From: Rebecca billardiae RCC1528
Taxonomy: Eukaryota > Protista > Haptophyta
Assembly (NCBI GenBank): GCA_965240325.2
Contig: OZ251245.1
Location: 248,001 to 312,000, forward strand
Length of the DNA: 64,000 nt
Reading direction: 5' to 3'
Each line of letters opens with the position of its first letter. Position 1 is the stretch's first letter. This document shows, one piece after another, positions 1 to 64,000 of the stretch. The notes below the pieces were generated by a model, which saw only the letters and a program-made list of their open reading frames with translations, searched no databases and had not been told where the DNA came from. Position numbers and translations under genes: made by a program.

Positions 1-5123
<5,123 letters not shown>

Positions 5124-5321
5124 CTCGGGGCGCTCGGTGCCACTGCTGAGCACCGCCCGCTGCGACCAGTACACCCCGCGTCCCCGGCGCGCGCCGGCTC
5201 GCCAGCGCGGAGAAGCTCACTGGCCGGCAAGTCCGGGTCCGAAGCCTGTCCCGGACCACCCTGGGGAGCCGCCATTCCGCAAGAGCATCCGCCTCATCGC
5301 GCTCGGCGTCATTAGCGGGCC

Positions 5322-6718
5322 ATGATCGCCGCTGTCGCCGTCTTTTTGGCGGCCTCGCACGCCCCGTCGAGGGTGGCGAGGGGCGCCCCGCGCGCGTCGC
5401 GCTCGGCGGTGGCCGCGTCGGCGCTCGCCCCGACCGCCGGCCGCTCGATGCTGCAAGTGCGCATCGCAGGCATCGGCTCGGCCGCGCCGGACGCGACCGT
5501 CTCGAATGCCGACTTGGAGTCGGTCGTCGAGACGTCCGACGAGTGGATCACGAAGCGCACAGGGATCACGAAGCGCCACCTGCTCTCATCGGACGGGAGC
5601 ATCTCCGACCTCGCCATCGCCGCGGCCAACCACGCGCTCAAGCACGCCGGCATCGCCGCCGAGGACATTGACCTCATTGTGCTCGCGACCTCGAGCCCCG
5701 ACGATCTCTTCGGGGACGCGGCGTACGTGGGCTCGCAGGTGGGCGCGACCAAGGCCGTCGCGTTCGACCTGACCGCCGCGTGCTCCGGCTTCCTCTTCGG
5801 CGTGGTCACCGCCTCGCAGTTCCTGCACACCGGCGCGTACAAACACGCGCTCGTGATCGGCGCGGACGCGCTCTCCCGCTGGGTCGACTGGGACGACCGG
5901 AACACGTGCATCCTGTTCGGCGACGGCGCGGGCGCCGTGGTGATGAGCGCCACGGGCGCCGCGGGCGGCGACGCGTCGGGCTGCGGCGTCCTCGGCTTCG
6001 AGATGCGCAGCGATGGCAGCGGACGGTGCCAGCTCAACCTTGGCTACACGGGCGAACCCAGGGCGCTCTCAGCAGCCGCAGGTGCGCCGCGCCGCGCCGC
6101 GCCGCGAGCGCGTCGCGCCGCGCCGCGCCGCCACGCCGCGGCGGGAACGGCTGGGCGTGCGCCGGTGCGAGGTCGGCCAGCGGCGGCGAGCCGCGGGAGG
6201 GGTGCTCGTCGCGCCCACCGCCCGCCCCGCGCCCGCCCCCCGCAGGCACCGTCTCCCAGGGGTCGTACAGGCGCATCGAGATGAACGGCAAGGAAGTGTA
6301 CAAGTTCGCTTGCTCGCGCGTGCCCGAGGTGTTGGAAAGTGCGCTCGGCAACGCGGGGATGGGCGCGGACGAGGTGGACTGGCTGCTGCTCCACCAGGCG
6401 AACATCCGCATCATCGAGGCCGTCGCGTCGCGCCTCGGCATCCCCCTGGACAAGGTGCCGCGCGCCGCCGCCGCGCGCCGCCGCCACGGCTCGACTGCCG
6501 CTCATTCCCGTTCGCGCGCAAACGCGCGAACGGCGCGCGCCGCGCTCGCGCAGGTGATCGCCAACCTGGACGAGTATGGGAACACGAGCGCGGCGTCGAT
6601 CCCGCTGGCGCTCGACGAGGCGGTCAAGTCGGGCAAGGTCAAGCCCGGCGACGTGATCGCGTGTGCAGGCTTTGGCGCCGGCCTGAGCTGGGGCGCTGCC
6701 ATCCTGCGCTGGGGTTAG
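5322..6718 (+). CDS. fabH: 3-oxoacyl-ACP synthase III (KAS III), probably plastid-targeted
   Basis: Motifs [18 protein letters not shown] (catalytic Cys), [15 protein letters not shown] and [10 protein letters not shown]-terminal signal/transit peptide. Exons 5322-6081, 6246-6454, 6554-6718. Confidence 0.96.
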
Positions 6719-7877
6719 GCCACCCTGCACGGCGGCGCGGCGATCTGCGTCGCTGGCCGGGCGCACGCGCACGGCACGCCATCGAACGTTGCACTCGCTC
6801 CGAAGCTCTCACGCCTGCGGCACTCTCGTGGCGGTGCGCGTGCTCGCGCGCCACGGGTCCTGGCCATCGCGCCCGCTGGCACTCCCAGCGGCTGAGTCCT
6901 CTGACCAGCGGCCTGCGCCCCGAGCCCGGCCACTCGCGGTGCCCTCGGCGCGTGACGACGCTCACGCTGGGGCTCGGCTGGGGCGCGCGAGCCACGCGCA
7001 TCATGGGTCATTCATGCGCTTCAAGCCGGTGCGGAGCTCCACGGCCACGCTGGCACCACGCGAGCGGCGGGCTGCATCTGGTCACCGCTGGCATTCAACT
7101 GCGGCGGGCTGCATCTTGATCTGGTCACCGGTGGGGCATGCCACGGACGCAGGCACGGTGACGGTTACCAGCAGCCGAGCAGGCTGAGACCAGCCATTGG
7201 ACCAGGCTCATCATGGCTCACGGCTCAGAACTGCTAAGCGGCTAAGGCTGTTTCAAGCACTATACGGTGTGGATGATTCTACTCTGCTGGATCTGCATTC
7301 TGCTGATGATCTAGTCATTCTAGTCTGTCTGATTTAATAATATATTTATTAATATATTATAATTATAAGCAGTCTATAAGTATAAGTAATATTTTAAAAT
7401 GGCTAGATTAAGTATTATAATTCACTATTCAGATGACGATGGCATTATTAATCGATACTCAGATATATATATATATATGCTATGATATATATACTGCTTC
7501 GCGACGCGGATTACTGGCATCGGCCGGCATCAGCTCCGACGAGCGCGTCGCGCGCCTTTCAGTTTCGGCTCTCGTCCAGTCGCGTCCTCGACCCTCTCGA
7601 CCCTCTCGTGAGTCTCGGACCGCGTACTCACCGTAGACCTCCGCTCTCTGAGCTCGGCGTCGTCTCGACAGACGTGAGACGACACTCTCGATCGTGCCTC
7701 CGCCTCCCGCCTCCGGACGGCGACCGGCGTCATATATGACCGTGGCCATGATGACTGACCGTCTGGGCCGCGCGTCCCCCGCCCGCCCCGCGTGCGGTCC
7801 GCGGTCCGCCGCCGTCCGGCCCCGCGCCGCCCGTCTGCGAGCCCGGCAGATGAGTGAGTGACCGCGTGACAGCGCGC

Positions 7878-8576
7878 CTAGGCGCCTCCCCCGAAGAGGT
7901 CTTTCAGCATACCTCCCGGACCTCGTGGCGCCCCACCGGCTGCCACCCAGCCCTGCGCCTTTCCGCTCACCAGCGCCTGGTGCTCCGCGCCGAACGCCTC
8001 GCCAAAGCACGGGCGCTCGGCGCACCTCAGCATGTACGACGCAATGTTGGGCCGAGACGACAGGTCTGTCGACGGGAAGAAGAGCGGCACGTAGTTGAGG
8101 TACGAGCCCACCGCGACGTCGGCCACGGAGAACGTGTCGTCGACGAGCCACTCGCAGCTCCCAAGGATCGACTCGAGCTTGTCGACAGCCTTGACCCCCG
8201 GACGATCGAGCGAGCTGCCACGCACGCGATGGTCGCCTGGGATCGCGCCGAAGCAGAGGCCGTCGAGCTCGCTGTTCGCCCAGAGCACCCACTTCGTGTA
8301 CCGAGCGCGCGATTGCGGCGTGCCGTTTGGATCGGCCTTGTCTGCGAGGTAGAGCAAGATCGCTCCGCTCTCGAAGACCTCGACGCCGCCGTCATCGACA
8401 AGAAATGGCACCTGTCCAAACGGATGGTTGGACGGGAGCGGCGGCACCACCTGCAGCGGGATGCCGGCTTCGGCCGCGTACCAGTTGACGAGGGGTGATC
8501 GCGAGCCGGGCGTGCCGTGCAGCTTCACCACTGCGGGCGCGCAGAGCGTCGCAACCAGGGCGGCGATCATCGACAT
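7878..8576 (-). CDS. Glutathione S-transferase family protein with N-terminal targeting peptide
   Basis: HPFGQVPFLVD, FESGAILLYLA and FSVADVAV motifs; single exon. Confidence 0.9.
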   Translation of the reverse strand: MSMIAALVATLCAPAVVKLHGTPGSRSPLVNWYAAEAGIPLQVVPPLPSNHPFGQVPFLVDDGGVEVFESGAILLYLADKADPNGTPQSRARYTKWVLWANSELDGLCFGAIPGDHRVRGSSLDRPGVKAVDKLESILGSCEWLVDDTFSVADVAVGSYLNYVPLFFPSTDLSSRPNIASYMLRCAERPCFGEAFGAEHQALVSGKAQGWVAAGGAPRGPGGMLKDLFGGGA

Positions 8577-9140
8577 ACGGTGATGAACGATAGGGGACGT
8601 CACGGCCGCCCGAGATCCCCATCGTCGTTTTTTTGAGTTCCGAATGTTTTCGGTTGTATTCCGGACGATTTTATGATGAGGACGAACCGGCCTAGTTCTT
8701 CAGCACCGGCGCACCGCCACCGGGACACTCCCGATCAATCACACTCTGCTGTCATGACTGAGCGACGCTGAACGTCTTAGAATTTCTGAAAGCCGCCCAG
8801 TGAACTACACGTGCGGAGTCGCGGCGTTCGCGTTGGGCAAGGCAGCTGCGCAAGAGGGTTTGGGGCGCGGCGAGGGTTCATGAGCGCAGCGCAGGCACGC
8901 GGTGACGGGCGCGGGGATCGGATAGTCACCCGTTGGCCGCGCCCGGGCTCGCGGGTCGCTGGCGGGTAGCCCGAGCGCGGGCCGCACACTCGCGGGGCCG
9001 GCACGTGGCGTGGGCAAAGGATCTGTCAAACCCAGCTGAGGTGGAAAAAGTGGTGTAGATATACACCGAGGGTTTGTTCGGCGCACGACCGAGTCGTGCG
9101 CCAGAGGACGCCGTGGACACGGGCCAAGCGGACGACGCGC

Positions 9141-9749
<609 letters not shown>

Positions 9750-9989
9750 TCAGAGTTGAGAGTGCTCGGCAGCGAAGGCCAACGATCTCGAGCTTTTTGG
9801 CTCGTTTGAAATGTCGCCCGGACTCGGCCGCCGGACGGCGGCGGCGGCGGCCCAACGGCCGCCTCCGACTCCAACAATCCGGGCGCGGCGGGCAGAAGAG
9901 CGCTCCCGACCGGCGACCGGCGGACCGCAACAAGGCGGCTCGCTCCGCCACCTCTTTGTCGTAGGCGTCGCGAGGTGGTGGTGGGCGCG

Positions 9990-11080
9990 ATGGCGGACTT
10001 CAGCGACCCGGCGTTCATCGCGCGCGTGACGGCCGTGCTCTCCACGATCATGCTCGTCTCGGTGCAGGCCGGTCTGGGCTGCACGGTCACGGTGGGCGAC
10101 CTGCGCAACACCCTGCGCAAGCCGGTCGCGGTCGGTCTCGGGCTGTTCGCGCAAATCATCTTCATGCCGCTGGTGGCGTACATCCTGGCGCTCATGCTCG
10201 GGATGGAGGGCGACGATCTGCTCGGGCTGGCGCTCGTCGCCTGCACGCCAGGCGGCTCTATGTCGAACGTCTTCTCCTACTACGGCCGCGGCAACATGGC
10301 GCTGTCCATTGCGTTGACCGTCTTCTCCAACTTGCTCGCGTTCGGCACGATGCCGCTCGCACTGCTGATCCTCGCGCCATCCTCGTCCGTGCCCTTTCGC
10401 AAGATTGTGGAGACGCTCGCCCTGACCATCGTGCCCACGGGCGTCGGCATCGCGCTCAAGACGTTCCGGCCCCGCATCGCCATCTGGGGTGAGAAGATCG
10501 GCGCGGCCATCGGAGGGCTCACGGTGATCGGCGCCATCATCTCAGGCGTGGTGGGCAATATCGACAAGCTGGACCAGCTGCCGAGCGAGCTCTTCATCTC
10601 GACATCGATGCTCGGCCTCATTGGCATGGTGTTTGCGTACGCCATCGCCGTCTGCGGCCGCATCCGTGGCAGCCGGAGGTGCGTGCGAGCCGCGCGTGCT
10701 GCGCCCCGTCCCTCGCGCCGCACAGCTGACCAGCCGGTCGCGCGCGGCGCGTCGCGTGGCGCAGGATCACGCTGTGCATCGAGACGGGCGTCCAGAACCT
10801 GGCGCTCACCATCGCACTCATCTCGCTCTCCTTCAACAGCCAGTTCAGCATTCTCGTGTACAGCTACATGTTTGGCCTCATCATCTGCATCGAGTGCACG
10901 CTCTTCGTGGCGGCCATCCGCGTGCCGGCCGTGCGCCGCGTCGCGTGCGGCATCGATCCTGAGGAGGACTCAATCGATGAGATGGTCCCCGTGCCCGTGG
11001 CACAGCAATCCACGGGGCTGGACAAGGCGCAGGACGGCGATCACGACAACTCTGTGGGTATTGCCACGCAGCAGGCTTGA
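9990..11080 (+). CDS. Bile acid:sodium symporter (BASS/SLC10) family transporter
   Basis: Multi-TM protein with QIIFMP, CTPGGSMSN and IETGVQN motifs; intron 10679-10764. Confidence 0.92.
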
Positions 11081-12809
11081 TGGCGAATCTCCTCGATCTA
11101 TCGCCTCAAAGAGAGATATATATATATATATATGTGCTTCTAGTGACCGCCAGCCGCATCGCAACATCATCCGCGACGACGCGGTCGTCACTTCGTCAAT
11201 ATATATATCAGCAGCATATATCTCATCATGGTTAATAAGTCGGTGTGTGCCATTACGGTGTGTGTCGGTCATCATATACATACATACATACATATATATG
11301 TATATATTAACGACGTGGTATGCAACGGGCAGGCGTCAGAGTCAGCAAGCTGTAGCGGCAGATCGAGCAGCAGAGACAAACACCAGGATATATATATGCA
11401 TATATAGTATGTGTATGATGGCTGATTCCGTCTCCAATCAGTGATAAGAATCAGTACTTCGACAGACGTAAATCAGGAGAGCCGCGCCCTCGTGCCTGTG
11501 TCTTTAAATCATCATAGTATTAATATACCGATACATAGTAGTAGTATATATATATAGTATATCTGCTGCTGAGACCTGATATAAATATATTAAAATAATA
11601 GCAGCAGCATAAGACTGCTGTCGACACTGACTATAATACTATATAGTCAGTCATTATAGAATCAATAGGAACCGATATTAGCAGTGGCTCGGCTGGCGGA
11701 GAGCATCAATGGTATCGCATGTCGTCACAGTCATCATCAGCATCAGGACTTCATGCTGCTGCAATATTCTAAAGCTGCATGCTCACTCAGTCACGGACGC
11801 ACTGTCGTCGATCCGGAGCAGCTCGGCGCTGTCTAAGCCACTCAGTATACAGAGTATACTCACTCGGAACAGTCAGTGTCACTAGCTACTGACGGGCCAG
11901 CGGCACAGCCTAGCTGAGCCGCTGGCGGTGCTGCAGCACTGCGGCTGACGGCCCCGACTTACTCTCACAGCTTCACAGGTTGCGCTGGTTGCACCGGGCG
12001 CGGCCCAGTCGCTACAGACCCGGCCGTAGGCCGTGGCGTACCGACGCGCCCGTCCCGGCGCTGGGGGCGCCCGTATCTGCCCGTGACGACGATGCGCCCG
12101 CGGCTGACCGCGCCACCCGGCCATCACCCGCGACGGCCCTGAATCTGATGATTCCGGGACCGGCGGTCGGACCCGCGAGCAGCTGTATAGCACTAGTCAC
12201 GGGCCGGCTGCAGGTGGCATACTAGGCCGCGGTCGCGAATGGCCCGATGGGCGTGACACGACGCGTGACTCGGCCAATGACGGCAGCAGCCAGCACTCTA
12301 CGGTTCACTGTCGGGCGGTTCCTCGCGGAGCTGACCGCGACTACCCGCGCCCGGTACTGCCTGACGAGTGTTGTGAGTGCTGCCGCTACGACCGCGCCTG
12401 CTGCCGCCAGTGAGCCGCCTGCTAAGGCGACCGCGCTGACGATGACGCCGCCGCCACCGCGCAGGCCCGGAACGGGCGGAAGTCGACAGTCGAGCACCGC
12501 GTACTACCCGGTTCACTCCGATCCGACTGGTTCGGCGACGCTGCCAGCGGCGCCTCCGACTGCTGGGCACTGGTCTCACCGAGTCCCGGCGCGCTCGCGG
12601 CACTGGCAATGTCAAGCAGCGGCTCGTAAGTAACTCGGGCCGCCGCCGGCGGCGCCCGGCCGCTCGTGACCGCTCCGCATCCCGGCGGGCGTGGCACGCA
12701 TATGCGCGCAATGACGTAGGCGGACCATGATACTATTAGTACTGCTGCGCTAGCTGCAATGCTGTGGCAGCCGCCGGACGTGATTATAATGACTGCAGGG
12801 CAGTAGGCT

Positions 12810-13213
12810 TCAGCTATCGAAGTGGTCACGGAAGTGCATCTCCGTCTCTGACTTCCACGCGCCGCCAAGGAACGAGGCCGACTGCCCGTTCTTTCGCTTG
12901 TTCTTCGTACGGTCCTTGACCGAGTCCTCCTTCTTCTCACGCCCACGCTTTGCCACTTGCGTGGGCGCCTTCGCGGCTGCCACCGGCAGGCCTGAGGCTC
13001 GGGCTGGAGGGGCAGGCTCAGGCAGCTGAGCGCGCGAGGCCGTCATTCGTGAAACGGGCTCGTCGACCAGCGCGTGAGCATGCTGTGGGAGCTGGGGAGC
13101 GGGCATACCCTCAGCCGCAGCTAGAATTTCGTCCGCTGATGGCAACAGCCCAGTCGGCGCGATCGCTGTCGGATCATTGCTGCGTGCACGCGCACGGGCG
13201 CCGTCGCCGGCAT

Positions 13214-13275
<62 letters not shown>

Positions 13276-13466
13276 TCGTCGTCGTCGTCGTCATCCTCGT
13301 CATTGAGTGCGTTGGCTACTAGTGGCATGGGTACATGCGGCGCAGCACCCATATTCCGCTGCTCCTCGTCGCTGTCATCCGACTCGGAGCCATAGCCGCG
13401 CAGCGCCTCCATCGTGATGGACAAAGGCAGTCCGGTGCCGTCGACCATACCCCCATCGGCAGCCAT
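12810..13466 (-). CDS. Uncharacterised protein with poly-Asp tract and basic C-terminal motif (KRKNGQS...WKSETEM..RDHFD)
   Basis: ATG-initiated ORF with coding-like composition; alternative start MEALRGYGSESD at 13412; (GAC)n tract. Confidence 0.7.
13217..13293 (+). repeat. (GTC)n trinucleotide repeat encoding poly-Asp on the minus strand
   Basis: Directly visible in the sequence. Confidence 0.95.
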
Positions 13467-13891
13467 ACTACTATGTCGTTAATGAAGACCAGCCTTCTCG
13501 TGTTTGCCGCCGCCGGGCGGACGACGCTTCTATCATAAAACCGCGACTGCGAAACATGAGTTCGTATTTGATGGTCCTTTGGTTCGAGGAATTATGAGGG
13601 ATATTCCGGATCGTTACTCTAGCTTTTTCAGTTGTAGTCAGAGTTGTAGTCATGTGCTTACTTGTAGATGGTCCCAAATTACTCATCAGCTACGACTTGA
13701 ATAAGCCCAACTCATCAAGCTTTCCACATTTTGAATGTTGGGGGTACGGTTCCGTGCGAGTGCATATCATGAACGTCGTCAAATTCAGCATGAACTCACC
13801 TTCGGCTTGTGTGCATCACCAGATAATAACTTGGTTGGAGCCGGGTTCTTCACCCGGCTGGCCCAGCTCACGCCCGGCGCGGCCAGCTCCC

Positions 13892-16800
13892 ATGCGCCTT
13901 CCGGCTCACCCGCGCGCAACCGCGTGCACGGAGATCCTACTCGTGACAGACCCGGGTCCAGACCCCGATGACATCAAAGCGCTGGTCGTCCTTGCCACGC
14001 TGCACGCGAAGCAGCGGCGCTCGCGCGTGCGCCTGTGCGGCGTGATCGCGAACGGTGGGCGCCAGGCGGCTGCACGCGCGCAGCTCGCGCTGGCGACCCT
14101 CACGCACTTGCACGTGAGCGACGTGCCGGTCGGCGTGGGGAGTGCGGGCAAGCCGTACACGCCGCAGCCGCACGAGTACGCGCTCGAGGGCTACGATCAA
14201 GTCGATGTCTCGCAGCTGAGGCCCGGAGCCGACGTGATGCATGCGGCGCTCGAGCGCGCGCTGCCTCGCTCGCTGGTGGTCGTGCTCATCAGCTCGCTGC
14301 GCGACTTTGCGGACGCGATACTGGAGGACCCCAACACCGTGCTCGCAAAGGTGCGCGAGGTCGCCGTGATGGGCGGTCTCGAGCCCGACGCCGACGCGCC
14401 CTCCGGCTATCGTCCCGACTCGAGCGTAAACAACGAGTTTGACTGCGAAGCAGCCAAGACGGTGTACGACTTCTGCTTCGAGCGCGGCGTGCCGCTCTGC
14501 GTGATCTCGCGGGACGCGATCCCCATGCTGCCCATGCGCCTCGCCAAGTCCTTCGCCGAGCGCTCCGCCTGCCCGATCATGCGCTACCTCGCGGACGCGC
14601 AGTTCCTCGGCCTCGAGGGGCTGTGGCTGAAGCTGTGCGAGGGCAAGCTGCCCGCGCGCTGCACGAAGCAGTGGTACTTCGAGACGTTCTGCGGCGTGAC
14701 GTCCGCGGGCTTCGAGAAGCATGGCTACGCGCAGCTCGGCGCCGACGCCGACATCACGTCGCACCTGAACGGCTACGTCAAACCGTGAGCCGCCCGCCCG
14801 AGCGCAGCGCGTGTCGTGCGCGCGCGGCCCTCTGTCTGTCTGTGCGCACGGGCCGAGCGTGACCGGCCGCGCGCGCGCGCGCCCTTCTCACGTGCGTGCC
14901 CACAGGTACGACGTGGTGGCGCTGATGACTGTGCTGCCGCACACGCGCGCGCCCTTCGACGACTTTGCGCCGACCAAGCTGCCGGCTGCCGACGGCCGCG
15001 CCGTGCAGCACCGCCTGCTGCTCTCGGCTCGGCACTCGATCGGCACGACCGCCGTGCTCGAGCTCTTGCGGAACACGTACCACGACGTCCTCCTTGCGAC
15101 GAGCGGCGGCTCGTCGCCACCGCCGAGCCCGGGCGCGCGGCGCGGCGCGCCGCTCCTCTGCGCACAGCCCCGGCCGCGGCGGTTTCGGCTCGGCTGGTCG
15201 GGCGACGGCCTGCGAAAGATCTCTGCGGCGCAGACGCAGCAGATGGCGGGCGACTTCTCGTCAGGCGGCTCCTCGCAGAAGCGGCGCCAGCGGGCCGGCG
15301 GCTCGGGCGCGCCGCCGGAGGGCGGCTCGGAGGGCACGCCGCAGAGCGCGCCGGCCACCTCGCAGTCCGCCAAGTCCGCCGACGGCCGCGGCGACACCTT
15401 TGTCGCGGCGCGCACAGCGCTCGGCGTGCGCGGCGCGCTCGTCGCGCGCAACGGCGACGGCGTGCTGAGCGGCGAGGACGCTCGGTTCGTGGCGGAGTGC
15501 GCGGTGTGGGACGTGCGCGAGGCGCTCGGGCGCTCGACGCTGCTGCTCGGCGTGCTCAGCACGTGCCTCTTCGTCGCGGGCTTCATCGGCCAGCTCACAG
15601 CCTTCACGCTCTACCGCAGCGCGCGCGGCGCCACCGACCCCGTTCTCTTCTTCCTGCAGGTGCGAGTGTTTGGGCTGTGCATTGGGTTCGGCTTCATGGC
15701 GGCGCTGCTCGCGCTGCAGCCGGTGCACGCGCACCGGCACGCGCTCCTCGCGCTCGCGGTGACCACCGTCGCGTACACCGCCTACGTCGCGTACACGAAC
15801 GTGTTCCAGCTGCTCGGGCAGACGAGGCTGGCAAGCGTCCCCTACTTCGACTCGTGCCGTGCCGCGGACGAGCCGGACTGGGCGAGCGTGGCGCACGGCT
15901 ACTGGTACGTCGCTCACCTGGGTGTGCACGTGTACAGCATACTCGCGATCTCGACGGCGGCGTGGCGCTGGGGCCGCGCCACGTCGAGCGACGAGACGGG
16001 GCGCAGCCGCGGCTCGGCGACGGTGATGAGCGCGAGCGCGCTCCTCGATGCGCAGTGGTGGACGTTCGGCGCGCGGAGCTTCACGGCCGGCGTCAACTTT
16101 GCCATCATCGCGGCGCGCTGCTCGGCGGGCGGCGTGTACTCGTGGCCGCCCGCCGACATCGGGCCGATCGTCACGGCGACCGCGCTCATCCGGCTCGCGA
16201 TCGCCGCGGCGGCGCTGCGCGTGCGCGTGCGCGGCGCGATGCAGGCGCGCGCCGCGCGCCTCGTGTCCGCCGGGCTGCAGGCTCACACCGCGCTCGCCCC
16301 ACTCCTGGAGCTGTACGGAGCGAACGCGTTCGATCTCGGCGCCATCTGGGAGTCGGCGGCGCACTCGCTCCACGGCGCGCCCGTCGACGAGAACGCCCGG
16401 CACCGGCTGACGCTCACCGAGTCGATGCGCAGCTCCAGCCGCCAGTCTGAGCGCACCTCCAAGGCGACGACCGACGACGGTACAGTCCGCTCGTCCTCAG
16501 AGCCGCCCGAGCCGCCCCCGGCGCCGCGCCGCTCCTCGCGCTCGCTCGACGACGGCTCGGAGGCGGCGCCGATGCACGTGCTGCTGCAGGAGGCGTTCGG
16601 GCGCTCCTCCGGCCGGGGCGGCATCGCGTGGCAGCGGTCGCGCTCGACGCTTGGCGCACAACACCACCCACTCGCCCTCACCGACGTGAGCTCGCTCACG
16701 CGGCGCGCGGTCAGCTTCGCGCGGCGCAAGGCTCCCGCTGCCGCGGCGCAACCGCCCGCCCTCGGCACCGAGGTCGAGGCCACGGCGGTCGATGCGTATG

Positions 16801-17648
16801 CCGTGCACTCGCCCGCGGACGAGCCGCGCGAGTGCGCGCGCGCGCTCGCGCGCTGGGCTGAGGCGTTCGAGGCGGCGCAGGGCCGCCCGCCAACCGTGTT
16901 CGTGCACGAGGTCGGCGCGGACCCGGCGCTCACGCCCGGCGAGCTGCTCTCCCACCTGCCCTTCTACCTCGCGCAATCTCGGCGGCTGCTGCTGCTCGTC
17001 GGCCCTCACTTCCTGAGCCGGCTCTCCGAGTGCCTCCCGCTTCACCTGTGGCTGGTGATGGGAGGGTCGATGCGGAGCGTCGACGTGCAGATCGTCGCAC
17101 GCGACGAGGACGAGCGCGCCGCCATCGTCACCGCCTTCGACACCTTCCATGTGATGCATGCGGACGACGGAGGCGGCGGCTCGAGCGCGGCCGCGCGCGC
17201 GGCGCAGCCGGCACTCGACGGCTCGTCAGCGCTGCAGCAGTCCATGTGCGCGCGCGCGCGGATCCGCGCGGTCGAGCTCGCGCGTGTCTCGCGATTCAAC
17301 GCCGCCGTCCGCCTGTACCTCCCCCGCGTGATCGGCGCCGTGGAGACGCTGGCCAGCTTGGCCGAGGCGGGGCCGCCGCCGCCGCCGCCGCTGGGCGTGG
17401 CCGAGCCCGCAGACGCCGACGCGCCTCCGCCGCTCTCAGTCGCCGCGGTGAACGTCGAGGCGGACGGCGTGGCGAGCAGCACGGATGGACGGGCGCCTCC
17501 GCCGCGGCCCAGCCCGCAGCCCAAGCCGGACGCCGACGCGTCGAACGGCTCGACCCATGAGCGCATCACCCCCGCAGGCGATCAGATTCGGGCTCATCAT
17601 CCGGACTTCGCCCATCGGCAGTCCAGCCAGCCCGGCGCCGGCGGGTGA
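13892..17648 (+). CDS. XopQ/HopQ1-like nucleoside-hydrolase domain + about 6 TM helices + degenerate TIR-like domain
   Basis: Exons 13892-14784 and 14906-17648 joined in frame by a GTGAGC...CACAG intron. N-domain: VTDPGPDPDD, VAVMGG, PDSSVNNEFD, KPYDVVAL. TM block about 15540-16230. C-domain: DAYAVHS...RPPTVF...LPFYLAQSRRLLLLVGPHFLSRL. Confidence 0.8.
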
Positions 17649-18165
17649 CGCCTGACGGTCGTCTGCGCCCGCGCAAGCTAAGACACGCCGGACGGACCCG
17701 GAGCCAGCATGCGCCGTGAGGCGCGCCCTCGGAGATGGCGAGCTGCCGATGCTGCTGGCGCTTCATCCCAGGGCGCATTCGCGCAGCGCCGCAGCACTCA
17801 CTTACAGTAGCAGCATGCCTGCGGGCAGCGGTCCTGAGTCGAGCCCTACGGAGGGTCGGAGGCAGACTCGGAGTCGCTACTTCACTGTACCACTGTAGTA
17901 TGAGCAGCGTACTGTGCCGACCGCGCATCTAATACTATGTAGCCCTACTGTGCGTCTCTTATTCTTAGTAAACTGTACTATGTACAGTAGCAGTGCACTC
18001 GGCATTCTGTCCTGAACTCCAGCAATGACAGTCTCATGAACAGTCAGAGGCCGCGGCGGTCTTGACGAGATCGGGCCCCGACCGGCCGGCCAATCGGGGC
18101 CTTCATTCAGTGCGCGACGAGGCGGCAAGACGACGACGTGTCGTTGGGCAGCACAGCCGATGCAA

Positions 18166-21100
18166 ATGCGCGCTGCACTCCTGGCGTGCGCGCTGCTCGC
18201 GTGCGCGCGTGGCGCAGTGTGCGCCTTGGCCGTACGTGGCCCAGTGCACGCGCTGCCTGGGCGCACGGCCGTCCAGCCGCGCGCGCGCGCGCGCGCGTCG
18301 ACGCTGGAGCCAGCGGGCGCCGACAACGACGACGTCGACGAGGACATTGACGACGAGCTCGAGGAGGACGAGGGCGCAATCGTGGGCGTCGCGACGACGC
18401 CAAGTCCCATCGGCCGGCTCCGCGAGGTTGACGTGTGCGACGAGATGCAGAGCTCTTACCTCTCGTACGCGATGAGCGTGATCCTGTCTCGCGCGCTGCC
18501 GGACATCCGCGACGGCCTGAAGCCGGTGCAGCGGCGGATCCTGTACGCGATGGACCAGCTCAGCCTCACGCCGGGCGGGCGGTACCGCAAGTGCGCCCGC
18601 GTCGTCGGCGAGGTGCTGGGCAAGTACCACCCGCACGGCGACACGTCCGTGTACGACGCGCTCGTCCGGATGGCGCAGCCGTTTAATGTCCGGTGCGCGC
18701 GCTCGGCCTCGGGCGCGCGTGCGTGCGCGCGCGCGTGCGCGTGCGTGCCTGCCCTCGGGTGTGCGTGCGTGCGCGCGGGTGCGACCACGCTTCGAGCGTG
18801 TGCGCGGCCGCGCACGCTGCACGCTGAGCCGTGGGCGCGGGTGCCGCGCGCGGCGCGAGCGCGCGCGCCGCCGCCGCGTCTGACCCCGCGCTGCCCCCGC
18901 CTGGGCCGTGTGCGTGCGTGCGCCCGCGCGCGCTCGCGCGTGTGCCAGCCTGACGCTCGTGGACGGGCACGGCAACTTTGGCTCGCAGGACCCGGACCCG
19001 CCCGCTGCCATGCGCTACACGGAGTGCAAGCTCACACGCGGTGCGCGCGCGCCCGCGCCCGCGGCGGCGGGCCGAGCGTGCCGCTCAGGCGGCGGCGCGC
19101 GGGCTCAGGCTGGGCGGTGGACCCGTGCGGCTCGCGCGCGTGCCGCGCGCGCGGGCGCGCTCGGCTCGCCGCGCGCGCCGCCGCGATTGACGCGTGCGCG
19201 TGCGCCCCCGCGCGCCTCGACGCCTCCGCCCTTGGCCACGCCGCGACCGCCTCGCCCTCCCGCCTCCCCCGCGCCCGTCACCCGCGCGCGCGCTACGCCG
19301 CGGATGTCTGTGCCTGCCCGCACGTCGCGCGGCGCTGGCTCCGGCCCCGGCAGTCGCGGCCGAGGGCCTGCTCGCAGAGACGGCGATGCAGACGGTTCCG
19401 TTTGGCGACAACTTTGACGCGTCGGAGACGGAGCCGCTCGTGCTCCCGGCGAAGCTGCCGATGCTGCTGATCAACGGCGCCGTGGGCATCGCGGTCGGTA
19501 TGGCTACGTCAATCCCGCCACACAACCCCACCGAGCTGCTCGACGCGACCGTCGCGCTGCTGAATGACGAAACGCTCGGCGACGAGGCGCTGCTCGGGAT
19601 CGTGCGCGCGCCCGACTTCCCCACCGGCGGTGAGCTCCTGGGACTTGACGGCGTGAAGGCGCTGTACAGCACTGGCCAGGGCGTGATGCAGCTGCGGGGG
19701 AAGGTTCGCACAGAGCAGCTTGGCCGTGGGCGCGGCGGCGGCGCGGCCGACGGCGGCGCCGAGCGCGGCGGCGGCGTGGGCTCGGCCGGCGCGGGCGCGG
19801 CGCGCGGCGGCACGCCGCGGCACGCGCTCGTCGTGAGCGAGCTTCCGTACGCCGTGACGAAGAACGCGTTCATCACCAAGGTGGCCGACCTCGTGCAGGC
19901 CGGACGGCTCGCCGGCGTCGCCGAGATCCGCGACGAGTCCGACCGCGACGGCATGCGCGTCGTGCTGGAGCTCAAGCGAGACGCGAACCCGGCGGTTGTG
20001 ACGAACCACGTGCTGAAGGCGACGCCGCTGCAGTCGTCGTTTGCCGGGAATCTGCTCGCGCTCACGCAGGACGGGCGGCAGCCCGCGCGCGTCTCTCTGC
20101 GCACCGCGCTGCTCGAGTTCGTCACCTTTCGCAAGCTCACCACCCGCCGGCGCGCCCAGTTCGAGAAAGATCGCGCGCGCTCGCGGCTGCACGTGACCGT
20201 GGGCCTGACCGCGGCACTGCGGGACATTGACACGGTTGTCGGCATCCTGCGAGGGGCGAAGACGCTCGAGGCGGCGCGGGAGGCGCTCACCGGGCCCGAC
20301 CCGCCGCTCGCGCCGCTGCCGAGCGCCAGGCTGCTCACCGAAGCCACCGCGAACGTGCGCCGCGCCGCGGCGACACCGGCCGCCGCGCCGCCGCCGCCGG
20401 GCGCGGGCGCGCCGGTAGCGTCCGCAGCGCCCGCAGCCTCCGGCGCCGCCGCGCCCGCCCCGAGCGGAGCGGCCGCCGAGCTCTCCGCCGCCGTGGGCTC
20501 GCTCTCGGTGGTGCAGGCGGACGCGATCCTCGCGATGCCGCTGCGCAGGCTCACCGGGCTCGAGGCCGAGGCGCTCGAGCAGGAGTGCCAGGCCCTCGCC
20601 GCCTCGATCGACCGCCTCAACACGCTGCTAACTGACGACGCCGTGTTGGTGCAGACTCTCGTCGACGAGGCCGCGGCGATGCGCGCGGCATTCGGCTGCG
20701 AGCGGCGCACGCGGATCAACGAGGCCGACGGCTCCGCGATCCTGACCGACGCCGGTGCGCGCGCCGCGCCGCGCAGCGCCGCGCAGCCGCGCGGCCCGAT
20801 GGCGCCAGGCCGCGCGCGCACTGCCCGCGCGCGCGCCCCGCGCGCCGCGCGCCACGCCGCGCGCCCGCGCCGCGCGCTCACGGCGTGCGCACCCGCCACG
20901 CCCCGCCCCGCCACGATCTCCACGACGCCCTGCGTGGGGGCGGCGCGGCGCACGCGCGCAGACCTGATCTCGAACGAGCGCTGCGCCGTCCTCATGACCG
21001 CGCGCGGCTACGTCAAGCGCATGCTCCTCGAGGATTTCGGCGCGCAGCGGCGCGGCACGCGCGGCAAGGCGGCGGTGGCGTCTGGCGCGATGCGCGATGC

Positions 21101-22241
21101 CGTCGTGGCGTTCTTCGGGTGCCACCAGCACGACATTATCCTGTGCATCACCGAGCGCGGCGTGGCGCACTCGCGCCGCGCGTACGAGCTGCCCAAGGCC
21201 TCGCGCACCGCGCAGGGCACGCCCGTCCACCAGCTGCTCCCCATTCCGCCCAGCGAGAAGGTACAAGGCTTCCTCGCCATCCCAGCCGCTGACCTCAGCC
21301 CTCCGACAGCCGCGGCGGCGGCGGCGGCCATTGCCGCCGAGCAGGAGGAGGAGGCAGAGGAGGAGGAGGCGGCGGAGGAGGAGTCTGGTGGCGCGGAGGT
21401 GGCGGGCGCGGACGACGAGCTCGGGCCCCCGACCCACGGCGGCCCCGGCTCGCTCCTCCTCATCACGCGCCACGGCTTCATCAAGAAAACACCACTGGCA
21501 GCATTTGCTTCCATCACCGCGCGCGGGCTGACGGCGATCAACCTCGGCGAGGGCGACTCGCTGCTGCGCGCGCTGCACTGCCCGGCGGAGATCGGCGCGG
21601 AGGCGTCGGTGATCCTCGCCTCCGCGCACGGCATGGCGATGCGCTTCTCCCTCGCCGACAGCGTGCTCAGGCCCACTGGGCGCACGTCGCGCGGCGTGCG
21701 CGCCATGGCGCTGCGCGAGGGCGACGAGCTCGTGGACGCGGATATTCTCGTGACGGACGTTACGGGCGTAACGGCCGGCGGCGAGGCGGGCGGCGGCGAG
21801 GCGGGCGGCGCGGAGGGCGGCGCGGAGCCGCTCTCCGTCCTCGCGGTCACGGCGAACGGCTTCGGCAAGCGCGTCGCCGCGAGCGCCTTCCGACCGCAGA
21901 ACCGCGGCGGCCGCGGACGGATCGCCATCAAGTTCAAGCCGGCCGGGCGCGCCGCCGGCAGCGGCGACGACCGGCTGGTCGCGCTGCGCGCGTGCACCCC
22001 GCAGGACGAGGTGCTGCTCTCCACGCTCAAGGGCACCGCGGTGCGCCAGGCGGTCGGCGAGATCTCGGAGCAGAGCCGCACCGCGACGGGCGTGCTGCTG
22101 CAGCGGCTGGACGCCGGCGATCGCGTCGCGAACGCGGCCGTCCTGCCTCGCGACTCGGGCGAGGCGGACGGCGAGGTCGGCGGCGACGAGGACGCGGCGG
22201 AGGGCACTGACGACGCGTCCGCCGATGACGACGATGCGTAG
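18166..22241 (+). CDS. gyrA: DNA gyrase subunit A, organelle-targeted
   Basis: [43 protein letters not shown] (catalytic Tyr), GyrA-box QRRGTRG and C-terminal pinwheel repeats. Exons 18166-18692, 18949-19040, 19354-20754, 20962-22241. Start could be 18160. Confidence 0.96.
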
Positions 22242-22373
22242 GAAGTGCCCCGTGAGGACAGAGCACCTCGCGACCTGCCACCATGAGCCTTTATAATACG
22301 CTGTATATGGGGTCGTCGTTTCTGGCTTTCTGCGTCAAAACCGAAAATAGGAGGCCGACCGGCGAGGCGCACG

Positions 22374-22793
22374 ATGAGTGCGCTGCGATCGGCCGATGAT
22401 GTGGTCCTCGACGCCGAGCAAAGCACGCGCGAGCTCATCTCCCAGTTCCAGGAGATGCTGCGGCTTGCGCGCGTCGGTGAGCAGCCGCACGACGCTGAGA
22501 CGTTGCAGATCCAGCACCTCACCGAGGCGATGGCCCAGAGCGCACGGCTGCTCGAGGACGTGCTCTCGCAGCTCAAGTACGCAGCGCTCAGAAGAGATTC
22601 TGCTGAGACGAGCCGGCAGGTGGAGGCCACGGCGGCCGAGTACGACGCGATGTCCGCAGCGCATGCATCCGAGCTTGAACGAATTGCGTCCGAGGTGGCT
22701 GCCACCATTCGTGAGCTCGAAGAGCACCTGCTCAGCGCCCCGCATGCTTCTCTCGAGGCTGCGCACGAGGTTCGTGCCGACGGCGCCGCGTAA
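22374..22793 (+). CDS. MED22: Mediator subunit Med22-like protein
   Basis: 139 aa helical protein; the pattern F.E.LRLARV...L...LSQLK..AL..D...I.ELEE resembles Med22. Confidence 0.65.
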   Translation: MSALRSADDVVLDAEQSTRELISQFQEMLRLARVGEQPHDAETLQIQHLTEAMAQSARLLEDVLSQLKYAALRRDSAETSRQVEATAAEYDAMSAAHASELERIASEVAATIRELEEHLLSAPHASLEAAHEVRADGAA

Positions 22794-23281
22794 TCTTAGG
22801 AGCAATGCGATGTCACGCTAAAACGAGCAGGAGGTGGCGTCTTTACGGATATGTTGTTATCGTTCAACTGCGAGAGGATACAGTGCAGCGGGCCGCCCGA
22901 CGGTTCCGGTGGGGTCGGTGCCGCCCGGGCCGCCGCGGGCGCGGGCCGCCGCGCGCGCCGCCGCGCTCGCCGGGGGCGCTGCGGGCGGCCAGCGCGGCCC
23001 GAGGCCGCCGAGCCGGCGGCCCGCGCCCGCCCGGCGGCCCGCCAACTGGCGCCGGCCCGGGTGCTGGCGCCAGAGTTGAGCTGCGAGAGCTTGCGGAAGG
23101 TGATGACGAACTGAGCATGAACGTACGCTTCGGCCCGAGGCCGATGCGAGTTCATGATGCGGGTCATTGTGCTTCTTGTCTATTTCTTTGTTCTTGCGGT
23201 CCGGTCGGAGAAAAGACGATGGCAAATACGGACGCCGTATTCTGGCGAGGGCGTCAGTGCGTGCGCAAACGCGGGACCAGC

Positions 23282-24631
23282 ATGGGGTCTTTCGCGTCGC
23301 GAGCAGCCGATGATGCGGAGGAGGATGAGCTTTTGCCGGGGAGCGGCACGACGGGCGTCTCGCCCAAGCGCTGGTGCATGCCCTCGCTCGCCCAGTCCAC
23401 TCGCTGGCTCCTTGCGTGCGCACTAGCCGCCGCGTGCTTCGGCATGATGGGTTGGGCCGCATCGGCGCTGCTTGCATCTGCGGATGGCGAACCGCCACCT
23501 CCAGAGCCGATCACCCTCACCTCGACTGGGTGTGTCCCACGCGCTCAGCTGCGGCTCGAGCGGACTCCCGACGCGCACGGCTGGCTGGGAGGCCGCACCC
23601 AGCGGCCGACGGTGGGCTTTGTGATCGGGTGCACGGGGAAGTACAGCCGCGGCTGGTCGTACAGGTGCGTAGCCGCGATTGAGTCGCTCGTGCTCATAGG
23701 CGGCTGGTACGGCCCCGTGTACCTGCTCTCCGACTCGGGCACGTGCTTCGACGAAGGCCGGCTGCGGGCACTCACCGGCAGCGCCCAGATCCACGTCGTG
23801 ACCGACGTGTTCAGCCGACTGGGCGCCGAGGTCTCGACATTGCTGGTCCAGCACGAGGCGGGCGGCCGCGGCGGCGCGCTCAAGGCGCTCATGCACGAGG
23901 TGGTGCCGGCGGAGGGCGCGCCGGAGATCCTCGTGTGGCACGACGCCGACCACGTCTTCGCTGTGCCGGGCTGCGTCGCGCGCATGGTGCGCGACGTGCC
24001 CCTCCACTTCCACGCCGGGCAGAGGCTGCTGGTCGGCCGCTGGGTGCAGCGCTGCATCAAGTGCAAAAAGAATTGCGGGTACCACGGCGGCGGGCGGTGC
24101 GGCGAGCGCGTGCACATCGGCACGCTCGCGTCGCACCGCGAGTGGTCGCGCGAGCTGATGCGCGATTGGACGCGCCGGCTGATCGCCGAGCCGACCATCG
24201 CCGACTACATCCCGCTGTGGGAGGCCGTGAAGGCAAACCACACGCCGGTAGCGGAGCTGCCTGCGGAGTTCAAGGACATCTTCTGGAACGCGAGGCCGGA
24301 CAACGACACGCGCACGATGCGCGCGTGCATCAACCACGTGTCGGGCGGACGATGCGCGGCCAACGGCAAGCTCGAGAATGGCCTGCACAAGATCAGAGAC
24401 TTCTTCAGCTCGCTCTGCCTCCCTGTGTACTTCACCAGCCCCGAGAGAAACGCCGAGTGCAAGATGCCGGAGCCCCACCATCCGAGCCGCCCCGGCCCGC
24501 ACGCCTCGAGCTCGTCGAGCAGCATGGACGCGCCGTTAGCGCTGCCCACTGGCTTTGCGACGCGATGGTGCGACGGCCGCCCAGACAGCGTTGAGCCGCC
24601 AGACCGTCGGATGCGCCGACTGGATTATTGA
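23282..24631 (+). CDS. Type II membrane protein, putative GT-A-fold glycosyltransferase
   Basis: Single N-terminal TM (WLLACALAAACFGMMGWAASALL), Pro-rich stem and DxD motif (VWHDADH). Start uncertain (alternative 23219). Confidence 0.55.
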   Translation: MGSFASRAADDAEEDELLPGSGTTGVSPKRWCMPSLAQSTRWLLACALAAACFGMMGWAASALLASADGEPPPPEPITLTSTGCVPRAQLRLERTPDAHGWLGGRTQRPTVGFVIGCTGKYSRGWSYRCVAAIESLVLIGGWYGPVYLLSDSGTCFDEGRLRALTGSAQIHVVTDVFSRLGAEVSTLLVQHEAGGRGGALKALMHEVVPAEGAPEILVWHDADHVFAVPGCVARMVRDVPLHFHAGQRLLVGRWVQRCIKCKKNCGYHGGGRCGERVHIGTLASHREWSRELMRDWTRRLIAEPTIADYIPLWEAVKANHTPVAELPAEFKDIFWNARPDNDTRTMRACINHVSGGRCAANGKLENGLHKIRDFFSSLCLPVYFTSPERNAECKMPEPHHPSRPGPHASSSSSSMDAPLALPTGFATRWCDGRPDSVEPPDRRMRRLDY

Positions 24632-24680
24632 CGCGATATAATATATAATAGAATTATTTATTTATTTATTTATGTATATA

Positions 24681-25829
<1,149 letters not shown>

Positions 25830-26054
25830 TATAGTACAGAAAAAGCCGCGGACGGACTGTTTGTCCGGGAGCAGCTCGTTGAGGCCATGGTCCCGATCAT
25901 GGTCCGGTAGAGGGCGATGGTCAGTCGGATGGAGCTGTCAGCTGATACAGTGATAGTGATGAGCGGCGCTGGCGCCTTATTTAGTTATTATGGCGGCGTC
26001 CGTAAAAGTCGTCGCGCGTCCTCTTAGACAATCATTTATTGTATCATATATATA

Positions 26055-29000
26055 TGACCGCGTTCCGCGGTCCTTTTTCCGTAGAACGAACGTAGTTCAG
26101 GGCCCGCGGTGGCGGTGCACCCTCCGTCGCAGTCGTCTATTGACAGACCAGTTGCATATGCCCGTACAACTAGACTCCATCAGCGGCGCGCCGCCGCCCG
26201 CCGCGCCGGGCGGGCCCATTGCAGCCGCCGGCGCGGCGCCGATTGTGTACAGGCGGATGCGACGAGGCGTGATCGACGCATGAGCGCGACTCCACGTGCA
26301 CACCAGGCCACGCGGAGCTGACAGCCAGGGAGCACGGTGCGGGGCCGCGGATTCGTTCGGGCCGCTGCTGCTGACCGCTGTCCCCGGGGTCACCCCCCGC
26401 GCCGGCAGCGCCCGGGAGTAGGGCTGGAGGAGTAGGGTCCGAGTAGGGTTCGACCAGCGCCTGCGCGACGGCCGACAGGCGGGCGCGAGGCGTGATCGAC
26501 GCATGAGCGCAACTCTACGTGCACGCCAGGCCACGCGGAGCTGACAGCCCGAGGGAGCACGGTGCCGAGGTGCGAGGGCACCGGTGATCCGGTTCGCGCA
26601 CTCGCCGCGCGTGCACGGGCAGCTGACACACCTCGATCAGGCTCGGCACGCGTTGCAGAGGCACGGCCAGCTCTGGGGACGTCACGCACCACCGTCGCCC
26701 GCGCAGCTCGTCCTCCTCGTAGAGTACCGTTCAGTTCCGAGGCGTAGCCCTCGCTCAGAGTCGACCGACGATGGACTCGGATCGTCGGCGCGCCTGCTCT
26801 CTCTCAATCAAGAAGAGTTCTGGGAGACCCCGGAAAGGCATGGCAAGGGCGGCGCGTGGTGAAGTCGAAGGCTCAGAGATCGATCAGTCCGGCATCAGGC
26901 GCCGCTGCCCCCGAGCTTGCGAGAGCCCGAACACAGGGCGGCGGCTGCGGCGCCGGCTCGCGGACACGCCGGGGCCGCGCAAGGCCGCGCCGAGGCATCG
27001 ACAGGGCGGCAGGGGCGGCGGGGGCGCGCGGAGTGAGCGGGGGCACGACGAACGCGATGTCGACGGCAGTCGGGACCCGCCGCAGCCGCGCGCTCCAGGC
27101 GCCATTCGCCGCGCGCACCTGCCCATCGCCGTCCTCACCCGTCGGTCGTTCGTGAGCCTCGTGCCCGTGGCTCGCCTCCAAACGCGGGCCACCTCTGGTG
27201 GGCCGCCGCCCGGGGCCACGCGCGCGCCCAACCAAGTCCGTTCGCGTCAGATAGTATTGAGATTCGCCGAGGTTGGCCCATCGGCTACTGACCCTTGCCT
27301 CGTCGGCTCCTGATACAGACACGGCGCGATTGAATAGTTGATTCAACTGATTCAAGGGACGTACATGGTCACATCGGTTGCTGCAATCTCATTGGCCGGA
27401 AAAATCGCTTGTAACGGTTCGTTACGTTAGGGATCCTAAAGGGCGTGAAGTTTTTTGGACGGGCGTCACTCCACGCTTTACTATGAACTTGCCGTGGGCG
27501 CGACCTTTTTCGACGCTAATGCACCTGTAAGGGAGTCTCAAATTCGAAACTCGGTCTCCTCCAGCCATGAAAATCGTCCCCCGTCCCTTTTTTCTTGATC
27601 AAAGATCTTTTTGAAACGTTGTTCGGGCCCGCTGGTGCGGGCTCCACGCTGCGCGCTCCGCCCTGCACCGCGGCCGCCATGAAGGGATTGTTTTGAATAG
27701 CGCTGGTTACTGAACCAAGTTACCCGCCTGCCTCGATGGATGAACCTCCTTTGCCATATGAAAGAATAAAAATGGGTTACCCGCCCGCCAGCGTCTCGCG
27801 ACGAGGACGGGTGCCCAAGCGGCAAACACGCACATGGCATGATCATCGGCATCGCCGTCGGCGGGCCCATCTTCGGCCGGCTCGAGCTGATGCACATCAC
27901 GACGCTCAAGCAGGCGCTGTCCGTACCGACGTTGGCGCGCCTCCAGCGGATGGTCGACAAAGCACCCGTGGGCGAAGGAGGACCACAATCATGGCCGAGT
28001 CATCGGAGACGTCGCTGACCTCGCGGCTTCAAACATCAACCGCTCAGCCGGTTCAGGTTGCCACCGCGGCCGAGCGGTGCGCGCTCGCCACCGCGGCCGG
28101 CGCTGTGCACGGGCGTGCTGAGCCCGGGCCGCGTGAGCTCGCCCACCTCGCCCGGCGCGCACGCCGACGCCGCCATCGCGGCTCGGCGGCCGGACTCATC
28201 TCGGCCCGCAGCGCGTGCGTTCCCCCGCGGCGGCGCGCGCCGCCGTCGCCGCCGCGCAGGCCGTGCACTCGGTGGATGAGGAGACGGCCCTGCTGCGCGC
28301 GGAGCGCTGCGCGCCGCGCGCTGCTCCTGCTGCGGCGCGCAGTAGTCCGCTCGTCCGCCCCGCGGGCTCGCCACGGAGCCGACGAGCGCGATGACGACAA
28401 TCGAATGAGCACGAGTGCGCACGGAGGCGCTGGGCGCCGAGCTGGCGAAGCGCGGCGCCGAGCTCGACGCGCTGCGCGACGCGGCGCCGACGGACGCGCT
28501 GGGCGCGCGCGGCGCCCTCGTCGCGACGCCCCGTGCAGCAGCTCGAGCAGCCAGCTGTGGAGTAGACGGCCGTCGACTCGAGGGCGCCACCGCGCCGGGT
28601 GAGTAGTGAGCACGCACAGGCTCCGCCTCGGTCGGAGGCTGGCTGGCCGCCGCCGTGGCTTCGAGGCCGACGCGGCGGAGGAGGCGGCGGGCGAGCACGG
28701 TGGCGCGGTGGAGCAGGCGCGCACGCGCGGCGGCAGGCGCGACCCGCCGCTCGCCTCGTTCCACCCCGAGCTCCGCTCGGTCTCGCCTCTCGGTGCGCGG
28801 CTGCGCAGCGCCGTGAGCGCAGGCTGGGGCCGCTGGGGGTGGGGCCAGCAGAGTGGTGCGCGCTCTCGCTCTGCCGGCACGAGGCGCGCCGGCTGAGCGA
28901 CCAGCGGCCCGTCGTCGAGCGCGTGGCGCAGCGCGAGCACCTCAAGGCAGGCTCGCCCTGCGCGCGCGCGCCGCTGCCCCGGCCGCCGTCCGTACTTCTT

Positions 29001-29146
29001 CACGCCGCGGCGGGCCCGCGGCGACAGTCCTCATCGGCCCGCCATGTTGACCAGACTGAGACAGCAGCCGACGGAGGGTGCACCGCCCGCGGGCGCGCGG
29101 GCCCCTAACTACGTTGGTTCTACGGAAGGACCGCGGAACGCGGTCA
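26055..29146. mobile_element. About 3.1 kb TIR element with about 85 bp imperfect TIRs, TA-flanked, no intact transposase seen
   Basis: TGACCGCGTTCCGCGGTCC...GGTGCACCCTCCGTCG (26055-26138) is an inverted match to about 29060-29146. Internal about 75 bp direct repeat at about 26265-26340 and 26487-26564. Confidence 0.8.
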
Positions 29147-29350
29147 TAATAACCCCACGTATATTATGCAGCCCGCGGCCGGACCGGCCGATGTCCCTGA
29201 ATGAAAAATCCCGCCGACGATGACCCGCGTCGCGCGGCCCGGCCCCCGCCCCCGGCCCTGAAGCCTGCGGCCCCTCCACGGGTGACTGCGAGTGCGGTCA
29301 GCCGGGCCCCGCCGCGCCTCGCGGCCTCGCCGATATATATTATATATATA

Positions 29351-30525
29351 TATATTATTTATAATTATAATAATATTTATTCGCTAGTAGTTACTGATGC
29401 GTCCGTGTAGTCGGTCCAACGGCATCCGGTCCCAACATGAATATAACGCGATGAACAGGCGGCAACATATCATCCACCGCCTGCTTGTGCTTTGAGCCCG
29501 CCTGCCTCCAAGCTGGCGTGAGACGGCAGCGAACTCTTGTCCAGCGCCTTGGCGGCCACTGCGAGGGAGTTCTCCTCGCCGTAGACGCCGCCGCCAGCCA
29601 TGAAGCGCAGAAGGATCCGGATCAGCGCGTTGTACCACTCGCGGCTCAGCCTGTTCCAGCGTGCGTCGTCGATCTCCGGCCCTTTGATCGTCTGGTCGAT
29701 GTGGATCACATGGCACCGCTGCTTGCTCGTCCGGAGCCGGTTGAAGTTGCAGAAGAAGCGCGACGAGCGCTTCTCCTCATCCCACGCCCGGATGCGCACG
29801 CTCGCGGCCGCGACGCACGGGAGCGACATGTTGAGCTCGTGCGACAGCTTGGGCGGGAAGTGGCGGATGTCGCGGTACGAGGCGCGCGTGAAGAGCGACA
29901 GGCGAGCGCGCGCGCGCCCGGGCCAGACAGGCACCCCTTATTATTTATTTATAATTATAATAATATTTATTCGCTAGTAGTTACTGATGCGTCCGTGTAG
30001 TCGGTCCAACGGCATCCGGTCCCAACATGAATATAACGCGATGAACAGGCGGCAACATATCATCCACCGCCTGCTTGTGCTTTGAGCCCGCCTGCCTCCA
30101 AGCTGGCGTGAGACGGCAGCGAACTCTTGTCCAGCGCCTTGGCGGCCACTGCGAGGGAGTTCTCCTCGCCGTAGACGCCGCCGCCAGCCATGAAGCGCAG
30201 AAGGATCCGGATCAGCGCGTTGTACCACTCGCGGCTCAGCCTGTTCCAGCGTGCGTCGTCGATCTCCGGCCCTTTGATCGTCTGGTCGATGTGGATCACA
30301 TGGCACCGCTGCTTGCTCGTCCGGAGCCGGTTGAAGTTGCAGAAGAAGCGCGACGAGCGCTTCTCCTCATCCCACGCCCGGATGCGCACGCTCGCGGCCG
30401 CGACGCACGGGAGCGACATGTTGAGCTCGTGCGACAGCTTGGGCGGGAAGTGGCGGATGTCGCGGTACGAGGCGCGCGTGAAGAGCGACTCGAGCGCGCG
30501 CGCGCCCGGGCCAGACAGGCACCCC
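29351..30525 (+). repeat. About 590 bp near-perfect tandem duplication covering the 3' end and 3' flank of the GT34-like gene
   Basis: About 29351-29937 matches about 29941-30525 at an offset of 590; ORFs 29384..29716 and 29974..30306 are identical. Confidence 0.95.
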
Positions 30526-31499
30526 TCCTGCACGAGGGATTGGATCACGGCATCCCAGAGCCCGAGCTGGTCGTACGAGCCGCAGCGCTTGTGCAGCCAG
30601 CGCAGCAGCAGCTCGCGCGCGCGCGCGTCGTCGCGCACGGCCAGCTCGCACGAGCACGCGAACCACGGGTACGCCCGGAAATTACTCGTGAACGCGAAGG
30701 GCAGATAGGTGCTTGCGCTCCCGGGGAATGCGCGGCTGAGCAGGCCGCCGGCCGGGAGCGGGCGGGCGAAGGCAGCGTCGACGTCGAGCCAGATCGCGCC
30801 GGTGGTGTGCGGCTCGTCGAGCGCGAGCAGTAGCGCCGCGATGCGCGAGTGGTGCCCCGCGATCGCCCGCTGCCCGCTGCGCAAGTTCTCCGTCGGCGTG
30901 AGCTCGCACGGCTTCGGGACCTTGGCGATCGGCGCCGGCTGCGCGCCGTGCCACGTGTAGAGCTCCACGCCGGCGGCGCGGGCGAAGAGCACCTTGTTCT
31001 GCAGGAAGGGCCACCACGCGATCGTGTACGGCAGCGAGTCGGCGCCCGTCACCAGCGCCACGTCGCGGCGGCGCTTGCGCCCTCGCCCAAGCGCTTGTGA
31101 GGTGCCACGCCGATTGAGCGCGCGATGCCCGTGCACGACGCGCGCGAACACGAACTTGGCGAGCCGGCCGTGCGGCGCGCGGCCGGCGAGCGCGTCCAGG
31201 TACGTGTACGACGCGGTCGAGCCGTCGTCGGAGAAGCGCCAGCGCAGCGCGACCGCCGTGAGGTTGTGGACGTCGGCGGAAGTGTCCACCTCAGCGCGCT
31301 GCAGCGTGGCCGCGAGAGCGCGCCACTCCGCCTCGGGGAACGGCGGCTCGATGAGAGGCCGCCGCCAGCGCGGTGCGTCGGGGAGACCAGTGCGGTTGGT
31401 ACTCGCGTCAGCTCCGCTGCCGCGCACGCGAAGGCCCGTGGCAGAGAGCAATGCCACCAGCGCTAACCTAAGCGCGCGCGCCGACGTTGGGGCCGCCAT
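30060..31499 (-). CDS. Putative glycosyltransferase, GT34 (GMA12/MNN10)-like
   Basis: Signal/anchor peptide; NKVLFARAAG, AIWLDVDA (DxD) and YDQLGLW motifs. Confidence 0.65.
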   Translation of the reverse strand: MAAPTSARALRLALVALLSATGLRVRGSGADASTNRTGLPDAPRWRRPLIEPPFPEAEWRALAATLQRAEVDTSADVHNLTAVALRWRFSDDGSTASYTYLDALAGRAPHGRLAKFVFARVVHGHRALNRRGTSQALGRGRKRRRDVALVTGADSLPYTIAWWPFLQNKVLFARAAGVELYTWHGAQPAPIAKVPKPCELTPTENLRSGQRAIAGHHSRIAALLLALDEPHTTGAIWLDVDAAFARPLPAGGLLSRAFPGSASTYLPFAFTSNFRAYPWFACSCELAVRDDARARELLLRWLHKRCGSYDQLGLWDAVIQSLVQEGCLSGPGARALESLFTRASYRDIRHFPPKLSHELNMSLPCVAAASVRIRAWDEEKRSSRFFCNFNRLRTSKQRCHVIHIDQTIKGPEIDDARWNRLSREWYNALIRILLRFMAGGGVYGEENSLAVAAKALDKSSLPSHASLEAGGLKAQAGGG

Positions 31500-32203
31500 G
31501 GATGCGCGTCGTCTTGTCCGTGCACCGTTCATCGTCCGGAAATTCTTGGAGCTCGGTCGCTGCCACTGCCACGGGGAATGACAATGGCGCGACGACGAAT
31601 TACAGTTTACTATGTTTTAACGTGCACACTTGGTTAAGGCGTGATTGACGCCATCCAACACTGCACAAAGAATTTATTTAAGACACCGCCACAAAACAGA
31701 CCGGCGCAGGCAGGTGAGGGGCGCGTTGCCGCACCTCATCGAGGCGGCCATTGCAGCAAGCGGTAGAAATGCGCTGTTGATCCGAATGAAACTCACGTGT
31801 TGGTATCAGTACAGCAATACGATACGACTAGTAGTTAGTCTGCTGGCGACAGTGATGAGTGAGGGCTCCGAGTGGCGAGTGACAGTCCGAGTGCCCGAGT
31901 GCGCGCGCAGCGCGCCCGATCATGTTGTAATATGTATTCGTCATACGACGACACTGATGACCGAATGTTTATTTCATGCATATGGACAATGATGACCTCC
32001 TGTTATTGGCAGCCCGACCGGCCGGAGCCTAGACCCGCTGGGCCACCGCCGGCGCGGCCTGACAGTGCCCGAATAAACCGCGCGTACGCCTGCATCTGAG
32101 TCCCGGCCGTCGATGTGCGACGTCTCCGTTCTCGCGCCGCACGGCAGCAGGCCTCGGGAGCGCCGTCTCGGTGCAGCCACCGCCTGATGGCGCGCGCGCA
32201 GCC

Positions 32204-34246
32204 TTAGAGAATCTGCAGTGGCTCGTCGTCGGGCCGCCGACTTGCCGCGGCGCGCGCGGCCAGGCCGAGGGCGAGGGCGAGCGCGAGCGCGGCAGCGCTG
32301 AGGAGGAGCATGCCCGCGGCGAACGCGTGGGACGTTGTCGGCGCGCCGGCCTCCGCGCGCGAGCCCGTCGCAGCGCGCAGGCTGAACCACTCGCGCACCG
32401 ACTTGGCGTCCAAGTGATCGGACATCTCGTCGGACAGAGGGACCAAGTCCGTCTGCAGTTGCACGCACTCAATGTCAGCCGGGTGGGAGTGAGATGAGTG
32501 ACCGCGGGTGTGGCTGTCGGAGTAGCCGAGCTGGCCGTAGTCGTTGCCTGCGGCGCGGCGGCGGCGCGGCGGGCAGTGGCGGGGCGCGGCAGCGGCGGCG
32601 AGTGCGTGGGTGAGCGCGCTGCGTGCCTTGGCATGCCACTCCCCGCCTCGCAGCCGTGGGCGACTGTGCGCGCGTGCGCGCGTGCGCGCGTGCGCGCGTG
32701 CGCGCGTGTGCGTGCGCGCGTGTGCGTGCTGCGGGGATGGGCGCTCACCGCCAAAGCAGATCAGGCACGGCGGCCAGTCCGGGCCGCAGCCCTTGGAGTG
32801 CGTGCACGTCACTGCGCACGTGTGGTCGTCGCCCGCGCTCGCGGACACCAGCGTCGTCCCGCTCCCGAGGTCGACCGGCTGCAAGTGCTCCATCTCGAGC
32901 GCGCTGTTGCCGCGGCCGTGCGTGTCGCCCTGGCCGAGCTGGCCCTCCGCGTTCGCGCCCCAGCACTCGAGCATGTGCGCGTCGGTCCAGGCGCACACGT
33001 GGTGCTCGCCGGCGGAGACGCCGACCGGGCTGCCCACGTTCCGAACCAGCACCTTCCCCGTCGAGTCGAACACGTCCAGAGCGACCGGCGGAAGGTTGTA
33101 CGCTCCGAGTTCGTGCGGGCCGTCTCCGCGCGCGTGCTCGTCGCCCACTCCGAGCTGGCCCCAGTAGTTCGCGCCCCAGCAGCGGACGACGGGCTTGCCG
33201 TCGTGGTCGTCGCGCCAGCCCGTGCCCTCGCCGATCACGACCGCGCACGAGAAGAAGCGGCCCGCCGCCACCTTGACAGCCCGACCGCCGAGCGGCACAG
33301 GCGGCAGCAGAGCGACTGCCTTGTCGTCCGGTCCCTTGCGGTGGTGCGTGTCGCCCAGCCCGAGCTGGCCGTGGTCGTTGTCGCCGTAGCACACGACCTC
33401 GCCCGAGTCGGAGAGGAGGCACACGTGGTCGTGCCCCACCGAGAGGTCGCGCACGCGGAAGTTCATCGTCGGCTTCCACAGCGAGCCCACGCCGAACGAG
33501 TCGTGATGGTGGCCGTATGGATCTGCGCCGGCGCATGCGAACGCGCCGTCTTCGGAGACAAAGCACGCGCGCAGCCCGCCGACGCCGAGCTTGACGATCT
33601 TCGAGCCGCGGAACATGTAGTCGAGCGGCTTTGCGATGTGCGCGAGCTTCGGCCTCGCGCCGTACCGCGACGAGCTTGTGCGATGGCGGATGAAGTTGCC
33701 GTCTGCAGAGATGTCGCCGCCGAAGCACGTCGCTACGCCGTCGTCCGTGAGCACGCACGAGAAGAGCTCGCCGCAGCCGATGTCGACGACGCTGGACTGG
33801 AAGGAGCGTACTGTCGAGTGCTTGTGATGGTGGTGCAGCGGGTGCGTGTGCGAGCCGTAGTGGTGCGTCACGTGCTCGCCCAGCTTGCCGCCCTCGTTCG
33901 AGCCCCAGCACGCAAAGCGCTCGCCCACGCCGAGGCACGTGGAGAAGTCGCCCGTGCCGATGGCGAGGCCGGGCGTAGGGTACGCGGGAGGGACGTACTG
34001 GCAGATCTCGTCTGGCTTCTCGTTCCCCGGTACGCGGCACTCAGGCTCTGTCAGCTCGGCGAGCGAGATGCACAGCGGCGCGGTCTCAAACTCATCTGGC
34101 ATGTCGCTGTGCCGTTGCGCGCGCGCGTGCACATCGTTCTTCCACGTGCCGTTGCAGTAGATGGGTTCTCGCGCGGGCGGCGGCTCCCAGAACGCCGCGG
34201 CTGAGGCGGCGAGGAACAGCGGGGTGGCCAGCCGCACGCGCCTCAT
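32204..34246 (-). CDS. Secreted/membrane-anchored RCC1/BLIP-II beta-propeller repeat protein
   Basis: Repeated CWG.N..GQLG.GD and G..H.C units; signal peptide; C-terminal hydrophobic anchor; intron 32748-32548. Confidence 0.88.
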   Translation of the reverse strand: MRRVRLATPLFLAASAAAFWEPPPAREPIYCNGTWKNDVHARAQRHSDMPDEFETAPLCISLAELTEPECRVPGNEKPDEICQYVPPAYPTPGLAIGTGDFSTCLGVGERFACWGSNEGGKLGEHVTHHYGSHTHPLHHHHKHSTVRSFQSSVVDIGCGELFSCVLTDDGVATCFGGDISADGNFIRHRTSSSRYGARPKLAHIAKPLDYMFRGSKIVKLGVGGLRACFVSEDGAFACAGADPYGHHHDSFGVGSLWKPTMNFRVRDLSVGHDHVCLLSDSGEVVCYGDNDHGQLGLGDTHHRKGPDDKAVALLPPVPLGGRAVKVAAGRFFSCAVVIGEGTGWRDDHDGKPVVRCWGANYWGQLGVGDEHARGDGPHELGAYNLPPVALDVFDSTGKVLVRNVGSPVGVSAGEHHVCAWTDAHMLECWGANAEGQLGQGDTHGRGNSALEMEHLQPVDLGSGTTLVSASAGDDHTCAVTCTHSKGCGPDWPPCLICFGGERPSPQHAHARTHTRARAHARTRARAHSRPRLRGGEWHAKARSALTHALAAAAAPRHCPPRRRRAAGNDYGQLGYSDSHTRGHSSHSHPADIECVQLQTDLVPLSDEMSDHLDAKSVREWFSLRAATGSRAEAGAPTTSHAFAAGMLLLSAAALALALALGLAARAAASRRPDDEPLQIL

Positions 34247-34469
34247 GCCTCGTGGCACCGGTCAAAGGTGAGCAGCCGGCAGGGCCTGCTCGGCTTGCAG
34301 GCTGCAAAATGTCGCGCCCGGCGGCGACAAGCGACGACGGTTTCGGGCGGAGCAAACAGACTTTCGATCGGCGGGATGCAATCTCCCGTAACGAAAAGTT
34401 TTATTGGCGACGATCCCGCGACGAGCCAATGGCGATCCCACGGGATCCCGAGGCCCCCCGGACCCAACG

Positions 34470-36003
34470 ATGAAGGCCACGATGCCCTCCGCCGCGCTGA
34501 TCGCGCAGGACTGCGCGTACGTGGACGAGCTCGTGACGCTCGTGCCCCCGCACCTGTACTTCCCGCCGGACGAGGAGAAGCTGCAGAGCCGCTACCTCAA
34601 GCACTCGAAGCACGAGCTCCCGACGCTCTCCGAGCTCAAGGCGCGGCGTGCCGAGGCCAAGCGTGCGCGGCTGGACCCGGCGCGCAACGCGACGACCGTG
34701 CTCGACATACAGCGCGAGGCGAAGGCGAAGGCCAACGCCGCGCGGAGCGCGCTCGCACACGCTGACACCTCGGAGGAACAGGATGAGGAGGAGTCGGGTG
34801 ACGACGACGACGACGACGACGAGGAGGAGGAGGACGAGGACGAGGACGACGAGGACGACGAGGACGACGAGGCTGGGGCACGCGGGCAGCACGGCATGGG
34901 TGCGGCTGACGCTGCCGAGGCAGAGGGGCTGTCGCTCAAGGAGCGGATGGCACGCCGGCTCGGGGAGCTCCGCAGGCAACGCGGCGCCGACGCCGAGGAG
35001 TCCGACGAGACGCGCGAGCGCAAGCGGCAGAAGCGCGCGGCGGCGCGCGAGCGCGACGCCTCCAAGGCGGAGGGTGCCAAGGCGAAAGCTGCCAAGCGCA
35101 GGGCGAAGCAGCTCAAGGCGGCGGAGAAGGCCGAATCGGTCGAGCGCAAGGCGCGCGGCCGGGCGCAGGCGGCCGACGCCGCGCGGGGCGGGCCCGGCGC
35201 GGCCGGAGACGACGTCGAGTACGCACAGATCAAGGTACCCGAGAAGAAGAAAATCGACACTCGAATCTTCACCGAGCCGGCGCGCGCGCGCGCCAAGCCG
35301 TCACCCAAGCAGCTGCTGGCGCAGGCGAAGGTACGTCCGCGCGCGCGCGCGACGCACGTGCGCGGCGCGCCCGCACCCACGCGCCGACCGCGCGCGCGCG
35401 CGCGCCCGCCCGCCCCATCGTCACGTGCGCACCGCACCGCAGGCCGCCAAGCAGCGCGCGGCACCGCAGGGCGGGGGAGGCAGCGGTGCGCGCGGCGGCG
35501 CGCAGGCACGCGACGGCGCGAAGGTCGTCGAGGACGACGCGGCCTGGCGGAAGGCGATCGAGGCGGCGGGCGGCGTGAAGCACTACGACGACGAGCGGCT
35601 GCTCAAGCGCACGGTCAAGCGCGACGAGGCCAAGAAGCGCAAGTCGGCCAAGGCGTGGGCCGAGAGGCAAGAGTCGGTTGCCGCCTCCAAGTCAGAGCAG
35701 CAGCAGAAGCGCAAGCTGAACATCCTCGCGCGCAAGCGCCAGCGCGCCGGCCTGCCGCCGCCGGCCGCGCTCGCCGAGAAGGCCGCTGCGGGCGCCGGCG
35801 CGGATGAGGCCGAGGCAACAGCCGGCCAGTACACGCGCAAGGAGCGCACCGCGTTCGCCAAGCGCATCGCCAAGCAGGCAAAGGCGGCGGAGGGCGGCGC
35901 CGCGGCGGCAAAGCCGGGCAAGGGCGGCGCGGGCCGCGCTGCGGCGGACCGCAAGCCTGCTGGGCGGGCCACGGCAAAGCGCGCAGAGCCTGCTCGCCGC
36001 TAG
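34470..36003 (+). CDS. SURF6/Rrp14-like nucleolar ribosome-biogenesis protein
   Basis: N-terminal DELVTLVPPHLY; C-terminal W..A...A.GVK.YDDERLLKRTVKR...K.KSAK.W.ER...Q.KR..NI..R; intron 35331-35442. Confidence 0.85.
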
Positions 36004-38185
36004 CCGTGCCAGCGCCCGCCGGGAAACGTGCCAGGCAGCAAGCGGGGGACGCAGGTGCGCTGCGGCTGTGAACTGTGATCGACTGATGGGCCCTTGCAGT
36101 GCTCAGCATCAACCATTGCGGCGGAATCGATCGTCTGCTACTCTGCTACTGCATGATATGTCGTCTGCTGCTCATCTGCTGACAATACTCCGGTTGCCAC
36201 TCGGATGGCGTACGTTCGTACTAGGGCGCTGAGCTGTAGCGAACGGTGTTGCCAAGGCATGCTGCTTAGCCTTGCCATGGTGCTTCGCCATGACACAGGG
36301 GTCACTCGCAGCGCACGGCGGTGTGACGATCGCCGCGCCGCGGCGGCAAACCGCAGTTGCGGGCGCGCTGCGAGCTGCAAGCACTCTGCCTTGGCTGCGT
36401 CGCGCCCGTGTCAGTTGTTGAACCAGGATTGTTGAACAACCGATGGGCTGCAAACGATACCAGCTACACTCGCTCCGCCGCCACTTCCTTGTCGAGCGTG
36501 AGATGCTTCCGTTGCGTGCGCTCGCATGCAGCTTGCCGCCTGCATTTGAACGTGGTCACGGCAGGTTGGTGGGCTGGTTGCTCAGGCCTCCTCGGCGTAG
36601 ATGACGACAGGGTGCGTGCCACGCGCACCCATGACGCGGGAAAGGCGTGCACACGCGTCCTCGCGCATCTGGCAGGCTGCAGTCTTGGCCAAGATGATGC
36701 CAGAACAAGCCTGCCAGTGCCTCGCCGCGCGGGCGCGAGCGCGCAGAGAGATCTGGCTTCTGACCCGTGCTCTTCAGTGTACCTCGTGTGCGACGACGAC
36801 GAGGCGGACGAGCGCCGCAACTGGATTCCTGCACTCACCGGTCACCGAGGAGTGCAGGAATCGCATTCCTCGCGCACGCCGGGGCCGCCATCGGCCGTGA
36901 GAGGTACACTGAACGGGGCGTGACACCGATTCCCACTGGCGGGCACGGGTTTGTCGCCGTGACATAGTAAATGGAATCTGGTAGAAATAAAACAGGCCCG
37001 TATCATATTCTCATAGTTACCGCCCGTGCGCGGCCGGGCGTCACCGTGCAGTGAGTCTGCTGACTCTCGGAGTCTGCTGACAATCGGTCCGTGCTGCTGC
37101 GATCCAGTAGTACGGGCAGCAGCAGGCGGTGAGTAGGCTGTGAGTCGGACGGCGGGAGCGCGCGGGTACCGTGCCGGCCACGCCGGCGGCCCGGGCCGGC
37201 CGCGGGCCGGCCGCGGCCGCCGTTACCGCACTGAGTGACGACACTACTGTCTCGGACGACATCTACTCATTGTCCGGCGGACGCATTAGCGGGGGAGCGG
37301 GGCATTAATGCGCCGCGCACGGTCTATCTAGTTATTATACAGCAGGCGCCGCGCCGCTATTCGGTCCGATTATTTGCATGCAGCATACTTCCGAGTCAGC
37401 TGAGTCGTCAGCAGACTATACGTATAGATATAGACTCACGGTCGTACTGAGTACGTATAGCTTATCTGCCTGAGCTAACTAAGCAGGCGGCTACCGTATA
37501 GAATAGGCTTATATTACAAACAGCTGAGGCTACGAGTACGGGCCAAGTGGCGCAGGGCGCGGGCCCCCGCCGGGAGTCAGCCGTGATTCAGACAGTGTCG
37601 ATCAGTCAGACTCAGAGTTGGACGCCAGCTGGCGGCTGTCATTCATCATCAGTCTGTTCAGACGGCCGCAGACTCTTTCTCGGACGATCGACTGAGGAGT
37701 TCATGCGCACGCGACTGACGCGCACACTGCGCGCGTTACGATACTCGCTCGGTACTCTTCGTCCGACTGAGACCGACTCCGTGAGACCGAGGCGGCCACC
37801 GACCCGCGCAGTCAGCGCAGTGCGCGCGGACCGGCGCCGGTGTGAGTGTCCGCCCGGGCCGCCTCGGAGTCGGGGGCTCGGGCTCGGGGGCGCTCGGCCG
37901 CCTCGGGCCGAGTCCGCCGCGGCGCGTCCCGGGGGGTCAGACTCAGCGGTCCAGGAGCCAGGCAGCGGGACGACGACTCAGGAGTCAGGGGTGATGAGTG
38001 CTGCCAGGGAGCAGCTCGTCATATCCGATATCGTCATCACTTATCACTATCAGACGAGTGGCGGTCGCCTGTGCGCATCCGGGTGGATGCTCCGAATGAC
38101 TGACCGCTGCGCATCATGGCTGACCGAGTGCGTGAACTCGGGGAGCCCGAACGGTGCCGCCGCTGACGACGAGGCACACGCTGCG

Positions 38186-39055
38186 CTAGAGCAGATGCTC
38201 CTCGCACAGCTTGAGCAGTTCTTTTGCCATCATCGCGCCCTCCCCGCGGCACACCTCGCGCCCGCCTCTGAAGCCAATCACCGTGGGCAGCCCCTGCACC
38301 CGCAGGGCGCTCGAGAGCTCGGGCGCCTTGTCCGTGTCGAGCTTCACGACGCGCACGCGCCCGCGGAGCTGGCTCGCCACCTCGTCGAGCTGCGGCGCCA
38401 TCAGCTGGCACGGCCCGCACCACTTGGCGTACACGTCGAGCAGCACCGGACTTGACGCATCCGCCAGCTCAGCCTTCACCGCCGCCTCGGGCAACTCCGC
38501 GACGCGGCCGAGGGGCACGGCGCCGGAGGCGCAGAAGGCGCGCTCGGCGGCGACCGCCTCCGCGAGGCGGCCGACGAGCTCGCTCTTCTCGTACAGGTCC
38601 GCCCAGCCTATGCCCCTGTCGGCGAGCTCCTGCCGCAGCTCGCCCACCTTCAGCGCCGACAGCTCGGCGCGCACAGCCTCGGCGCTCGGCGCACTCGGCG
38701 CACTGGGCGGCGGCGCGGCGGCAGGTGGAGGTGGCGGGGGCGGGGGAGCGGGGCGCGCGCGCAGGGATACCACCGCGTTCACAAGGTCGCCCTTCTCAAA
38801 GCACGAGGCAGCGACGTCTGCGCGGCCCGCAGCCTCGAGCTCGGCCCGAAGTTGCTTGATCGACATTGCACTCGGCTCATCCGCATCGGCCATCATGCGC
38901 ACGGCGCGCCGAGCAGTCAGCCGCGTGGTCGCCCGCGGCATCCCGCACGGACAGGTTCGAATACGGAGTGTGGCATGCGCCGCCGCGTCGACCCCAAGCG
39001 CGGCCAGGGCCACAAGGAGGGCATAGCAGCCGCACCGCCACGTCGTCGCCGCCAT
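38186..39055 (-). CDS. Thioredoxin (WCGPC) with two SAP-like helical repeats and a targeting peptide
   Basis: LDVYAKWCGPCQLMAP...VQGLPT; upstream repeats MSIKQLRAEL..CFEKGDLV and LKVGELRQEL..LYEKSELV. Confidence 0.88.
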   Translation of the reverse strand: MAATTWRCGCYALLVALAALGVDAAAHATLRIRTCPCGMPRATTRLTARRAVRMMADADEPSAMSIKQLRAELEAAGRADVAASCFEKGDLVNAVVSLRARPAPPPPPPPPAAAPPPSAPSAPSAEAVRAELSALKVGELRQELADRGIGWADLYEKSELVGRLAEAVAAERAFCASGAVPLGRVAELPEAAVKAELADASSPVLLDVYAKWCGPCQLMAPQLDEVASQLRGRVRVVKLDTDKAPELSSALRVQGLPTVIGFRGGREVCRGEGAMMAKELLKLCEEHLL

Positions 39056-39239
39056 CGCTGCCGACTGCCAGCCCACCGCGCTCTGACCAACGACCGCTGT
39101 TTGGGGCTTTGGCCTTTGGGCCTGTGGCGCTGGCCTTATCATTTTTAAATCTGAATTTAATGCTGCCCAGCGCTGACCAGCCTTTGCGACGATGCATCAC
39201 GGATTCGCGCGCTGTGACATATGACACGTGACGCTAAGC

Positions 39240-40425
39240 CTACTTCTTCTTCGGCTTGGGCGGCGCCTTGCCCTTCGCCCCGCCCCGCACGGGCGCGTCG
39301 GTCGCCCGCAGCGCCGGGTTGTCGAAGGTGAGCACGAGCGCGTCGTTGTGCAGCACGCGGTATGCCGAGAGCGGCGCGTCGTCGACCATCAGCTCGCCGT
39401 TGTACGAGAGGGTCTGCGCCTTGGGCGGGAGCTCGAGCTTCACGGCGTCGTCGAGGCCGATCTGCGCCTGCTGCCCCGACGCGGCGCGCGACACGCGGTA
39501 CTTGTCCTTCTTGTCGCCGCCGAGGCCCTCGAGGACGAACTCCTCGGCGCGCGCCATGCTGGTGGTGAGGTTCTTCTCGTCGTACGGTTTCGTCACCTTG
39601 CACAGGAGCGTCGCGCCCTCGACGCGCTTGGCGGTGCCGTCGGCGGCGTGCCACGTGTGCACGCCCTTGCGCACGTACGCCTCGATGTCCTCCTTCAGCT
39701 CGCGCACCAGCATCCCCGCGTGCACGGGCACGTGGCGCGTGCACAGGTGCGGGCTGACCAGCCGGATGCGCGTGAGGGGGGCGGAGCGGTCCGGGTCGAC
39801 GTATCGGATGATGGCGTCGAGCTCCGAGTCGGTGCGCAGGCCGGACTCGCCGAGCCGCTTGTGCGGCGCGAGCTCGTGGCCCCAGTGTGAGAGGAAGATG
39901 CCGCGCCACGGCGGCAGCATCAGCCGCGTGTGCAGCTCGTGCGCGACGTCTGCGACCGACGCGGTCTCGGGGAGATCGCGCATCACGTGCCTGCCGTGGC
40001 AGAGCGTGCGCACGACGAGCTTGCGCGGCGCGAAGGAGGGGAGCGGGCTGGTCTCGTACACCGCCTTGAACGACGTGCCCGTCGACGTCCACCCCTCCGG
40101 GTTGATGGCCGAGATGAGCCGAGGCGACGCGATCGTCTGCGGCTCGACGACCGGCTGAATCTTTGTGCGCAGCTCAGGGACTGCTGGGGCGGCGGCGGCG
40201 GCGGCGGGTTTGCCCTTGGCCTTGCCGCCGTCGCCCGCCTTCCCTTTCGACGTGGCGCCCGCCAGGGCTGCTGCGCTCTCCGCCCCCACTCGACGGGGGG
40301 CGCACAGGGCCCGCACGCGGAGATGCCTCCGTCTGGAAGTCCACGATGGCGCCGCTTGCGTCAAAGCGCTGTAACAGGCCGAAGCCAAGGCTTGTAACGT
40401 GCTTTTTCGATTCGTTTCTACTCAT
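39240..40425 (-). CDS. Protein with two ubiquitin-like domains (5' end uncertain)
   Basis: UBL-like segments KLVVRTLCHG...HWGHELAPHKRLGESGL and RIRLV...QTLSYNGELMVDDAPLSAYRV. There is no in-frame ATG, so a short 5' exon (ATG 40425) is presumed. Confidence 0.6.
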
Positions 40426-40841
40426 ATCTGCCAGTAAGTAATCACGTACATTTGCCGCTGCTTGCTCAGCGGCTGAGAAATGCCTGTCATGAGATATGAT
40501 AGTGAGATCTCATTCATGTCCGAGATTACCGGCGTACCTGTATCCAGAGCGATGAACCACTACACTATTATTCAGAGCAAAACCCCTGACGATACTCTCC
40601 ACGATACGCCTTCGTCCGAGTTCAGTTTACCTTACCGTTTAATATCAATTCATACAATTCGTTATCATCAACCGCGGTTGCACCAGTGCCAAAGCGCCTG
40701 AAAGCGGCGGCCCTCGCCGTCGGATCGGAATCTTGAGCGCCGCCTCGAGCTCGCGCGCGATTCTCGTCGTCAACGCAAAGCCCCACAAGACGAGGCGCGG
40801 ACACGACGCGCGGGCGGGCACGCCGACCTCCGACAACACCA

Positions 40842-42149
40842 ATGGCATACTCGCATGGGATGAAGTCCCCGACTCCAGCGAGCAGTATTGGCCAGCTCAT
40901 TCACGACGTTGACGCGCGCACAACCGAGCATCTCCTCGTCAGCCTCGCGGACATCGTCAACCACGTGGACGTGCGCGTGCACAAGACGAGCGCGAGTATG
41001 GAGCGCGCGGAGGCGCGGTTGATTCGGCTTGCGTCCGAGTCGAGCGTCGTCGATGGCCGCGACATCACATTCGTAAACTGGCTCGGAGACGGCGGCTTCG
41101 CAACTGTCGGCCTGCACGAGCTCACCCCCGCCGCGCGCGCGCGGCTCAAGAGCCACGCGCTCGTGCGTGGCACCGCGGAGGATGAGCCCGTGCGCGTCGC
41201 GGTCAAGTTCTTCAAGACCAAGGTGTTCTCGGCGCCGAACGCGTTGACGAACGAGCGCCAGGTGGCACCCATGCCGCCCGCTGAGCGCATCAACTTCCTC
41301 ACCGAGGCCGTCGTCCTGCGCGCGATGAGCCACCAACACGTCGTCGCGTTCCTGGGCTGCTATCTGCAGCCCTCTCCGGACGGGGACGGCACGCAGATCG
41401 CGCTGGTGCAGGAGTACTGCGACGGGGGCACGCTCGGGGAGCGCATGGAGCGGGGCGGTTACACGCCCGCGCAGGCGCTGCAGTGGCTGATCGACATCGC
41501 CGACGGCCTCGCGTACGCGCACGGCGTGGGCGACGCGCACATGGCACACCGCGACCTCAAACCTGAGAATGTGATGATGGTGGCGGGCGGGGAGCGCGCC
41601 AAGGTGATCGACTTCTCGCTCGTACGGCTGTGTGCGCCGCCGCCGAAGGCGCAGCGCAGACGCAGCGCCGCGGCGAGCGCCACGCCGCCCGCCTTTGGCG
41701 TGCACGCCAAGCCGCCAGCGCATGTCTATCACACGCGCGTCGACGGCAAGCCCGCCGCAACCGGGCGTACAGGCAGCTTGCGCTACATGGCCCCTGAGGT
41801 GTACCGGAGCGAGGAGTACTCGAGGCGCGTGGACGTCTTCGCGTACGGCGTGATGGCGTGGGAGGTGCTCGCAGGCAGGCGCGCGTACACGCAGATGTAC
41901 CTCTCGCCCGAGCAGCTGGCGGAGCAGGTCGCGGAGGCGCAGCTGCGGCCGACGCTGCCGCCCGCCTGGCCGGCCGTGCTGCGCGAGCTGCTGGCACGCT
42001 GCTGGCACGAAGTCCCCGCGTCCCGGCCAGAGTTCGCCGAGGTGTCCGAGGCGCTTCGCGCCCTGCTCCGCGACGCGCACGCAAATCCCAGCACGCTCGA
42101 CGGGATCCGCGTCGGGAGAGGGAGCGCGGGCTGCTGCATGCTGAGCTGA
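40842..42149 (+). CDS. TKL-group Ser/Thr/Tyr protein kinase
   Basis: GDGGFATV, VAVK, HRDLKPEN, DFS, TGSLRYMAPE and DVFAYG motifs. Confidence 0.93.
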   Translation: MAYSHGMKSPTPASSIGQLIHDVDARTTEHLLVSLADIVNHVDVRVHKTSASMERAEARLIRLASESSVVDGRDITFVNWLGDGGFATVGLHELTPAARARLKSHALVRGTAEDEPVRVAVKFFKTKVFSAPNALTNERQVAPMPPAERINFLTEAVVLRAMSHQHVVAFLGCYLQPSPDGDGTQIALVQEYCDGGTLGERMERGGYTPAQALQWLIDIADGLAYAHGVGDAHMAHRDLKPENVMMVAGGERAKVIDFSLVRLCAPPPKAQRRRSAAASATPPAFGVHAKPPAHVYHTRVDGKPAATGRTGSLRYMAPEVYRSEEYSRRVDVFAYGVMAWEVLAGRRAYTQMYLSPEQLAEQVAEAQLRPTLPPAWPAVLRELLARCWHEVPASRPEFAEVSEALRALLRDAHANPSTLDGIRVGRGSAGCCMLS

Positions 42150-43125
42150 TCAGATCGACTTGTGCCAGTTGTGGTGCCAAGGCGGAAGGGGACTGGCGGG
42201 ATTCGGACCGGGTCCGGTGTGTGGACGACTACTGTCTACTGCGCGCGCTGCTATATGTATTAGCAGACTTGATGATAATCCGATCGCCGCGGGAGTCCAC
42301 TATATCAGTCCCGGAGGCTCGGCCTCCAGGAGCCGAGCACGGGCCACGTTACCACGTACGGCATTCTTGGTACCGCCGCGTACCGCGGACACCGGACATC
42401 TAACTAGTAACTCTGTGACGATACAGACAGTGATGATATACGGCCGCATCACTCAACCGGACTGACCGGACGGCGGACACTATCTCGCCTGAGGCTGAGT
42501 CTGACTGACGATGACTGGCAGTCTCGGCCGGGCCCGCTGCGCGCCATCCGAATCATCAGTGCCCAGACGCCAAGCTATACTCACTAGTCGCTACCGCCAC
42601 GGCGCCAGGCTCGTATGTCAGACGTATGATTATTCGTAATCGAGTACTCAGCCCTCCGGTCTCCGGATCCGCGAGTCGGCCCCCGGTCACGGTGGCCTGG
42701 CCCTGTGCCGCCGCAGGCCGGCAAGTGCCGCATGGCGCCGGCGGCCGGGCGGCCGGCCGTGCTGGCGCCCTGCTCCCGAGTCCCGACTCCGAGGGCCGAC
42801 GAGGGCTGCTGCCTGCGGCTGCTGGTCCGCGGGCTGCCGTTGATCGTGGACGATCCTGAGCCGTCGATCTGCCATCAATCATCATCCGATTCTTTAGCCT
42901 GCAAGACCGATTATAACAATATAGACTCTGTAGTGAGCGCGAATCCGGAAGGCGGCGCATACCGGATCCACCGTTTGCCGGCCCTGCAAGCTGACGAGCT
43001 GCAGCTGCAACATGCCAAGAGCTGCGAATGTGACATGCCAAACCGCTTAGTACATCTGACACCATCCAGTGGCATGACCGCTCGCTGCCATCCAAGCGTC
43101 GGGCTCGGGGCGCAGAGGGTGCGGA

Positions 43126-43590
43126 TCAGCCCGCCCTAGGGGTCGCGACGAACGTGCGATAGGCGTTTGCATCAGCAGCGACCATGCCAGACAAGCGTGC
43201 CGGAGCATCGAGCGCCGCGAACGCGCGCGTGGTGGCCGTGCGCACAGTTGCGCTGCCGGCGGCCAGCCGATCGGCATCCTCCTGCCGCCAGCGCATGCTC
43301 AGCCGATCGACTTGCGAGCGCAGCTCCGCGACGTTCGCCTTGAGCTCGGCGATCTCGATACTGTGCGAGCGCAGTGTGCGAGCGTCAGCTGCGCCCCAAT
43401 GCGCCGGCCTCCACGAGCCATGCGCTGATGCGCCCGACTGCAAGGACAGGTCGACAAGATTCATCGTGTAGGTCAGCGCGGCCGAAGTGTCCCTCGAGCG
43501 CACAATGTCCGTCGAGCGCATGTCAGCCCCGGTGATGTACATGGTGTAGCGTAAGCACGCATCCACATCGCCCGCCGTGAGTGAAACCAT
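43126..43590 (-). CDS. Hypothetical protein or gene remnant with a short coiled coil
   Basis: ORF containing IEIAELKANVAELRSQVDRL; no recognised domain. Confidence 0.25.
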   Translation of the reverse strand: MVSLTAGDVDACLRYTMYITGADMRSTDIVRSRDTSAALTYTMNLVDLSLQSGASAHGSWRPAHWGAADARTLRSHSIEIAELKANVAELRSQVDRLSMRWRQEDADRLAAGSATVRTATTRAFAALDAPARLSGMVAADANAYRTFVATPRAG

Positions 43591-44106
43591 GCCGACCACG
43601 GAGCCGCGCCAGGGGCGGGGGCGCGCCGGCGCGACAGGACGGCGAGTGGACGTGAAGGTCCGTGGACTTCCTGGGATCGACGGTTTCATGTGAGAAGACG
43701 ACATACATGTGTATCATACAAACGCAGTACGCACGATGGCCGCCGGCCGGCGCGCCCGGGTTCAGAGGGCAGTCATCGCTCTTTCGAGGCTTCGAAGCCG
43801 ACACGTCGGTGTCGGACGACTGCAACAGCGACGCCTTCCGACGATGATCGTCAATCTGTGCCTGGCACCCGCCCACACCGCGCTCCCATCAGAAGCGCCC
43901 TGACCCACCCGCCTCGCCCGACTCCAATAAATATGTGCACGCAGCGTAAGCTGGCTCGCGCAGCACGACGCCCCCCGCGCGGCGGCTCCCGCGCGGGCAG
44001 TGATCGGCTCTGCCGCGCGTTGGCGTCCGTCACCATAGCCGCTTCCGCGTCAGATCGTCCGTCCTCGCGGCAGCCCAAAGCGCTCAGTCACAGCCGGCTC
44101 GGCCGC

Positions 44107-47100
44107 TCACTCGACGTCGCGCAGGTCGAATGTGACGCTGGCGGACGAGTTCGCCTGCACGTTGCGGTACACGCCCACCAGCCCGTCCGACTTGTCGTAG
44201 AACGTGTCCTTGAGCGAGATCGTGATGAACTGCACGCCGCCCGCCTCCTTCCGGATGAACTCGGCCACGCGCACCACGTTCACGTTGTCGAGCGCCGCGT
44301 CGATCTCGTCCATCACGAACAAAGGCGCTGGCTTCACCTGCCATAGCGCAAAGAGCAGGGCGAGCGCGGCGACGGTGCGCTCGCCGCCGCTGAGCTGCTC
44401 GATCTCGCGGAAGCGCTTGGCAGGCGGCATCGTGTTGAACTTGACGCCTGCGGCGCGCGATGCGCGGCGCAGCGCCGGGCACGCAGGCGGGCGGTGAGCG
44501 CGCGCGCCCGGCGCGGCCACCCCCGGGGCCGGACGCGCGGCGCGGCGCACGCTCAAGCTGCGCGCGGGCCTGGGGCCGCGCCTGCCGCCGCGCGCACCGT
44601 GGAGGTAGGGCTCCTCGGGCGACTCGACGACGAGGTGCGCGGTCCCGCCCATCGGGAACGTCTTCGAGCGCGTCAGCTCCTTGTAGATGCCATCAATCAC
44701 CTGTGCAGTTCAGTTCCAACGGTGCAGCGGCCGCCGGGGGTTTGGGCGCGCGCGTGCAGCACACGGCGCGTGAACGCGAGGGATGGCGATGGATCCGAAT
44801 GCGGCCTCGTGCCAGGGCGCGTCCGGTGCGGGCAGAGCGCACGCGCGCGGCGGCGGCGCGCGACTCGGGCGCGCTGCGCAGCGCGGCAGGACAGTGCCTG
44901 CGCGCGCGTCGCGCGTGCCGACGGCCGAGCCGCGCGGAGGACGCACCGACGCGGCGTTCTTGAACGCGCTCAGGAACAGCTGCTTGCGCCGGCCGGCCAC
45001 GTCGTCCAGTTGCTGAGGGGCGGGAGCGGGCCGCACGCGCGCGCGCGGGGGGGAGCGGCGAGCGTCGGGGGCGCGCAAGGGGTGAGCGCAGGCGCGCGCG
45101 CAGCACGCAGCGCGCAGGGGCGGTGTGCGCGCGCTGCAGCCGGGTGTGCCCCTGTCGACTCGGCCCGCCCGCGCGTGCGGCTCCCGCCCATGCCACGCCG
45201 CCGCCCGGCGCGGTTCAGGCCGGCGCTGGCCCGCCCGGCGCTGGCCCGCCCGGCGCTTGGCCGCACCTTCTTCGCCTCGGCCGCGGCCTTGCGCGAGGCC
45301 GCGAACACCTGGTCCGAGTCTGCGATCTTCGCCTCGAGATCGGCGTACTGCTGCTGCGCCTTCAGGTTGGGCGAGATCGCGCGGAGCTGCGCGAGCAGCT
45401 CCTCGAGGTGCGTCTCCGCCGCGGCGGCGGCCATGGCTGCGTCGCCCTTGTCCTCATCGCTCAGCGACTTGAAGTCGATTCGGATCAGCTCGGCCGTCTC
45501 GGCATCCATGGGCTCGGGCCCCTCCGAGCCGGCGCCGCGCGAGCCGCCCGCGTCGTTGGCCGTGGACGCGCCCGCGCCGTCGCCGCCGGGCGCGCCGCCC
45601 GCGGTCCCCGTGCCGACGAAGCCGGAGGGCGAGAAGGACTCGGAGGCTCCCAGGAGCAGCGGCGTGGCGAGCGGCGGCGCGCTCGGCGCCGCGGCCGCGT
45701 CGGACGGCGCGCCGCGCCCGCCCGCCTGCTTGCGCTTCTTCTCGCCGCGCTTGCGCCCCTGCGCCTCCGTCGAGTCGAGCGCGGCCGTGTCCTCCGCCGC
45801 GGCGCGCTTACGCGCGATCGCCGCGTGGTCGCGCTGCGCCGCGGTGCCCGAGGTCATGGGCACCGCCACCTCGTCCAGCCGCGCACGCCCAAACGCGGCG
45901 CGCCGCTCCTCGCGCCTCGAGTCCATCTGGCCGTCGACGGTGCCGAGCTTCTTGGCGGCGGCGTCGAGCTCGCGCTTGGCGTCGGTCGCGCGCGCCTTGG
46001 CCGCCTTCGCCTCCTCGTCCAGCGCGCGCTGCTGCTCGTGCGCCTGCGCGAGCTCCGCGTCGATCTGCTCCTGCTGCTCCTGGCTCGCGTCCGCCTCCGC
46101 CTGCCACTCGGCCAGCTCGGCGCCCTTGTCTGCGCGCGCGCGCTCGTCCGCTGCCACCTGCGCCTCGACCTTCTCGATCGCGGCGGGCAGCCCCTTGCGC
46201 TCCTCGTGCTGCAGCTGCGCGCGCAGCCGGCCGGCCACGCGCTCGAACTCGATCTTCTTCGCCTCGTGCGCGCGCCGCCGCGCCGCCACCTTCTGCTCGC
46301 GCTCGAGCAGGTCGTCCACGCCCAGCTCGGCCGAGAGCTCCGCGAACGTGTCCTTGCCGCTCTCGCGCGCCGCGCCGGCGAGCGTGGCCTCTTCGGCGCT
46401 CAGCTTGGCGAGGCTCGCCTTCTCGGCGTCGAGGCGCGCGGCGGTCTTGGCCGCGTCGTCCGCGCGCGCCTTGCTGCGCTTCGCCAGCTCCTTGCGCTTC
46501 GCGTTCGTCGTCTGCAGGTCGGCCTTTGCCTCGGTGAGCGACCCCTTGGCCGCCTGCGCCTGCGCCCGCAGCTTCTCGATCCGTTCGGTCGAGTGCTGCT
46601 TCGAGTTGCGCTCGAGAGCGGTGAGCTCCGCCTGCGCGGCCTCGAGCTCCTCCTTGAGCGAGTGGAACTTGCGCTGGTCCCACCGCGAGCCGCCGCCGCC
46701 GCCGCCGCCGCGCTTGCCGAAGCCGCCGCCGCCGCCGCCGTCGCTCGCCGCGCCGCCCGTCATGATGCCGGACTTGGCGATCAGCGTGCCGTCAAGGGCG
46801 ACCACCTTGTGCCGCTCGCCGCGCCGCGCGGCGGCGGAGCGGTAGCACAGCTCGCGCGCCTCTTCGAGCGAGTCGCAGATGAGCGTGTCCGCCGCGGCGA
46901 AGCGCACGGCGGGCTCGTACTGCCGCTCGAAGCTCAGGCAGTCCACCACCAGCCGCATCGAGCCGCCGAGCGATCGCAGCCGCTCGGCGATCGGCTTGGG
47001 CCGGATGCCGTCGAGCGGGATGAACGTCTGCGGCGCATACCGCTGCTCCTTGAGGTACTTGATCGCCTCGCGCGCGGTCTCCTCCGTGTCGACGACGATC

Positions 47101-49299
47101 GCCTCCATGTTCTTGCCCAGCGCGACCGCGCACGCGCCGTCCCACGCGCGCTTCGCCGGCGTGCACAGGTCGATCAGACGGCCGTGCACGCCCTTGAGCT
47201 GCCGCTGCAGCGCCTCGAGCGACTCGCGCAGTTTCGCGTCGCGCTCCGTCTCCGAGCGCTCGGCGCGGAGCTCGACGAGCTGCGCCTGGCCGGCGGTCAG
47301 CTTGGCGCGGAGCTCGGAGGCGCGCTTCTCCGCCGCCGCGCGCTCCTTCTCCAGCGCCTTCGCCTGCTCCTCCGCCTTCGCCGCGACGCCGTGCTGCCGC
47401 TCGATCTCGGCACTCGTCGCGTCGGCGCGCTCCGACAGCTCGGCCGCCTGCTCGTCCGCGGCGCGCGCGTCGGCGCTCGCCGCGGCCGCGTCGTCGGTGA
47501 GCTGCGCGACGGTGCGCTCGCACGCCTTGAGCGCGCGCCGCGTCGCCGCGAGCTTCTCCTGCGTCGCCGCCGTCTGCGCGCCCGCCTTCGCCGACAGCTC
47601 CGCGCGGCGCTCGAGCTGCGCGGCCGTGAGAGTGAGCTCGGGCTCCGCACGCTCCTCCTCCGCGTGCTTCGCGTCCGCGGCCGCCTCGGCGCGCTCGAGC
47701 TGGCGGAGCTCGTCGCGCAGCGCCTTGAGCGCGGAGGACTGCGTCTGCGTCTTCTTGCGCAGCGCCTCCGCCGACTTCTTCGCCATCGCGATCTGCTTGT
47801 CAAGGTGCGCGATCTCGGAGTGCAGCTTGATGCCGCGCGGCTTGGTCTTGTCCGCGTCGCGCGCGGCCGCCGCCGCCTTGCGCTCGAGCTGCATGCGCTC
47901 CTTGGCATGGCGCGCGGCGTTGCGCTTCGCGCCGGCGGCGTCCGCCTCGGCCTTGTCGTGCGCGTCGCGCGCCTTCGCGTGCCGGTCGATCGCGCGCTGC
48001 CGCTCCACCTCGAGCTCGGCGATCGCCACCTCGATCGAGTACAGCCGAAGCAGCGCGAGCCGCTGCCGCGCCGCGCGCTGCGCCGCGTCCAGCTGCTCGA
48101 ACTTGTTCGCCTCGTCGCGCTGCAGCTTGAGGACCTTCTGCTCGTTCTGCAGGGACTTCTTCTTCTGGTAGTGGTACAGCGTCTTTTCCTCCGCCTGCGC
48201 GCGCGTGAGCGAACGCGAACAGCCACCACCCGGCCGCGCGGCGCCGAGGCGAAGCGTGTCAGCCGCCGAGCGCGCGCGGGCGCGCGCCTCGCCAAGCCTC
48301 GCCAAGCCCTCGCCCGTTCTGCGGCACCGCTGGCTGGCCGGCGCGCGCGCTGCACCCCGCAGCGCCCGCGCCGGCCGAGCCCGCGCACCCGCGGCCACGC
48401 CGCCCACGCCCTCGCACCCGCGCCGCCAGTGCCTCCCCGCCCGCGCTGGACGCGCCCCGCTCCGGTGCCGCCGTGCGCATCGCGCGCCGCGCCGCGCCGC
48501 GCCGAGGCGCTCCGCTCCGGTGCCGCCGTGCCCACCCCGCGCCTCGTGCTCCACCCGCCCCGCCCCGCCGTGCCCGCGCCGCCCCGCGCCGCGGCTCGGC
48601 TCGGCTCGCACCTCCTTCTTGGCCTCGACCGCCTCATCGTACGCTTGCTTGAGCGCGTCCGAGCCGGAGAGGCGCTCGATCATCGCGGTGAGCTCCTTGG
48701 GCGACTTGGCCGCCACGTCGGCCACGTCCCCCTGGAACACGAGGAAGTTGCGCGCGCGCACGTTGATGTTCAGCTCGCCCAGCGAGCGCTCGTACTCGTC
48801 CGCCTTCACGACCTTGCCGTTGATCCGGTACTCGGACGCGCCCGCGGCGGTGATGGTGCGCGAGAGCTTGCGCTCCTCGCCGCCGACGATGAGCACGAGC
48901 GTGACCGACGCGCGCGTCGGGCCTGCGCGCGGCGCGCGCGCGCAGCGCGCGGGTCAGCCCGCGCGCGCGCGGCGGACGGCCAAGGCGTGCATGCGCGCGC
49001 GTCGAAGCCGCGTCCGCGCGCGCACCCTCGCCAGGCTGCATGTCGGGCGCGCGGAAGATGAGGTCTTTGAGCACCTTGCCGCGCAGATCGCGCGAGTGCA
49101 CGCCGAGCACGAACGAGATCGCGTCCATCGTGTTCGACTTGCCCGCGCCGTTCGGGCCGATCACCGAGGTGAAGTCGAGGAACGGGCCAATGGTCTGCTG
49201 CCCGCGGAAGGACTTGAAGTTGTCGACGAGGAGGCGGTCGACGCGGACGTCGCGCGTGTACGGCGCCACATCCGTCGCGCCCGTCTCAACGAGCGCCAT
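44107..49299 (-). CDS. SMC1: Cohesin subunit SMC1
   Basis: [24 protein letters not shown], hinge ([16 protein letters not shown]), LSGGE and DEIDAALD. Exons 49299-49026, 48922-48612, 48194-45267, 45012-44947, 44700-44598, 44447-44107. Confidence 0.97.
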
Positions 49300-49698
49300 C
49301 GCCGGCCGTGCGCGCCGGGCAGCGCTCTAGTCCCGCGCCCGCCGCACAGCGTCGCGCCCTTGCGAAGAGGGACGACCAGTAGCACGCTGCGCCACTGGCC
49401 ACCCAGGTCCAGCCGGCGGCGGGCGCACTGGCGGCCGCGCAGCCGGGTTGCCACCGGACCAAAGCCACATTGTGGGGTTTACGCGGCGAAAAAGCGCGAC
49501 AAAAAGTTTTCCCGCGGAAGAAATGGCGCGAACGCGCGTGCAATTGCGCACGTGATGTCCGGGCGCCCGCCGCTCGGCCCGCCTCGTGCGCCGGTGCGCG
49601 TGGGCGGCCGCCGCCCGCCTGTGTCAACGCTTGAGTGCCGCGCGGCGGGCGGCGGCCACTGCATCCCTCCCCTCCTGCTTGCCCAACCGAGCGCGACG

Positions 49699-50655
49699 AT
49701 GGCGAATGTGCGCGGGCTGAACGACCTGAAGGAGGACGCGGAGGAGGAGAAGCGGCAGGCATACTACGCCGGCGGGCAGGGCCAGAATGGCGGCGGCAGC
49801 GGCCAGGAGATCCTCGACCCGCGCGAGTTCATGCGGCGGGCGCGCGACGAGCTCGGCGCGCGCTCGATCGACGAGTACAACGCGGAGCAGCAGCAGCAGG
49901 CATTCACCGGGGTGGGGACGGGGCGCAGTCTGAACGCGCCGCCGCCTCCCCCTGCGGAAGAGGAGGCGGAGCCCGCCGCTGCTTCGGACAGCGCGCCGGT
50001 CGCGGCGACGACACACACCATCACCTTCTGGCGCGACGGCTTCACCGTCGACGACGGCCCGCTGCGCCGGACGGACGACCCGGAGAACGCGCAGTTCCTG
50101 GCGGACATCAACCGGGGCCAGGTGCCCCGCGAGCTCGAGGCCTCGTCGAATGGTGCGTGCCCGCGCTCGCCCGTGCGCGCGCCCGCCCCTGGAGCTCGGC
50201 AGCAGCCGACACGCCCTCGCCCGCCCCGCGGGTGCGCGCGGCGCGCGGCAGGTGCCGACATTGACGTGCACTGCATCGACAAGAGCACCGAGGCGTACAC
50301 GCCGCCGCCGCCCACCGTCAAGCCCTTCACGGGCGCGGGCCACTCGATGCGCGACGACTCCGCCCCGGCGGACGCCGTCGGGCCCGTCACCCCGCAGGAG
50401 GCAGTGGTCGACGACAGTCAGCCGACCACGTCGGTGCAGCTTCGGCTGCACGACGGCTCGCGGAGGGTGCTCAAGCTGAACCACTCGCACACCGTGGCGC
50501 AGCTCCGCGCGCATGTGGCCACGCTCGTCCCGCCGGGCGCGCGCTTTGAGCTCAGCACGCAGTTCCCGCGAACCAAGCTGGCGGCTGCCGACGATGCGAA
50601 AACGATCGCCGACGCTGGCCTGCTGAACAACACAGTCGTGGCGTCGATGCTCTGA
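49699..50655 (+). CDS. p47/Shp1-like CDC48 cofactor (SEP + UBX domains)
   Basis: YYAGG..SGQ, ITFWRDGFTVDDGPLR...GQVPREL, SHP box FTGAGH and UBX TTSVQLRLHDG...FP; intron 50153-50251. Confidence 0.92.
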   Translation: MANVRGLNDLKEDAEEEKRQAYYAGGQGQNGGGSGQEILDPREFMRRARDELGARSIDEYNAEQQQQAFTGVGTGRSLNAPPPPPAEEEAEPAAASDSAPVAATTHTITFWRDGFTVDDGPLRRTDDPENAQFLADINRGQVPRELEASSNGACPRSPVRAPAPGARQQPTRPRPPRGCARRAAGADIDVHCIDKSTEAYTPPPPTVKPFTGAGHSMRDDSAPADAVGPVTPQEAVVDDSQPTTSVQLRLHDGSRRVLKLNHSHTVAQLRAHVATLVPPGARFELSTQFPRTKLAAADDAKTIADAGLLNNTVVASML

Positions 50656-51364
50656 GCGTGAGCACGGCGCGCGCGGCGCGGGCGGATGCGCGGGCTGCTG
50701 GGACGGCGCCTTGGCCGCGCACCGCCTCCGGCCGCGCGGCACGTGCGCGCATGTACGCTCGAAGCGCGAGACGTCCGAGACGGCGCCCGGCTGCTGCGGC
50801 AGCAGGTGCCGGCGCACGCACTGCGCGCAGGGTCAGCGGCAGCTGTGCGCGCCGGCCCCCATGGCTCTGCCGACGCGTCCGTGTTGCGCACGTGCTGGTG
50901 CCGTCTGTTGGAATCGTACGGCGTGCCGCCGGGCTCGTGGGACGACGTGGAGACAGGTCGATCGTGGGCCGTCCGTCGGTCGCGGGCCCCGGACCTCGTC
51001 GGACACTGAGCGAGGCTACAGTCTTACTACTTCTCAGATTAGTCTCGGCCATCGGGCCTGCAGTCTGCAGATCCGCCCACATCCGATGATGCCCAGCCGT
51101 CTGCTGAGCGGACCTGAATGAATGAATAATAATCATATGGCGCTGATGACTCGGCGGACATAATGACGAGTTATTATTATAATATATTTATTATTACATA
51201 GCTAGTGATGATGGCTCCGGATCGCGGACGGCCGATAATGCTACTCGGACTTCTAGTTCTAATATGACGGACGCGGGACGGTCAGTAACGGCCGGTGGCG
51301 TCCGGCCGTAGTAATACTCAACGTCATAATGATCGGATGATATATATATATATATGAGCCGACG

Positions 51365-53056
51365 TCAGTTGTATTGCCGCTTTGGATAGTGTGGTCAGTT
51401 GTATTGCCAAAAGCACTTTATGACTAGCGTGGTCAGTTGTATTGCCGTTTTCAGTAGTATGGGTCATCAAGAATATTGCCGCTTTTGGATAGTGTGTCAA
51501 CAATATTGCCCCTAAAATACTGGTTTCAAACCAATGACCCTTTCACACTACTTGGTTCACGAATATTGCCGTTTTCGAGCTTGAACATAGTCTGCTCAGA
51601 AATATTGCCCGCCCTTTCCATAACTATGTGTCAGTTGTATTGCCGCCAGCAGCTGGTGGCTGGGGCACGACTCGCACTCAGACAAGAGACTCGCGCAGCC
51701 CGTGTGCGCGTGCGTGCAGAGCTGCGACTGCCTGCGCGCGGCATGCAGGATACGCGCCTGCAACCAACCGACATGCCATCATCATGCGGCCTGCGTAGCT
51801 CATCTTGACTTCCAGTAGCAGTCGGCGCTTCCCGTCGCCGTCGCGCTTGCCGCCCGCCGGCGGCCGGCCGCCAGCGCCATCGGGACTGCTGCTACTTCAG
51901 CGGCCACGTGAGCCGCATCGCGTCCCATGCCGCTGCACGCGCCGCCTCAAGCTGCGACCGCGCTCGCCAAGCCTGCCACTCGGGTTCCAGCAGCAGCAGG
52001 AAGCGTCGCCTGCCCCTCCTGCTTGCTGGCTCGTCGAGGCACGCGCGGCGCACCGCCCGCCGGTCGGTACGTTGTGTCCCAGCTGGCAGTACGCCTTGGA
52101 CTTCCTCCTCCACGGGCCAATCAGCCTGCGTTGACGAGTGCGACTGGCGCACGGTCAGCCACTTGCACACGGTTGGCCACAGGGCAGTCTGCTGTTGGAG
52201 TGATGACAATCGCAAAACGGCACGCGCCAGCAGTGTTGCACGAGCGAGAGCGACGCGCGTTGGTTGATCGCCACGGTGTGAATGACAGTCGATGGCAGGC
52301 AGTGAGGGGGACGCGCGTCGCGTTGGTCAAGCTCCTTGAGGCCGTTGAAGAGCACACGCCCGTCGTGCACGTTCGACTCCCGCGAATCGGGGCGCAGCAA
52401 CACACGCTCACCCTGCTTCACGCATGCACCTGCATGCGCTGCCGTCGCAATGTCATCGACTGCGCGCTTGAGGGTCCCGGAGTCGAAGTGAGCACGGAGC
52501 AACGCCGATTCGATAGAAGTCGCGACGGATTCTCGCCCGTCTCCGCGTAGACGGCGAGTAGCCCGAGGTGCACGCGCGTGTTGCACTGCGCGCGCATGCG
52601 GCAGCGTTTGTGCAGATTCCGGTCCACGGTTCAGCCCGTCGTTCGGCTTGATGATGTCGAGGAACACGGCGCTACCCCGGCAGAGATCGTCGTCGTTGAA
52701 CGTCACTCTTCTGGCCTGGGATCAGCTAGGCCTGCTCAAGGGCACGCCGCGCACGCCGGCGGCGCATGGGCGCTAGCGCCATCATCAGCGCGTGGGCGAT
52801 CGCGGCAACAAACCTGAATCAAAGATGCGCAAACGGCAACACAACTGACCCACACTACGCGACGGCAATACAGCTGGACAAAGTATTGGGCCATCATCCA
52901 CGGCAATACACCTGACACAAGTATTCGACGTTGGCAACAAGATTGACACGTGATTCCCAAACATGGAAAACGGCAATACAACTGACCAAGGTAGTCAAAA
53001 CGTGATGCGTTTGGCAATACACCTGACCACACTTTCCAAAACGGCAATACAGCTGA
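51365..53056. mobile_element. About 1.7 kb decayed DNA transposon with long TIRs built from repeated TCAGTTGTATTGCC units
   Basis: About 8 copies or variants on + at 51365-51645 and about 7 inverted copies (GGCAATACAACTGA) at 52833-53056; interior carries frameshifted coding-like fragments on the minus strand. Confidence 0.85.
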
Positions 53057-53294
53057 TATTATCTCTCTCTCTCTCTCTCTCTCTCTATATCAATTATTTA
53101 TTATAATTAAATATAATTATTCGATTCCGTCCGCGATTCGTCGCGCGCGGGCCGGGAATCGCCAATCGGGATGCGCGTCGTCATATTGCTGAGTACGTAG
53201 TAATGACGAAAAGTGCTGCGCTGATGATGATGTCGTAGTACAGTCTTCATCATTAATGACGACGATATTATTGATATATATAGTGTAAAAAGTA

Positions 53295-54719
53295 CAGGCA
53301 ATCGCGGGCAATAACTCGGAGTGAATATATATGGAGCTGTCACGTTATAAGAAACTAGGGTGGGGCTTGCTATCTATTCTGCGGATCGTCGATCTGGCCT
53401 AGAAACTGAGACTGCTAGCGATTGGCTGGTTCGCTATACAGGCAATCGCGGGCAATAAGAAGTCAGAGATCTGCCGGCTAGCCTCGGTTTCTTAGCTGTT
53501 CGGTAGCCCGAGCGCCTACGGAGCCTCAGTTTCTTAGGTCCGCCCGCCGCGCAGGCGCGGGGGGCGCAGGGGGGCAGAGCCCCCCGCTGAGTCTTTAGGC
53601 CCGGCCGGCGAGGCCGAAGATTTTTTTTGGGCCTTTTTGGAGCAAATCTGGCATGATGTTGCATGCCGGGCGTGTGCAGTGGCAATGGAGCAGTCCCCAG
53701 CAGGACTGGAGGAGAAGTGACCAAGCGCAGCAGTCCGGAAGAGCAGCATGTCAGTAGTACTCAGGCATGCGTAGCGGATGTAGACGAGTAGACAGTAGTA
53801 TAGCGCGCTCATCAGCGCAGCCTGCTTATTAGTTATTAGCATCCCGACGCGGCGCTCATCAGCAGTACAGTAGTCATCTAACACGGTCATGCAGCATGAC
53901 TCCGCCACTGGCACTGATGAGTGACTTACTCAGGTCGTAGTTAGCTGCAAGCAGACGACCAAGTTGACTAGTATGACAGTAGTCACGCGCGGGCGGCGCC
54001 GCGGCGCGCCACGCGTCCCACGCGCCTCGGACCCGAGCCGCGACGTAGTCTCGGTTTCTTAGTGTGACTATGCGTATAGCGAACCAGCCAATCGCTAGCC
54101 TCAGTTTCTAGGCCAGATCCGCAGATAGCAAGCCCCAGTTTCTTAACGTGACAGCTCCTTATTGCCCGCGATTGCCTGTACACGCATAGTGATAGTCACA
54201 CTGTTAAGAAACTGATGGGACTACGTCGTCGCGGCTGACGAGTGGTCCGCCGAGGCGCAGTGCCCGTGGTCCTGACGTGGCGCGCGGCCCGACTACGAGC
54301 ACAAGCCAATATACGTCCCGCCACTTCACTCCTGTGAAATTGTGAATGACTCGGACTCCGCTGGCCATTAGTGCGCACCGCAGCATCCATGCAACATCAT
54401 ACCTGAGATGTGACACTCCAAAGTGGCCCTAATAAATTTTCTTCGGCCTCGCCGGCAGGGCCTAAACTCTAAAGACTCAGCGGGGGGCTCTGCGGTCTGC
54501 CCCGGGCTCACTCGGCTGCGGCTGCGCCAGCGCCGGCGGCCCTGGCGTCAGCCTGCGCCGCCGTGCGGCGGGCACGGGGCCGGCGCGGCGCGGACCGCCG
54601 TAGCTGCTCAATAAAGAAATAATAATAACGACTCGGATGATGAGACGATTCCGTCTCACTCTCAGGCGCTCGGGCTACTGAACGGCTATAAGAAACCGAA
54701 TTGCCCGCGCGATTGCCTG
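53295..54719. mobile_element. Tc1/mariner-type MITE (outer copy), TIR CAGGCAATCGCGGGCAAT, TA-flanked
   Basis: TA|CAGGCAATCGCGGGCAAT at 53295 and the inverted end ...GATTGCCTG|TA at 54719; interrupted by an inner copy. Confidence 0.85.
53439..54178. mobile_element. Same-family MITE (740 bp) inserted in inverted orientation into the outer copy
   Basis: Same TIR; TA duplicated at 53437-53438 and 54179-54180; arms are homologous to the opposite arms of the outer copy. Confidence 0.85.
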
Positions 54720-54787
54720 TACGTTGCAGTAGCAGGGCTGCCGCCTGCCGGCTAGTCATACGCTGTCACTTGAGGCACTACTCGCCA

Positions 54788-55783
54788 CTAGGCAGTCACC
54801 CGACTGGCAGCAGTAGACAGTAGTGGCACCGGGTCCATGACACGCTTAAGAAGGAACCGCTCCACGTGATCCACTCGAGCTCGCACCTCCGCGTCGAGCT
54901 CCAAGCATCGCCCCGACGCAATTGGACTTGCAGGAGGGCAAAACTTTCGCCTGGGCTTCCTGACACCGACGTTGCTGAAGGTGCGCTGTGTAAGAGGGGG
55001 GCTGACGCCGTACCGCTGGAACAGCTCTGTAATGCCCTCCTGCAGCGCGGAGAACTCCACAAGCCACTCGGCTCGCCAGACGTATGCCCACTGCGGCACT
55101 TGGTGGCACCCGTCCAGTTTGCTTCGTGTTAGGTTCCATTTCTTGAGCTCCTTCCGACCCCCAGCCAGCACCCGGTCGTAAGTGGTTGCGTTGGCACCAT
55201 CGACTGCTGCTTCTTCTGATTCAGCGACCTCGAGCAAATCCATCAGGATGCCACGCACTCGCAGATATCCGCGTGCGATCCGGGAGAATTCGGCGCATAT
55301 ATGCGTCTCGGTATGCGTCTCCGTGCCGTTCAGGAACTTCATCCTTGCCGGCTGCAGGAAGCACACACCGCTGATGAGGCGCTGCCCGGGCTCGCGCACG
55401 ATGGCGAATGAGTCGGGGACGTACGCGGCAGGGGGGTCGTGCTGCTTCGAGCACTGCGTGCCGTCGTGGTGCGACGGGTAAGAGTAGTGGCTGTTGACCT
55501 TCCCATCCTTGTCGTATGGTCTAAGAAGGCCCTCTACCGTCGTGCCGCCATTCTTCGGGATGTGGAAGAAGGTGAGCATGCCTTGGGTGCGCTCAGCGCC
55601 ACCGAGGGGCTCGGGCGGATTCGTGCGGTGCCACAGCCGACCGCCGTTGCGGTACGTGCGCACCACCTCAAACATTGGCGGCTCCTTCCCCGCGAGCGCT
55701 GCCGCCATGAGGACGGCAGCCGCCACAAGATGGTGCGCGACGCCGCATGCTGCCATTGCGCGGGACCGATGCCCCGCCGCCAT
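54788..55783 (-). CDS. Golgi-type sulfotransferase (Sulfotransfer_2-like)
   Basis: 5'-PSB loop FFHIPKNGGTTVE, 3'-PB motif FAIVREPGQRLISG, H..PQ; N-terminal hydrophobic segment. Alternative start 55756. Confidence 0.82.
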   Translation of the reverse strand: MAAGHRSRAMAACGVAHHLVAAAVLMAAALAGKEPPMFEVVRTYRNGGRLWHRTNPPEPLGGAERTQGMLTFFHIPKNGGTTVEGLLRPYDKDGKVNSHYSYPSHHDGTQCSKQHDPPAAYVPDSFAIVREPGQRLISGVCFLQPARMKFLNGTETHTETHICAEFSRIARGYLRVRGILMDLLEVAESEEAAVDGANATTYDRVLAGGRKELKKWNLTRSKLDGCHQVPQWAYVWRAEWLVEFSALQEGITELFQRYGVSPPLTQRTFSNVGVRKPRRKFCPPASPIASGRCLELDAEVRARVDHVERFLLKRVMDPVPLLSTAASRVTA

Positions 55784-56439
55784 GGACGTGCCACTGAGGG
55801 ACCTCTCCTGATGAGTCCTGACGAGTGGACGCGCGAGTTTCTGGTCTCCTTGATGACACTGACGACGCAAGCCGCAAGGTCGCAAGCACTGACGAGTCTC
55901 AGTCTGACGCCCAGCTTGACTTCGTGACTTTGTCCATGGGGCGCGGTACATCAATCCCGGCCCCGGAGACTGCGACTGCAGGACTACTGAGACTCGGCTA
56001 CGCCACGGCGTACTGGCCGTACATACATCTTAGACTGCGGACGCGCGCGTTCGATATCCGTACGTGGCGCCCTGCGAGTCTGACCGTGAGCAAGCGTCGG
56101 TGAGACGACGTGACCGGCGTCGCCCGGTCGGACCTGCGGCAGCGCCGTCATGAACGAATTCAGCATGATTCGTGAGCCGAGTGTCACGTCAGCCATCTCC
56201 ACCATCGCCAACACACGTACGTGCCCAGGCCGAAGCTCGAAGAGCACACGCACGAGGAAGATCGCGTGCGCAAGGCTTGTCACCGGCACGCCTTGTGCGC
56301 ACCCCCGCATGGACCGCAAGCGATTGGTCTTCTGCGAGCCGGGGGTGGCCCACAGGGAGCCACGCAACCAAGCCGCAGCGAGCTGCTGGGTAGGTGCATC
56401 ACCCCACACGCGCCGACACGGCCCGCGCCCCGAGGCTGC

Positions 56440-57032
56440 TTACTTGAGCGGCACGAAGCGCGACGAGTTGGTGGCACCAATACCTGCGCGCCACGCGGTC
56501 GCACGGGCGAGCACGGGTGGTGCGGGTTCGGACTGGGGTGAGCCCGGTGCACGTGCGCGGCACGGCGGGCGGCTCGGCGCGCGGCGGCGCGTCGGACACC
56601 ACGCGCGCACGGCCCCGCCCACGCACCCGGGCGGCCGTGCTTCACCGGCTTGTAGGAGATGGAGAACTCGGCGAGGTAGTGGCCGACCATCTCGGGCTTG
56701 ATCTCGACCGCGTTGAAGACCTTGCCGTTGTACACGCCGACCACCGAGCCGATCATCTCGGGCACGATGATCATGTTGCGCAGGTGGGTCTTCACCACCT
56801 CCGGCTTGTCGTGCGGGCCGACGCACTCCTTCTTCGCCTTACGCAGCTTCTTGATCAGCGCCATCGGCTTCGCCTTCAGGCCGCGCGAGAACCTCCTGCG
56901 CGCACGGGCGTGCACGAGCTCGACGAACTGATCCATGGGCAGATCAAGCAGCGCATCGAGATCGACACCGCGGAAGGAGAACTTCCGGAAGGTGCGCTTC
57001 TTAGTCGCGGCGGCAGCCTCGTCCTCAGCCAT
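56440..57032 (-). CDS. RPS15: 40S ribosomal protein S15 (uS19)
   Basis: [16 protein letters not shown]...[10 protein letters not shown]...[20 protein letters not shown]|[13 protein letters not shown]; intron 56626-56484. Confidence 0.98.
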
Positions 57033-57474
57033 GGTGCTCGGTGCGTGCGGTGCCTACCAAGCGCAAAGCAGCCACGGGCGACGTAGCAAACGCGACGATG
57101 GGCGCGCACTCATTTTTTATTGGGTCCGGGCGAAGAGTATTTTCGAGTTTTTCGTTATGGCGGTTGGCGAGTGGGGAGGCCGATCGAAAGCAAGCGTGAA
57201 TCCGGACTCATCGCTCTGGTTTCTCCCGGACTCATCGTGCACAACTTGCGACAGCACACGGGTGCGTACCCGTATCCATACGTTTGCTCCGTTTGATATC
57301 GCGAAGTCCGTCAGTCCGAGCGACCGTTCCGCCAATCAGCGTCCACCCAACCAGTCCAGATTCTACGGATCGTGCATCGCGTAGCATCTACCGGAGGGGG
57401 CACCTTGTTGTGCTTTGCCGCCAGCTCTGTGCCGCGTCGTCGGAAACACAAACCCACCAGCAGCGCAGCGCGGG

Positions 57475-59542
57475 ATGGGCAAGCCGAGCACGGCGTTCAG
57501 CGCCGTGGGCGATGCGACGACGACCACGCTCACCGCGCTCTTCGCCGTCCTCCTCGCCTTCTACAACCCCATCGCGATCGTGTGGCCGGCGTTCCGCATC
57601 GTGCACATCTGCACGTACGCGGGCGTGCTCATGCTGGGCTCGGGCTCGTCGGTGATGCGCGATCGGCTGCTCCACGCGCCCCGGAACTGGGCCAGGTTCC
57701 CGCTGCGCTCGCTCGTCGAGTGGGCGTTCTGGCTCGCCTTCGTCGGCGGCGCGCAGCGGGTCGTCATCTCGACGCCGGGCAGCGCGTGCGTCGCCGCCGC
57801 GCTCGCGCTCGCCGTGTGCCGCGCGGGCGACGAGGCGACGAAGCTGCTCGAGCGCATGCGCCTCGCGCGCACGGCAAAGTCCTTCGACACCGCCGCCGGC
57901 TTCTTCCCCGACGGCTCCTCCATCGCGCCCGCCGGCGCGCGCGCCGTCTCGATGGCCGAGGTCCGCTCGCACAACAAGCGCGATGATGTCTGGCTGGTGA
58001 TCGACGGCGCGGTGATCGACGTGGGGCGCTGGGCGCACTCGCACCCGGGCGGGCCGCTGATTCTGCAGGCGCTCGGCGGGCGCGACGCCACAGACCAGTA
58101 CCGCGCGTTCCACGGCACGTCGATGGGCGCCAAGCTGCGCGCCATGTGTGTGGGCCGGCTCGAGCCGTCGTCCGCGGACGCGCCGTCGGCGGCTCAGACC
58201 GAGTTCCGCGCGCTCGGCGAGTCGCTGCGCGCGCGCGGCGCGTTCGCGTACCCGCTGCGCAAGACGCTCGCCCCGATGTACCTCCCGCTCGCGCTGATGG
58301 CCGCCGCCGTCCTCGTCCTCGCGCGCGCCTCGTCGCTCGACGGCTCCGCCGCGCTGCTCCTCGCTGCGCTCGGCGGCGCGCTGGCCGGGCTGTCTTGGCA
58401 GCAGATGTCGCTGTTCGGGCACGACCTCGGGCACGGCAACGTGACGGGGTTCTACGCGGACGACTGCGCGATCGCGCTGGTGCTCACGCCCATCTTCGGC
58501 ATCGGTGCGTCTCCGCCGCCGCGCGCGCCCGGCGCCTCGCCACCCCGCGCGCGCGCCGCCGGCCCGCCAAGCGTCTCTCGACTGACAACCCAACCACCGG
58601 TCCGCGCGCTCTGCTGTCCTCGAACGCGCGCCCACCGCCCACCTGACCGCAGGCATCTCCTGGTGGAAGGCGACGCACAACACGCACCACGTGCTGACCA
58701 ACTCGGAGACGCATGACCCGGACATCCAGCACATGCCCGTCTTCGCCGTCTCCGAGCGCATGCTCCGCGGCTTCTACTCCTACTACCACCAGAAGGTGTT
58801 CGCTTTTGATGCGCTGGCTCAGGGGTTGCTTGCGCGCCAGCATGTGCTCTACTATCCGATCATGGCGGTCGCCAAGGTGAACCTGTACGTGCAGACGCAC
58901 ATGTACCTGCTGCTCAACGCAACGCAGTCGTCGACGCTCGAGCTCGCCGGCATGCTCTGCCACTACGCCTCGATCGGCCTTGCGCTCTACTCGCTGCCGA
59001 CGATGGCGGCGCGCGCGGCGTGCTTTGCGGCGGCCATGGCTGTCGCCGGGCTCCTGCACGTCCAGATCACGCTCTCGCACTTCGGGATGGACACCTACGA
59101 GGTGCGCGCACGCCACGCGCCGGCTGCGGGGCAGAGGGGCCGCGGTGTCTCGCCGCCTGCTCACCCCGGTCCCCGCGCTCCTCCGCGTCCGCAGGGCACG
59201 CACTACCGCGCCTCGGACGAGTCGTGGTGGCACAAGCAGCTGTCTGGGACGATCGACGTGGTGTGCTCGCCGTGGCTGGACTGGTTCCACGGCGGCCTGC
59301 AGTACCAGACGGTGCACCATCTGTACCCGCGGCTGCCACGCTTCGCGCTGCGCCCGGCCTCCGCGGAGGTCGCGGCCGCCGCCGAGAAGAGCGGCCTCAC
59401 CTACCACCGCGCCTCGTTTGGGGCGGCCAACTTGCTCGTTCTCAACACGCTGCGCAAGACGGCGCGCGCGTGCCGCTCGGCCGCCCCCGGTGCCGCGCCG
59501 GGCGCGCCGCTGGTGTGGGACGCGCTGAACGCGCGCGGGTAG
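57475..59542 (+). CDS. Cytochrome b5-fused front-end desaturase (sphingolipid delta8/delta6-like) with hydrophobic N-terminal extension
   Basis: HPGG; His boxes HDLGH, HNTHH and QTVHH; DPDIQHMP. Introns 58505-58652 and 59102-59194. Confidence 0.93.
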
Positions 59543-60084
59543 GCGGCGAGGAGCGTTTCGCTCGGCGGCATCGCGCGCGACGCCTCGAGCGCATCAAGGC
59601 TCCCGGGATTGTCATCGGTCACGCGCCGGCACAGCAGCTTTTTGTTCGCGCGACCACATCAGCGCGCGCATCATTGATGCGTGATGTGATATTCCGAGCT
59701 ACGGGCAGCTACCGGGACACTGCCGACTGCCGGGGCATGCCAGGGTTCACCACCGTGACCAGCGAGCGCGGCCGCGGCCGCCCTTGGGTAGGTGGGGACT
59801 CAGCCCGACGATGATGAGAATATTATTGACGTAGCATGATGAATATGCTGCTTCTCTGATGCGCCGGTGCCTCCGAATACTGTACCGTCGAATAGCAGTG
59901 TGCGTCGTACATGTGCCCGGGCGGCCCGCCGCGCGGGCCGCGACCGCGTGCTCCGCGGGGCCCGCCGTCGGACCGTCGTCCGGCTGGCCGGCTGGGGGTG
60001 GGGCCTCAGTCTCCCCATCTGCCATTCGCCCGCCGAGGCAATGGCTTCTCGTGCGGACGCGCATGCGCTCCCCCCGCATCATAC

Positions 60085-60534
60085 TCAAAACCCGCCGCCG
60101 GTGTAGGAGCGGTCGACGCCCTCATGCACCAGCACGTCGTACCCCTCACGCAGCCCTGTCACATCCGCCGCGCCCATCTCCTTCAGCAGCGCTTCTGCCT
60201 TTGCGGCGCGAAAGCCCTTGGCGCAGTGGGTGTAGATGCGCTTGCTCAGGTCGACGCCCGCGGGCAGCTCCCCTTGTTGCAGCATCGAGAGCGGCGCGAA
60301 GATCGCGTCGTGCAGGTGCCCGCCCTCCCACTCGTCGCGCTCGCGGACGTCTAGGATCTGCGCCGCGCCCGAGTGGATCTCCAGCCCGACGTCGGTAAGC
60401 GTGTAGTCGTGGTCGCTCATGGTGGGGACGCACGAATGCCGGACTGAGGCTCGGGTGTGCGCACGCGCGGTCGGGTGGTTCGGGGCCACGAAGCCGGCCG
60501 CGCTGAAGAGGAGGACCGCGGCGTAAGCTGCCAT
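60085..60534 (-). CDS. Single-domain rhodanese, probably plastid-targeted
   Basis: ILDVRERDEWEGGHL.DA and HCAKGFRA active loop; bipartite-like leader (FSAAGFVAP). Confidence 0.88.
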   Translation of the reverse strand: MAAYAAVLLFSAAGFVAPNHPTARAHTRASVRHSCVPTMSDHDYTLTDVGLEIHSGAAQILDVRERDEWEGGHLHDAIFAPLSMLQQGELPAGVDLSKRIYTHCAKGFRAAKAEALLKEMGAADVTGLREGYDVLVHEGVDRSYTGGGF

Positions 60535-61035
60535 ATCAGATCGTGCACGACGCCGGAGAATCTCGTCTGCGTCCAGCTGCCGCCGCCGCCCGGTTGCGCC
60601 CCTGCCCGGACTTCCGAAACCGAGGGCGGAACGGCGGAAACGCCGACTGTCTGAACCGGCACTCGCAAACGGGCATGGTCTGTCCGCGTGCGTTGTGGGT
60701 ACCGTTGAACTGCGACGACACTAACTCGGCTTCACGTGTGACATTGTCACAGGGGGTGTTACTTACCCTACGCCTAGGCAACCCTCGGCACATTCGTGCG
60801 CGAGTATGAGGTGTTCTCGCGTAATCCGTGTCCCGCACGGCGGCCTCCCGCGGCCGCCCGCCCGCGGGCACCGCCCCGGGCAGGGCCGGCGTGCGGGAAA
60901 CTCCGAGGACAGATCAGAGTGCTGCCTAATCGGCATACCATCGGCACCTCCCGACGAAAGCCAGCCGAGCAGCCTCTTCACCCATGCCCCGCCCGAGAAG
61001 TCGGACCCGTTCACACTGTGGCGCCGTGCGCGCGC

Positions 61036-61950
61036 TCACCTCTCAGCCTCGAGAAGGGCCACGCGCCGCCCCGCCTCCGCGGCATCCGCGTCGAAGCCTG
61101 CGCGCTCGAAGAACGCCCGAATCGCCCGCTCTCGCGCGAGCGGGTCGAACCCACCCACCCCGCGCGCGAGCGTGTCCGCGAGCTTGCGAAGGTCGGTCGG
61201 ACAGAGTGCGAACGGGCGCGACTCGCTCTCGCCGAGATGATTCGAGCCGTTCATGACGCAGCGCGCCCAGACGCAGTGGCGGATGCCGAAGAGATGGCCG
61301 ATCTCGTGCACGAGCACCATGCAGCACCGCCGCAGGAAGTGCGCGTCCGACGACGCGCCCTCGCGGTACCGCGCAAAGCTGAACACGCCCGTGCCCGTGT
61401 CATGCGACGCCTCGCCAAAGACAAAGTTCCAGTCGGCGGCGTGTTTCGTCAGGTCGTGCGCGGTGATCGCGAGCGTGATGAAGGCGTCGGGCCGCGCGCC
61501 GCGAGCGAGATCAGCGTGGACGGCCTCCGTCGTCAGCTGGGGCCCGTAGCCCGCCTCTCGGCCGCACGCCGCTAGCGCCGCGTCGGCCGGCAGCGGCCTG
61601 CCGGTGCGGCACGGCAGGCAGTAGTGCGCGCGCACGCACTCAGCGAGCATCGCGAGGTGGTCGTCGGACAGGCCGGTCGCTCCGTACGGCACGAGCTCGA
61701 TGGTTGTCCTCCGCCGAGTGGGGAACGTGCGGTGAGGCCCGGGGCGCGTGAACTGCGCGAACGTCTGCCCACGCCTGTCCTTCTCGCCAGGCTCGCCCGT
61801 GGCAAGCCAGTCGCCGGAAGAGGGGAGGTTGAGCGGTTCGAAGAGTGCCCACGCGGCGCTGTCCGTCGTCAGCCGCGCGAGGGTGGGGTCCACCACTGGC
61901 GGCCCCGCCGACTGCACGCGGCTCTCGCCCGTCGGGGGGCGCCACCGCAT
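61036..61950 (-). CDS. Archaemetzincin (peptidase M54)
   Basis: WNFVFG, GVFSFARY and HEIGHLFGIRHC...CVMNGSNHL.ES..RP..LCP.DLRKL. Confidence 0.92.
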   Translation of the reverse strand: MRWRPPTGESRVQSAGPPVVDPTLARLTTDSAAWALFEPLNLPSSGDWLATGEPGEKDRRGQTFAQFTRPGPHRTFPTRRRTTIELVPYGATGLSDDHLAMLAECVRAHYCLPCRTGRPLPADAALAACGREAGYGPQLTTEAVHADLARGARPDAFITLAITAHDLTKHAADWNFVFGEASHDTGTGVFSFARYREGASSDAHFLRRCCMVLVHEIGHLFGIRHCVWARCVMNGSNHLGESESRPFALCPTDLRKLADTLARGVGGFDPLARERAIRAFFERAGFDADAAEAGRRVALLEAER

Positions 61951-62081
61951 CGTCGCGCGCGGTCGCAGCCGCCTGGACCGGTCCAACTGAAGACCGGCCG
62001 GGACGGCGCTCAGTCGCGCTGGGGGCTTCGGCGCTTCGTTCGCACTGTTCGCAAGCCGCCTCGGCACAAGAGCCAGCCACG

Positions 62082-64000
62082 ATGGCGCCGCACGCGCTAG
62101 CGGCGCTCGGCCTCGCGGCCGGCCTCGTGGCGGGCGGGCACCTCCTGGACGCGAGCTTCTGGGAGAGCACGCGAGACTGCTACTCGCCCGATGGCACATT
62201 GGGGCCCTGCCGCCCGGGCGTCGAGCTCTGCGCCCCGCCCGGCAGCGCGCTCGAAGAATCGCCAAGATTTCACATCGCCGACGCGACGTGCCGCGTCAAC
62301 GACCCGAACGGCCCGGTGTACGACCCGAAGCACGGCGTGTACCACCTGTTCTACCAGGACCACCTCGCTATGGGCCACGGGCGCGGCCCCATCTACGGCC
62401 ACGTCGCGTCGCGCGACATGGTGCACTGGGCGCGGCTGCCAGTCGCTATTTGGAACGACCAACCGTACGACTCGGTCGCCATCTACTCCGGCTCGGCGGT
62501 CGTGGACGACGACGGGAGCGTGGTGCAGATCTACCCCGGCCTGTGCAGGCGCGACACGTGGGACGCGTGCACCACCGGAACCAACCTCGCGATCGCGCTG
62601 CCAGAAGACCCGGCCGATCCGCTGCTCCGACTTTGGCAAAAGCCGAAGCAGTATAACCCGGTCGTGAACGGCACGCAGCGCGACCCGACGACGCCGTGGC
62701 GCGAGCGGAGCGGCGAGTGGCGCCTCACGACGTACAACACGATGATCTACGCCTCGCTCGACCTGCGCCGCTGGTACACGCTCGGCCACCAGCCCAATTT
62801 CGTCATTGCTGAATGTCCGGGCTTCTTCCCACTGCCGCCACTCGCGCCGGGCTCCGGGCGCGCGCCGGAGGGCACGCCTGCGTACACGCACGTGTACAAG
62901 TACTCGGTGGGTCGGAAGGACTGGATGGTCTTGGGCACGTACGAGGAGCGCGGCGCCGGCGTGCTCGGCGCGTGGACGCCCGCGCCCAACGCGCGCATCA
63001 TCGACCGCGGCGCGTCGTACGCGTCCAAGGATTTCTACGATCCGGCCGGGAGGTGTGCGCTGTGCGCGGCCCTGTCCTCCGTCCGGCTGTGGGCGTGGGT
63101 GCGCGTGCTTGCACAGCGGCTCTCCGTGGGCTGCGGGGGCGCAGCGTGGGTGCACAGCGGCTCTCATTGGGCTGCGGGGGCGCAGACAGGGCGGGCAGGG
63201 CCAGGCTGGCGCACGCCGTGCTGCGGCGGCCCGGGGACACGCAGAGCCCGTCACGCGGCAAGGGCGCCCCGCGCGCGCCCGGCTCACTGCTGCGCGCCCA
63301 CCGCCGCGCCGCGCGCGCCGCTGTCGCATCAGGCGGCGCATCAACTGGGCGTGGGCCCTAGTGCCGCCCGCCTCGGCCATGACCCTGCCGCGCGAGATCA
63401 CCTGGCACGCCGCCCTGCAGCAACTCGTCTTCTCGCCGCTCGAGGAGCAGGCCGCCCTCCGCGCGCGCGTGCTCGCGCGCGCGCGCAATCTGACTCTGAG
63501 TCGAGAGTCCGGTCGGATGCTTGTCCGTCCGTCGAGGGCGGCAGGCGCGCAGGCCGAGGTGCTGCTCGAGTTCGCTCTGCCCCGCATCGCGGCCACGTTT
63601 GGCGTGCGCGTGGGCGGCAGCGGCGAGGGCGACACTGGCTGCTTTTTCTTCGTGCGCTACCGGCCGCCGCCCGCGCGCCGCGCGCAGCCGTACACAGCTA
63701 TTGTCGGCGCACGGTGCACGGGCGGCCGCGGCGCGGACGACTGGAGTGCGGCTGATTTGCTGCAGCTGCTCCCGGCGGAGCGGAGCCTGCGCCTGCGCGT
63801 CTTTGCCGACCGCACGATGGCGGAGGGGTACTGGCAGGATGGGCGCGTGGCGCTCACCGCGCCCATCCCAGCCTGGCCGACCGACGGCGCGGGGCCGCCG
63901 CCAGCCGGCATCGACCTGATGGCGCGCGACGGCCGTGTCGCGGTGCTGAGCGCGGAGGTGCACGCGGTTGCGGACATCTGGGTGCCGCCCGAGCAACTGC
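62082..64000 (+). CDS. Secreted glycoside hydrolase family 32 (beta-fructofuranosidase-like), runs off the window
   Basis: Signal peptide; NDPNG, YSGS, RDP, ECP and YASKDF motifs; intron 63053-63332. Confidence 0.93.

Follow-up and report, generated by a model that had tools for sequence, protein, structure and literature searches.

XopQ of plant-pathogenic bacteria was an orphan enzyme for twenty years, and the products of TIR domains differ widely between lineages. Haptophytes are ecologically important and are exposed to giant viruses. XopQ hydrolyses 2'cADPR, a signal made by plant TIRs, to ADPR with a kcat/Km of 1.4e7 M-1 s-1 and leaves nucleosides, 3'cADPR, cADPR and 2',3'-cNMP uncut (2026 preprint, 10.64898/2026.06.15.732069). 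The latter result (Fig. S5 of that preprint) contradicts the statement, made in an earlier sequence-only reading of the locus described here, that XopQ degrades 2',3'-cNMP. In XopQ, D120N abolishes activity, and the catalytically dead form of the enzyme includes D399N (10.64898/2026.06.15.732069). The related HopQ1-like proteins, referred to as HLPs, are defined by a DxxxDxDD motif instead of DxDxxxDD and include an algal clade of heterokont and haptophyte members (Piechocki et al. 2018, PMC6019455). In that study the hydrolase-like domain alone was analysed, and the words 'transmembrane' and 'TIR' are absent from the paper. On the TIR side, virus infection of the haptophyte Gephyrocapsa huxleyi changes the expression of TIR proteins, among them some that have an extracellular N-terminal region or several TM helices (New Phytol 2025, PMC12489294). 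In these multi- or single-TM proteins, as in the protein described below, TM helices precede a cytosolic TIR, which there resembles the signal-producing plant and SARM1 TIRs. Unlike it, they keep the catalytic Glu, and the main text of that study mentions no hydrolase fusion. Algal HLPs (PMC6019455) and haptophyte multi-TM TIR proteins (PMC12489294) are known separately; our literature search found no paper describing a fusion of a XopQ-like hydrolase with a TIR.

Such a fusion is predicted at positions 13892-17648 (+) of the window, i.e. the whole stretch of 64,000 nucleotides analysed from the haptophyte Rebecca billardiae. The two-exon gene has a spliced product of 3633 nt (1211 aa) and comprises the following features:

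13892..14784 (+): exon 1, aa 1-298 with the last codon split; contains the start codon and the greater part of the XopQ/HopQ1-like nucleoside-hydrolase-fold domain (Pfam IU_nuc_hydro, PDB XopQ, NCBIfam XopQ)
13946..13972 (+): TDPGPDPDD, the non-canonical DxxxDxDD Ca2+/catalytic motif; the Asp at 13961-13963 corresponds to D120 of XopQ (aligned to XopQ TDPNKDPDD; invariant in the family alignment)
14785..14905 (+): intron of 121 nt, GTGAGC...CCACAG, canonical GT-AG, phase 2 (sequence and comparison with homologues)
14906..15101 (+): first part of exon 2, coding for the C-terminal end of the hydrolase domain (continuous homologue P0002 aligned to XopQ)
14910-14912 (+): Asp of the YD motif, counterpart of XopQ D399 (mapped through P0002)
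15102..15491 (+): linker 1, low-complexity, Gly/Ala/Ser/Arg-rich (composition; no family match)
15492..16268 (+): six-helix membrane block (AlphaFold2, hydropathy)
15540-15596, 15660-15716, 15741-15797, 15909-15965, 16080-16136 and 16167-16223 (+): hydrophobic cores of the membrane block (hydropathy)
16290..16319 (+): conserved juxtamembrane motif ALAPLLELYG, family consensus A.LAPL.G.G (alignments A3 and A4)
16320..16784 (+): linker 2, low-complexity, Ala/Ser/Arg-rich (composition)
16785..17369 (+): divergent TIR-fold domain, whose Gly/Ala-rich insertion loop is modelled at low confidence (AlphaFold2, Foldseek, VIA-align)
17019..17051 (+): degenerate catalytic motif RLSECLPLHLW, consensus LWCxxEL.xW, Trp replaced by Ser and Glu by Pro at 17037-17039 (family column counts)
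17382..17648 (+): Pro/Ala-rich C-terminal tail and TGA stop at 17646-17648 (sequence, composition)

That one intron joins two ORFs in frame into a protein of about 1210 aa, as had been proposed, was upheld by comparison with homologues. The donor CC/GTGAGC (14784/14785) and the acceptor CCACAG/G (14905/14906) leave both exons in frame, and exon 1 begins with an increase in GC from 0.54 to 0.69. Across the junction the product reads G-Y-V-K-P/Y-D-V-V-A-L-M, i.e. the motif G.VKPYDV.ALM that is uninterrupted in at least 14 homologues, including the MMETSP transcript P0096 and NCBI proteins of Pavlovales sp. CCMP2436 and Diacronema lutheri. At the junction site, the homologous loci L001 and L006 are intron-free, and L003 and L004 carry GT-AG introns 2-8 nt from it. 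The three RNA runs compared contained short contigs of relatives only; one of these, 153 nt long, has the geometry of an intron-less junction (79 unaligned letters vs the 79 nt of 14706-14784), which is not RNA proof for the R. billardiae gene. On this comparative evidence the two ORFs are read as a single spliced gene. It is very improbable that the locus holds two separate genes, or a pseudogene drifting since a duplication, which would explain its dead TIR motif. Long chance ORFs do arise in GC-rich DNA, the public gene call P0001 spans exon 2 only and the catalytic TIR residues are lost. However, the unspliced reading runs into an in-frame TGA at 14786-14788, so that the hydrolase would end one residue short of its second catalytic Asp, whereas the canonical intron restores the shared motif; the 1211-codon frame is intact, and the membrane block and the TIR model at pLDDT 84-92.

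The N-domain matches Pfam IU_nuc_hydro (PF01156) at 3.7e-12. In the PDB, the XopQ structures 4kl0, 4p5f and 7jlu were matched at E ~3e-23 (best 2.7e-23) vs 0.012 for the best canonical nucleoside hydrolase, and in NCBIfam the XopQ model at 1e-28 vs 0.0069 for the ordinary nucleoside hydrolase. Across searches, E-values to the canonical RihA/B/C, URH and IU-NH enzymes were 0.007-0.27. The DxDxxxDD motif of these enzymes is not present in the N-domain, which carries DxxxDxDD. The motifs TDPGPDPDD, PDSSVNNEFD..AA, L.GLW...W.F.TF and YD..AL were all found, each aligned to the matching XopQ segment, and the claim that the domain follows the XopQ/HopQ1 branch rather than the ordinary Rih/URH hydrolases held for motifs and scores alike. 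The second catalytic position was mapped through P0002, whose segment ...VKPYDVIALM... aligns to ...LYDPLTLL... of XopQ: chain index 318 plus an offset of 81 gives 399, and the same offset brings D39 to D120. The exon-2 head alone had no XopQ match in the PDB because the piece is too short. By alignment, both catalytic aspartates (the D120 and D399 counterparts) are intact, and the domain is assigned to the XopQ/HopQ1-like (HLP) branch of the IU-nucleoside-hydrolase fold, very likely within the algal HLP clade (PMC6019455). Relative to the description of that clade, the fusion partner of an algal HLP is new information.

The effectors XopQ, HopQ1 and RipB of Xanthomonas, Pseudomonas syringae and Ralstonia (4KL0, 4P5F, 7JLU; NF041355) share with the N-domain the fold branch, the DxxxDxDD motif, both catalytic Asp and the NN..D and GLW...W.F.TF motifs, and are by far its top match in the PDB and NCBIfam. 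In contrast to them, the algal protein is eukaryotic, intron-containing and devoid of a secretion signal and of the N-terminal 14-3-3 region, and its predicted hydrolase shares the chain with a membrane block and a TIR. The identity to XopQ is low, and the NCBIfam score amounts to 100 bits vs an equivalog cut-off of 500. Neither an N-terminal secretion signal nor a bacterial origin was found: the gene contains a spliceosomal-type intron and 12 residues precede the domain. Judged by these features, it is a XopQ homologue and not a type III secreted effector. No bacterial relatives appeared in a scan of genome contigs with the back-translated algal-specific pattern D[PV]GPDPDD, a result that says little since the pattern would not match XopQ itself. 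With its catalytic residues present, the N-domain is a candidate for cleaving the 1''-2' O-glycosidic bond in 2'cADPR.

The C-domain sequence alone retrieved nothing from the PDB, Pfam, PADLOC or NCBIfam, the Pfam TIR models (PF01582, PF13676 and others) giving no match in the R. billardiae copy at E up to 1. Its AlphaFold2 model (pLDDT 91.5, pTM 0.86) was compared with known structures by several means. By Foldseek, the best 30 PDB matches and all 30 listed Swiss-Prot matches were TIR proteins (E 5e-4 to 9e-3). By VIA-align, 50 of the 50 rows listed were TIR, with Z of 10.7 for RPP1/RPPT, 10.3 for SARM1 and 10.2 for MyD88 over 121-146 aligned residues. In the atlas comparison, TM was 0.49-0.55 to TIR/TIR_2/ThsB_TIR clusters. 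At the family level, a profile of the C-domain reached the SIGIRR TIR at E 0.01, and Pfam TIR_2 weakly matched 6 of 68 relatives (best E 0.001). The structural check suggested beforehand, AlphaFold and Foldseek on this domain, thus returned a TIR fold with TIR proteins as every top match, and the C-domain is modelled as a divergent TIR fold. A HET identity was rejected, Pfam HET matching 1/68 relatives (E 0.54) vs 6/68 for TIR_2.

A Glu four residues after a Trp occurs in the family consensus as well as in plant WCLxEL and SARM1 W638/E642. The TIR_2-like pattern put forward by the sequence-only reading was recovered as D.Y.VHS, P.VF.H, LP.YL..S and G..F..RL, but its last element, RLWC..E, reads RLSECLP, with Trp and Glu absent. 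Glu occupies the WxxxE column, placed by motif alignment and secondary-structure position and not by residue-level superposition, in 100 of 150 relatives and in 14 of the 23 that are hydrolase-fused; Pro is found solely in the R. billardiae copy. Since WxxxE reads S...P, this TIR probably lacks NADase activity. The positions that are near-invariant across the family (D24, W36, W101, G105, D131, F133 and N184) are all kept in it, which also argues against a decaying copy. The NAD+-cleaving TIRs (plant RPP1/RPS4/RUN1/BdTIR, SARM1, AbTir, ThsB) have the same fold (Z 9-10.7 over 120-146 residues), and the family consensus LWCxxEL has its Glu at Trp+4 as in their catalytic motif. Unlike them, the algal domain is extended by an insertion loop and by additional C-terminal helices, shares 8-15% identity with them and, in R. 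billardiae, has the Trp replaced by Ser and the Glu by Pro.

Relatives were found by exhaustive profile search; a word-indexed protein search with exon 2 or the C-domain returned, among the matches listed, the protein itself and one relative. The hydrolase and the TIR lie in one ORF in 23 of 150 family representatives, and the hydrolase domain is followed by the TIR domain in all four long loci examined. The same architecture occurs in one MMETSP transcript and in the uncharacterised proteins KAG8470857.1 and KAJ1636960.1 (Diacronema lutheri, Pavlovales CCMP2436). The proposed search of haptophyte proteins for this architecture was thus positive. As had been stated, the architecture is not known from any characterised protein, the public entries being uncharacterised, but it is not unique and belongs to an expanded family. 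From these comparisons, the three-part arrangement appears as a conserved property of a large, paralogue-rich family. Some gene models in pavlovophyte genomes are under-annotated, with the TIR half missing or the gene split. The paralogues form a mosaic in which the hydrolase is intact and the TIR dead, the reverse, or both are degenerate; most members, including the R. billardiae copy, keep all catalytic aspartates of the hydrolase. In the tree, the Glu was lost at least twice, the starred branches implying at least two changes of its state. A loss shared with the Glu-less group P0002, P0104, P0113 and P0170 is rejected by the tree, where the R. billardiae copy groups weakly with the Glu-bearing P0077.

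XopQ destroys 2'cADPR, and its pairing with a TIR therefore suggests a built-in maker-and-breaker. On balance, we favour the view that these are TIR-nucleotide signalling proteins, the R. billardiae copy being a signal-hydrolysing or regulatory member. The family TIRs, clustering at the membrane, would convert NAD+ into a cyclic ADP-ribose-type signal, and the fused XopQ-like domain would turn a 2'cADPR-like signal into ADPR, so that the making and the ending of the signal would take place on the same polypeptide. CD38 is a cADPR synthase and hydrolase in one polypeptide, and bacterial GGDEF-EAL composite proteins often have one of their two domains degenerate and regulatory. The likeness lies in the maker and the breaker of one nucleotide signal and in paralogues with one degenerate domain; folds and chemistry are unrelated, making it a works-like analogy only. 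The catalytic motif is missing from the R. billardiae TIR, so maker and breaker on one polypeptide cannot apply to that copy as such. With its live-looking hydrolase and dead-looking TIR, it would be a signal-terminating or threshold-setting member, its TIR serving solely for association with catalytic TIR paralogues or for regulation of the hydrolase. The initial proposal that the polypeptide couples TIR signalling to an enzyme or sensor for TIR nucleotides gains from the hydrolysis of 2'cADPR by XopQ (10.64898/2026.06.15.732069) and holds for the family; it does not clearly hold for the R. billardiae copy, whose own TIR is without the WxxxE Trp and Glu.

The two domains could also have unrelated functions, the N-domain being a membrane-tethered hydrolase of another ribosyl compound (nucleoside salvage, cytokinin-like or NAD-unrelated metabolites) and the TIR-like domain a non-enzymatic scaffold, which would make the fusion uninformative on TIR nucleotides. 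Animal TIRs are mostly adaptors, the catalytic residues are missing from the R. billardiae TIR, the Glu is absent in about one third of the family, and no substrate has been shown for HopQ1-like proteins from algae, fungi or mosses (PMC6019455). However, XopQ, the closest enzyme that has been characterised, acts specifically on a TIR product and does not accept nucleosides (10.64898/2026.06.15.732069), and the WxxxE typical of NAD+-cleaving TIRs is kept in two thirds of the family. Coincidence is hard to credit for so conserved and often duplicated a fusion between a TIR and the sole hydrolase family with a TIR product as known substrate, and we consider unrelated functions unlikely.

Under the favoured reading of TIR-nucleotide signalling, a rare hydrolase type physically joined to a TIR in a large algal family would provide independent genomic evidence for one shared pathway, extended to haptophytes. 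Tentatively, and with doubts prevailing, the ancestral job of eukaryotic HopQ1/XopQ-like proteins may be the turnover of TIR-made cyclic ADP-ribose signals, haptophytes running a membrane 2'cADPR-type TIR pathway with maker and breaker on one chain. If true, the fusion would be a 'Rosetta stone' for the native role of these hydrolases in eukaryotes, copies in which the hydrolase is live and the TIR dead would act purely as negative regulators, and the off-switch of the bacterial XopQ effectors would be copied or borrowed from eukaryotes and not a bacterial invention. A widespread plant-pathogen effector would thereby have a possible eukaryotic origin or counterpart. Natural paralogues with either domain alive or dead constitute testable material, and the membrane module is new.

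This module was modelled by AlphaFold2 as six long helices (pLDDT 84.5, pTM 0.81). The 12 residues before the hydrolase domain leave no signal peptide, and K+R counts of 13 inside vs 4 outside agree with an N-in/C-in topology. Hydropathy, structure model and positive-inside count thus bear out the anticipated arrangement of about six TM helices with no signal peptide, in which the hydrolase and the TIR are both predicted on the cytosolic side. A voltage-gated-like or TRP-like channel was ruled out: no solved fold in the PDB matched by Foldseek (best E 0.17, generic helical bundles), no channel or transporter fold was recovered (atlas TM at most 0.44 by query), and the TM5-TM6 loop of about 10 residues leaves no room for a pore loop. 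These results bear on the idea of a single-chain Thoeris analogue, in which the XopQ-like domain would be a receptor for a TIR-made nucleotide (2'cADPR or ADPR) controlling the six-helix block as effector (ion leak or channel, membrane remodelling), with hydrolysis as a timer. XopQ crystals do bind ADPR, and paralogues with degenerate hydrolase motifs still keep the domain, as expected if binding suffices. The membrane block is modelled with high confidence and keeps its place in the family; 50 of 53 relatives show 5-7 clustered hydrophobic segments there. The 6TM-TIR core also carries other, sensor-type N-domains in relatives (an LRR in P0213; R1DYT9, named C-type lectin domain-containing), so that the N-terminal slot may be for ligand binding. 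The slots are not equivalent, however, since the LRR and the lectin would be extracellular and the hydrolase cytosolic. As most members, R. billardiae included, moreover keep every catalytic aspartate and the block has neither a channel or transporter match nor a pore loop, this receptor model is improbable. The only coherent structure matches of the block were AFDB clusters named C-type lectin, HET and TIR domain-containing proteins (TM 0.40-0.50). HET and TIR labels may overlap among these clusters, since those with the 6TM module are sometimes named HET. By these model comparisons, the six-helix block is lineage-specific and is shared with lectin, HET and TIR proteins of haptophytes.

Each part of this protein is already known, and two of the pairings have been described separately, as algal HopQ1-like proteins (HLPs) and as haptophyte TM-TIR proteins. 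A 2018 paper that described HopQ1-like proteins from heterokont and haptophyte algae mentions neither membrane regions nor TIR (PMC6019455). For the three-part fusion of a XopQ-like hydrolase, a membrane block and a TIR-fold domain, no describing paper was found in the literature search. Public database entries for it do exist and are either unnamed or named for the hydrolase domain alone.

The gene is read from two open reading frames of the forward strand, 13652-14788 and 14811-17648. Near position 13900 the GC content goes up from 0.54 to about 0.70, and the ATG at 13892 is the first in the GC-rich part, 12 codons ahead of the point where conservation of the N-domain begins. The two frames are joined by excision of an intron, and two catalytic positions of the effector XopQ were mapped on the joined frame with an offset of 81 for the XopQ chain:

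13961-13963, forward strand: counterpart of XopQ D120, second Asp of the motif TDPGPDPDD, placed via the offset.
14785-14905, forward strand: intron of 121 nt, phase 2, canonical GT-AG; donor AAA CC/GTGAGC at 14784/14785, acceptor CCACAG/G TAC GAC at 14905/14906.
14910-14912, forward strand: counterpart of XopQ D399, the Asp of Y-D, aligned through the continuous homologue P0002.

The joined reading is G-Y-V-K-P-Y-D-V-V-A-L-M and the spliced coding length is 3633 nt (1211 aa), while the unspliced frame ends at the TGA at 14786-14788. The motif G.VKP[YF]DV.A[LV]M is unbroken in at least 14 homologues, including the MMETSP transcript P0096, KAJ1636960.1 from Pavlovales sp. CCMP2436 and KAG8470857.1 from Diacronema lutheri. 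The intron is absent at the junction point in two genomic loci, L001 from a metagenome and L006 from CCMP2436. A 153-nt contig in a public run matches the intron-less junction geometry exactly, this contig coming from a relative and not constituting RNA proof. The splice is thus well supported by comparison of homologues, which shows a single predicted spliced gene. Since the Asp of Y-D is catalytic, an unspliced product would be without part of the active site. An artefactual gene model, or decay of this copy to a pseudogene, appears very improbable.

As a separate observation, three homologous genes carry GT-AG introns within 8 nt at three distinct positions: after the CC of the Pro codon (14785-14905 here), past the T that opens the Tyr codon, and at the Tyr/Val codon boundary (L003:1834-1939 and L004:1706-1820, lying 2 and 8 nt from the junction). 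Such clustering could mean that an intron slid or that introns were gained repeatedly in this place.

The N-domain matches Pfam IU_nuc_hydro (E 3.7e-12). In the PDB sequence search, three XopQ entries (4KL0, 4P5F, 7JLU) were recovered at E about 3e-23, against 0.012 for the best canonical hydrolase. Among NCBIfam models, the XopQ equivalog was matched at 1e-28 with 100 bits, far under its 500-bit cut-off, and the ribosylpyrimidine nucleosidase model at only 0.007. In the alignment, TDPGPDPDD pairs with XopQ TDPNKDPDD, PDSSVNNEFD..AA with PDTRAYNNATD..AA and LGLEGLW...QWYFETF with ALKGLW...AWFFRTF. The counterparts of D120 and D399 are both kept in this copy, whose N-domain is shown by these alignments to be a predicted hydrolase domain of the XopQ type in which the catalytic aspartates are intact.

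The C-domain alone gave no match in Pfam, the PDB (by sequence), PADLOC or NCBIfam. An exhaustive profile search recovered 1005 cluster representatives at E <=1e-3, in which the domain is nearly always C-terminal. Its AlphaFold2 model, built with 68 sequences (pLDDT 91.5, pTM 0.86), has an alternating strand-helix core. By Foldseek, the best 30 PDB and the 30 listed Swiss-Prot matches were all TIR proteins at modest E values (9e-3 and 5e-4), with TIRs of plants, animals and bacteria in the first list and Roq1 and BdTIR in the second. All 50 VIA-align rows were TIR (Z 10.7 for RPP1 and RPPT, 10.3 for SARM1, 10.2 for MyD88 and 10.0 for AbTir, over 118-146 residues). The Atlas shape search placed haptophyte clusters first (TM 0.65-0.76, one auto-named TIR), followed by TIR, TIR_2 and ThsB_TIR clusters (TM 0.49-0.55). 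At the sequence level, the family profile reached the TIR of SIGIRR around beta-C/alpha-C with E 0.01, and Pfam TIR_2 was touched by 6 of 68 relatives. From these searches the assignment of the predicted structure to the TIR fold is therefore sound, and sequence membership would be remote.

Following strand beta-C, the family consensus is LWCxxEL.xW, with a Glu four residues past the Trp. The same Trp-to-Glu spacing is found in plant WCLxEL, TLR WCxYEL and SARM1 W638/E642. Of 150 relatives, 100 keep the Glu, as do 14 of the 23 that are fused to a hydrolase. This copy differs:

17037-17039, forward strand: Pro of the degenerate motif RLSECLPLHLW, in which Ser stands for Trp and Pro for Glu.

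Column counts over the 150 relatives found Pro at the Glu position in this copy only. By motif alignment, its predicted TIR-fold domain is shown to be without the catalytic WxxxE. In a tree of the fused members this copy groups weakly with P0077, which has the Glu, and the starred branches require the Glu state to have changed at least twice.

Between the two soluble domains, hydropathy detected six hydrophobic segments, modelled by AlphaFold2 with 51 relatives as six long helices (pLDDT 84.5, pTM 0.81); six predicted transmembrane helices are thus shown. The count of K+R, 13 on the proposed cytosolic side versus 4 outside, fits an N-in/C-in topology, so both soluble domains would face the cytosol. 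Hydrophobic segments (5-7) cluster at the same place in 50 of 53 relatives examined, and in the family alignments a juxtamembrane motif A.LAPL.G.G comes after the block. No solved structure matched the block in the PDB Foldseek search (best E 0.17, generic bundles) and nothing coherent was returned by the Atlas shape search; the Atlas feature search named haptophyte hypothetical proteins. The sole coherent matches were AFDB clusters named C-type lectin, HET and TIR domain-containing proteins (R1DYT9, R1EBV3, A0A7S2NVP6, A0A0M0K3D9; TM 0.40-0.50). Another homologue, P0213, combines N-terminal LRRs, a multi-TM cluster and a TIR-like domain, which together with these clusters suggests a modular receptor-like superfamily.

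Among the 150 best C-domain proteins, 23 have a XopQ-like domain in the same ORF (Pfam IU_nuc_hydro confirmed in 9 of 19 scanned). Conversely, in all four long loci fetched via N-domain homologues a TIR-like domain follows downstream in the same orientation after about 2 kb. This copy is shown to belong to a conserved, expanded pavlovophyte family. Functionally unrelated hydrolase and TIR domains are judged improbable. Most members have intact hydrolase motifs, and those of P0098, P0113, P0170 and P0180 are degenerate; by motif state, all live and dead combinations of the two domains occur. That the hydrolase domain acts as a ligand sensor gating the membrane block seems unlikely. Degeneracy is mosaic among these four proteins and P0104, which include paralogues and orthologues: a degenerate hydrolase motif with intact WxxxE, the reverse, or both degenerate.

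XopQ was reported to hydrolyse the TIR-made signal 2'cADPR to ADPR (kcat/Km 1.4e7 M-1 s-1), leaving 3'cADPR, cADPR, pRib-AMP and 2',3'-cNMPs uncut, and to be inactivated by D120N or D120N + D399N (Roth et al., June 2026 preprint, 10.64898/2026.06.15.732069). Given this result, the fusion is notable genomic evidence tying this hydrolase family to eukaryotic TIR signalling. The TIRs of the family would make an ADPR-derived cyclic signal that the fused hydrolase would linearise, this copy being a signal-terminating or regulatory member. Such a maker-and-breaker family, on balance the probable reading of the motifs, would resemble CD38, or else the GGDEF-EAL composites, in the latter of which a single domain has often degenerated to a regulatory role.

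In CCMP2436, the NCBI model P0011 (491 aa; L006:8001-9774) spans the hydrolase part only. Some 1.4 kb downstream, in the same orientation, is an unannotated open frame with a TIR-like domain (L006:10470-11657); the public model has probably been cut short.

The gene is flanked by housekeeping genes, which encode an SBF transporter and GyrA, and by a divergent ORF:

9975-11441, forward strand: SBF (sodium/bile-acid symporter family) transporter ORF, Pfam 1.4e-33.
12810-13466, reverse strand: 218-aa ORF containing some 29 Asp in a row, divergent from the studied gene, no Pfam match.
18160-19470, forward strand: gene for subunit A of DNA gyrase/topoisomerase IV, Pfam DNA_topoisoIV 1.2e-33, apparently split by introns, with an N-terminal extension; product probably organelle-targeted.

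Two low-GC islands (47-54% in a 65-79% background) occur at 11000-12000 and at 13500-13900, the latter immediately ahead of the ATG at 13892; presumably both are intergenic or promoter DNA.
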